Positions 1 to 64,000 of a DNA stretch of 64,000 nucleotides are shown here, in pieces; the first letter of the stretch is position 1, and each line of letters starts with the position of its first letter. Under the pieces are notes generated by a model. That model saw nothing but the letters and a program-made list of their open reading frames with translations. It was not told the origin of the DNA and ran no database searches. Source of the stretch: Eledone cirrhosa (lineage: Eukaryota); the NCBI GenBank assembly GCA_964016885.1, contig CAXHJY010001261.1, forward strand, positions 24,988 to 88,987, given 5' to 3'. A program made the position numbers and the translations under genes.

Positions 1-676
1 TAATTATTTTTATTAAGGTATATCATATGTTTAATTAATTGAAACTAATGGCAATTTTGCATGTACTTCAGATGTGGATATGTTCTTTGTTTATGTAAAA
101 TGCTGACTCTTGCAATGGCTTCTTTTAAAAAATTTTCACTCCTGCACATCCATCAACTATTTTTATTCTAACTATATAATGAAATTAATAACATTGTAAA
201 TAAATAATAGATAAGTAATGCTTTTTACTTAAACCTACTTCCTTCTACCTATTAGATAATTTCGACTCCTGCAAATCGCACAACAAATACTCTTAACTGT
301 ATAAGAAAAATAATTAATAAAATTGTAAATAGTAATGACATAAGAATTGTACCTCAATCTATAATTTTGCACTGACAAAAAACTCCATGTACAAAATATG
401 TTTCTTGAATCTAATTGCTTGCTCTACACTCAGTGTTTTGATATGTTTATTCTTGAAACCAGTTGAAATTGGTAAACTTTGTTCTTTCTCACATTGTCCT
501 GAAGATATGAGAGTTATAGATATTATGTATGGTATTAATAATTATTTACAGTTGTTTATATAGACATGTACCATTGTAACCATATTGAAATGGACACAGA
601 AATAAAAGAATGCATGTAAGTTGTTAACTTTGGTCTTTTGCCATATTACTATATATTTTTTTCAGTAAACATATAC

Positions 677-720
<44 letters not shown>

Positions 721-728
<8 letters not shown>

Positions 729-780
729 GGCCAAAAAGTTTGTTGGTTTTTTTAAGCGAAAATAAGACACTAGTTTTAAA
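721..780. mobile_element. Orphan mariner-type terminal inverted repeat fragment
   Basis: TA+TTGGATTGGCCAAAAAGTT... resembles mariner TIR starts; lies between (TA)n runs; no partner end seen. Confidence 0.4.
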
Positions 781-781
781 C

Positions 782-812
<31 letters not shown>

Positions 813-2141
813 CAGGGTGCGGCATAAATACTGTTACAAAATAAAATGCTTATAACTCCTTAAATATTTATTGTATCTAGCTCCAGTTGTGGCACAAAGT
901 AATTAATAAAATGTTTATTAACACCATAAAATCTTATTTGATATGCTTTCCTTTTGCTCTCACAACACCTTGAAGTCTCTTAGGAAAAACCTGGATGGCA
1001 GCATACACAGTTTCAATTAGAATATTGTCCCATACTTTCACCAATTTTGCCTTCAGAGACTCAATATTGTTGTGCAGAGTAGAGCAGGTTTCACTCTCAA
1101 GAATTGACCACAAGGAATAGTCAAGAAGGTTGATATCTGGTGATGAAGGTAGGACAGTTGTCTCGACACCACTGTTGTGTCACTCAAGTGGTGTGGCTCT
1201 TAACCGTCTTGGAGTCCATCCATAAGTGGTACTGCAGTATGGATTCAGCACACCCACCAGGATATTTCTAATGTAAACTTCTTTGTTGATTTTTAACCTT
1301 TCAGGGACAAAAAAAAAAACACAAAAGAACAGGGGACCCTATTTCCGAACGGCAATCCAAACCATAATTGATGCCGGTTTCTGGGAACGGAGACATTTGC
1401 CAAAAGCAGAAGGGACTGAATCATGGTTTTTCAAAAGAACACGATCATTTTGGTGATTGAATGTATGTTAAACTGTAAACAGTTTCTCATCAGTAAAGAT
1501 TATGTTCTTCAGCATGCCATCTTTAAGTTGTTTGAGCAATTGTTTACTTCTTTCAAGTCTCTTTTGTATCGTGGAGGGGAACATCCCGAGATCATCTTTG
1601 CATAGCCTCCTCATGGATCTCTCCAAAATCTCTGCCTCTTTCACCATTTTTCTCATAGACTTTTTTGGATTACGTCTGATTTTCTCACGCACGCTTTTGA
1701 TGAGTTTTAGTGTTCTGGAGGTGTGAGGACGTCCTGATCTTGGTTTGTCTTTTGTTGAAGTTTCTTTGAAGCAATCAATGGTCTTTTTCATGAGCATTCT
1801 GTTAATTCCAAGCTGTTTTCCAGCTTTAAAAATCTAAGGTAGAGTCTTTCCTTTTTCATGCTGTTCAATTATAAATGTTCTTTTCAATTCTAAGGACATT
1901 TCTGCAATGAATCCTTATATAACCTCCAAAAAACAGTTAGTATATAGTATTAGGTTAATATTTTAGCAATAAGATCAACAACTAAGTAATTCATTGTTTC
2001 TACTTTAGGCACAAGGCCAGCAATTACCCAGTGCATTACTGGTACTTTATTTTATCGACCCCGTAAGGATGAAAGGCAAAAAGTAATTAATATGAATTAA
2101 ACTCACTTGATATTTTGTAACAGTAATTATGCTGCACCGTG
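813..2141 (-). mobile_element. Decayed Tc1/mariner (DD37D/maT-like) DNA transposon
   Basis: About 30-bp TIRs CAGGGTGCGGCATAAATACTGTTACAAAAT (813) and its near reverse complement (2112-2141); preceded by TA; transposase remnants RSGRP..IRRNP..IIFTDEKLFTV (ORF 1468-1797) and SPDINLLDYSLWSILE near 1100-1145; frameshifted; SINE fragment inserted near 2000-2080. Confidence 0.85.
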
Positions 2142-2323
2142 TGTGTGTGTGTGTGTGTGTGTTTATATATATTTCATCAGGGAAAAGCAGACGTAAAATG
2201 ATGATGATTATATATATATATACATGTTATATACACCAATTATATATCACACATGCTTAGCAATATGACTACCACCACCCAGCACACTACAGCAGATAGA
2301 TCTGGAAATGTGATAACACTTAC

Positions 2324-2391
2324 TATTTTCAGTTTTATCAATATCTGCCTCTTCCTCTGCGTTGATCACATCCATCATGGATAGTAACATT
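2324..2391 (-). CDS. AKT1S1: PRAS40-like exon ([22 protein letters not shown])
   Basis: taccttcag acceptor, ATA|gtaagt donor, 68 nt, phase 2 to 1. Confidence 0.75.
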
Positions 2392-3772
2392 CTGAAGGTA
2401 GAGAGTGACAAATCATCAATAATGATGACACCAACAGCACAACAGCAGCAACGATGACCAAAACTAACAGAAACAATATAAACTGATAACAACAGTACAT
2501 CTGTTTTACTACCACCATTAGAACTCTACTACATCACACAGTACTACAACACTTCATTACCACACTACAACTACTATATTAATGATAGATGTGACAACAG
2601 TACATCTGTTACACCACCTACATCACACAATATCACAGACACCACACTATAACTACTATATTAATGAGAGATGTAACAACTTACGTGATTAACCTCTTCT
2701 TGTCTTCTTTAGCTCGCTCTTGAACTTTGTCAAACGATGCTTTCTGTTGTAATTCAAACCTCCTGTAATAGAGAAGTTATATACCTATTGACTACAGATA
2801 GCAAATACTTTACAATAACATTTATTTATATACAAACCTTTCAACTGTTCACTCCTTACATTGACATGGAAATATTGCACACGAACATTGTATATTTGGT
2901 TCGTTGACTGGGCAATGTGTTATGTCCTAGATAGTATCAGCAATGGAAAGACCAATGAAAACATTGTTTCCTTGGTCTGACATGACGAGTTCCACCCAAC
3001 TCAGTAAGCAAATGAGGTCTGGGATCTTGTCAATCGATTCCTTATAATTCATAACCAGTGATATCTCAACTGTTGACCTCATATACTGATATGTCAGTGA
3101 TTACATTTAACCTTACACTTGCTGACTACAGTGATTTAATAGTGACTTTGTATCAGGTCACCTTATACATAGCATATAATAGCCTTTCCAATGCTGACCT
3201 AATGCTGTTATAGTACATACAAACTAAGTAGGGACTTTTTATCAGGTCACCTTATACACAGCATATCTTAGCCTTTCCAATGCTAACCTAATGCTGTAAA
3301 GTACATACAAAGAAATGACTTTTTAACAGTTGACCTTATTAATTGACACGGTGGAGACACTTGGCCTAGTGGTATGTTGGCCTTAATTATAATGTCATGG
3401 GTTCGATTCCTGGACTGGGTTGTGTGTTGCATTCTTGAGCAAAACACTTCATTTCATGTTGCTCCAGTATACTCAGCCGAAAATGAGTACCAGCAATAGC
3501 TGGAGGTTTAACTCTGTAATGGACAGGCATCCAATCCAAGGGGAGTTTTGTATGCTCAGTTGCTTAATGTCACAGACACCAGGATAAGCATTGGTCTGAT
3601 GAGCCGCCAGGCTCCAAACAGACTTTAGATTTTAGTTATAATACCAGGAATGGTTGACACAGAGTTACAGTTTCAGTGATCATCTAGGTCATAAAAATGG
3701 AAACTTATAAGATCTCTATAAACTAAGGTAAATATTTTAAATTTATGTGACTTTTCTAAGGATTCACAATGC

Positions 3773-3821
<49 letters not shown>

Positions 3822-6800
3822 ATGTGACTTATTGAAAGTATTTAAATAATAATTCAATAATAAAAAAACACTGACTACACATCTAAGAAACGGAATAATA
3901 CAGTCCACATTATTATTTTGTCTTTATGCATGGCCTAGAGATTAGAGAACAGGATTCGTAATCATGAAATAAGGAGCTCAGTTCCTGGACCAGGCGTTGT
4001 GGCCAGTAGATGGTATCAGCAATGGAAAGATTAATGGAAACATTGTTTCCATGGTCCAATTTGATAAGTTCCACTCCACTCAGTAAGTGTATGACATCTG
4101 GGAAATTGTCAATCAATTCCCTTCTCATTGCACACCAATATCCTTTACAGTTTTTGTTTTAAATGCAATTATCCCTTACTTCTTACCTCACTATCCCACA
4201 AAGCATTCCATGAACTGACAAGGGAACATGGCCCTGTGCCGTCTCCTGGTAAAAATCTCCCACAAATCAAGCTCCACTATCTTAGAAAAATACACATTGA
4301 ACAATGTCATCCTAGGTACCCTGCATATATGAAGACAGTAGGATGGTCTCAGCTGGAATGCTTCTGATCATGTTTGCTTGATTAGAGCTGACTTGGGTTG
4401 AACAACAATATCATTACATCATAATATAAATATCAATCAGATAGCCATAATCACTCAATCTCCAGGTAACAGCAGCCAAATTTCTCTCAAAATGCACCCT
4501 ATTTTCATCATTCATCACCATTTAACATCTATTTTTCCCCGCTTGCATGGGTCAGACAGGTTGTCATGTTATGAGACAAGTCAGTCCAGGTGACCATATC
4601 TTGCTCATACAGATTTGTATTTCGGCTTGTTTCTACAGCTGAATGCCCTTCCTAAGACCACCCACGTTATTGGGTGGACAGGGTGCTTTTTATTGAGGCA
4701 CCAAAAACAACCATCTAATAGGGTTGCTTGGTGCTTTTTCATTGTGTCACCATGGAAGGTGACACATTTGGATAATATAGTCCTAGATACACTATGGCTG
4801 AATTAATAATGAAACAGTCACATAATGATGAACATCTTCAATCACAGCTCTGCTGGATCAAAGCTGAGCTTGGGCTAAATAACATCACACCATCATAAAA
4901 TTTAAACTGCTGATTGTGTAAGGATTGTTTCTGGACAGATTTTAGAAGGAAAGCCAACTGGCAGGTGACTCAGAGGTAGACCCCAAGCAAGATAGTTGGA
5001 TATCATTTATGAGCTGGGTTGGTCTCATTTGGGGATCCAAGCTGAATCAATTGGAAACGGTTGCTTCTGACAGGACCCGCTGGAAGGAATATTTGAGGAC
5101 TCTGCTCCCATGACCCTCTCAGGAATAAGTGAGTGAAGAAGGAGATTTTGTAAGGTGAAAGACTTGCCAAAGATAACAATTGTACTGCTGAGCTGAGAAA
5201 TTGGAGGAAGGTACTTACCTGATCCGTTCCTCCATTTCACTTTCTTCTTCAATCAAATAATTATCCATCTGAGTCTGTAGAGCAGCCAGATGGTTCTGGA
5301 GAGATTCGAAATACTGTGGAGCTGTAGAAAAAGTTGGAATAAGAAAAAAAGTGGATTAGTTAGTGTGTGGCACTGAAAAGGAGTGATGATGATGATTTTA
5401 CCATAGCACCATATCACTAAGGAGGTTGTCAAATCTTAGGCACAACTACCTATTTAAAAAAGTACTGAACGTTTGACTATGAGGACAGTAGTGCAGCATT
5501 TTAAATTAACAGCTTATAATAAGTATTTCTTTTCATAGATCCTTAAAGTTCCCTGGGCTAGTGTTTATCTCCAATTTCTGAAGCATTAAGAAGACAAAAA
5601 ACAAATCTCCTGAAAATACAAACCACGGCCATCTTAACACTCCTATCACTCTGGCAAGCCATGTTCTTATCAGTAATATACTAACTAGGCTGTTCCATTA
5701 ATTACACTATCACTCTAGCAAGCCATGTTTTCATCAGTAATATACTAAGCTGTTCAATTAATACATCTTTCTCTTCAATAAAACTGATATTGTGCAAAGT
5801 CCAAAGAAATGTATTATCATCATCATCACTGTTTAATGGCTTTTTTATGCCTGTATAAGTTAAATGGGCTGTCATGTACTGGGGCTAGATTAGTCAGGTG
5901 ACTATGTCTTGCTCTTACGCTCTATTTTTGGCTTGGTTTCTACAGCTGGATGCCTTTCCAAATGCCAACCATTTTATCACGACTCCAGCTCTACCACATT
6001 ACAGTTCTTCAGATTAAGTGGGTTTTTGCGGGGGAGTACCAGCATTATGGCTTTACAGAATTGGCTAGGTGCATTTTATCGTGGCTCCTATTTTTTTTAA
6101 AAAGATCATCTTACCAGGCATGCTGCCAGAAAAGGGAACTGTTGTATTGAGTATTATTTGGAAAGCTGGAGAGAAAGTAGTTGACCGCCTTAAACATTCC
6201 AAAGCTGTAGGATCACGCTGAAATAAAGGAAAGACATTAAGTCATTAAGAGAAAGAGAGGAGGGGGAGGCACAGATAAATTTCATGGGATGGGCGGGGTA
6301 GGGGGGGGGGGGGGGGGGGGAACACAGCCAGAATTCTCTTTTCAAGGATTTGAAAGAATGGCAAGTAAAATGCTTTAAGGTGTTTAGTTATGTTCCATTC
6401 AATTTCTACCATGATTAGCTTTTCTTTTTGTCTCCCTAGGGTCAATAAAATAAAGTACCAATTTAATAGACAATAACCTCCTGCTTGGTGAACTTATTAC
6501 AGAAGCAACTGTCCCCAATTTACCTGGTTGGATCCCCGAGCGAAACCAGCTGAGCTCATGGATGTTACCCAATCATCTTGCTTGGAGTCTACCCCTGGGT
6601 TTCCTGCTGGTTGGTTTTGCTCGTAAAATCTGGACAGCAATTCTTTCCTGAGATATTCTAACTACATGTCCGTAGCATCAGAGATGTGATCTCTCAATTT
6701 AGAAAAGCAGTGGTTCTGCCTTGAGCAACACTGATCTCCGAGCTATGAACTCTATCGAGTAATGTACTCCAAAGACCCTTCGGGGAATCCCATTTCGGGA

Positions 6801-9800
6801 TTGTATTCGCGATCGTATTCTTTTGGTCATTACCCAAAATTCGTGATCATACATCAAACCAACCCATAAAATTATTAACACAGTATATGGCAGAATTAGT
6901 AGAGTGGTTGACAAAATGTAACTACTGGGTTTTTTAACAAAACTGATTCTTCCATAAAAAACCTTGTCCAGGCTTACATTTTCGAGATATGCAAATTCAT
7001 GATCTCATAAGATATATGGAAGCCTCAGATAGAGATATAGTAATCATTCATCATCTTTATTTAGCATCCATTCTTCTTGAATCCTAAATAAAAGATGGGA
7101 TGGTCATGGCCCAAACACTTTCCACTGTAGCTCTGCAGAATAAAGGTTGACATGGGTCTAAACAACATCAACTCCTAACATTTACATTTGTTCTACATCA
7201 GCCATATTGCAAAAATGTGCAAGATAACATAAATACTTCTTACCTCCATATTTTTACCAATGAAAAACTTGCGGTTATCACCAGTCTGCTGCTCAGAAAC
7301 AGCATGGGTGGTGATGTCACAGTTCCGACAGTGATACACCGTCCATTCCTTCACAACTTTTTTCTGCACAAAGAACGAATGGCTCTGCAAAGAATGAAAT
7401 GGAAAAGTTTACTGAGAGAAGATGGTGAAGATAGTGGAGTAGTTTAACCATTTCATTACCATATTTCTAATGAAATACACCACTTATGTTTTTCAAATAA
7501 TTCTGTAAATAATCAACAATTTGAAAGGATGTAGTAAAATAACTAACTTCCTCACTATTAACCCCTTCATTACCAAACTTATAATGAGACACTGCTTATG
7601 TCATTAACCATTTCATCACCATATTTCTAATGAAATACACCACCTATGTTATTCCATTAATTTTTTAAATAATCAACAATCTAAAGGGATTTAATACATA
7701 ACTTAAGGATATTCTTCCATAACATTACATTTTGTTTAAATAGGAAAATGTTAAAACAAGAGGTTTGCCATAATAGAATCTGTTCAGTTTGGGGCAAGTA
7801 GGAATTAAAAAGGTATTGAGAGCTTGCTTGACAGAGATCAGTTAAATACAGTTGATGGGTAGAGATAACATAGATAAGTTATAAAAGGAGCAAACAGAAT
7901 ATATGCTAAGTATATTCTGGCCTAGTGGTAAGGGTTTGGACATACAATCATAATGTCATGAGTTTGATTCCTGGACAGGGTTGTGTGTTGTGTTCTTGAA
8001 TAAAACACTTCATTTCACAATACTCCAGTATACTCAGCTGAAAATGTGTACCCGCAATAGCTGGGAGTTTAATCCTGTGATAGACTGGCATCCAGTCCAG
8101 AGGGAAGTCTTGTACACTCAGTTGCTTGATACCACGAAAACCGGAATAAGCACCAGCCCGATGAGTCTCCAGACTCGAAACTGACTTTAGACTTTTTTTT
8201 TTAAAAGATATAAAATTGGCGACAGTAGACTTCCAAATTGATTTAGAGAGTATATAACAGTGTTATTCAGTTAGCTTTTGATTATAGGAGAGTTGACATG
8301 GAATAAATGACAATTAAAACCACAACCACTGCAATCAACAACCACCAACCCTAGCAGCTTTACCTACTGGAAATATCAGTCAAATTCTTTCAAATTACTC
8401 CCAACTGTCTTAAAAAGAAGAAAGATACATTCACTAATGCAGTCATAAATATACAAGACTAGCAGTTATACTAAGCTTTGCCCAGATTTATTAATACCTC
8501 AAATAAATATAAAGATATGCATTCACTATGTTTGGGATAAATTTATTACAATTTTCAGTTTCACCCATAGAGCTGATAGCAGTAGTTAACTGATAAATGT
8601 CATGATCATTAGATTATTAAATCAAACAGCTGACAAGTGACACTAGTTTTATCTACCATAAGCTGTATATCTAATCCATGCAAGCCTTGAAAATAGATGT
8701 TGAATGGTGATGATGATATATAGACACACTGAAGTGAGTATTTTAAATACTAGTGTACATAAAATGCTTAAACATATACTGACTGAGAACTCAATATATA
8801 TGATCAGTGTATAATTTATTTTCTGAAGACAAAAGCAGCAGTGTCTTTGAAGTTTCAATGACTGCTTCTTCTGGCTATATATATATATATAGCTAAGTAT
8901 ATGCATACATATAAACAGATGCATGCATGTATCTTTAGATGAATGTATATGGAGGTATTTTGTTGTAATAAATAATTACTTCCTTCCTTTCTTTTTTTTT
9001 TTACTATAACCATTGCTGTCTTGTGATATTCAACGAATGAACAGAAACAGCTGTGTTCAAACTGTACAGAGGACATATTGTTCATTATAACAGTACTACT
9101 AATGACTATGCTGTTATATTTGCAACATAACCTTAAAGCAATTAAATTATGTAAGGTAATAGAGTAATGATAAAATGTTCCCAGTATATGTTATAAGGTG
9201 GTTGGCATTAGTAAGGGCATCGAACTATAGAAATAAAGCCCAAAAGGGAACGTACGAGCAAGATGTAGCCACCTGATGCAATCATGGAAAATAAACATTA
9301 AATTGTAATGTTTTAAATCAGCAAGAGTGCTTTAGACAGTAACTTACACTTCTAATTATATGGCCACAAACCAAAGGTTTTGACATAACAGTACAGCTTT
9401 AGGCAAAGAAATTTTGAAAAAAGTGCCAAAAAGCACAGCTGTTGAGTTCCCTCTTCAAGCTGAACTCTAGCATGTAAGTAGTTGGTTGAATGACCATATT
9501 AGGCCCTCAAATCCAGGCTATAAACTTCTGTCTAGTTGAAAATTATACTGCACTCTCTGACATACTGTGGTAGTGAATGAAATTAAACATGCCCATCTAT
9601 AGCTTGGTGTAGAGCAAAGGTTCTCAACAGGGGGGGGGGGGTCGTTTCGGAGCTCCAGGGGGGCGCTGGAAGGCTCTTTACTCTGGTAAATTTTATAAGC
9701 CATATATGTACGTCTCTCACTTAGCCAGTGTGAATGCATTTGAATAAAAAAAAAACGAAGAAAATAAATAAAAGAAGCTTGTCGATGAATTCCCTAGGGA

Positions 9801-10970
9801 GATAAAAGAAAAACGAAATAAAAAAAATGAAAATAAGAACAACAACTATGACAGCAGTTACAAGAACAACTTCAACAGAAATGACAAGAAGAAGAAGCAA
9901 TGGTGATGAAAGGTGTGGGTACATACATACAAACATACACCGCATGCATACGTACATACATACATACATACACACACATACACATATATATATATATATA
10001 TACATACACACACACACAGGCTGGCGTTGGTGTTTGATGAGGTTGAAAAACTGTGGTAGTTAATCTCCCTAGGTAATAAAATCTGGAGAGAAAATTCTCT
10101 CCTTACCAAAAAACCATAAATCATGCCATATACACACACAAATATAAATGCATGCTTATATACAAATATATAAATGTATAGTTATACACATAGGTAAATG
10201 TATGTATATATGTATGTATGTAGTTTTATATATATATATGAAAAATATGAAAACATGGCGTGCTGCGTGGTTGCAAATGGGTTACATATGAATAAATTTA
10301 GTCCTTCATCAGTGATCTTCCAGCCTTCATTGGTATTTCATCGCTTTAAAGACCATATACCTCCGGTTGGTGCGAGCAACAGCTAAAGAAAGTCGTTGGG
10401 ACACGTAAATAGGGGGAATGAGCGATACAGTAAACAAGCAAAGATGGTAATGCAACGAAAAGTGAGGAAGAAGGAGTCAAGTCCTTGAAATCGATGAACA
10501 TAAGCTCTGTGAAATCGTGGACGAGAGAGAATAAAGACCATCAAACCTGGTCGAAATGTGAGTAAGGAAAGAATTTCGCACAGGTCAAACGGGAGGAAGA
10601 AGGAGTCAAGTCCCTGAAATCGATGAACATAAGTTCTGTGAAATCGTAGACAAGAGAGAATAAAAACCATCCGACCTGGTCGAAGTGTGAGTGAGGAAAG
10701 AATCTCACACAGGTCAAACGGGAGGAAGTAGGAGAGGGAGTAGCAGAGAGAGAGTGAGTGAAAGTGTGAGGAAGAGGCTAACAGAGAGAGTGACTGGTAG
10801 AGGGGGTAAAAGGAAGTGAGAGATACAGAGAAAAGGGGAAGCAGTAAGAAAGAAAAGCGAGGTTACATGGCAGTGAGACATGGGCAGTGTGTGCAGAGGA
10901 TCTGCGCAGACTGGAGAGGAACGAAGCTTGCATGCTCCGTTGGATGTGTAATAGTAATATACGTGAACGG

Positions 10971-11011
<41 letters not shown>

Positions 11012-11824
11012 GCATGGGCCCAGCACTATGTGTCAATAATTGTCACAAGTGTAGTGTTTGCACCAGAGTTTTCAAGTCGTTGGCTAAAAAGTCACACTCG
11101 TTCAGCACATCGGTAGGGGTTCTCTACATGGATATAAAGTAGGGGCCGTACTCGAAAACGAGTTGGCAGCCACCATGTATGCATATATATACATACATAT
11201 ACATATATATATATGTATGTATATATACATATATATACGTATGTATATATACATATATATACGTATGTATATATACATATATATACGTATGTATATATAC
11301 ATATATATACGTATGTATATATACATATATATACGTATGTATATATACATATATATACGTATGTATATATACATATATATACGTATGTATATATACATAT
11401 ATATACGTATGTATATATACATATATATACGTATGTATATATACATATATATACGTATGTATATATACATATATATACGTATGTATATATACATATATAT
11501 ACATATGTATATATACATATATATACGTATGTATATATACATATATATACGTATGTATATATACATATATATACGTATGTATATATACATATATATACGT
11601 ATGTATATATACATATATATACATATGTATATATACATATATATACGTATGTATATATACATATATATACATATGTATATATACATATATATACATATGT
11701 ATATATACATATATATACGTATGTATATATACATATATATACATATGTATATATACATATATATACGTATGTATATATACATATATATACATATATACAC
11801 ACACACACATATATATATATATAC

Positions 11825-11869
<45 letters not shown>

Positions 11870-11950
11870 CATATACACATATATATATATATACATATAC
11901 ACATATATATATATATACATATACACATATATATATATATACATATACAC

Positions 11951-12023
<73 letters not shown>

Positions 12024-15000
12024 CATACATATATATATATGTACATATATATATATATATATACATATATATATGGAAATTCCTGAAAGCAAACCTGCTG
12101 ATGGCGGCAGACAAAGTCTGTGGCTGGAGCAGGCCTGTAGGCAGGAGGAGAGTAACATGGTGGTGGAACAGTAAAGTGGAGGGGTAAATTAAGGCCAAAA
12201 GCAGGCTTGGAAAGTATGGCGGGATGGGGGAAGTAGAGAACACTATCAAGTGGCCAGGAGGGAAGCTAGGAGACAAGTGTACTTCGCAAGAAGGGAAGCA
12301 GAGGAAAGAAAGTTCAAGCATGTTCTACAACGCGAGGACCAAAAACGTGAGGTGTTCAGGATTGCTAGGCAATGTGTCAAAGAAAACCGTGATATTGTCG
12401 GGGAGAAGTGTGTACTTAATGATGACGGCGTACTTGCCATCACCGACGCTGATAAGAAGGTAGCTTGGCAGTGTCACTACGAAAGGGTACTAAATGAGGA
12501 GAATAAATGGGAGAAAGACAGTCTCCCCCACATCGACCCAATAGAGGGACCAGCAGTGTTAGTCGAGGGTAGTATAATAAGTAAGGCAATCAAAGATATG
12601 AAGACAGGTAAGGTGGCTGGGCCTTCGGAAATAGTTGCTGAGATGCTGAAGGCATCTGGTACGGTGGGACACACCATGGTCACCCGGATAGTTAACCAAG
12701 TCGTACAGAATGGGGTTGTTCCGAAGGACTGGCGTAGCAGCATCATCGTTAACTGTTATAAGGGTAAAGGAGATGCCCTAGATAGGAGTAACTATAGAGG
12801 CATTAAATTAATCGACCAGGTCATGAAGGTCACGGAAAAAGTAATAGCGCAACTAATCAGAGAGAGAATTGATCTAGATGAAATGCAGTTCGGGTTTGTG
12901 TCAGGCAAAAGTACCACAGACGCTCTTTTCATTGTACGACAACTACAGGAGAAGTACCTAGCTAAAAGTAAACCCCTATACTTAGCCTTTGTCGACTTGG
13001 AGAAAGCCTTCGACAGAGTCCCCCGTTCCATTATCTGGTGGGCTCTTAGAAAACTAGGTGTTGACGAATGGCTTGTGAGAGCTATACAAGCCATGTATAA
13101 AGAAACAGTCAGCAAGGTTAGAATTAACAACGAATATAGTGAAGAGTTTAGCGTAAAAGTTGGCGTCCATCAGGGCTCTGTTCTCAGCCCACTACTATTT
13201 ATTATTGCCCTTCAGGCTATAACAGAGGAGTTCAAGACCGGCTGCCCATGGGAACTCCTATACGCAGATGATCTAACACTCATAGCTGAATCAATGGCCG
13301 AGCTAGAGAAGAAATTCCAAACATGGAAGCACAGCCTAGAATCAAAAGGCCTTAAAATTAACCTGGCTAAGACTAAAGTTCTAGTTTGTAAGAAAGAAAA
13401 TAAGGCGGCGGTCCCTTCCGGGAAGTGGCCCTGCTCAGTGTGTAGGAAAGGCGTAGGTAGAAACTCCATTTTGTGTCCCAAATGCAAAGTATGGGTGCAT
13501 AAAAGATGTAGTGGGATCACAGGTAAGCTAACTAAGAACATAGATTTTACATGTGGCCGGTGCTCTGGTGCAATAAGTAGCAGCAAGTGCCCACAAAATA
13601 GTAGCTCTTTCAACTGCGCAGAGGGTTCTATAGAAATAGTGGACAGCTTCCGTTACCTGGGTGACAAAATCAGCAGTGGGGGAGGGTGCTCTGAAAGTAC
13701 AGTAGCTAGAGTCAGAACTGGATACAAAAAGTTCAGAGAGCTTATACCACTATTAGCCGCTAAAGGGTTCTCCCTAAAAATGAAAGGCAGGCTGTATGAT
13801 GCCTGCATACGAACAGCAATGTTGCATGGCAGTGAGACCTGGGCATTGTGTGCAGAGGATATACGCAGACTAGAGAGGAACGAAGCTTGCATACTCCGTT
13901 GGATGTATAATAGTAATATACGTGAACGGCAAAGCATAAACAAACTAAGGAAAAAATTAGAAATAAGAGGGATCAGATGTTGTTTACTCGAGAGAAGGCT
14001 ACGTTGGTATGGACACGTGATGCGCATGAAAGACGATAGCTGTATAACAAAGTGCAGGGCAATAAAGATAGACGGTAGCCACGGAGTAGGCAGACCCAGA
14101 AGAACCTGGGACGAGCTGATAAATTCCGACCTCACACACTTACACCTCTCCAAGACAATGTCACTGGACCGAGACCTTTGGCGGTACTCAGTAATAGAGA
14201 AGACCCGCCTTACCTAAATACAAAGTAAAACCTACTACAGTCAGTAGGCATCTCTAACAAAATACACCCCCGTCCCACCACCCTCACCCCATCCACACCG
14301 CCCCTTTCAATGTAAAGTTATGTTGGTGCCACAAAATCCAGGCCGAAACAAATGAGATCATGTAGGTGTCACGACAAAAAACACACAGTCCACGCTGTAA
14401 AGTGGCTGTGTAGGCAACACGGTAAAAACCTCCCAGCCCCACACTGTAAATGTGGTTGGTGCTAGGAAGGGCATCCAGCTGTAGAAAACCCGCCAGACAG
14501 TCCTATGCGAGCAAGATAATCACTCTTGCCTCAAGTGGGAAAACCCCCGTCCAAACCCATGCAAGCGTGGAACACGGACGTTAAACGTTGATGATGATAC
14601 ATAGGAATGTAGTATGCATATATATACATACATACATATGTATGTATGCATATATATACATACATGTATGTCAGATCACCAGTTGGTGCTACTGGTAACA
14701 TGTATCCCAGTACAACCCGTCTCATGGTCGGGTCGTTGGCGACTAAACTGGCAACCCCACCAAGGTTTCTTGGTGAGGGGGGTGACTTTGGACATCCTGC
14801 AGGACTAAAAACAAAACCTGTCAAAGGGCAAAGGAGCTCTTAAGAGTCAATGGCCATCCAAAATCACCAGGAGAGATGACCCCTTAGCCTTTGTCAAGGC
14901 AGAATTCTAGGAGAAGGAAAACTCTGATATAACACCTGCAACCATGATGGTATCCAATGATGTTGACTTGTTCTTCTTTTTGGTAAATATCATCTTGGTT

Positions 15001-17705
15001 AAGAGAGTGGGACTGGCTTTGTGCAGTGCCTTTGCTCACTATAAAAGCTTCACGGCACAGGCATTGCTTTATATCTGGAGATCTCTCTGCACTTGTCATC
15101 ACATGGTACCATGCACCCAGCACTATGTGTCAATAATTGTCACAAGTGTAGTGTTTGTACCAAATTTTTCAAGTCGCTGTCTGGACTAAAAAGTCACTCG
15201 TTCAGCGCATCGGTAGGGGTTCTCCTACATGGATATAAAGTAGTGGCCGTACTCGAAAATGAGTTGGCAGCCACCATATACATACATATGTATGTATATA
15301 TACATATATATATCCTTACTCAGTAGGAGTAGATGAATGGCTTGTGAAAGCTGTACAAGCCATGTATAGGGGAGCAGTCAGCAAAGTTAGGATTAGCAAT
15401 GAGTATAGCGAGGAATTTAGTGTACAGGTTGGGGTCCACCGGGGCTCTGTTCTTAGCCCTCTCCTGTTCATCATAGTCCTGCAGGCAATTACGGAGGAGT
15501 TTAAGACCGGATGCCCATGGGAACTCCTGTATGCTGATGACCTCGCACTTATAGCTGAATCTATGGTAGAACTAGAGAAGAAATTCCAAACTTGGAAGTA
15601 GGGACTAGAAGGAAAGGGTCTCAAAGTCAACATGACAAAGACTAAGGTCCTTGTAAGTAGACGAGAAAACAGAACCCAGATCCCCTCAGGGAAATGGCCT
15701 TGCTCAGTATGTAGGAAAGGTGTAGGTAGGAACTCCATTCTCTGCGCCAAATGCAAACAATGGGTACACAAGAGATGTAGCGGGATCTCAGGAAGCTTAA
15801 TTAAGAATGTAGGCTTCACATGCAACAGCTGTACTGGGACAGCAAGCAGCAAACAGCCACAGGGAACAAGTACCACCATGGATATAAAGTAGTGGCCGTA
15901 CTCGAAAACGAGTTGGCAGCCACCATATATACATATATATGTATGTATGTATGTATGTGTGTATGTGTGTATGTATGTATGTATGTATGCATATATATAC
16001 ATATACATATATATATATGTATATATATACATGTATATATATACATAAATGAGAATAAATGGGAGAAAGACAGTCTCCCCCACATCGATCCAATAGAGGG
16101 ACCAGCAGTGCTAGTTGAAGGTAGTATAATAAGTAAGACAATCAAAGATATGAAGACGGGTAAGGCGGCTGGGCCTTCGGAAATAGTTGCTGAAATGCTG
16201 AAAGCATCTGGAACGGTGGGATGCACTATGGTCACCCGGATAGTAAACCAAGTCATACAGAATGGGGTCGTTCCGAAGGACTGGCGCATCATCATTAACT
16301 GCTACAAGGGTAAAGGAGATGCCCTAGATAGGGGTAACTATAGAGGCATTAAATTAATCGACCAGGTCATGAATATCACAGAAAAAGTTAATAACGCAAC
16401 TAATTAGAGAGCGAATTGATCTAGATGAAATGCAGTTCGGGTTTGTGTCAGGTAAAAGTACCACAGACGCTCTTTTCGTTGTACGACAACTACAGGAGAA
16501 GTACCTAGCTAAAAGTAAACCCCTATGCTTAGCTTTTGTTGACTTGGAGAAAGCCTTTGACAGAGTCCCCCGCTCTATTATCTGGTGGGCTCTTAGAAAA
16601 CTAGGCGTTGATGAATGGCTTGTGAGAGCTATACAAGCCATGTATAAAGAAACAGTCAGCAAAGTTAGAATTAACAACGAATATAGTGAAGAGTTTAGCG
16701 TAAAGGTTGGTGTTCATCAGGGCTCTGTCCTTAGCCCCCTCCTATTTATTATTGCCCTTGAGGCTATAACAGAGGAGTTCAAGACCAGCTGCCCATGGGA
16801 ACTCCTATACGCAAATGATCTAACGCTCATAGCTGAATCAATGGCCGAACTAGAGAAGAAATTCCAAATATGGAAGCATGGCCTAGAATCAAAAGGCCTT
16901 AAAATTAACCTGTCGAAGACTAAAGTTTTAGTTTGTAGGAAGGAAAATAGGGCACCAATCCCATCTGGGAAATGGCCATGCTCAGTGTGTAGGAAAGGAG
17001 TAGGCAGAAACTCCATTTTATGTCCCAAATGCAAAGTATGGGTGCATAAAAGATGTAGTGGGATCACAGGTAAGCTAACTAAGAATATAGATTTTATATG
17101 TGGCTGGTGCTCTGGTGCAATAAGTAGCAGCAAGTGCCCACAGAATACTAGCTCATTCCATTGCACAGATGGTTCTATAGAAAGAGTGGACACCTTCCGT
17201 TACCTGGGTGACAAAATCAGCAGTGGTGGAGGGTGCTCCGAAAGTACAGTAGCTACAGTCAGAACGGGATGGAAAAAGTTCAGAGAGCTTATACCACTAT
17301 TGGCCGCTAAAGGTTTCTCACTAAAAATGAAAGGTAGGCTGTATGATGCCTACATACGAACAGCAATGTTGCATGGCAGTGAGACCTGGGCATTGTGTGC
17401 AGAGGATATACGCAGACTGGAGAGGAACGAAGCTTGCATGCTCTGCTGGATGCGTAATAGTAATATACATGAACGGCAAAGCATAAACGAACTAAGCGAG
17501 AAATTAGGAATAAGAGGGATCAGATGCTGTTTACTCGAGAGAAGACTACGTTGGTACAGTCACGTGATGCACATGAAAGACGGCAGCTGTATAAAAAAGT
17601 GTATACATACATATATATGTATACATACATACATATATATGTATACATACATACACATCTATACATATGTATACATACATATATATGTATACATACATAT
17701 ATATG

Positions 17706-17764
<59 letters not shown>

Positions 17765-17801
17765 GTATACATACATATATATGTATACATACATATATAT
17801 G

Positions 17802-17832
<31 letters not shown>

Positions 17833-18421
17833 GTATACATACATATATATATATATGTATACATATATATATATATATGTATACATACATATATATATAT
17901 ATGTATACATACATATATATATATATGTATACATACATATATATATGTATACATACATATATATATATATATGTATGTATACATATATATATGTATACAT
18001 ACATATATATATATATATATATGTATGTATACATATATATGTATGTATACATATATATATATGTATCTATATATATATATGTATCTATATATATATATGT
18101 ATCTATACATATATATGTATGTATACATATGTATATGTATGTATACATATATATGTATGTATACATATATATGTATGTATACATATATATGTATGTATAC
18201 ATTTGTTGTTAATTGTATTACGGCTCTGTCCTCTGACATTGAGCTAACCATATACTGCCTATTTGATAAGTGGAGTGTTACACACTCCCAATTCTCTCCC
18301 TTATATATTATACATACATATATATATATATATGTATACATACATATATATATATGTATACATACATATATATATATGTATATTTACATATATATATGTA
18401 TATATACATATGTATATATAC

Positions 18422-18468
<47 letters not shown>

Positions 18469-18667
18469 TATATATATGTATATATACATACATATATATA
18501 TGTATATACATATATATATATATATATATATGGCGTTGTTATTTGACGTTGTTGAAAAGAGCAGTGGCCTTTGACCCGGCAATAAAAACTGGAGACAAAA
18601 TTCTTTCTGTAGCAAAAACAAGGCACACACACACAAGTTTGTGTGTACATATGTATGTGTGTGTGTA

Positions 18668-18718
<51 letters not shown>

Positions 18719-21700
18719 GATACAGATATTGTTTGCTCACTGTCACCAAGCATCTCAATTCATTTGTTACAAGTTTGTGATCGGGACACTTTATTTTTCC
18801 CTTGAGTTTGTGATTCCAGAGAAAGGTAAGAAATTCTTCATATGAAATAATGAAATTATTGTGTACAGTGCTCAGGTGCACTACAACTCATCAAAGGTGC
18901 ATGTATAGTACATAGAATAATGTACAAATGTCAGGAAAATAAACAGTGTATGAGTCATGATATAATAACAATAACAATAATGAAATATTGTGCACAGTGC
19001 CCAGGTGCACCACAACCCATCAAAAAAGTGCATGTACAGTACATAGGGCAATGCACAAACATCAGTAAAATGAACAGTGCACACATGTGTGCATGTGTAT
19101 GGAAGGGGCACATCAGGTGTAGTTTTGGCGTATTTCGGGAAGCATGAGTGTCTTAAAGGACGCAGTGTCTCGGCAGCTAACAATTGACGCAGGCAGTTTG
19201 TTCCATGTTTCAGCAACTCTGAGCGTGAAAAAATGTCTGCGAAAGTCATGGGAGCTGTGCTGTTTTCTTATCTTGTAGGCATGTCCACGTGTGTTAGATA
19301 CATGGAGATCAAAGAGGCGCTCAGGGTTGCAGTTGGCGAGATGGTTAAAAACTTTGTGGGTATTCACCAAGTCCACTGCCAGACGTCGGAGCTTCAATGA
19401 ATCCATGCCCAGGGAAGCAAGGCGTTCAGAGTATGGTAGGTGTCTGATGGAGGGTATGCGCTTGGTTGCACGTCTCTGAACAGTTTCCAGGAGGTCAATG
19501 TTCCGAGCAAGATAGGGGTTCCAGACTGATGATGCGAATTCCAAGTGTGGTCGCACCATAGCTGTATACAGTTTTAAATAGATGGCTGGAGAGCGGCTAA
19601 CAAAGGTCTTGCTGAGTGATGCCAAGACACCCTCGGCCTTCTTGACAATCTTAGAGACATGCTTTGTCCAACGCAAATCGTTGCTGACAGTAATGCCCAG
19701 GTCACGTTCACAAGAGGACTTTTTGATGTCAGTGTTGTGGAGGGAGTATGTGGACGCTGGATTTTTCCTTCCAAAATGCATGGTGGTACACTTGTCCACA
19801 GCCAGCTTCAGTTGCCAGTCTGTGATCCATTGCTGCATTGTGTCCAGGTCTGATTGTAGGAAAGAGTTGTAAATTTCAGGATCAGTCCTTTTGATTTCAA
19901 GGTACAGCTTGATGTCATCTGCATATTTTAGTACCGTGGCATTCTGTAAGTTGGCATCTATGTCATTAATATATGCCACAAACAAAAGAGGACCAAGAAC
20001 AGATCCCTGTGGTACACCAGATGACATCTCATATGGTGAAGAATGCTGTCCTAGAACTGTGACTACTTCCTTTCGGCTGAGAATGAAGGATTTCAGCCAG
20101 TCGAAAAGATCATCCCTCACACCCATTGCAGAGAGTTTTGCCATAAGTCTTTTGTGTGGCACAGAATTAAAAGCCTTAGCAAAGTCAAGGTAAACAACAT
20201 CCACCCATGAGCCGCTGTCAGTGATCCGGGTGATGTCCTCAAGGAACTCGATAAGCTGATCACAGCAGCTGGAGTTAGGGATAAATCCAAACTGTGAGGG
20301 CCGGATGAGGCTGTGAGAGCTCCAGAAGTTCCAAAGTGTTTCTCTGACACAGGATTCCATCAGTTTGGCCATACAGCTAGTAAGACTGACTGGACGATAG
20401 TTGACAGGTGACATGCGGTTGCCCTTTTTGAACAGGGGAATGACACTGGCAGTTTTCCACTGCTCTGGAGTAGCACCATTGCTGAGACAGTATTGAAAGA
20501 AAAAAGAAAGCTGGCGCAAAAGGAAATCCCCGCCACGTTTGAGAAGCAGGTATGTCACACCATCAAGACCAGGGGAGGCATAGTTGCGCTTATTCTTAAG
20601 GTGACGTCGCAACATTGCAGGTGTAAATTCCATAGTTGTTATGGAATTTGATGTTAGAGATGGTGGAGATGGTACATTCTGGTTTTCAACAGTAAAAATA
20701 CTTGCATAGCACTCAGCAATGAGTTCTGCGCATTCCTTGGGATCGTCAGTGATCTGGCTTGTGTGGGGATTGCGAAGAGGACCAACTGGAGAGTGAGGTC
20801 TCTGCTTTGAATGAACATATTTCCAGAACACCTTACTGTCGGGATTGGTTGCGATGCACTGTTCAAATTCAAGCACTGCCTTCTTTGTCACTTGCTTGAG
20901 ATGGTTAGAAGATTTATTCCGCTTTTTTCTGTTGGCATCTGATCTATGCAGTTTATGTTCCCGTTCAGCGTTCCGACGTTCTTTCCTGGCAAGTCGGACT
21001 GCTGAAGTTTCCCAGATTGCACTTTTGGGGTGGTTATTTTTCCGCTTCCGTGGCACTGATGCTGCACACGCTATCCATATTGAGTCCAGGATGCTCTGGA
21101 GTATAGAGTTCACATCTCCAGAGTTATACATCTCATGCCAGTTTGGGCGCTGTAGCTCAGTGCAGTACAAGTTCCAATCTGCCCTCTTCCAATCAAAGCA
21201 AGCAGATTGGAGATGGCTCTGGTTTTTGTTGCTGCCCTCAAGTGCCAGATTGGCAATGATCATAGCATGATCAGAGTCGCCTAGAGGTTCCTCAGTAGTA
21301 CAACTGATAACCACCTCAGGAGTAGTGGTGAAGATCAGGTCCAAAGTGTTGTCACCTCTTGTTGGAGAGGTGACTACTTGTGACCAGTTTGAGTCCAGCA
21401 CTAGTTCAAGGAAATCGTTTGCACCCTGTGGCCAACGAAAGGTTTCCCAATCGATCTCAGGATGATTGAAGTCACCTGCAATAAACACATAAGTGGCTGT
21501 TTTCTTGGCAGCAACTCTGAGGATATCGCAAAGCTGTGTGTCCTGATGGTAGTTTGGGGGGCGATAAACAACACCAAGCAGAAGTGTTGACATGGTCATA
21601 CGTATGTCACAGAAAAAAACTTCTTCCTGTGATTCGTTCAAATCAACGCAAGGAATTACCGAAAAGTTTGAACGAACACGGCGGTTAATGCGGTCCTTGC

Positions 21701-24700
21701 GGAAAAGGTTGTACCCAGTAATGGTGAAAACCCCATCACAGAGTAAGGAATGTGCCCATGTTTCCGTGACTGTGATGAAGTCAGGGTCGATGCTTCTGAC
21801 GTAGGATTCGAACAGATGTATCTTGTTGCATAAACTGCGAGCATTTAAGGACAACAATTTGTACCCTGCTCGCAGTTTATGATGGTGTGTAGAGGGTGGC
21901 AGCTTGTTCTGATTTAGTTTCCCAGAGTTGTAGCAGTTTTTACATTGCCAGTTATTGTGGGTAGATCACACTCAGACCAGCTGGTATCTCTCTTCCACGT
22001 TTCACCAGCCTTGACAAACCTCCAGATCTGCCCATCATCACGCAGACTGAAACTTTCATCTTGTGCTGAGTTCCGATTCAAGGAAGCTGCAGCACGTAGT
22101 TTTGGACGTACATGGGGTGGTAGGCCTGGGCGTGTTCGGAAGGTAATCCGATTTTCACGCCCAGCTTTAGCAGAGGCCAGATGATATGAGGTTGCCTCTG
22201 CGGGGTCCGAGAAAGACAGCCTGATGAGTCTGGGTTTTGGACCAGGTCGACCAAGGCGGAGGGCACCCTTTGGGGGAACACAGCCTAGGTCTTTGGCCGA
22301 GCTGGCAGCAAATGCCTGAAGATCGGCCTTGTCCTCTGGTACCCCAATGGCAATCACTTCATGGGTAGCAGATTCCGCAGTCTTTTCAGTCTTTCCAGCA
22401 AGAGGTACAGGGAGATTCTTTAGCAAGGCATTCCGATAAGACCCCTCATTGTGGGGTCCTACCCGAATGCTTGCCTCTATTCCTGCAACTTCCTTTCTCA
22501 GAGCAGAAATCATTAGTTGCAGTTCCGCAAAATCTGTACTGGTCGGTTGTTGTTGTTGTTGTTGCTGCTGCTGCTGTCGTTGTTGGTGATGATGTTCCTC
22601 CACGGGAATGGCAGGGGAGGACACAGTCGCAGGTTGTTGCTGTTGTTGTTGTTGTTGGTGATGATGATGTTCCTCCACGGGAATGGCAGGGGAGGACACA
22701 GTCGCAGGTTGTTGCTGTTGTTGTTGTTGGTGATGATGATGTTCCTCCACGGGAATGTTAGGGGAAGACACAGTCACCAGTTGTTGGTGTCGAGATGTAC
22801 TGGGAGTGGAAGACATGGGTTGTTGTTGTTTCTGATGTTCTCCCACAGGAATAACAGTAGAAGCCAGTGTCATAGGTTTTTGCCGTTGTTCAGTAACAAT
22901 GGTAGAGGAAGACACAGTCATTGGTTTTTGTTGTTGTTGTTGTTTTTCAATAACATTAATAACATTCGTGGAGGCAGGCACACAGGCCAGACACTGAAAG
23001 GACCAGGATTTTAGCTGGACCATCTCCCATATTCCATCCATCATAGCATTATGATGTCTCTTTTTTTGGCCTGGGATCCTCCGGAAGCCTGTGGCGCATT
23101 GAAGGCAGACAGAGATGCGACAGGTTCCACATTCGACCCAGCGATTACGGAACGAGTTTTCGGGTTCCGCACAGATATGGCAGATGTGATTTTCTGGGCA
23201 ATGTTCTATCTTGGGACATCGGCCGGTTTTGTCGCATATTTCATCGATGGATATCACCATGGCAATTTTGTTATTTCTACCCATCCGTAGAAAAACACAG
23301 AATGTAAACAATATAGGTTTAGCGCACTTGATTACGATAGAAATAAAATGTCTGTTTTTTTGTGTATTTTGTTTCCGTTTTCCTAAATGTTGTGTGTGTA
23401 CAGAAGAGTCTGAATTACATTACATGTAAACAAATAAATATGCTGCGTAAGTTAAATGAAACGTACTGTAGAAGGCAGTTGTTTATTAACAGCGAAATAA
23501 GGTTTTTTTTTGTTTTTTTTTCCCCTGATACTGCTTCTTTATAGTAAACTTTCAGTAATATTTTTTTTTCCAAATTATTAACTTTCAGCTGCTAGTATAT
23601 ATATATATATAATTAAAAGGTGTATGTGGGTTAGAAGCGAGGTCAATGTTAAGAAATATTTTACCAATGTAAATTGGTAAAATTGGCCGGTATAGTGTCT
23701 CACACGAAATAGTGTGGTTTCTTTTCACGTGTGTGTATATGCATATGGTATGTATCTGTATATAAATCTGTGTGTATATTGTTGTTTATATGTTTTGTGG
23801 AGTACTTACTGCGATCCTTAAGGGACGTAGTGATTTGTTTTGTTTTTTTTTTCTTTTTTCCCCGTCCATGTCCACACGTGGTTTGTTGGCGAAAATCAAG
23901 TCAAATTATATATACTTCGTTAAAATAATTCTATCTTGAAACTGGTACTAGTTGTCAGGGAACAGTGAAAGTAATTGTGATAATGAATATTGTAATCCAT
24001 CTGACATGTGTTTAAAGGGCAGTTTTTGGTGAAAATATTATATTTTGTTCGGTCAAGACGTGGTCAAGCGACCTTCCTTGTCGCCATGTTAACTCCCTAT
24101 ATGAGGGCCGGATGAGGCTGTGAGAGCTCCAGAAGTTCCAAAGTGTTTCTCTGACACAGGATTCCATCAGTTTGGCCATACAGCTAGTAAGACTGACTGG
24201 ACGATAGTTGACAGGTGACATGCGGTTGCCCTTTTTGAACAGGGGAATGACACTGGCAGTTTTCCACTGCTCTGGAGTAGCACCATTGCTGAGACAGTAT
24301 TGAAAGAAAAAAGAAAGCTGGCGCAAAAGGAAATCCCCGCCACGTTTGAGAAGCAGGTATGTCACACCATCAAGACCAGGGGAGGCATAGTTGCGCTTAT
24401 TCTTAAGGTGACGTCGCAACATTGCAGGTGTAAATTCCATAGTTGTTATGGAATTTGATGTTAGAGATGGTGGAGATGGTACATTCTGGTTTTCAACAGT
24501 AAAAATACTTGCATAGCACTCAGCAATGAGTTCTGCGCATTCCTTGGGATCGTCAGTGATCTGGCTTGTGTGGGGATTGCGAAGAGGACCAACTGGAGAG
24601 TGAGGTCATGTTTTGCAGTTTGAATTGTAGAATTGTCTAACTACTCAAAATATTACAACAGCTAACAGTGAAATATAGAGTTTAAAAAAAAAGAAGCTTT

Positions 24701-27700
24701 TTTTACTGAGATCAAGTCTTTGAGAACATTCACGTCTATTTTTCAAAATTATATAATTTGAAATAGTTTGCTTTTGTTTTGGACTGAAACTTTTTTGTTT
24801 TTAATTCGTACGAGTATTTTTTAAAGTTTCTAACACAACTTGATTTGGGCCAGTAATCTACTGATATCAAAATTAGTAGTATATTGAAAAATGAAAAAAT
24901 AGGGTAGGGGGGCGTTTCTTGATTTCGAGGGAGCAAAAGGGGGCATTTGGCCGAAATGGGTTGAGAATCTGTGGTGTAGAGGAAAGAATAGCAATGAATA
25001 TATGGGTTCTTTAGAAGGTCACATAATGATATAACATGAGAAATTGCCAGAGTAAAATTTTACAATGAATCCCCATTAAAGTAGTAACAATATCCATGTT
25101 ACCATCATCAACACCACCACTTAACGTCCATTTTCCACACTTGCATCAGTTAGATAAGTTGTCCCATCAAGAGAACACAAACCACATTTACAGTGTGGTC
25201 TGGGTGTTTTTTATTGTGGCACCAAAACAACCAACTGACAGATTGGACAGGGACGGGGGGGGGGGGTTTATCATGTCAACAACAAGACCACTTAATAGAG
25301 CAGACTGGGTGCTTTTTGTTTGAAAGAGAATATTATTTGAAACTTGTATCATGGACAAAACAAGTTATGACAAGATTGTGATAAACAGTAAAATAGAGAA
25401 AAATACAGCTGCCTCAGTTTGTTCAAGTTGACTGATCAACCTTTGTTAAAAAAAATCTAAAGAATGAAAAATGGTTAATGGTAGTGCCCTAGCATGGCCG
25501 CAGCCAGTCGACTGGAACTTATAAAAGATTAAAAGGATTACACACTTGCTCCTAAAACTACTATGCTATTTTTTAAAGCAAGATACACATTATTAATATA
25601 TTTACTGCTTGATTGGTAGCATGTCAAGAGAGTTCATATTAAAGTTAAATTCAATTAAAGCAACAGGTGTAGAATTTAACATTTCAGATTTCTCCTTTTG
25701 TTTGAGAATGAGAAAAAGTTAGTGCTGACGTTTCAGGTACCTACAGCCTCAGCAACAACACCAACTATCTTTCTCAGGAAATGCCCCAAAAGTTACAATT
25801 TCACACTTACAGCAATCCAGTTTTTGCAGATTTCAGATATTACTCTACTATATCATACCCACCCTGCAGCTGGGTGGGTATTGACTACTGATAATTATAA
25901 TAGAAAGGGCATCCAGCTGAGAAATCACTGGCTGAAACAGTATTCAAGCATCCAAATTCTCAAAAGTTATCTAACCAATATTTGCATGAGAAAATGGGTT
26001 AAAATGTTTTTGTTTTTTATGCGCGTATTTGTGTGTTTAATTGTACATGGGTGGCTATTTTTTTCATTTTTGACATTGTAAACAATTTAAGATGCCAGCT
26101 TCAAAGATAAGTTGAAGCCCAAAGCAGAAGGATATTCTATATAGCACAGCCAAACCTATCGAGACATTTTCTGTCATTAATAGCAAACCCTAATCATTTT
26201 AATTCAATAGAGACATGGAGAAACTTCTATGCAAATATTCCACCCCAACTGCAAAATCTTCCCTTAAGCATGAAATGAAAGTGTCCCAGCATTCTTTTGT
26301 GAGTCACTAATATCCAAATCATTTTCCCTGGTTGCTCCCCACCATTTTCTGTTTAGTTTTGGTCAAGTAGATATAGCTGTACTCACCACGCTGGACCAAT
26401 TGTGGGCTGGAGAGGCTATTTAACCCATAGGTAGGGTGGATGGCTATTGACTGAGGCGTTCATCTGCCCTTTTAACAGCTCTTGTATTTTATTTTTGTTT
26501 TTTTTGTGTTGCTGGGGCTCCACTTACCCTCCTCACCAGAACAGAATCACGTGGGGAGCTGGTTTAGATGTGGGGTAGGCAATTCAGTCTGGGGTATCCA
26601 ACATTTCCCAATACTACAACCAGAAATAGCAGAAGCAAAATGAATGTGGTACTGGGTTACCAACTGGTAGATTGAGTTAAAATCTGCAAGTGTTCTGTTG
26701 GGTATGCTAGGCAGAACATTTTATTTTGCATTACATCTGTTCACCTCAATACTCCTGGTATCAGATACACTAAGAATGTTACTTAGCATGATAAAACTGG
26801 AGTTCAGCCCTTTAAAAGCCTGAAATTTAAGTTATATGAAATCAGATAAGTGAAAGCATCTAAATCAAGAATTTAACCAACGATCAAACTGGGTATAAAA
26901 CCACATGCAGCTTTTTAAGGTAATCTAATTGTGATTATTCCCATATATTTGTATATGAAGGAGTATATTAATCAATGTGTACTTCCTTTTCTTAAGATAG
27001 GTCTAACACACGTGGACATGCCCACAAAGTAAGAAAACAGCACAGTTCCCATGACTTTCGGAAACATTTTTTCACGCTCAGAGTTGCTGAAGCATGGAAC
27101 AAACTACCTGCATCAGTTGTTAGCTGTCGAGACACTGCATCCTTTAAGGCCTCCATGCTTCCCGAGATCCGCCAACACTACAGCTAACACATACAAACAT
27201 GTACTTCCCTGGCATTTGTGTATTATTCTATGTACTATATTGACGAGTTGTAGTGCACCTGAGCACTTTACACAATAATTTCATTATTATTATTATTATA
27301 GTAAAGAGCAATTTGAGTGAATTTGGCTTATATTTGAAGCATGTTGAGTGACCATGTAGGTAGTAACCTGAGAAAAGTTGATGATAATTATTTCAAGTGA
27401 CACTTACCAGTGAAATTGGTGCCTCCAATGCACTTTCAGGAAGACATTCAAATTTTGAAGATGATATCTCCTGTGGATAATCTGCAAAACAATGCAAATG
27501 TTAGAAAATAAAAGTTATGTAAAAAATAAAGATTTAAATTATTATCACCGCAATCTATGACAGCAAAAACGTTTTAAAGTAGCGGCTCTAATAAACATAT
27601 AAGCAAGTTGAGTCATACAAGCTGTCCTTTGAATCTTTAAAGATGTCAAGTGGAGCTAGGACAATGGCTACTGCAAGAGCAGCCAGTGACACATGCTTTG

Positions 27701-30700
27701 AGAATACCAATTCTTCTGGCATTGCCATAACTGCGCAACTTCTAAAAAATCTTCCCTTAGACAAACCCTAGTTATCTTAAGCCTTTCATTAACAACCCAC
27801 CTGAAACCACCCTTGGGGAGAGGTGGTGAGAGCTGACCTCAGATCGCTGAAGCTCACAGAGGAAATGACGTGGCACCATGACGAATGGAGAGATACTGTG
27901 TTGAAGAGGACCGGACCCATCCCACGCTTGCTAACAGGGAAAAGCGGATGTAAAATGATGATGATGATGATTTACCATTATCATCATCATTTAATATCTA
28001 TTTTCTATGCTAGCATGGGTCAGATGAGTTATCATGTGCTGAAGATAGAATGGTCAGATGACCACATCTTGCTCCTACACATTGTTTTTGGTTTGGTTTC
28101 TATGACTAGATGCCCTTCCTAATGCCAACCACTTTACGGCATATACTGGGAGTGTTTTATCTACCACCAAAAAGTGTGAACTGGATGCATTTTTGCCATG
28201 ACACCAGTACTACAGCCTAACAGAACAGTTTGGATGCTTTTCATCATGGCACCAACACTACCACTTTCCTGGGTGAAAATCCTTCCACCACAATTTTATG
28301 TCAGAGCATTTGTAAATTATGTTCTAAACACCAGCTTAATAATGAGAAAGTTAGTTACATTACTAAATCCATCCAAATTCTTGATTATTTATAAAATTAT
28401 TTGAAAATCATGGACAGTGTATTTCATTAGAAATATGGTTAAAAAAAAAAAATGGTTAAGCATTGAGACAGCATGTTAAAACAAAAAGTCAAGGACACCA
28501 CAAAACAATCATTCCCATTGCTAGAATGATATGTTAATATCAAGTCTTAATGCTGGCATGGGTAGGTTTAGTATATGTCTCATCTAAGTCACATTCTACT
28601 GAATCTGATGTAACCACTTCACCACAAGTTTTTAGTTAGCATCTTTCACCCCCAACAAACAACTTTTTGCATCTAACTTACTTCATTGCCATTACATCAA
28701 TGAATACATTTATCAATGCTAAGGTACTTCTTCATTTCACATAATTTCTCAAACAGTGCCAAGCTGTGTATGGTTGCTTGGCTTGTGCAAAATAGGAGTT
28801 AAATTTTAAAATGCCAGAGTTGTTATCGTTGAAATGCTAGCTCAATCAAACCTGATATGAAACTAAATTAAAACTACTTCAGTGGTATTCCAACAACCCA
28901 ATGTGTTGCTCAACATTATTGAGCAAAGATTGGATCCTCTCACACAAAAATAAATGGATGAATGGATTGTTGAATGGGTGAATTAATCCTTGAACTAATC
29001 AATCAAGACACACTGAGGAGGTATGGAATATCTACTGTTAATGTAAATAAAAGAAAATAAAAGCTTCAAATAACAATGTTATGTTAATCCTTTTGATACC
29101 AAACAGCTGGAAACTACTCTTGGTTCTATGCTGGAAAACCCGTGTGTTTTAAAGTGTTCATGTTTAAATTCAAACATGAACACTTTAAAACACACAAGGC
29201 TAACAATTAAGAGAAGTGGAGAAAATCAATTATATTAACCTCGTAGTTTATTCCATTGACCTTGGAAGGATGAAAAGCAAAGTTGACCTCGGTCGGATTT
29301 GAACTCAGAAAGCAGAAAGTTATAACCAAGTTATAACAGTCCAAAGCATTTTACCTGGTGCTCTAACAATTCTGCCATTCCACTGCCCTCAAACACCATA
29401 TTAGTAATGAGAAAGTTAGCTATATTATCATATCCCTACCACCACCAAATGCAGTATTATCTTAAAAATGATTTCAAAAACATTGGTAATGTTTTCATTA
29501 AAAATATGGTAATGAAAGCATAGAGTTCGATTAACAAGATCCCAGACCTCATTTGCTTACAGAGTGAGGATGTAACTTGTCAAATCAGAGCAAGGAAACA
29601 ATGTTTTCATTGATTTTTCAATTACTGATACTATCTACCAGTTGTAATAACTCCTGGCAGAATGAAAGGGTTAGAGGCTGTAAATATATACCACAACAAA
29701 AGCATTACAATTCTTTAATTTTTTATACGAGGTGTGTCAGAAAAGTAATAGGACTAAATGTGCTGTGAGCGGGGTAGGGATTAGCGGGTTGTGTCACTGT
29801 GTGACCTAATATCCAAGGAGTATCTGACTGCAATCTCAGTACCTTGCAGCCATTGTATTTTTTCAAGTGCTTTTGTTAACAGCTCCTTAATGTTAGGCAG
29901 TCAAGTGTTGGGCACAAAGCAGTGAACCAACTTGAAGTTTCTGGTCTGGGGCTGATTTAATCAACTTAGCCCTTCCCTAAATTTGCTAGCCCTCTACCTA
30001 AATTAGAAATCAATATTCCAGTGCTGATGTTGCCAATATGGCATGCTGTAGCAGTAATTTACATTGCTAGTCTGTCGAGATTTTAAGTCAGGTTACATAT
30101 GGAGGCAATACAGTAGCAGTAACAAGACATATGGATCATCAACTCATCATATGGTCACCTGGTTTGGCTTTCATCATTCTCCTTCCTAATGGGATCCAGT
30201 TCATAACACATACTGACAGCTTGGGGGGAATGTGAGTATCCCCACTCCTGCCTGTACTGTCATTTCCAGCGCCACACCTGACTAGTAGAGTTTCCATCTG
30301 CCATCCAAATCTACTAGCTTTCATCATTGTGGGAAGAAAGCCTTGAGCAACATGCTCGACAATCTTCTTAATATTATTAGCTGCTCTAAAGGGCTCTGTT
30401 ACAGCCACTGCTTAATATTATTGTATGTATGAACCTGTAACTCCCGATGGAGCTGTAGTGGTCCAAAATGTCATACAACATTTCTTAAGCATTTTTTAAA
30501 CCTGGCAGAGTCCATGCCCTCTCCAAATCTGAATACAGCCTATTTCTTCCAGAGAAGGAGAGTGATAGAGAGAATTGAGAAAGATATATAGAGTAAGAAA
30601 CGATCCCAGTACTGGACTCCTACTCTTTTTTTTATCAACAGGATTTGAACTCAGAGAGCAAAGAGTTATACCATACAGTATTCTATCTGGCATTCTAGTG

Positions 30701-31395
30701 ACTCTTCCAATTTGCTGCCTTGCTTAAGGTTATTAGCTTCTTTAAAAAGCGCTGTTACACCATCTGTTTAATGTTATCAGAAGCTCTAAAAAGGTGTTAC
30801 ATCCTGTTTAATTAGCAGCTCTAAAAAGCTGTCTTGAAGTGATCACAGATTTTCATTGTAGAAACAAAACCTTATTGCAAGCCCAATTGTAATTTTTCCA
30901 CTCATTTTAAAACTTTACAATTATATATAATTACTGCACTCCAGCTGTTATTCAATCACATGTCTATATCACTTCATAAACCCATCATTTTCTCCATTTT
31001 AATGTAAGAAGACAAGAAACATCAGAATCTATTAAAGATGACAGGCGAGAAACACACCTGAGTAATAAGAATTATTGAAATACCTAACGTTTATGTATAT
31101 GATTAAACACAATTAAGGTGGCAAACAAATTTGCCTATATCTAAACATTAGAAAACAGATGCACCTGTGTAATTAAGATGACAAGACTGATTGATACACT
31201 TGAGAATTATGGTCAGGTCACACCCAAGTTTAATTAAAATGGCAGATGTACCTGGCTCTAATTAAAGTGCTACATATATATGAGCCTCATTAACATGATA
31301 TATATTTGAAAACAATTAAAATGACAGCTGCATACAAGAATTTAACAAGAGTAATTAAGACCCATACACCTGAATCTAATTAAAGCTTCAGAGTT

Positions 31396-31435
<40 letters not shown>

Positions 31436-32280
31436 CTACGGCTTACTAAATGTTTATTTATAAACATACCATATTTCTTTAGAAGTATGAAATTCCAATA
31501 CATATCTGTATAACAGCTATGCTCAAAGCTAAATTCTAATTCTATTCTATTATAAGTTAAGTCAACTTATACAGCTTCATATGCAAATGAGATTAATCGC
31601 CTCATTTACACAGACGAGAATACGCAAGAGTGGGAGGGATCGTCCTGATGAGAAGCAGTTCAGTTCGAAATGCATCGCCAATTGTCCCCCTTGCTTCTGT
31701 TGGACACCACCGGGTGGCGATAGCTGCTGGTGTTTTTGCATAGCTACGGCTTTCATTTTTCATTTTCATTTCATTTTACGTCCGCTTTTTCCCTGCTTGC
31801 AAGGGTGGGACGGGAACTGATTCTGGCTTGATTTCTACAGCTGGATGCCTTTCCTAACACCAACCTCATTTACAGTGAGTGCTGGGTGCTTTTTTGTCGT
31901 GGCACCTCCACGACCACTTTGCAGTGGAATGATAAGGATCCCAGTCCCTATCATCTCATTTCTACAGCTGAGTAAACTGGAGCAATGTGAAATAAAGTGT
32001 CTTGCTCAAGGAAACAACACATCACCCGGTCTGAGAATTGAACTCACAACCTTTCGATTGCAAGGCCAATGCTCTAACCACTAAACCATGTGCCTCCATA
32101 AATGTTTATTTCTAAATGTTTATTTATAAACATACATTGTTTCTTTAGAAATATGAAATTCCAATATATATATAGAAGGACTACCCTCTTCCTGCTATAT
32201 CAAGCGTTAACCTAATATATACCTTCCATATACTGTACCTATTGTGTTGTTATTTCTGTTTACCTTTTACACACACACAC

Positions 32281-32311
<31 letters not shown>

Positions 32312-32795
32312 CCTAAGTGTTATTTAATCTAAAACACAGATACACACATGAAATTAACAAACAGAAAATTATTTGGGTGAGGTTAAGGTAATTCTGAAAC
32401 ACACATTTTTTAAGATAAAGACAATCATACTTGGATATACCGTCATAACTATATCTAATTAAAGTCATATACTCCTAATAATTAACATATCTTTGTGCAC
32501 ACAAACACACAATGATAAAAAAAAACATCTGGGTGTAAATCATTCATGTATCTTGGACAAAATAAGGTCATATACACATACCAAGTAAAAAGTGGAATCA
32601 CTAGCATATACACACACCTTTATAGATGTTCATACAGTCACTGGTAGGAAGAAACAAATTAAAATGATAGCATATACCTGTGTATTTTTGATGTGTAAAA
32701 TAGGGAGTCTTACCTGAATACTGTTCTTCTAAAACATCACCCTTGAGTCTGATCTGTACATTCAGACACCGACAACTCACATGTAGCATTTTCAT
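2324..32795 (-). CDS. AKT1S1: Multi-exon PRAS40 / AKT1S1 (Lobe-like) gene, N-terminal part; the 3' exons lie further left, probably partly outside the window
   Basis: Hand-spliced GT-AG exons with matching phases: 32795-32714, 27481-27408, [26819-26745 candidate], 7384-7244, 6217-6115, 5321-5219, 2762-2685, 2391-2324. Product [16 protein letters not shown]...[18 protein letters not shown]...FSPAFQIIL...[31 protein letters not shown]... The motif order CxCLNV / WxxxxCxNCxxxTHA / (Y/F)SPxFxII / coiled-coil EERIRxF matches my recollection of invertebrate PRAS40/Lobe proteins; no database search was run. Confidence 0.8.
2685..2762 (-). CDS. AKT1S1: PRAS40-like exon ([26 protein letters not shown])
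   Basis: tattacag acceptor, CAC|gtaagt donor, 78 nt, phase 2-2. Confidence 0.85.
3353..3635 (+). mobile_element. tRNA-derived SINE, family 1
   Basis: A box TGGCCTAGTGG, B box GGTTCGATTCC, shared body TTCTTGAGCAAAACACTTCATTTCA; related copies at 7917-8202, 35522-35810 and (minus) about 49480-49690. Confidence 0.85.
5219..5321 (-). CDS. AKT1S1: PRAS40-like exon ([35 protein letters not shown])
   Basis: tttctacag acceptor, CAG|gtaagt donor, 103 nt, phase 1 to 2. Confidence 0.85.
6115..6217 (-). CDS. AKT1S1: PRAS40-like exon ([34 protein letters not shown])
   Basis: tttatttcag acceptor, CTG|gtaaga donor, 103 nt, phase 0 to 1. Confidence 0.85.
6475..6860 (-). mobile_element. Old RTE LINE 3' fragment
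   Basis: Similar to 51900-52220 (the decayed RTE there); further bits near 4900-5020 and 38460-38590. Confidence 0.55.
7244..7384 (-). CDS. AKT1S1: PRAS40-like exon ([29 protein letters not shown]...GKNME)
   Basis: tctttgcag acceptor, GAG|gtaaga donor, 141 nt, phase 0-0, carries the WxxxxCxNCxxxTHA motif. Confidence 0.85.
7917..8202 (+). mobile_element. tRNA-derived SINE, family 1
   Basis: Aligns by eye with 3353-3635. Confidence 0.8.
10463..10735. repeat. 129-bp tandem repeat, about 2.1 units
   Basis: GAGGAAGAAGGAGTCAAGTCC...CAGGTCAAACGG repeated; explains the 43-aa repeat in ORF 10383-10670. Confidence 0.85.
11019..11176 (+). mobile_element. 3' end of an RTE-like LINE (C2H2 finger plus 3' UTR hairpin) followed by a microsatellite tail
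   Basis: Consensus of copies reads [23 protein letters not shown]; ACTCG-AAAA-CGAGT hairpin; copies at 15116-15277 and 15877-15926. Confidence 0.65.
11177..12074. repeat. Mini/microsatellite, 24-bp unit ATGTATATATACATATATATACGT grading into (TA)n/(TACA)n
   Basis: Directly visible; source of the spurious YI-repeat ORFs. Confidence 0.95.
12075..14597 (+). mobile_element. 5'-truncated RTE LINE (family A) with 3' UTR and (GAT)n tail
   Basis: ORF 12250-14217 (655 aa): RT motifs [32 protein letters not shown]; ends ACGGACGTTAAACGTTGATGATGAT. Confidence 0.92.
15324..15878 (+). mobile_element. Internal RTE fragment (family B, same as 40501-44085)
   Basis: Peptides nearly identical to the 1039-aa ORF ([16 protein letters not shown].., [15 protein letters not shown]); in-frame stop near 15599; lacks both ends. 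Confidence 0.9.
16047..17602 (+). mobile_element. Second RTE family A fragment, truncated at both ends
   Basis: Highly similar to about 12495-14055; frameshift near 16390; catalytic YADD mutated to YAND; runs directly into (TACA)n. Confidence 0.9.
17603..18715. repeat. (TA)n/(TACA)n microsatellite arrays with short unique spacers
   Basis: Directly visible. Confidence 0.9.
19113..21857 (-). CDS. CR1-like ORF2: APE endonuclease plus reverse transcriptase
   Basis: NARS, TETW, GDFN, LDL, SDH (APE); [30 protein letters not shown] (RT); starts at TTG with no nearby ATG; the usual GGGV motif after RKDR appears deleted. Confidence 0.9.
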   Translation of the reverse strand: MLSLNARSLCNKIHLFESYVRSIDPDFITVTETWAHSLLCDGVFTITGYNLFRKDRINRRVRSNFSVIPCVDLNESQEEVFFCDIRMTMSTLLLGVVYRPPNYHQDTQLCDILRVAAKKTATYVFIAGDFNHPEIDWETFRWPQGANDFLELVLDSNWSQVVTSPTRGDNTLDLIFTTTPEVVISCTTEEPLGDSDHAMIIANLALEGSNKNQSHLQSACFDWKRADWNLYCTELQRPNWHEMYNSGDVNSILQSILDSIWIACAASVPRKRKNNHPKSAIWETSAVRLARKERRNAEREHKLHRSDANRKKRNKSSNHLKQVTKKAVLEFEQCIATNPDSKVFWKYVHSKQRPHSPVGPLRNPHTSQITDDPKECAELIAECYASIFTVENQNVPSPPSLTSNSITTMEFTPAMLRRHLKNKRNYASPGLDGVTYLLLKRGGDFLLRQLSFFFQYCLSNGATPEQWKTASVIPLFKKGNRMSPVNYRPVSLTSCMAKLMESCVRETLWNFWSSHSLIRPSQFGFIPNSSCCDQLIEFLEDITRITDSGSWVDVVYLDFAKAFNSVPHKRLMAKLSAMGVRDDLFDWLKSFILSRKEVVTVLGQHSSPYEMSSGVPQGSVLGPLLFVAYINDIDANLQNATVLKYADDIKLYLEIKRTDPEIYNSFLQSDLDTMQQWITDWQLKLAVDKCTTMHFGRKNPASTYSLHNTDIKKSSCERDLGITVSNDLRWTKHVSKIVKKAEGVLASLSKTFVSRSPAIYLKLYTAMVRPHLEFASSVWNPYLARNIDLLETVQRRATKRIPSIRHLPYSERLASLGMDSLKLRRLAVDLVNTHKVFNHLANCNPERLFDLHVSNTRGHAYKIRKQHSSHDFRRHFFTLRVAETWNKLPASIVSCRDTASFKTLMLPEIRQNYT
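21914..23311 (-). CDS. CR1-like ORF1: PHD-like Cys cluster, Gln/His tandem repeats, coiled coil, RLG..PRL C-terminal domain
   Basis: CHIC..CGTC..CLQC..CLAC spacing; repeated [19 protein letters not shown]; ends ...TTLGN*. Confidence 0.8.
   Translation of the reverse strand: MFTFCVFLRMGRNNKIAMVISIDEICDKTGRCPKIEHCPENHICHICAEPENSFRNRWVECGTCRISVCLQCATGFRRIPGQKKRHHNAMMDGIWEMVQLKSWSFQCLACVPASTNVINVIEKQQQQQKPMTVSSSTIVTEQRQKPMTLASTVIPVGEHQKQQQPMSSTPSTSRHQQLVTVSSPNIPVEEHHHHQQQQQQQPATVSSPAIPVEEHHHHQQQQQQQQPATVSSPAIPVEEHHHQQRQQQQQQQQQQPTSTDFAELQLMISALRKEVAGIEASIRVGPHNEGSYRNALLKNLPVPLAGKTEKTAESATHEVIAIGVPEDKADLQAFAASSAKDLGCVPPKGALRLGRPGPKPRLIRLSFSDPAEATSYHLASAKAGRENRITFRTRPGLPPHVRPKLRAAASLNRNSAQDESFSLRDDGQIWRFVKAGETWKRDTSWSECDLPTITGNVKTATTLGN
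24102..24607 (-). mobile_element. 506-bp duplicate of internal CR1 ORF2 sequence (20295-20800)
   Basis: Appears identical by eye; same orientation; abuts the 5' end of the element. Confidence 0.9.
26745..26819 (-). CDS. Candidate PRAS40-like exon ([25 protein letters not shown])
   Basis: aaatttcag acceptor, GAG|gtgaac donor, 75 nt, phase 0-0, open frame; frame-neutral, so it is not required by phase. Confidence 0.4.
27007..27299 (+). mobile_element. 5'-truncated CR1 copy with (ATT)n tail
   Basis: Matches the reverse complement of about 18845-19290 with an internal UTR deletion. Confidence 0.85.
27408..27481 (-). CDS. AKT1S1: PRAS40-like exon ([25 protein letters not shown])
   Basis: ttttgcag acceptor, CTG|gtaagt donor, 74 nt, phase 1 to 0, open frame. 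Confidence 0.7.
27812..27970 (+). mobile_element. Short RTE 3' end with (GAT)n tail
   Basis: Encodes [25 protein letters not shown], homologous to the RTE C-termini in this window. Confidence 0.7.
29728..29860. mobile_element. Mariner-like terminal fragment
   Basis: TA+CGAGGTGTGTCAGAAAAGTAAT resembles a mariner TIR; no partner end seen. Confidence 0.35.
31638..31684 (+). ncRNA. Decayed minimal type I hammerhead ribozyme
   Basis: CTGATGA-gaagc..gttc-GAAA-TGCA-TC; palindromic stem III ATGCAT; stem I partly mismatched. Confidence 0.5.
31755..32097 (-). mobile_element. tRNA-derived SINE with RTE-derived 3' tail (family 2)
   Basis: tRNA-like head with A and B boxes; tail matches the RTE 3' UTR at 40501-40752. 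Confidence 0.85.
32714..32795 (-). CDS. AKT1S1: PRAS40-like exon, first coding exon ([27 protein letters not shown])
   Basis: Acceptor ttttccag|GAC ATG (exon starts 32798); donor TCAG|gtaaga; 82 coding nt, ends phase 1. Implies an upstream (UTR) exon. Confidence 0.8.
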
Positions 32796-34646
32796 GTCCT
32801 GGAAAATAATAGAGAGTAAAAAGATGGTTAGGTCAGCAAGAATACTTTTGCAGATTTGTTGTTGTTTAGTGCTAGGTCTGCTCTAAAGGAACAGACCTTT
32901 GATCAAAGTCATTCCAGCTGAGACCAACCTGTCTTTTTCCTATGTCGAGGGATGACAGGAACAAAGTAGAGAGTGATTTGAGGAAAATTTGGCAACTATT
33001 TCCAGCAGGCTCTCTTATTGGCTAGTGCGTTTGAGGGTTATTTATCATGGTGGATGTGTATGTGGAGTAGAGGGATAGCAAGAGAGTGTGTCTGTTTATG
33101 TGTGAGCATGTATGAATATGTGAGTGTGTTTATATGAGTCTGTAGCTGTATGTAGGAGTATATGAAGGAGAGAAAGTATGGTTGTGTAAGTGTAAGGGAA
33201 GAGAGAGAAAGAGAGTAGAGGTGAGATGATCTACATATAAATGTATGTCAACCTGGTGGTGTTCATTTTTCTCCAGTTCTGAAATTACAACCATTAATCA
33301 CAAGTAGAATGTATATATGTATGTTCAGATGGTTGGAACATGTACAAAGAACAGATAACAGTAGGCTGGCCACACAACTTTATACCAACTATGTATCAGG
33401 AAAAGAAACCAAGTAAGACCTAGACTGAGATTCAAAGATACTGCAAAAGGAATATGAAGTGGAATGGAACTGATCATAAATGGCAAACTCGAGAAAAAAA
33501 AAAACCAGTATGGAGAAAGTTTATCAAGCCAAGCCAAAGCCATAAACAGTCATAGTCGCATTGACTGACAGCTTGATAATGTGATGAACTTTCCTTACTT
33601 CTAACAATGAATGCTCCATGTTCCAGTTGTATGATCAATCAAACAACCAGCTCATGAAATCAACATGCAAGTGAGTGAACATTGTGTGAGATTGGTTGTC
33701 TCTTTGAATTAAAGAAACAACTCTTTTTTTTTTTTTTTTTCTTTCTTTTTTTCTCCAGCTGAACCAACTGGAGTGACATGAAAGGATGTGAAATAAAATC
33801 TGGTTCCAAATGCAGTTCACCTCTGTGACACTTTTGAACAGAAGAGAACTTCAATACAGTTGCTTAGCAGCCAAATCACACACTACCATCTATTAAAAAA
33901 CAAACAGACAGATAGGAGAATGTGTGCTAGGTATACAAAAACAAAAAGAGGATGGTCAAGACTGCAATGTCTTTTGCTATAATTTAACTGGTACCTATTT
34001 TTATCAATTCCTAAAGGATGAAAGGCAAAGCTATTTAGTATATGTATATTATATGACAAAAAAAGCACCCAATCCACACTGTAAAGTGGTTGTGTTCATA
34101 ACAACAAAAAAGCACCCAGTCCACACTATAAAGCAGTCATATTGGTGTCACAACAAAAGTGCCCAGTCCACACTGTAAAGTGGTTGTGTTAGTGACACAA
34201 TGAAAAGCATTGTCTACACTCTAAATGTGGTTGGCATCACGAAAGGCATCCAGCCATAGAAACGAAGCCAGAAACAGTTCTGTATGAGCAAGACATGGTT
34301 ATCTGAACAGACTTGTCCCACAACAGGACAACTCATCAAACCCATGCTAACATGGAAAAATGAATGTAAATGGTGATGATGATGATTGCTAACATAAGTA
34401 CAAGGCCTCAATTTGAGGGCTGGGGAGTTAATCAGAGCAACCCCTAGAAGATGAATGGTAGTTATTTTTATCAACTCCTAAAGTTGAAAGTCAAAGTTGA
34501 CCTCCACAAGATTTGAACTAAGGTTTGCAATTATCAATCCACAGGAAATACTGAAATTTCAATAACTAGAACACTTTCTGTTCTATACTGTTGTGGCAGT
34601 CAGCAGTATTTGAAAGGTTTACATAGTATTATTTGTATTAGTTTTA

Positions 34647-34870
34647 GGGCGGTGGATTGGCAATATTGGTAGAGCATCGGACATGCTTTGTGGCATAGAG
34701 TTACAACCCTTTACGTTCTGAATTCAAATCTTGCCAAAGTTAGCTTTGATTTTCATCCTTACAAGGTCAATAAAATAAGAACCAGTAACACATTGGGGTT
34801 GATTTAATCAACTTTCCCCTCTCCCCTTCAAACTGCTGGACTTGTATCAAATGTCGAAACAATTATTTGT
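34647..34870 (+). mobile_element. tRNA-derived SINE, family 3
   Basis: GGCGGTGGATTGGCA head, GAATTCAAATC B box, TTTCATCCTT..AATAAAATAAG body; other copies at 29195-29388(-), 46788-47170, 53860-54015(-), 55417-55600, 62038-62375. Confidence 0.75.
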
Positions 34871-35521
34871 ATGATATGTCAATTAGTTAGTTGTAGGAGT
34901 TGTCAACTGATAACAGCAGTTGACAGTTGCAGTTCTAAAAATGTAAATAAAGATGTAGATGATGAGGTGAAAGATAAGTGAAATATTTGGGTAGGTTTGT
35001 ATATGTGTGCTGTGTATGAAACAGTTCAGAATTGGGTATGTCAGACTCATATATAAACAACAAATTTACTCTTGCATTTTAGCTCCCTTTATACTGCAAC
35101 AACAAAAGCTTGTGGGCCGTCACCTATTTTTCACCTTGTCCTTTGGCTTATGTACGAGCAACACACATATGCACTGCCCCAGTTAATAGGGCACGCATAC
35201 TTCTTTTAATAAAATGGCTGTCATAAAGGGGTCATCAGTTGATAACAACAATTGACAGTTGTAATTCTAAAAACATAAGCCTATAGGGTAGGAGAAAAGA
35301 TAGGTGAAATATCTAGGTAGGGTTGTGTATGTAGGGAGTGGCACATAAACAACTGACAATTGATACCCTGTTCTCAATAGGTTTGAGATAAAATACATCT
35401 AATCTATAAGAAAATCAACTACCACTACTATTACTATTAAGGACAACTAATGTTTCCTTTCTCCTTATAGTGCCAGATGGAAGGTCATCTACCTATGAAA
35501 ATGGAACAACACTAATAAGCA

Positions 35522-35810
35522 ACATACGTGGCCTAGTTGTAAGAGTGTTGGATTTATGATCATAACGTCATGGGTTTAATTCCTGGACTGGGTTGTGTGT
35601 TGTGGTCTAGATTAAAACACTTCATTCCACATTGCTCCAGTATACTCAGCTGAAAATGAGTATCGGCATTAGCTGAGAGTTTAACCTTGTGATGGACTGC
35701 CGTCCTGTCCAAAGAGGAGTATTGTACTCTCAGTTGCTTAACTCCATGGAAACCAGGATAAGCACTGGCCTGATGAGCTTCTGGGCTTGTGACAGAAATG
35801 AAACTTTAGA
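35522..35810 (+). mobile_element. tRNA-derived SINE, family 1
   Basis: Aligns with 3353-3635. Confidence 0.8.
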
Positions 35811-38800
35811 GATGTACTTTGGCACACCAATGGAGGATAAAGAAGGCTTGAGCTTTAGCTCCCCAGATGAACACGTGAAGAAATGATAATGGTACAGCCA
35901 TATAGACCATAGTTATGAACCTGGAGCTATAATTATCACTCATTAACATGTTACATGTTTTTCCATGCTGGTATGGGTGGGACAGCTCTGACAGTGTCTT
36001 GCCATTCACTGTGGTCATTGTTCATCCAGATGCAGAGATAAATAACCAGCCAACCATGGTATTGTAAATTTCTTTCTCATTTTTTTTTTTTCTTCTTTTA
36101 TATGTTTATGGCTAGATGTCTCTCTCATCACCAACAAATTTAAAGCTTAAAATGAATTCTTTTTATCATAGCACTAGACTTCAGTATTTCATTTAGCTCT
36201 GTTTTCCTGTGTAACTAGTTGCACTCACAATAACCTCACCATCAACAACAATCAACTTGGGGTATATAATAAACACTAAAGCAAGCAAACAAAAATATAA
36301 AACCCAAACCTCAGGACTTACAAACATGAACTACTAGACACTGCACACGTGTGCGTGCGGGGGGGGGGGGGACAATTGACCCCCAGTACTAGGCTGGTAC
36401 TTCTTTTTTTATCAATCTTGAAATGATGAAAGGCAAAGTTGGCTTTGGCAGGATTTGAAATGAATACTACAAAGCCTTCTATCTAATGTTCTAACAACTC
36501 TGCCAATTCGCTGCCTCATAATAAAAATAAGACAACTTGATAATAAGAACAATGCCAAGTGAAAGAAACTATAAGAGGAATAAGCTTACAGAAAAACAAT
36601 TTAACAACTTGTGTTTCTAACTTCATTTTAGGCATTTCAGTTATGACACTAATATGTATGCATGCATGTGTATGTGAGTACACATATCACATGCATATTA
36701 TTTGTCAAATGTTACAGGTTAAATAAAAATCCACTTCTTATTGTGTCTTTTTTTTTTTCCATTTTTGTCAGCTATATATACTGATGAAATTGAATAGAAT
36801 ATTGTTGAAATTGGCTGTGAAACATGTAATTTGAATAGTGTGTGTGGTGGTTACATAGAAATACCAGTATCTAATGTAAAGAGAAAATAATGATATTACT
36901 TTAACACATATACAAATATACAAATGCACACACAAATAAATAAATAAATAAATACACATATATGGCATCTGCCTGCAACAGGTACTATGTAACCCAGTAC
37001 AACCTGCTTCATGATCCAGTGGTCTGCGAATAAATCGGCTCCCCTACCAGACCCTTGTCTGGTGAGGAGGGTATGTGGAACCCCAGCAGCACAAAAAAAA
37101 AACAAGAGCTGAAAAAGGGGTGAATGAACTCCTCAGAGTCAACGGCCATCCACCCCAACTATGGGTTAAAGAACCTCACCAACCCACAATTGGCCAAGCA
37201 TGGTGAGTATGGCTACACCCTTGACATGACCAAAACCAAACAAAAGGTAGTGGAAGTCAATCAAGGAGGGGTTCCTCCAACAGGAGTGAGAAGGCTCTGG
37301 ATTGGATTGGATTGGATTTGGTAGGTTACTAATCAATAAACAAGAAAGATGAAATGATAAATTAAAAGTGAAGGAAATAAGAGCAGACATAGCTGTATGG
37401 TTAAAAAGTATGATCCACCTGCATGTTACCTTGGTCTAGTGTCTTTTATTTTAGTCTTGGGTTGACCAATATTTGTGAGTGGAATTTGGTAAACAGAAAC
37501 TATGTAGAAGCCTGTTGCATACACACAACAACACATATATGATTGGAAGCTTTTCCTAACACTAACCACTTTACAGAGTGGACTGGGTGTATGTTATTGT
37601 GCAGTCAATGCAAATGACATGATAGGATATTAGATGAGAGGGCAGCAGTAATTATATATTCATTCAGATTTCATAGCTTACCATAGGCGCTGGGTAGGGA
37701 GGGCCCTTAGGCACAAAGCAATTATTTTAATGAATCCAGTGCATAGAAAACAACATAACAGCAGTTAATATAGTCTTTTCAAAGGTTTTGAGTTGATGGA
37801 GGTGATGGCGTGAAAGGCAGCTATCATCTACCTTAAATTTGGAAGGTTCTGATAATTTTACAGTGTACAAGAGAATCATCATCATCAATATCATCACCAC
37901 CATTTATCATGTTTTCCATTCTATAAAGGATGTCTTTCAAATCACACTACACAGTCTTTAAAAAAGGGAAGAACATATTGGATAATGAAGTGCTAGATAT
38001 GCTAAATCTGAAAATAAGATGGGATGGTCATGGCTAGAATGCCTTTGATAATGGGTCTACTGTATCAGGACTGATCTGCAGTTAAACAACAACACTATAC
38101 AATTGTAAAATTATAATCTCTCATATTTGATGTAAGGTCTTTAGAGCACTGGCTTAAATGCCAAACAATATTCCTCTTACAGTCAATTTTGCCTTTCAGG
38201 TTTGACAAATAGAATACCAGTCCAAGGTGGTGGATTCCAGTAATCTGTTCAGGCTCTCCACCTTCTGCCACAAGTAAAGTGGTATCATAACAGGACTAAG
38301 ACACCTATAATTAAAACACCCAAAAAACCTGCTACGAGACATAGCCTCATAGAGGGGCCATTGAAACTTATGCAAATGTGAGACAGAAATGAAAAAGATT
38401 AAAAAACATTAGGTGTCAAGCATCTTCACTCACATATTTCTGAGAGGGTTCTCAAGCACGCCTACCAGTAGGTCCTGTCAGAAGCAACTGTCTTCAATTG
38501 TTCTGGCTGAATACCCAAGTGTGACCAGCTGAGCTCATGGATATTATCCAACCATCTTGCTCAAGGTCTATACCTGGGTATCCTGCCAGTGTCAAGCAAT
38601 TAAAGAAAACATTGCTAGATGTCAGTAGTGTATAGTGTAAGTATTTAAGTGAAATGGACATATTTGTATTGGCAGTGGGGTTTTGGCAGTGATTAAATCA
38701 AAGTTTCACTGCCAGCAAATAGAGCAGCAGTCAAAGGGAGCCTTTATACTGGACTGCATAAAAGTAGCAGCCAAATTTCCCTAAAATTTCACTACTATAT

Positions 38801-40000
38801 TATTAAAAAAAAAGAAAGAAATATTAGATCATCATCATCATCATTGTAACCACAGTTGAACATTCCTAACAAAGTCTATCCACAATTCACGATTCTCCAT
38901 TGCTCCTTACTGAGGTTTGTATCATCTGAGAGTTGATCAATGAAGGTTTGAGCAGGTCTTCTACTATGTCTCCTGTGTGTTGGTTCCCACAACAGTAGTT
39001 TGTATATAACTTCCTGCTTACTTCTCCAGCAATGTCCTGCAAATCGTAACTATTTTTGAGCAATTGTAGTTGTTATCTTGGGAAAATTTCCATATAAACT
39101 TTCATTTGTAATACATTGATGACAGTTTATGTTTTGTACAAAACAAGAAGTAATAAGGAAAAGGAAGAATTAAAAAGTGCCTGTTCTCAATGCATGCTTC
39201 ATCTGATTGAAAGAAACAAATATTAGATACGTGTTTCAAATAAAAGACATATTGGTTATGGCTACGCATGCGCACACACATACGTGTACTCATGTTAAAA
39301 ATGACAGCAGTTTTAGAAACTTTAGAAGAGACACACGTAAATGGATAAAGAGAGAGCAGATAAAAAGGCAGATTGGTACTTATTTTTTAACACAGCCGAC
39401 CTACACCTTATAGAAAACTAATTCAAATAACATAGCTAATGATTTGAGGGATTTGAATCTGTAACAGAAATGTGAGACAAGGCTACTGCTAAAAGGTAAT
39501 ATAAATTGTAGCGGTGGTAGTGGCAGCAGCAGAGATGATGGTGATGGTAATGAAGATGATGGTGGTGGTTGTTGTGGTAGTGATGATGATAGCTGTTTTT
39601 GTGTATCCTGTTATGGAAACCTTTCAAATCTATCAGCTATTCTCCACCAAAATACATTGGCAAGATAGATATATCCTTGATTTCTAAACATGCAAGATCA
39701 AGATTAGACATTCATTCAACTCATGGAGGAGAAAGGAAAAGGAAAAAGAGAATGGTGATGTATAAAAGAGTTGTGGATTGGCGGTGATGATGCATGTGTT
39801 TGGAGGGGTGGGTAATAACAGTTGTATCATAGAATACATTCTGTAAACACACACACACACACACACTGAATGTATATACATAGATTAGATTATAAACATA
39901 TATTGTAAACACACACACAGAGTTGAAAATGAACGAACAAATCACAGGAGAATTGTACAGTTATATCAGGTTCACGCTTAGTGGAAGTGGCTATATATAT

Positions 40001-40437
40001 ATCATCATCATTTTACGTCCGTTCTTCCACGCTAGCATGGGTTAGACGGGTTGTCCTGTGGTGGGCAGTGTGCAGTTGGCTGACGTTGTCTTGCTCATAC
40101 AGGAACTGATTCTGGCTTGATTTCTACAGCTGGAAGCCCTTCCTAACATCAACCTCATTTACAGTGAGTGCTGGGTGCTTTTTTTTTTTCGTGGTGCCTA
40201 CATGTCCACTTTACAGTGTGGGCTGGGTGCTTTTTTGCTGTGGCACTTCCACGACCACTTTGCAGTGGAATGTAGGGACCTTAGTCCTATCATCACATTT
40301 CTACAGCTGAGTAAACTGGAGCCTTGTGAAATAAAGTGTCTTGCTCAAAGAAACAACACATCACCCGGTCCGAGTATTGAACTCACAACCTTTCGATTGC
40401 AAGCCCAATGCTCTAACCATTAAGCCATGTGCCATCA
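40001..40437 (-). mobile_element. Full tRNA-derived SINE (family 2) whose 3' about 250 bp equals the RTE 3' UTR
   Basis: 40001-40260 is nearly identical to 40501-40752; head TGGCTTAATGG and GAGTTCAATAC. Confidence 0.9.
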
Positions 40438-40500
40438 CTATATATATATAGTCACTTATATATTATGAAATACTGTTGGCTTCACGCTCACAACAATTTC

Positions 40501-43500
40501 ATCATCACCGTTTTACGTCCGTTCTTCCACGCTAGCATGGGTTAGACGGGTTGTCCTGTTGTGGGCAGTGTCTGGTCGGCTGACCATGCCTTGCTCATAC
40601 AGGAACTGATCTGGCTTGATTTCTACAGCTGGATGCCCTTCCTAACACCAACCTCATTTACAGTGAGTGCTGGGTGCTTTTTCGTGGCGCCTACACGTCC
40701 ACTTTACAGTGTGGGCTGGGTGCTTTTTTGCCGTGGCACCTCCACGACCACCTTGCGGTGGGGGGGGGGGCATATTGTTTATATGCTTCAGCATGTACCC
40801 ATGGGAGGTCGGGTACCCTGTATTACTGCGTGACGCCAGAAGTCACGGTCGTGTGTCATTGACTTTGAGAGGTGTAGTTGGGTAAGGTCGGCTTTTATCA
40901 CCTCATCCCAAGTCATCTTGGGTCTCCCCACTCCGCGGTTTCCATCAACTTCTAGTGCTCTGCACCTTTTTATGCAGCTGTCATCCTTCATACGCATCAC
41001 ATGTCCATACCAGCGTAACCGCCTCTCCTGCACGCAGCATTTGATTCCTCTTATGCTCAGTCTCTCTCTCAATTCATTTATGCTTTGTCGTTCACGTATA
41101 TTACTGTTACACATCCATCGGAGCATGCAGGCTTCGTTTCTCTCTAATCTACGTAAGTCTTCCACCTTCAGCGCCCAGGTCTCACTACCATGCAACATCG
41201 CTGTTCGGATACACGCATCATACAGTCTGCCTTTCATTCTGAGGGAGAAGCCTTTTGCAGCTAGCAGTGGTAGTAGTTCCCTAAACTTCTTCCATCCCGT
41301 TCTTACCCTAGTTATTGTACTTTCTGAGCACCCACCTCCGTTGCTAATTCGGTCACCTAGGTAGCAGAAGCTGTCTACTGTTTCTACAGGGCCCTCCCAG
41401 AGATTGGTGGTACTTGTTTCCTGTGGCTGTTTGCTTGCTGTTTCAGCACAGCTGCTGCATGTGAATCCTACATTCTTAATTAAGCTTCCTGAGATCCCGC
41501 TACATCTCTTGTGTACCCATTGTTTGCATTTGGGGCAAAGAATGGAGTTCCTACCTACACCTTTCCTACATACTGAGCAAGGCCATTTCCCTGAGGGGAT
41601 CTGGGTTCTGTTTTCTCGTCTACTTATAAGGACCTTAGTCTTTGTCATGTTGACTTTGAGGCCCTTTCTCTCTAGTCCCTGCTTCCAGGTTTGGAATTTA
41701 TTCTCTAGTTCTACCATAGATTCAGCTATGAGTGCGAGGTCATCAGCATACAGGAGTTCCCATGGGCATCCGGTCTTAAACTCCTCCGTTATTGCCTGCA
41801 GGACTATGATGAACAGGAGAGGGCTAAGAACAGAGCCCTGGTGGACCCCAACCTGTACGCTAAATTCCTCGCTATACTCATTGCCAATCCTAACTTTGCT
41901 GACTGCTCCCCTATACATGGCTTGTACCGCTTTCACAAGCCATTCATCTACTCCTAGTTTTCTAAGAGCCCACCAGATTACTGCACGTGGAACTCTGTCA
42001 AAGGCTTTCTCAAGGTCGACAAATGCCAAGTAGAGTGGCTTACTTTTAGCTAGGTACTTTTCCTGTAATTGCCTCACAAGGAAGAGCGCATCAGTGGTGC
42101 CTTTCCCTGGAACAAACCCAAATTGCATCTCGTCTATATTCACCCGGTCCCTAATCAGCTGTGCTATAACTCTTTCTGTTACTTTCATGACCTGGTCCAT
42201 CAACTTTATACCTCTATAGTTTCCTCTATCTAGTGCATCGCCTTTACCTTTGTAGCAGTTGACAATGATGCTACTGCACCAATCTTTTGGTGTGGCCCCC
42301 TCTAGTATTACCTGGTTAACGATACGTGTGGTTATAGTGTGACCTACAGACCCAGATGCCTTCAGCATCTCGGCAGCTATACCCGATGGACCGGTTGCCT
42401 TCCCTATCTTCATATCTCTGATTGCCTTACTTACTACGCTGCCGCTGACTTGTACTGCTGGTCCCTCTATAGGGTCTACGTGGGGTAGGGTCTCTTCTTC
42501 CCATGCATTCTCCTCATTTAGTAATCTATCATAATGACTCTTCCATGCATCTTTCTTCTCAGCACTTGTGAGGGCAAGCTCACCTTTATCATTCCGGATA
42601 CACTTCTCTCCAATGACATCACAACTATCTCTGACACACTGCCTCGCAATCTTGAATACCTCCTGTTTCTGGTCCTCACGTTGTAAAACATGCTTGAATT
42701 TTCTATCCTCTGCTTCCCTCCTAGCTAAGTATACTTGTCGCCTAGCTTCCCTCTTGGTCTCTATGTAATGTACCCTGCTCCCCCCGTTCTTCCATTCTTT
42801 CCATGCCTGTCTCTTGGCCTTGACTGCTTCATCTACCTTATTGTTCCACCACCAAGTCACTCTCCTCCTGCTTGAGGTCTTACTCCAGCCACAAACCTCA
42901 TCCGTCGCCTCTAGTAAGTTATTTTTTAGGAACTCCCAGTTCTCTTCTACGTTAAATGTCTCTATCTGTTCTTCTTTACTGTCGTAGGCGTTGAGTAAAA
43001 TATCTTTAAATCTGTTACTGGTTGAGGGGACTTTCAGCTTCCAGATCTTTCTTCTCCAGGTTGGCCTCTGTTTCAGGGCTCGTCTAGTTCTGACCGTGAG
43101 GTCGCTGACAACTAAGCTATGTTGGGATGTACATTCCTCACTAGGGAAGGCTTTTGTGTTTACGACCGTCCATCTGTCACGTCCTCTGATGAGGATAAAA
43201 TCTAACTGACTAGAGTGCTCCCCTGATCTATAGGTGATCAGGTGGTTGTCGGGTTTTTTAAAGTTTGTGTTACATATCGACATGTCATTGGCGTCGCAGA
43301 ATTCTAGAAGTCTGAATCCTTCCTCATTCCTTGTGCCAACTCCATGGCCTCCATGTACTCTATTGAAGCCGTCGCAGTGTTTACCTACGTGTCCGTTAAA
43401 ATCTCCTGCAATGATTAGGAAGTCCTTGTCGTCTGTTAGAGCAGTAGTGTGTATTAGGGACTCGTAAAACCTATCCTTAAGTTCGTCTGGCAGCCCCGAT

Positions 43501-44085
43501 TGGGGTGCGTAAGCTGATATTATTGTGGTAATTGTCTTATTCAGGACTAGTCTGAGTTTAATGATTCTTGCATTTACCCTGTACACTGAGATTACTTTAT
43601 CTACCCACTTGTCAGCTAATAGTATACCTACACCACCCATCCCATCGTCATTTCCCACCCAGAAAAATTTGTAGCACTGGCTTTTTCCTACAAGGACTCT
43701 AGCAGACCCTCCTCTCCATCTAGTCTCTTGCACACAGCATACATCAACTTCCTTTCGCTCTAGCATTTCTACGATTTCTCCTGCTCTTCCTTTCATTGAG
43801 CCTACATTGATGGTACCAACTCGGAGTTTTGGGCATTTGTCGACACTCGTAGGGGAGGGTCTCTGGGTTGGCGCTTCACGTGGGTGCTTGGTAGCTCGCA
43901 GATTCATATTTCATCTATTGATTCAGAGTTGCTCGTGTATTCCCAGCTCATCCATCCCTAACGGTGGGAAAATTGAGGGCTAGAAGGACAGTGGTGGTGG
44001 GGTAATGGCAGGGTGTGTTGGGATGCGCCAGAGGAGGAGAGAGTTAGTTAGGCAGGTAGTAGCAGCAGCAGCAGTGGAAATGGCA
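40501..44085 (-). mobile_element. RTE-clade LINE (family B) with complete ORF
   Basis: Single long ORF, about 290-bp 3' UTR, (GAT)-type tail, short 5' UTR; 5' boundary approximate. Confidence 0.93.
40788..43907 (-). CDS. Intact RTE polyprotein, 1039 aa: APE + RT + embedded PHD-like finger
   Basis: GTINV, VQETRW, AYAPQ, GDFNGHVG, QLDF, SQH; RT LLYADD; no stops or frameshifts. Confidence 0.95.
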   Translation of the reverse strand: MNLRATKHPREAPTQRPSPTSVDKCPKLRVGTINVGSMKGRAGEIVEMLERKEVDVCCVQETRWRGGSARVLVGKSQCYKFFWVGNDDGMGGVGILLADKWVDKVISVYRVNARIIKLRLVLNKTITTIISAYAPQSGLPDELKDRFYESLIHTTALTDDKDFLIIAGDFNGHVGKHCDGFNRVHGGHGVGTRNEEGFRLLEFCDANDMSICNTNFKKPDNHLITYRSGEHSSQLDFILIRGRDRWTVVNTKAFPSEECTSQHSLVVSDLTVRTRRALKQRPTWRRKIWKLKVPSTSNRFKDILLNAYDSKEEQIETFNVEENWEFLKNNLLEATDEVCGWSKTSSRRRVTWWWNNKVDEAVKAKRQAWKEWKNGGSRVHYIETKREARRQVYLARREAEDRKFKHVLQREDQKQEVFKIARQCVRDSCDVIGEKCIRNDKGELALTSAEKKDAWKSHYDRLLNEENAWEEETLPHVDPIEGPAVQVSGSVVSKAIRDMKIGKATGPSGIAAEMLKASGSVGHTITTRIVNQVILEGATPKDWCSSIIVNCYKGKGDALDRGNYRGIKLMDQVMKVTERVIAQLIRDRVNIDEMQFGFVPGKGTTDALFLVRQLQEKYLAKSKPLYLAFVDLEKAFDRVPRAVIWWALRKLGVDEWLVKAVQAMYRGAVSKVRIGNEYSEEFSVQVGVHQGSVLSPLLFIIVLQAITEEFKTGCPWELLYADDLALIAESMVELENKFQTWKQGLERKGLKVNMTKTKVLISRRENRTQIPSGKWPCSVCRKGVGRNSILCPKCKQWVHKRCSGISGSLIKNVGFTCSSCAETASKQPQETSTTNLWEGPVETVDSFCYLGDRISNGGGCSESTITRVRTGWKKFRELLPLLAAKGFSLRMKGRLYDACIRTAMLHGSETWALKVEDLRRLERNEACMLRWMCNSNIRERQSINELRERLSIRGIKCCVQERRLRWYGHVMRMKDDSCIKRCRALEVDGNRGVGRPKMTWDEVIKADLTQLHLSKSMTHDRDFWRHAVIQGTRPPMGTC

Positions 44086-44409
44086 TTTATATACTTTAAT
44101 TTATATTTATACTTGGAATTCTCCTAGAGTGCTTAAAATTATTTGTGACTAATCCCGGTCTTTTTTTTTTTTTAAAACCGCGATAATATTGCTATTTTGC
44201 TGAACTCCTTACACTTGTAGAGTTTTTTTTTTTTCGGAATGTGTTTTGACTGTTGTTTCATGTAAACAGACATTCGTCCCATTCTGACATCACCAGCCAT
44301 GTCTCTCCATGTGCATTTATTTTTCATAATTACGTACGAGGTGAACTAGTCTGTCTTTAAATTACCTTTTTGGCATATTCTACAGTGGGTTTTGGGTTAT
44401 CGTGTTTGA

Positions 44410-44489
44410 GCTCTGCTGATGAACGACTCCAACCGTGGCCATCCCCACTGAAAGTTTCGCGAAATAGTCTTTTTAAGACTATACAGAGC
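44410..44489 (+). ncRNA. Complete type I hammerhead ribozyme
   Basis: GCTCTG-CTGATGA-[stem II]-GAA-ATAGTCTT-ttt-AAGACTAT-A^CAGAGC; 6-bp stem I, 8-bp stem III, AUA triplet, predicted cleavage after 44483. Confidence 0.85.
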
Positions 44490-44734
44490 ATTTGTAGATT
44501 TTCCAAATTGAAGGATGAGTATTTAAGCTTTATTTTATTCTGAGTTAAGGGTCTATTGATTTTTTCCCTGGAATTCACAAAATTCTATGGATTAATCTGT
44601 CGTGATTTTTTTTTTTAATCGAGTTTGAATTATTTTCCCACATCTTATGTTAACTCTTTTTCCATTTTGACGTTATAGTCACATATATTATGAAATACTG
44701 TTGGCTTCACGCTCACAACAATTTCTATACTTTA

Positions 44735-44772
<38 letters not shown>

Positions 44773-44780
<8 letters not shown>

Positions 44781-45098
44781 ATTAGAAATAGATTGACACA
44801 TATATATATAAAATAAACACATGAAACAATCTCAGGGAATAATTTGTAAAGTGTGTAAGCACACATAGCTAGGTAGGTAAATAATTAAAGTTTAACTAGA
44901 ACTTCAAATATAGGTACCTTTTTAAATGATTAGTCAGATTAATTGATTTTAAAAGGTACCTATATTTGAAGTTCTAGTTAAACTTTAATTAGTTACCTAC
45001 CTAGCTATGTGTGCTTACACACTTTACAAATTATTCCCTGAGATTGTTTCATGTGTTTATTTTATATATATATGTGTCAATCCATTTCTAGTTGATAT
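44773..45098. repeat. Imperfect fold-back palindrome, arms about 150 bp
   Basis: Arms are reverse complements with a few mismatches; about 20-bp spacer; starts at a (TA)n run. Confidence 0.9.
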
Positions 45099-45196
45099 AA
45101 AATGCTCGGAACTATTCATTGGAATCTTTGAGCTTATTCTGCAGTGAATATGGTGCATGTCTCTCAGACATGACAACTTTACCTTAATTTAATTTT

Positions 45197-45230
<34 letters not shown>

Positions 45231-45286
45231 AGTAAGGATATTTTCGAAACATCGAGTTGGTTTGAAATTATTAGAAATGTAAGCTA

Positions 45287-45603
45287 TCGCCGTATTTTAA
45301 CTAAAGAAATTAAAGAAATTATTTAGCCTGATAGTGGGGTTAAGAACCCTCGGAGAAATGGAAAAAGTTGAGTATTGACGTACATGGGAGTCGAACCCAC
45401 ATCTTTGGTTATCCGGACCACTGTGATACCATTTACACCAAGACATCACGGGTGATGTGTTGGTGTAAATGGTAGCACAGTGGTCCGGATAACCAAAGAT
45501 GTGGGTTCGACTCCCATGTACGTCAATACTCATCTTTTTCCATTTCTCTGAGGGTTCTTAACCCCACTATCAGGCTAAATAATTTCTTTAGTCAAAATAC
45601 GGC

Positions 45604-45605
<2 letters not shown>
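45287..45605. repeat. Palindrome made of two divergent tRNA-like Pol III units
   Basis: Centre near 45450; each arm has A box TGGTGTAAATGG, B box GGTTCGACTCC and a downstream TTTTT. Confidence 0.85.
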
Positions 45606-45664
<59 letters not shown>

Positions 45665-45776
45665 CAGTAGCACTAAGACAGCATTTTAGTATAATATGGG
45701 TATATTCACTGCCTATAAGCATACAGTATATGGTTTCATACACACCTCTATCATATATATATATCGATTAGGCAAG

Positions 45777-45890
45777 ACCCCGCTGATGAAGCCACATGCG
45801 CCGATTGTGCATTATTGCTTAATAAATGTAGACAATGGATGCTATACGCTCTCTTACTGCATTGAGTGTGGCAGAAACTTGAGTACAGGT
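45777..45890 (+). ncRNA. Minimal type I hammerhead, tandem copy 1
   Basis: CTGATGA-AGCCACA...TGTGGCA-GAAAC-TTGA-GTA^CAGGT. Confidence 0.7.
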
Positions 45891-46205
45891 ATAAATTTAT
45901 GGTACCCATTTACGTGTGTTGTATGTATCAAGGCAAATAACTGTGTCTACTCAGGGATTTATACATAACCATACCCATTGAGTACACCGAGATGGAACCG
46001 GTACTAGCTGGGAAAATGTATGCTAGTCCCGTTAACCTCTTATTTTTCTTCCAACTCGCAGATTCACAATCGGTTGGCAGTATTTTGATGACACACAAGG
46101 ATTCCAGTTACTACTATACTATTCTGTCGCCTGTCACATTTACTGCCAAAGCCAGCACAATCTGGAATCGAATCCTGTCGATCGATTGGTTATTGATTAG
46201 GCGAG

Positions 46206-46318
46206 ACCTGCTGATGAAGCCACATGCGCCGATTGTGCATTATTGCATAATAAATGCAGACAATGGATGCTATATGCTCTTTTACTACACTAAGTGTGGC
46301 AGAAACTCAAGTACAGGT
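46206..46318 (+). ncRNA. Minimal type I hammerhead, tandem copy 2
   Basis: ACCTG-CTGATGA-AGCCACA...TGTGGCA-GAAAC-TCAA-GTA^CAGGT; 5-bp stem I. Confidence 0.78.
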
Positions 46319-46482
46319 ATAAATTTATGGTACCCATTTATGCGTGTTGTATCGAGACACATAACTTTGTGTCAACTCTGGGATTTATACATAACCTTAC
46401 CTATTGAGTACATTGAGATGCAACCGGTACTAGCAGGGGAATCATATTCTAGTATCGCTAACCTCTTATTTTATATATATAT

Positions 46483-46516
<34 letters not shown>

Positions 46517-46787
46517 ATTCATTATGTATATAAATTACGTACAATCATACATGGCATACATACATTTAGTATTTCAGTTTGAACCATTAAGAAGAAGACC
46601 ATGCTGGAGCAGTCTTCGTAGGGCAGATCTGAAAGTTGCTATATAAATTTAATTAACAGATATCACATATATTACACGTGTTCCATATAAAACGCACTAC
46701 TACTACGTTAACTACAAGTAGTTTAGTTCATGCACTATTTAGTTTAGTAGTGGTATACATTAAATGTTGATGATGGTTACTATCACA

Positions 46788-47170
46788 TCGGCGGTGGTGG
46801 ATTGGCAGTGTCGGTAGAGGGTCTGACGCCATGCTTTGCAGCAAAGAGTTGCGGCCCTTTATGATCGGAGTTCAAATCCCGCCGAGGTTAACTTTGCCTT
46901 TCATCCTTACGGGGTCGATAAAATAAAGTACCAGTAATACACTGGAATTGCTGGACTTGTGCCAAAAGTAAAAACACTTATTAAGGTCGGTGAATTGGCA
47001 GTATCAGTATCAGTAGCTTTGCAACATAGAGTTATGGCGCTTTACGTTCTGAGTTCAAATGCCACGGAGGATAGCTTTGCTTTTCATCCTTACGGGGTCG
47101 ATAAGATAAAGTATCCGTAATGCATTGGGGTAATTGCTGACCTTGTGCCAAAAGTAAAAACAATTATTAA
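46788..47170 (+). mobile_element. Two tandem SINE family 3 copies
   Basis: Repeated head/B box/TTTCATCCTTACGGGGTCGAT body. Confidence 0.8.
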
Positions 47171-50100
47171 CGGCAAGCCAACAGTGGAGCCTGTATGCAG
47201 TCTCTCCATCTGCTGGAAATAGCAGCCCACCTCCCACCCAATTTACACCCTTAAAAAGGTAAAGAAAGAAACATCCGATAATGTATTCGATAGCTAGAAA
47301 AAATATATGAGGTGGTCCAAACTGGAACGGTTTGATCATAATTCTGTTTGCTTAGGGCTCGCTGACCTGGGTCTAAACACTAACAAGATTACTGACTGCT
47401 ACTGTACTACCATACTACTACTACTACCATCACCACCGCCACTACATCACTGACTACTAGTACAACTACAACATGATTAACTTTCTACGCTACAATAATA
47501 GTACTACTACCGCCACTGTCACCACCACTACTACCACTACACTACAACATGATTGACTTACACAACAATACTACTACAACACTGACTACTATTATACTAC
47601 AACACTGCTACGTTTCGATAAACCCAAATGATTTTATTTTAGTTTTCCCCATATTAGTAGTAGTAGTGGCGGTGACGGCGACGGTAGCAGTAGTAACAGC
47701 AATACACTTGTTGCGGTTGCTTGTTTTGTTATTTGACCTTATCGGTGTTTACGTAAAAAATAACTAAGATTGTTTTGTAATATTCAAGCAAACATCCGAA
47801 TATACACCTACATAAATATACAGAGAGAGAGAGAGAGAAGGGGGGGGGGGTGCACATACGTCAACAGACATAATACAATTCAGACATCCAAAACCATCTA
47901 TTTACTAATAAACACACTCAAATATAATGAGTGTGTGTGCATGTCTATGTATATATATGTGTGCGTGTGTGTGTGACTGTTACAAACATACACATACGCA
48001 CCCACCCGATCTATGCTGACGATAAAAACATTGTTGTGATAATGATAATGTTGGGGATGATAGCAATAATAACGGTGATGCTAGGATAATAATGACTATA
48101 GTGACATTTGGATGTAGGAATAATGCTGGTGATGATGATGCTGTGAAGGTGGTGTTGCTGGCTGGCATTACATGGATATATATATAAATACACACACATA
48201 CAATAAAATGATAAATGATGATGATGTGTAAGCGTACACACACAAATGGGTATTTTAGCTGAAATCTGCTTTCCCGAGTTGGTAGCCTGTTTTAGAGCAG
48301 CATATCTTAAGGACAGTCCACCTTGTGGTCCCGGTCGACAGAATGCAGAAGATATTACCCCGGATGATGGTGTGAGATGCGCAGGAACAACCACACCACC
48401 TCGCCCAGCTTGCACCCTTGGGGGTTGTCAATTCAACTCCAATAGCAGTGAATCGGGCTGTGGTTCGGAGCTAGCTCCGCTCCGATAGCCATGATCAGGG
48501 ATATGGTCGAGGAGGGAGTACAGGAACACCGGTAGTAAAATAGAAGATGAAATAAAGGAGATGGGGAGATGGAGAGAGAGAGGGGGGGGATATGTGTTGA
48601 GAAAGAAATAGGAGAAAGCTTCAGACGTCTTTATTTTTGGGGTTTTTTTTATATCATTTTTCATCGGAAGGCAAAGAAATATAAAGGGATGCTGGAACGT
48701 CCATGCCTGTCTCAAGTTATTAGCTATCTGGGTGATACCGGAATAATTAAGGAGTTCGCTTCACAATCATTAGGTCTCGGGTTCGATCCCACTGTATGGC
48801 ACTTTGGGTAAATATTATTTACCATAGTTTCGGGTCGACTCATTTTTTGTGAGTGGAACTTGGTAGACAGAAACCGTAATTTAAAGGTAGCAGAGATAGT
48901 GTAATGCTGATTTTGGTAACAGTGGTAGTGTAGTGGTGTTGGTAGAAGAGGTAGTGAAGATGTTATTTAACCCCTAGGTCTGTACTTATTGATCAAAGGA
49001 TTTCTAAACGTGAACATCTATTTTATTTATACAGTATATCTAGGGATGCATTATCCAATGTGTTGTTCCTAGCCAGTTTTTATGACAGTAGGGTGTAATT
49101 TCAGAAAGATTTGACTGCTATTTCTAGCAAGTCGGATGATAGATTAGAAACTTCCTTGTTGGTTCATAGTGTAGTTTGCAATTTGTAGTTGGGGGTGAGA
49201 TGTAATGGAGGGCTGAGGGTTGTTGTTGGTAGTGGTGGTGTTGATGTCGGACACACTTAGCTCAACCCTGATTAAAGGTGCATGTCCAAGACGTGACCAT
49301 CCCATGGTGTAACTCAGATTACGTTATCCAATTTGTCCTTAGAATGTGAATTGAGATATATTTGGCTGCCATTTCAAACAGTTCGGACTACATTAGCTGG
49401 TGATGATGTTGGCATCAGTGGTGGTGATAGTGTAGTAGTTATAGTTTATGGTGGCAGCATCTAGCTTGCGATGTCTATTCTGTTTCGGGCTCGGAGGTTC
49501 ATCAAGCCGATGCTTATCCCGGTTTCCGAGGCGTTAAGCGACTTAGAGTACAACACTCACCCAAGGACAGGATGCCAGTCCATCGCAGTTACTGATGGTA
49601 CTCACATACTGGAGCAACGTGAAATAAAGTGTTTTTGCTCAAGAACACAACACACAACCCACTCCAGGAATCGAACCCACAACATAATTCGTAGGGTTGA
49701 GATGATGGCGATAGTAAAGACATGAAAGTTTAGATACAATTCAGCCTTGATGGAACAGACATATATATATAATTATAATCAATCCCATTCCAATTATGAC
49801 CCTGTCGTCTTTTCGTGTGTGCAGAGAGAACCCATGGTCATCTAATTCAGCGTGTTCTTTTTTTTCCAAGGAATGATTTAAGGGAGATTTGGCTGCAATT
49901 TCCAGCAGACCGAGCAAGCGCGTTGATGCTCCCTCGTCACTGGATGACAGCAGTACTACTGGTGAATGATCAGATGATAGGGTAGAAGATGAGAGATGGT
50001 AAAGAGAAGTTGTCTGCTCTCTGAAAAACGACCAAACTGAAGAGGTTGTATAATAAAGAAGAGCGACGTCTGCTAGAGAGGAGATGATACTGCCGTAATG

Positions 50101-50409
50101 AAGTAGAAGGAGGAGGAAGGAAGGAAAACGAGGAAACTGAAATGAGAGGTGGAGAAAAAAATATATCGTCTGTTGACTATTCTTGCTAAACTTGAAAATA
50201 GAAATGAAGAGACAAAAAAAGAAGAAAAAACAAAGAGCAATGGAAACGAAAAAAATGATAGGTGGATAAACTGGGTAGGTTGTATTGGAGTGAAAGAGAG
50301 AGAAGAGAGAAAGTGAGACGGAAAACTGGGAGAAAGAAAGACGAGAACCGGTGAGGAAGGATGAGAAAGAGCAGGGACAGACTGAAAAGAAAATGAAAAC
50401 AGAAACACA

Positions 50410-50578
50410 GAGAAGGTGATAGAAAGAGAAGAGAGCGAAATTGATAGAAAGAGAGGAAGAGAAAAAAGGGAATAGAAAGAGAGGAAGAGAAAATGGGTAT
50501 AGAAAGAGAGGAAGAGAAAAATGGGTATAGAAAGAGAGGAAGAGAAAAATGGGAATAGAAAGAGAGGAAGAGAGAGGC
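50410..50578. repeat. Purine-rich 29-30-bp tandem repeat (TAGAAAGAGAGGAAGAGAAAAATGGG..)
   Basis: Four to five units visible. Confidence 0.8.
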
Positions 50579-51229
50579 AGGATATGTCGTTTACTGTTTT
50601 GCCATAACCACACTGAACAGCTTACAATGGTAGAAGCAAACGAAAACTCAACGAAACCGAAAAGCAAACTATCGACTTTGGCAGCAGTATCGCGACAAGA
50701 CAGAGGAAATGTAGGCTAATGGGATGTAAATAGAAAATGGTTGGTGCAACGGGTATGGTAGGGTGACGGCGGTAAAGTAGCAGAGAATCTTCATTCGACA
50801 ACTCTCTTACTCCTGATTAATAGAAGCACTTATAGCACATAGATTATTATCAACCTCCATTGCCAGATAAGCTAGTGTTAACATAATATTTAATACAGTG
50901 GGCATTAAAACTTAAATTTTAACAAATAACTGTGCGGTGAGGAAGAAGCAACATTGATCTATGACTTATATTATTTACAATGTTTCGACAATTACAAAAG
51001 AGAACTCCGAGCAAGTTTCAGTTTTATTCTGACGACCCCAGCAAAGCTTAGCCTTCGCCGTACTTGTCGAAAGTATCACAAAGAAAATGTACAAAATTCT
51101 AGATTAATTCGCATAGGCAACACCATCTGCATGAAAAAAATAAAAAAATAAACACGGCTTCGAACATCACGGTTTATATAAATTGACACCAAATCCCTAA
51201 AATTATAAACCGAGAGAAAAATCCCGAAA

Positions 51230-51345
51230 AACACAATATGCAGAGGCAGCAGAGAGCGACTTAAAATCATGTCTAAACAGCGAATCAGCAATATATGCGG
51301 CGGCAGCTGTTGTGGCGTATTGCGGCCATTTTAATCTTCATAAAA
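51230..51345 (-). promoter_or_regulatory. Candidate promoter / first exon region of the PRAS40-like gene
   Basis: Locally CpG-richer, non-repeat sequence with a YY1-like AAAATGGCCGC on the minus strand, upstream of the first coding exon, which has a splice acceptor. Inference only. Confidence 0.35.
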
Positions 51346-51839
51346 TGAGACGGTCTAACCTTAATTAGCAATGTGAATATGTAGTTTAACCTCATTAAAT
51401 ATAGATAAAAGAAAGACCAAAAGAAAACCTATTGAAAAGGGAAGTGCTAGCTCTAGGTGGTAATTTGGAAATTCAAAAAGTACAGGAACACAGAGACAGC
51501 AAAGAAGGCGAAACATGGTGAGACATGAGGAGGAATGAAGCAACAGTGTAAACAATTGTAAGAATCATAGATGATTATAAGAAATATAGTAAAGCTGTAT
51601 AATCTTCAGGTACAAAAACAAGGAGTAGAAGCAGTACCGTAGCTATTACAATGAAAGTTTTAAGCATCTCGTCTGTAATTGAAGAAAACTTAAGGAAAGA
51701 AAACGAATTTCTAAGAACTAAAGGAACTTTTACTGCTAGTTTTGGATGGTGTGACATTCAAAACTCAAAAAGGAATTCACGATGTTCATATAAAAAAGGC
51801 GACAGTAGGTGTCGACAAAAATGCATTAAACTAATTATA

Positions 51840-53520
51840 CTCCTTTGTCGGCTTGAGAGGGTCGTGGGGTAGAGTCTTCAAATACTCCTTCCAGCCGGTC
51901 CTGTCAGAAGCTGAGGTCTCCAATTGATTCGACTGGATTCCCAAGCGAGACCAGTCCAGTTCATGACTGTTATCCAACCATCTTGCCCCTGGGTCACCTG
52001 TCGGTTGGCTTTGCCCATAAAATCTGTCCAGCGATTCTTTCCTGAGATATTTTAACTATATGTCCCTAATATCGGAGCTGTGATCTTTCAATTTGGAGGA
52101 GTGACTCTACAAGGAACGACTCTGCTCTCAGAGCTACGTACTCTATTGAGTAACGTTACTCTAAAAGCCCTTCGGAGGATTCCCATTTCGGCCACTTGTA
52201 ATGGCGATCGAATTCTTGACCATAGGTAAAGGTTGGCACGAATACTGAATTGAAGATAGCGAATTTGGCTTTTACACCTGCTTCCCTTCTGGTGACTGAA
52301 TATTGATGCTGGTACATTACTGCACCAGCTTCTACAATTTTTCCTCCTAATTCAGCTTCGTGCCTTCCATCATCGTGAACGCGGCCCCCAGATACTTGAA
52401 TTTCTTCAGCTGTTTCAGTGAAACTCTACTCACATGTAGAGTGCACTGTGAGAGGACGAATGCCTCAGTTTTCGCAGCACTGATTTTCATTCCTGCCGAG
52501 CAGCACACGGCAGTAAACCTACCAATTGCATGTCGGAGATCACATTCTGGCGAGTTAAGTAGTACCATATCGCCTGTAAATACCAGCCGACTGATTCTAC
52601 AGCCGTCAGTCTTGATAGCACTTCTAACTCGGCTGCGCATGTCAATCCTGCCCGTGAAGATTATGAACACGAGAGGTGACAGCACGAACCCTTGGTGGAG
52701 TCCGACACCCACATTGAATGGTTTTGAATTAGCAACAATTATCTGAACACAAATATTAGGGCATTCATATAGAGACATCAGGGCAACAAAAAGCTGTTTA
52801 TCGATCCCACATTTCTGCAGAACTTTCCACAACAGTACCCCTGGAACGTCTTTTCGATGTCTATATTCACACGATTTCTCAAAGGTCGGTCATAGTGTGA
52901 ATATTTGGTCGGCTGTGCTGCGTCCAAGACGAAAAGTACACCATTCGTTAACTAGCTTGGATTAGACAATATCCCTACATCTCTTTGTCAGACACTTAGT
53001 ATAGACTTTACAGGGGAGGCTTAACAAGGAGACCTTATAATTTGAACAATTTCTCTTTTTGAAAATTAGGGCTATCACTCCCGGGTGCCATTGTCTATAA
53101 GCCTTTTCAGAGATCCAGGCCACCCGGCACACACGAGTTAGCCAGAGAATACCTTCTCTAATTAAGGCTTTTAATATCTCGGGCCGAATTCCAGCGGTGT
53201 TGCCGCATTTGAGCTTTTTAATTGCTCTTGTGAATCTCAACCACCAAGAGGTTAGTCATTGCTCCCAGATGTCCTTCGCGTACACCAAATGCTGTTATGA
53301 CCGGGTTTAGGAGAACAGCAAAGTATTCTCCCCACCTCGCGCAAAGGACAATGCTGTATGGATGCCTTTTCTGTTTTCAACAATATTGTGGTCTCATTCG
53401 CGCCTGTCACCAATTTGGTACTTTTCTCAGACCCGCGAAGATTAGGCTTTCTTATAGGCGGCCTTTACTCCCCACGTCGTAGCTACATCACCGAATTGTG
53501 AGTTTTCTTAGGAACTTACA
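51840..53520 (-). pseudogene. Decayed RTE LINE (RT region)
   Basis: ORF remnants GVGLHQGFVLSPLVF, FKYLG, GIRPEILKA, CSNYK; multiple frameshifts. Confidence 0.8.
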
Positions 53521-54409
53521 GTACCACAGATTGCTCCATGTTCCATAATAGTTTACTGCTGTTGGACCGGGATTGCTTATTTGTCCGGCATATATATCAA
53601 CTAACCATCATATTTGGTGACCGTATTGCTATCACCCATCTGCAACACGTTCTCAAGCAGAACAGCTCGATGTTTAAAAAAAAATAAAGAACAAACATAA
53701 ATATATTCAATGTGGATGAAATAAACTTATTTTGACAAAGAATAAAGGTTTTAAAAAAGTAAATAGCCTTTTACGCCTGATAGAGTCGTGGGGGCACCGT
53801 CCTGACACATGGCGTGAATTGGGCATTTAAAACCCGGTGGAACCAATCCTTCTTTAGTTCAGAACAGCGAAAAGATCGACTCCAGTACTTGACTGGTACT
53901 TTATCGACCTTGAAAGGGAATGTTGATACTGGCAGGATTTGAATTCAGAATGCAACGAGCTAGAACAAAAACCGAGGCATTTTAAACCTGATATCCAAAC
54001 GACTCGGTCAATTCTTGTCTGACAAAGAATACATTCGAAAAACATTTTTGCCGAAGAAAGAAAAATCCAGGAATGTATTGGGCAGAAATGCTGAAGGCTA
54101 TTTTGAATTGAAACCCATCAGTACGCATCACTCAAAGAATCAAAATGTTCTTAAACTCTATAAGCAACATTTTTTAACAAGAAAGCACAAGTCACTAAAG
54201 CATCTTTTTGCCAGGCAATAGAAAAGTTTTAAACAATGTCAGTGGTCATCCCATTGACTTGTGTAAAATGTGAAAGTCGTATTTTTATCCAAACACATTT
54301 CTTTCGCAGTCTATAGACCAAAGCATAATTGCTGCTTTTAAGAACATTTGCTCTAGCAACTGAAGTTACAAAGGGAAAGAATGCAATTTTGTTGGTAGAA
54401 TTTTGAAAA

Positions 54410-54790
54410 CAATCCTCCCGTTCCGTGAAGGTAGGCCCCTCATCTTGGATGCCACATGTTGTGACACAAGCTCTAGCGGCAACCTGGTGCGTTCGGCTAC
54501 TAGCCCAGGCTTCGCTGCTTGTCAGGCTGAAGAGTGCAAATTGTCAAAGTATCGGCAGCGCTTTGATAGGTTTGTGGTTGAGCCTCTGGAAGTGGAGACT
54601 TCCGGCGTTCTTAACCCCAGGACCACATCACTGCTCACTGCTATCGGAAAGGAGATGGCTACCCGCAAATGCAAGCCCTGCGCGATGGAGTGGTTGTTCC
54701 AGTGTGTCTCCCTGCCATCCTCCGAGGCAATGACTTCTCTATCCTGTCGGCCGGGACCATGAGGCGGACTAATCCTTAAGATATGCTGTT
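54410..54790 (+). mobile_element. 3' fragment of a CRE-like non-LTR element (restriction-like endonuclease)
   Basis: PFREGRPLILDATCCDT...AACQAEECKLSKY...EPLEVETSG fits the PW..G..L.WD.TC.DT / AA..AE..K..KY / P.AVET.G pattern. Confidence 0.7.
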
Positions 54791-55416
54791 TGTATACTTT
54801 GTTTTATTTTATTAGTTGACCAACACATTTATAAAAGAAACCATCAATCATGGAAAAAAGTGACAAGAAGCAACATGAGAGCCGTTTGGAAATAGTTTAC
54901 TCCTTTGTACTATTAATTTCGCCGACTTTTACAGGCAAGAAATTACTAAAGAAATACTCGTAGCTAACATTGGAATGGTTTCTCTGAATCAGTTTAACTG
55001 GTTACATAAGTAAAGGTATTTACGATGTCAAGCTTTTCATCATTTAGCTAGATATAGGAAGAAAATACTGAATAAAAGACAGCACAATGGCGATTGCCAT
55101 TTTTATCGCTCGTATGTAATCCAGTGAGTTTCACATTGACAGACACAATCAATTTTTTAAAAAAATTAAAAAAAAACAGCATGATCTATGTGAATACCAT
55201 TGGTCTATGAAAGAGCTTCTACGTATTTGTTCGACATACTATTAAACCTTACAATGCTATTTTTATTTAAAATAAGGCCATTGAATAATACAACATTGTT
55301 TGAAGAAGAAGAAAAACGGTCGAGAAGGTCACAGTTGAAACGCCACTATTGATAGAGTCTGCTGGGTCAGGCTGATATCCGAGACTAAACACAACCAACG
55401 ATATATCATTAAGAAG

Positions 55417-55600
55417 GGCGGTGAATTGGCAGTATCGGTAGAGGGTTGGACGCCATGCTTTCTAGCATAGTTACGTCCCTTTACAGTCTGAGTTCAAATC
55501 CCACCGAGGTTAACTTTGCTTTTCATCCTTACGGGGTCGATAAAATAAAGTACCAGTAATGTACTGGGTATTTGCTGGCCTTGTGCCTAAAGTAGAAACA
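55417..55600 (+). mobile_element. SINE family 3
   Basis: Full head and body, B box GAGTTCAAATCCC. Confidence 0.8.
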
Positions 55601-56164
55601 ATTAAAAAAACTTGGTATACCGTACTTTCTGATTGTTTATGGGATTTGTCCTCGTCTAATCAACACTTTCTTTCACTCATTAAACTACATCTTTTTCTCA
55701 CATCCATTCTCTAACTCTCTATCCTTCTCTGGAATTAATCTGCTGTAATAAGACCTGCAGAGAGATAGGGGCCGACAGGTTTTTTAATGTCGTAGAAACG
55801 CGGTATGTCAATACGGTTCCCGTACGGCTACCTCAGGAGTTACGGAACCATGCATGCAGGCAACACTCGCTACAAATGAATGCAGCCTTGTCTAACGCCA
55901 GTGTTGATACAAAACTTACGTTTCCAGTGTATATTTTGGTAAGGATTGCATTAAAAAAAAATCCTACCTACTAAAATTGTCAAATACTTTACAAAGGAGT
56001 ATAACTGTCGTGTGCAAACAGCGTGCTGCCTGTTTGGGTTTCTGATTGGCACGCTTTATGAAAAGAAATATATATATTTATATATAGAAGAAGCTGCCTG
56101 ATGAGATCATGGCATTGGTTTGGCGGAATCGTGTGGCCACTGTCGTCATTGAAATATATATTTT

Positions 56165-56227
<63 letters not shown>

Positions 56228-56387
56228 GTATATATATATATATGTATATATGTATGTCTTGGATTTGTTATTGCTTGTGTGATATGTAATCAACCTTTAT
56301 GCTCTGATGAGTCCCACTTATAGTGCGGATGAAACAATGTTACCAAGTAAAGATATGCATATGCTATAGGCGTTCTTTGTTATTGAT

Positions 56388-57340
<953 letters not shown>

Positions 57341-57694
57341 ACCCCCCCCCCCCTCCCTAAATAAAATATTTTTTCCTCGTACACATTTTTCCCTTCGTTA
57401 ATTTTCAAATTCTTTTAATTTATACATTATCTTCCAACGGTTTTCAACCTCTCTATGTAAAACAATATATCTTCTCTCAGTTATAAAAACTATCTCTTTC
57501 TCTCTATCACCCATCTCTCCCTCTCCACCTTCACTCTCATCTCCTCCCCCTTTTCATCCTTTCTACCCCCACCCCCCTCTCTAAATAAAATATTTTTCCC
57601 AATATCACACATCAATCTAAAACCACTTTTCATATGTTGATTTAAAACTGCACTATCCACAAGTGTTTTTTAGCCTTCATATCATGTTCTCCTG

Positions 57695-57761
57695 TTTTAT
57701 CTGATGAAAACACAAATATTATTGCATGATGATGTTTGTTTTTGAAATGCGCATAATAAAA
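57695..57761 (+). ncRNA. Minimal type I hammerhead ribozyme
   Basis: TTTTAT-CTGATGA-[long stem II]-GAAAT-GCGC-ATA^ATAAAA; palindromic stem III ATGCGCAT; predicted cleavage after 57755. Confidence 0.8.
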
Positions 57762-57885
57762 TACATGGAACTCCTTTAACCATCTTTTGATCTTATATTA
57801 TGTATACTCCAGTCCTACAAACTGTAGAGTGCTTCTTATCCGATATCTGCATTGCTTTATTGTACTACAATAAAACTCACCTCCT

Positions 57886-58177
<292 letters not shown>

Positions 58178-58366
58178 AGATAAATCTACCAAGAGTTTAC
58201 GGTAGTGTCCAATCCGTATGAAGAACTCAATGTATTCCGGATATCATGGAAAGAAGAGATGTAATGAAAAACCACTTTCGGTGAAAGATAAACGGTATAC
58301 AGAGTCAAGATAAAATATTAAACAAATAATGAATAAACAATTCCTTATATTAAACAAAAAAAGTTC

Positions 58367-58517
58367 ATTATTTAACGATCGTTTCTAGGATATATATGTG
58401 TGTTAGAATTGGTATGCATATTCAACAGATCTATGTACAAAATTATACAAAATTATACAAATTATCAAGATTAAATATACATACCAAGCACATATATACG
58501 CCGTCTTCAGAAATAAT
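58367..58517 (-). ncRNA. Mirror-copy hammerhead
   Basis: Reverse-complement arm of the same palindrome. Confidence 0.72.
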
Positions 58518-58525
58518 GTTATATA

Positions 58526-58676
58526 ATTATTTCTGAAGACGGCGTATATATGTGTTTGGTATGTATATTTAATCTTGATAATTTGTATAATTTTGTATAA
58601 TTTTGTACATAGATCTGTTGAATATGCATACCAATTCTAACACACATATATATCCTAGAAACGATCGTTAAATAAT
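58526..58676 (+). ncRNA. Minimal type I hammerhead with very long stem II
   Basis: ATTATTT-CTGAAGA-[about 118 nt]-GAAAC-GATC-GTT^AAATAAT; 7-bp stem I, palindromic ACGATCGT. Confidence 0.75.
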
Positions 58677-58724
58677 GAACTTTTTTTGTTTAATATAAGG
58701 AATTGTTTATTCATTATTTGTTTA

Positions 58725-60075
<1,351 letters not shown>

Positions 60076-60197
60076 AAAAAAAAATGGTGCGCTGTGTTGT
60101 TGCATATATGTATTAAAAAATGAAGGATTAGAAATAGAAGTTAGGAATATCCATCATCAGTTGTCTACTAGGCATCATAGGTATTTCTTCGCATTAC

Positions 60198-60320
60198 AGA
60201 AATAGCCGTCGAAACGGCTTGAGCTCTGCCGTCGGGGTCATACTTTTTCTTATTTCGCACTCTACTACCCTAAGTATTGAGTACTCTGGTGTGTTATGGT
60301 CCATTACCACAATTCCTTTG

Positions 60321-60356
<36 letters not shown>

Positions 60357-60488
60357 CAAAGGAATTGTGGTAAGAAACCAGATGGACCATAACGCACCAG
60401 CGTACTCAATACTTAGGGTAGTAGAGTGGGAAATAGGAAAAAGTATGAGCCCGACGGTAGAGCTCAAGCCGTTTCGACGGCTATATCT
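60198..60488. repeat. Inverted repeat (arms about 125-135 bp) centred on a (TA)n run
   Basis: Arms are reverse complements with several substitutions and one indel. Confidence 0.88.
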
Positions 60489-60969
60489 GGACTAAATTAG
60501 AATTTTTAGCCTGGGGAATAAATAGCCGAACTTTTCAAGGGAGTACTTCCTTATATGGGAAAATTGTAGTTGTCAAGAGGATTGGTTAAAATTTGTTGTA
60601 AACACAAATAAGTCTTTCATGGCATTTGGTGGGAGGGAGGGGTGGCTGAACTTGCCTGTAGAACACACACACCTCTTCCAACATCAATTCAAAGGACTCA
60701 AACTGACAAATTTTGCCTGACTTTCCTGATGATTTCTTACGAATGAAACGGTTCTAGTCCTGTAGAAGTAATTTCTATAATAAAATTAATATACACTACT
60801 AACGTATTGAGTACCTCTTTTAACTGATCACCTTCCGTGAGTGCGTGCGTTTAAAATATAGAAGTACTTAAAATATTCAAACATTAACTGAATGGGCATT
60901 CAATACTTGTAGATAGGGTCTGGATGTTATTTTGAGTAAAAACGTGGCCTCGAAGTTTCCCCTTTGTTG

Positions 60970-61018
<49 letters not shown>

Positions 61019-61455
61019 TGTAGTAAACAATATAAGGCAAAAATAATTGCCTTATGTTGTTTATTACATAACTATTAAGCTCTGTAACCTACATAGAGCC
61101 CTCTTTTTTCCTGGACGTTTCCGACGGAATTACTTCATTTACACATATATATATATTATATTGTACACACAGACACACTGTGTGTATAAAGTATACAGTC
61201 CCGAATAGTAGACAAGTGAAAGAAACATTTTCGGGGAGGGGGTTAACAAAAGAGAGATAGTGTCAGAGAAAAACAATACAAAACGATTAAATAATGATAT
61301 TCCGAAAGAGAGAGAAAGGAACGGGGGGAATAATTAAGGAGGAATGGGCGGGACTAAATGAAAATAAGCGGAATCGCTGATTGGTGGAGAAATGGAACAC
61401 CATTACTTTCGTCACTTATTACCAACCAGCATTAGCAGCACTAGTACTAAGGAAA

Positions 61456-61500
<45 letters not shown>

Positions 61501-62037
61501 TATATATATATGATACATACATACAGAGAGGGATTACATCATCAGCATGCTTCAATGGATGTAGCGAGAGAATGAAGGTTTCCGAAACCCTATCATCCCA
61601 ATTGAGACAATTTCAGTATGTAAATACAAAATGGAAAATGTGATCAAAACTGTACAACATACATGCCAATATTGTATACATACTGGCTACTCCACACAGA
61701 TACGAGATAACAGCGGCTAGCGATGATAACGATGATAACCGGCGCAACAACAGAAACAGGAAGATAAACGAAAGACCTTGGCCGAAAAAAAATACTATGT
61801 AACATGAGGCGAAGAATGAGGAAGATTACTTGTGGTGTTGATAGAGTTTACAGTAAGAATATATTAACAGTAGCAATAAAGTATACAACCCATCATTTAT
61901 TACAGAGCAACTGAGGGGGGTTGTGATACTACGCAAACTTACGGTAACGGAGGGGAGAGCAGTTATTCAAATAAGATATTTTAAAGAGGAAACTATATAT
62001 ATACCTTTTCTACGGAAATGCATAACACACACACATT

Positions 62038-62373
62038 TGGATTGGCAGTATCAGTAGAGGGCCGGACACTATGCTTTGACGCATAGAGTTACGCCCCTTG
62101 CCATTCTGAGTTCAAATCGCGCCGAGGTTAACTTTACCTTTCATCCTTACGAAGTCGTACTGGGTAATTGCTAGAGTTGTGCCAAAATTAGAAACAATTA
62201 TTTAGTATCGATAGAGGGTCGGACGCCATGCTTTGACTTATAGTTACGACCCTTGCCATTCTGAGTTCAAATCCTGCCGAGGTTAACTTTGTCTTTCATC
62301 CTTACGGGGTCGATAAAATAAAGTACCAGTAATGCACTGGGTTTTTGCTGGCCTTGTGACAAAAGTAGAAACA

Positions 62374-62375
<2 letters not shown>
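62038..62375 (+). mobile_element. Two tandem SINE family 3 copies
   Basis: Same body as 55417-55600. Confidence 0.8.
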
Positions 62376-62434
<59 letters not shown>

Positions 62435-62527
62435 TTATTTATAACTAATATAAAGCACTCAACAAATCATTGGAGTAAAAATACGATATATTAACAAAAG
62501 GAAATTATATTTATAAAACCATATTTA

Positions 62528-62588
62528 TTTCATTATACATATTTCAAGGACACCAAGTTAAATTATGGTGTTCTTTCATCAGATAAAA
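62528..62588 (-). ncRNA. Minimal type I hammerhead ribozyme
   Basis: Minus strand: TTTTAT-CTGATGA-AAGAACACCA-taatttaact-TGGTGTCCTT-GAAAT-ATGT-ATA^ATGAAA; same architecture as 57695. Confidence 0.78.
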
Positions 62589-62660
62589 TATAATGTAGAG
62601 CAGTTTTATAAATAAATATTGACACTTAAAGAATGCGACCATTACTGTTGGAAGCTCCCG

Positions 62661-64000
62661 TATGTATATATATATAATATATATATAATATATATATAAT
62701 ATAATATAATATAATATAAAATAATATATATAATTTCGTTTCTGAATTTGTTTAGCAAGATTCTTTATCTGAATATATATAATATATATAATATAAATAA
62801 TATATATAATATAATATATATATAATATAATATATATATAATATAATATATATAATATAATATATATAATATAATATAATATAATATATATATAATATAA
62901 TATATATATAATATAATATATATATAATATAATATATATATAATATAATATATATATAATATAATATATATATAATATAATATATATATAATATAATATA
63001 TATATAATATAATATATATAATATAATATATATAATATATATAATATAATATATATAATATAATATAATATAATATAATATAATATATATAATATATATA
63101 TATTATATATATATATAATATATATAATATAATATATATAATATATATATATTATATATATATATAATAATATATATTATATAATATATATAATATATAT
63201 ATATAATATATATATATAATATATATAATATATATATATATATAATATATATATATAATATATATAATATATATATATATAATATATATATAATATATAT
63301 ATATAATATATATATATAATATATATCATATATATATATATATAATATATATATATAATATATATAATATATATATATATATAATATATATATAATATAT
63401 ATATATAATATATATATATATAATATATATATAATATATATATATAATATATATATATAATATATATAATATATATATATAATATATATATATAATATAT
63501 ATAATATATATATATATAATATATATAATATATATATAATATATATATATAATATATATAATATATATATAATATATATATATAATATATATATATAATA
63601 TATATATATAATATATATATATAATATATATATATAATATATATATATAATATATATATATAATATATATATATAATATATATATATAATATATATATAT
63701 AATATATATATATAATATATATATATAATATATATATAATATATAAATATATAATATATATATAATATATATATATATAATATATATATAATATATATAA
63801 TATATATATAATATATATATATATAATATATATAATATATATATAATATATATATAATATATATATACTATATATATATATAATATATATATATATAATA
63901 TATATATATATAATATATATATATAATATATATAATATATATATATAATATATATATAATATATATATATAATATATATATAATATATATATATAATATA
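62661..64000. repeat. Almost pure A/T satellite (TA/TAA mixture) to the window end
   Basis: Directly visible. Confidence 0.95.

What the first reader, a model, noticed from the sequence alone, without database searches (positions are those of the whole stretch)
40444..44745. Complete monomeric hammerhead inside a terminally redundant unit of about 640 bp that was split by the intact RTE
Seen: TATAGTCAC...CACAACAATTTC at about 40447-40500 recurs at 44674-44725, and the sequence following the right copy (TATACTTTAATTTATAT) recurs at about 44090, just beyond the RTE 5' end. Removing the RTE gives repeat-unique-repeat, about 1.1 units, between (TA)n runs. The unique part holds a textbook hammerhead (44410-44489: stem I GCTCTG/CAGAGC, 8-bp stem III, AUA site). 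Inference: terminal redundancy with the ribozyme in mid-unit fits reverse transcription around a circular RNA. The 52-bp repeat is therefore probably not the RTE target-site duplication.
Basis: partly seen in the sequence, partly recalled or inferred. Interest (0 to 1): 0.75.

Follow-up and report, generated by a model that had tools for sequence, protein, structure and literature searches.

The report
Hammerhead retroelement split by another retrotransposon
A short non-coding repeat carrying a hammerhead ribozyme motif sits here as 1.1 head-to-tail units with a larger retrotransposon inserted in one end; it is likely a new member of the animal 'retrozyme' class, and copying from an RNA circle is plausible but untested.

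Summary
The anatomy is real. A 636-bp non-coding unit with a type I hammerhead (44410-44489) lies between (TA)n runs as 1.11 units; a 3.6-kb RTE-like LINE on the opposite strand interrupts the left repeat, probably with a target duplication of about 5 bp. Public reads show a multi-copy family in which the 52-bp repeat is internal element sequence, so it is not the LINE's target-site duplication; relatives of the LINE were not seen to continue into the unit. Two corrections: the hammerhead is not textbook (this copy has an A-C mismatch at the base of helix II where 744 of 761 reads have A-U; no Rfam match), and a mid-unit ribozyme with redundant ends does not prove a circle, because Penelope-like elements make such ends from uncleaved tandem RNA in vitro. 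A circular template is my preferred reading (about 50%) and was already proposed in print for these elements. Expression, cleavage and the circle junction in other copies were not shown. Verdict: new member of a known kind (non-LTR retrozyme / non-autonomous Penelope derivative), with an unusually long helix III.

The parts
40439..40450 (.). (TA)n run at the left end; its last 4 nt are shared with the start of the element
40447..40500 (+). Left terminal repeat, first part (54 bp; = 44674-44725 with a 2-nt insertion)
40496..40500 (+). Probable left copy of the LINE's short target duplication (4 of 5 match to 44085-44089); inferred
   Evidence: microhomology with the LINE at both junctions leaves the length uncertain (about 3-5 bp)
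40501..44084 (-). RTE-like LINE: (CAT)n tail at 40501, single ORF 40788-43907 (1039 aa from Met) with endonuclease, RT and PHD domains; 5' boundary at 44084-44086
   Evidence: relatives match to 44086
44085..44089 (+). Probable right copy of the LINE's target duplication; inferred
   Evidence: an X1 contig of the unit aligns from 44085 with 8 unaligned letters before it (record 2)
44090..44106 (+). Left terminal repeat, second part (17 bp; = 44726-44742), displaced by the LINE
44090..44725 (+). One full 636-bp period of the non-coding unit, about 32% G+C, multi-copy family
44410..44489 (+). Type I hammerhead: helix I 44410-15/44484-89, core 44416-22 and 44461-64, helix III 44464-71/44475-82, predicted cut 44483/44484; A-C mismatch at 44423/44460 in this copy
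44394..44441 (+). Candidate pseudoknot (inferred): 44394-44397 with 44438-44441 in the helix II extension, complementary in the majority letters of relatives, weakened in this copy
   Evidence: 44394 G>T in 81 of 141 X6 reads, 44438 G>A in 541 of 546
44674..44742 (+). Right terminal repeat (69 bp), inferred 3' end of the insertion, 259 nt downstream of the predicted cut
44738..44777 (.). (TA)n run at the right end; overlaps the last 5 nt of the repeat

Best explanation
This is one copy of a multi-copy, non-coding repeat that carries a type I hammerhead motif and lies in a (TA)n run as 1.11 head-to-tail units, with an RTE-like LINE inserted inside its left repeat; it was likely copied in by a Penelope-type reverse transcriptase-endonuclease acting in trans, most likely from a circular RNA. 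Shown: anatomy, family status, that the repeat is element sequence. Inferred steps: (1) multimeric + strand transcripts are cut at 44483/44484 by hammerheads that, with an 8-bp helix III, would work as monomers; (2) monomers are ligated to circles; (3) the borrowed enzyme nicks (TA)n DNA, starts internally about 259 nt downstream of the cut site, copies across the re-ligated site, once round and about 70 nt more; (4) later the LINE inserted 54 nt into the left repeat. My odds: history of the locus 0.9; retrozyme/Penelope-derivative class 0.8; circular template 0.5.
For: Anatomy. Family: 47-72 X1 contigs show single variants at 44438, 44460, 44498, 44648, 44656; overlapping X1 and X4 pieces tile 44085-44647 and an X5 contig carries on across 44674. 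The mismatch at 44423/44460 is an A-U pair in 744 of 761 X6 reads and 17,247 of 18,137 X1 depth, and X5 contigs of a second organism align over 44342-44428 and 44406-44515, so the fold is kept in the family. None of the 37 listed variant rows in the unit falls in the 42 nt of helix I, core and helix III (p about 0.08, weak; 193 rows not shown). Both ends of this copy share a minority letter (C at 40485 and 44710; T in 217 of 296 X6 reads) and differ by no substitution, as for one template read more than once. A linear monomer cut at 44483 could not give a copy with that site intact and more than one unit (logic from the anatomy). One X4 contig starts at about 44638 after a TA-rich flank, a different left end. 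(TA)n targets without clear duplications, partial tandems and tails are typical of Penelope-like elements (PMC8557442 passages). Invertebrate retrozymes with stable helix III cleave as monomers and accumulate as circles (PMC7229834; PMC7761336).
Against: No 44725-to-44090 joint among the 10 joints listed (the test was weak: 44726-44790 was masked and a restriction site lies at 44720-44723). 44090-44135 is the least covered part of the unit. One period folded as a circle is no more stable than shuffles (z -0.7; 11 of 40 as stable), whereas known retrozyme circles are called highly self-paired. This copy's hammerhead is not the predicted minimum fold in longer contexts. For a Penelope-like element in vitro, hammerhead cleavage is not needed and unprocessed RNA is the main template (PMC11167929). 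The two ends differ by a 2-nt indel whose states both occur in relatives (TT in 130 of 526 X6 reads), which would also fit two non-identical tandem units. 8 of 9 Xenopus dimers tested did not cleave (10.64898/2026.07.22.740005). No Penelope-type protein was identified in the 22 window frames scanned.
Confidence: 0.5

Rival explanations
1. Same element and same history, but the template was a linear, uncleaved tandem (read-through) transcript primed internally by a Penelope-type enzyme; the 70-bp redundancy is a 5'-truncated second unit, or the remainder of a longer array collapsed by recombination. No circle is needed.
For: Internal initiation downstream of the hammerhead on unprocessed RNA is shown in vitro (PMC11167929). 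The 2-nt indel between the two ends matches variation among relatives. The circle fold is unremarkable. A neighbouring unrelated hammerhead-like element is a 1.66-unit partial tandem with units only 86% alike.
Against: An 8-bp helix III should let the family's hammerhead cut as a monomer, which would deplete uncleaved multimers (inference). The two ends show no substitution in 69 nt and share a minority letter.
Confidence: 0.3
2. The unit is a one-off or rare internally deleted ('gutted') copy or pseudo-LTR piece of an autonomous Penelope-like element, not a self-propagating family.
For: X1 depth is about four times higher downstream of the hammerhead than upstream, and falls at 44090-44135. 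Retrozymes are related to pseudo-LTRs in Xenopus. An earlier finding of this scan reached this reading for a similar element (lead only).
Against: Overlapping pieces from two samples tile 44085-44647 colinearly; the loose ends shown inside the unit in X1 look like diverged unit sequence (6 of 24 shown rows are X1; 368 not shown). No coding remnant in 6 of 6 frames (one sub-threshold hit, E 0.009, to a restriction enzyme family). The helix III is not the minimal metazoan pseudo-LTR type (PMC4209133).
Confidence: 0.13
3. 44086-44673 came in with the LINE (5' UTR or 5' transduction) and the 52-bp repeat is its target-site duplication.
For: The repeat does bracket LINE plus unit exactly.
Against: The repeat is joined to 44673 in relatives of the unit, including a second organism; the 17 nt after the right repeat recur directly beyond the LINE's 5' end; LINE relatives differ at 44087; the hammerhead is on the strand opposite to the LINE.
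Confidence: 0.04

Closest known systems
Metazoan non-LTR retrozymes (Cervera and de la Pena 2020, PMC7229834; Li et al. 2026 preprint 10.64898/2026.07.22.740005)
   Same: Non-coding unit, G+C under 50%, type I hammerhead, multi-copy, more-than-unit insertion; solo copies are described; 636 bp lies within the 51-972 bp range of the 2026 survey.
   Different: Only one hammerhead at this locus (not a dimer or array); longer than the 150-450 bp given for invertebrate repeats; helix III is 8 bp against the usual 1-2 bp; long irregular helix II; predicted circle not unusually self-paired; expression as circles not shown.
Endonuclease-bearing Penelope-like elements and their pseudo-LTR hammerheads (PMC4209133, PMC11167929, PMC8557442)
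   Same: Partial-tandem layout, both ends away from the hammerhead cut site, inferred 3' end downstream of the hammerhead, (TA)n target with no clear duplication.
   Different: No RT-GIY-YIG ORF or remnant; hammerhead is not the minimal, dimer-dependent type; 3' end is 259 nt from the cut site against about 85-92 nt in the anole element (my subtraction from its figures); sequence link to a pseudo-LTR not testable here.
Type I hammerheads with large helix III from fungal and protist Penelope-like elements and bacteria; pseudoknotted hammerheads (PMC4209133; PMC3088659)
   Same: Large helix III that allows monomer folding; no obvious canonical loop 1-loop 2 motif; a candidate helix I-helix II pseudoknot; AUA triplet as in the eggplant latent viroid (+) hammerhead (PMC1636495 abstract).
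   Different: Found in an animal-type repeat family; the pseudoknot is inferred from majority letters only; activity untested.

Membership tests
Type I hammerhead ribozyme | Core CUGANGA, GAAA and NUH in type I order | tested here: met
   44416-22, 44461-64, AUA 44481-83
Type I hammerhead ribozyme | Three helices around the core | tested here: met
   6, 3 and 8 bp; minimum fold of 44405-44495 (z -1.97), but not of longer contexts
Type I hammerhead ribozyme | Base pair 10.1-11.1 | tested here: not met
   A-C in this copy; A-U in 744 of 761 X6 reads, so met for the family majority
Type I hammerhead ribozyme | Tertiary contact between helices I and II | tested here: inconclusive
   4-nt complementarity in majority letters; no per-copy alignment for covariation
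Type I hammerhead ribozyme | Match to an Rfam hammerhead model | tested here: not met
   none at gathering score or at E<=10
Type I hammerhead ribozyme | Self-cleavage | not testable with these tools
   needs an in vitro assay
Non-LTR retrozyme | Non-coding, G+C below 50% | tested here: met
   32% G+C, longest open frame 75 aa; no Pfam family above cut-off in 6 of 6 frames
Non-LTR retrozyme | Multi-copy family | tested here: met
   dozens of contigs per variant site over the unit in X1; also X4, X6; distant relatives in X5
Non-LTR retrozyme | Tandem repeats with two or more hammerheads | tested here: inconclusive
   1.11 units and one hammerhead here; no junction joint listed, test weak; no genome held
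Non-LTR retrozyme | Stable, highly self-paired predicted circle | tested here: not met
   -116.0 kcal/mol against -112.4 +/- 5.0 in 40 shuffles; this copy only
Non-LTR retrozyme | Expressed as linear and circular monomer RNA | not testable with these tools
   no run on record as RNA was offered
Non-LTR retrozyme | No LTR, primer-binding site or polypurine tract | not tested
   not searched for explicitly
Autonomous Penelope-like element | ORF with RT and GIY-YIG endonuclease | tested here: not met
Autonomous Penelope-like element | Partial-tandem structure in a (TA)n target | tested here: met
Autonomous Penelope-like element | Minimal hammerhead with little or no helix III (metazoan type) | tested here: not met
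   helix III is 8 bp
Autonomous Penelope-like element | Sequence homology to a pseudo-LTR of a full-length element | not testable with these tools
   no genome or repeat library for this organism
5' ribozyme of a LINE | Ribozyme on the LINE's sense strand and shared by other copies | tested here: not met
   hammerhead on +, LINE on -; LINE relatives differ at 44087

The most novel reading that the evidence does not exclude
A high-copy animal family of about 636-nt circular RNAs with a monomer-active, long-helix-III, pseudoknot-stabilised hammerhead, whose genomic copies record both fates of the RNA: short copies that stop at the cut site (from linear monomers) and more-than-unit copies that run through it (from circles). 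That would be direct genomic evidence for rolling-circle reverse transcription of retrozymes, so far only a model.
Probability: 0.2. Interest if true: 0.65.

Novelty: new member of a known kind. Interest (0 to 1): 0.35.

Why it matters
Hammerhead-bearing non-autonomous repeats are known from many animals, so the kind is not new. The value is in testability: whether such elements are copied from circles is still a model in the papers read, and a family with a monomer-competent hammerhead and readable ends would let one count how copy ends fall relative to the cut site. The long helix III and candidate pseudoknot would be an unusual hammerhead variant for an animal repeat.

Tried and rejected
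No genome is held, so copies could not be collected. No second copy of the unit in the window. Rfam: no hammerhead match. Pattern scans: 0 in metagenome contigs, 0 in prokaryote genomes, 0 in viral contigs; a shorter pattern gave 2 metagenome loci, both chance 20-23-mers with no hammerhead core upstream, dropped. No RNA holder listed among 8 runs; 4 of these 8 were laid. The X6 molecule ends are not element ends: 6 of 6 listed 'end' rows coincide with AATT sites, and the 2413 starts at 44086 fit a CATG site in LINE relatives, so X6 depth says nothing on copy structure. Summed contig depth is no copy number; a thirty-fold dip at 44565-44599 shows how much alignment loss can do, so the four-fold X1 rise across the cut site (18,137 at 44460 to 71,936 at 44498) was not used as evidence; X4 shows at most a two-fold step there. 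Pfam on 22 of the window's 62 long frames found only LINE-type RT, endonuclease and PHD domains above cut-off, and nothing above cut-off in 12 frames of the two hammerhead units. The bacterial promoter scan is irrelevant and at chance level. No look-alike among earlier findings by sequence or place. The host group was not established; I searched 'octopus' and 'cephalopod' on a recalled resemblance of the repeat landscape: the listings (4, 3 and 3 papers) name no hammerhead family of such animals in titles or abstract starts. The supplement of PMC7229834 could not be read and may list related elements; preprint supplements are closed.
Full report
Observation. 40447-40500 equals 44674-44725 at 52 of 54 columns (one 2-nt indel, 43 nt exact), and the 17 nt that follow the right copy recur exactly at 44090-44106. 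The element therefore reads a-[LINE]-b-unique-a-b, with a period of 636 bp and 69-71 bp of redundancy, 1.11 units, between (TA)n runs that share 4-5 nt with each end. No other copy lies in the window. The interrupting element has one unbroken 1040-aa frame on the minus strand with endonuclease, RT and PHD domains; I call it RTE-like from recalled motifs, without a tree.

Hammerhead. 44410-44489 has the full type I core, helix I of 6 bp, helix III of 8 bp and an AUA triplet, with the cut predicted after 44483. Nothing as good arose in 60 of 60 simulated windows. It is not textbook: pair 10.1-11.1 is A-C, helix II is 3 bp with an irregular extension, Rfam has no match, and in 3 of 4 contexts tested the hammerhead fold is about 6 kcal/mol above the minimum. 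AUA occurs in nature and was the slowest of four triplets as purified RNA (PMC1636495, abstract).

Evidence from public reads. No genome is held. Eight runs were listed and four were laid on 43760-44790. The unit is a multi-copy family along its length: 47-72 X1 contigs show single variants at five sites, and overlapping X1 and X4 pieces tile 44085-44647 (22 of 1933 pieces are shown). At 44460 relatives have T in 744 of 761 X6 reads and 17,247 of 18,137 X1 depth, which makes 10.1-11.1 an A-U pair. A minority (153 of 514 X6 reads) has T at 44423, which I cannot place in the fold. Majority letters at 44394 (T, 81 of 141) and 44438 (A, 541 of 546) make 44394-97 complementary to 44438-41, a candidate pseudoknot of the kind reported for about 40% of hammerheads (PMC3088659, passages); this is inference. 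This copy departs from the majority at both places and may be impaired. Whether the runs are of the window's own species is not known, so these letters may be subfamily or species differences and not decay.

Is the 52-bp repeat the LINE's target duplication? No. It is joined to the unique part in relatives: depth is continuous across 44673/44674, and an X5 contig of a second organism runs from 44621 across that point. Relatives of the unit start to align at 44085 (X1 record 2, 8 unaligned letters before) or have a C before the b-like letters (X4 record 10), as the intact right junction does. Relatives of the LINE have G at 44087 where this copy has T, and X4 record 9 leaves the stretch after 44068 for 210 letters; the X6 reads stop at that restriction site, so they do not show what follows. 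None of the 22 listed pieces bridges the LINE and the unit. The hammerhead is antisense to the LINE. The likely target duplication is 40496-40500/44085-44089 (4 of 5 match), blurred by microhomology.

Mechanism. Both ends lie away from the cut site (259 nt downstream, 448 nt upstream) and the site is intact, so the template was not a cut linear monomer. Two templates remain. A circle is the published model for retrozymes, whose circles are shown in coral, mussel and axolotl (PMC7229834, parts 2-4 of 6; PMC7761336, passages), and was proposed for Penelope-like elements in 2014 (PMC4209133, parts 1-2 of 4). An uncleaved tandem transcript is what an anole Penelope-like enzyme uses in vitro, starting internally downstream of its hammerhead in AT-rich DNA (PMC11167929, parts 1-2 of 4). 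I lean to the circle because an 8-bp helix III should allow monomer cleavage and because the two ends show no substitution and share a minority letter at 40485/44710; if the copy's 2% or more divergence from the majority had accrued after insertion, about 3 substitutions would be expected (p 0.05 for none, 0.19 for at most one event). Against it: the 2-nt indel has both states among relatives, the predicted circle is no more stable than shuffles, and no joint from 44725 back to 44090 was listed, though masking and a restriction site weaken that test. One X4 contig begins near 44638 after a TA-rich flank, which shows a second left end but fits either template. The mobilising enzyme is inferred from the (TA)n target and partial-tandem layout (PMC8557442, passages); none was found in the 22 window frames scanned.

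Comparison and novelty. It works like, and probably is, a non-LTR retrozyme, which a 2026 preprint argues are non-autonomous Penelope derivatives with units of 51-972 bp and many solo copies (10.64898/2026.07.22.740005, parts 1-3 of 5). Membership is incomplete: arrays and circular RNA were not shown, and the self-pairing test failed for this copy. It is not an autonomous Penelope-like element (no ORF). An earlier finding of this scan read a similar element as a gutted Penelope copy; colinear tiling in relatives argues against a deletion private to this locus, but 44090-44135 is thinly covered, so I keep that rival at 0.13. What is unusual is the hammerhead's shape, closer to those described from fungal and protist elements than to metazoan ones. 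I found no report of this family in the searches made, but the host was not established and one supplement was unreadable.

Verdict. Observation confirmed, interpretation partly supported, new member of a known kind, interest 0.35.

Noticed in passing
window 45762-46472 (+): A second, unrelated hammerhead-like partial tandem between (TA)n runs: period 428 bp, 1.66 units, units 86% alike, two cores (45783, 46211), short helix III, helix II with an insert of about 70 nt and an extra A on both sides; predicted cuts after 45885 and 46313; helix I is broken in the first copy. No Pfam or Rfam match.
   Followed up: partly
window 44774-45099: Foldback with 154-nt arms, 97% complementary, 18 nt apart, directly after the right (TA)n run.
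   Followed up: no
window 45311-45590: Near-perfect palindrome of two head-to-head tRNA-like sequences (139-nt arms, 97%; ARAGORN calls both tRNA-Ser), probably a tRNA-derived SINE pair.
   Followed up: partly
window 44738-46513: At least five short elements in a row, each set off by (TA)n or (CA)n runs: a microsatellite hot spot of successive insertions.
   Followed up: no
window 40001-40268: A truncated 3' end of the same LINE family (91% alike), 500 bp upstream in the same orientation, also after a (TA)n run.
   Followed up: no
window 40286-40433: SINE-like repeat directly left of the element; 94% alike to 31947-32094, with three weaker copies.
   Followed up: no
window 40788-43910, 12193-14217, 16373-18247: Three related LINE frames all carry a PHD finger after the RT domain.
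   Followed up: no
window 44460-44498: X1 contig depth rises four-fold across the predicted cut site; copies that stop at the cut site or alignment loss, not resolved.
   Followed up: partly
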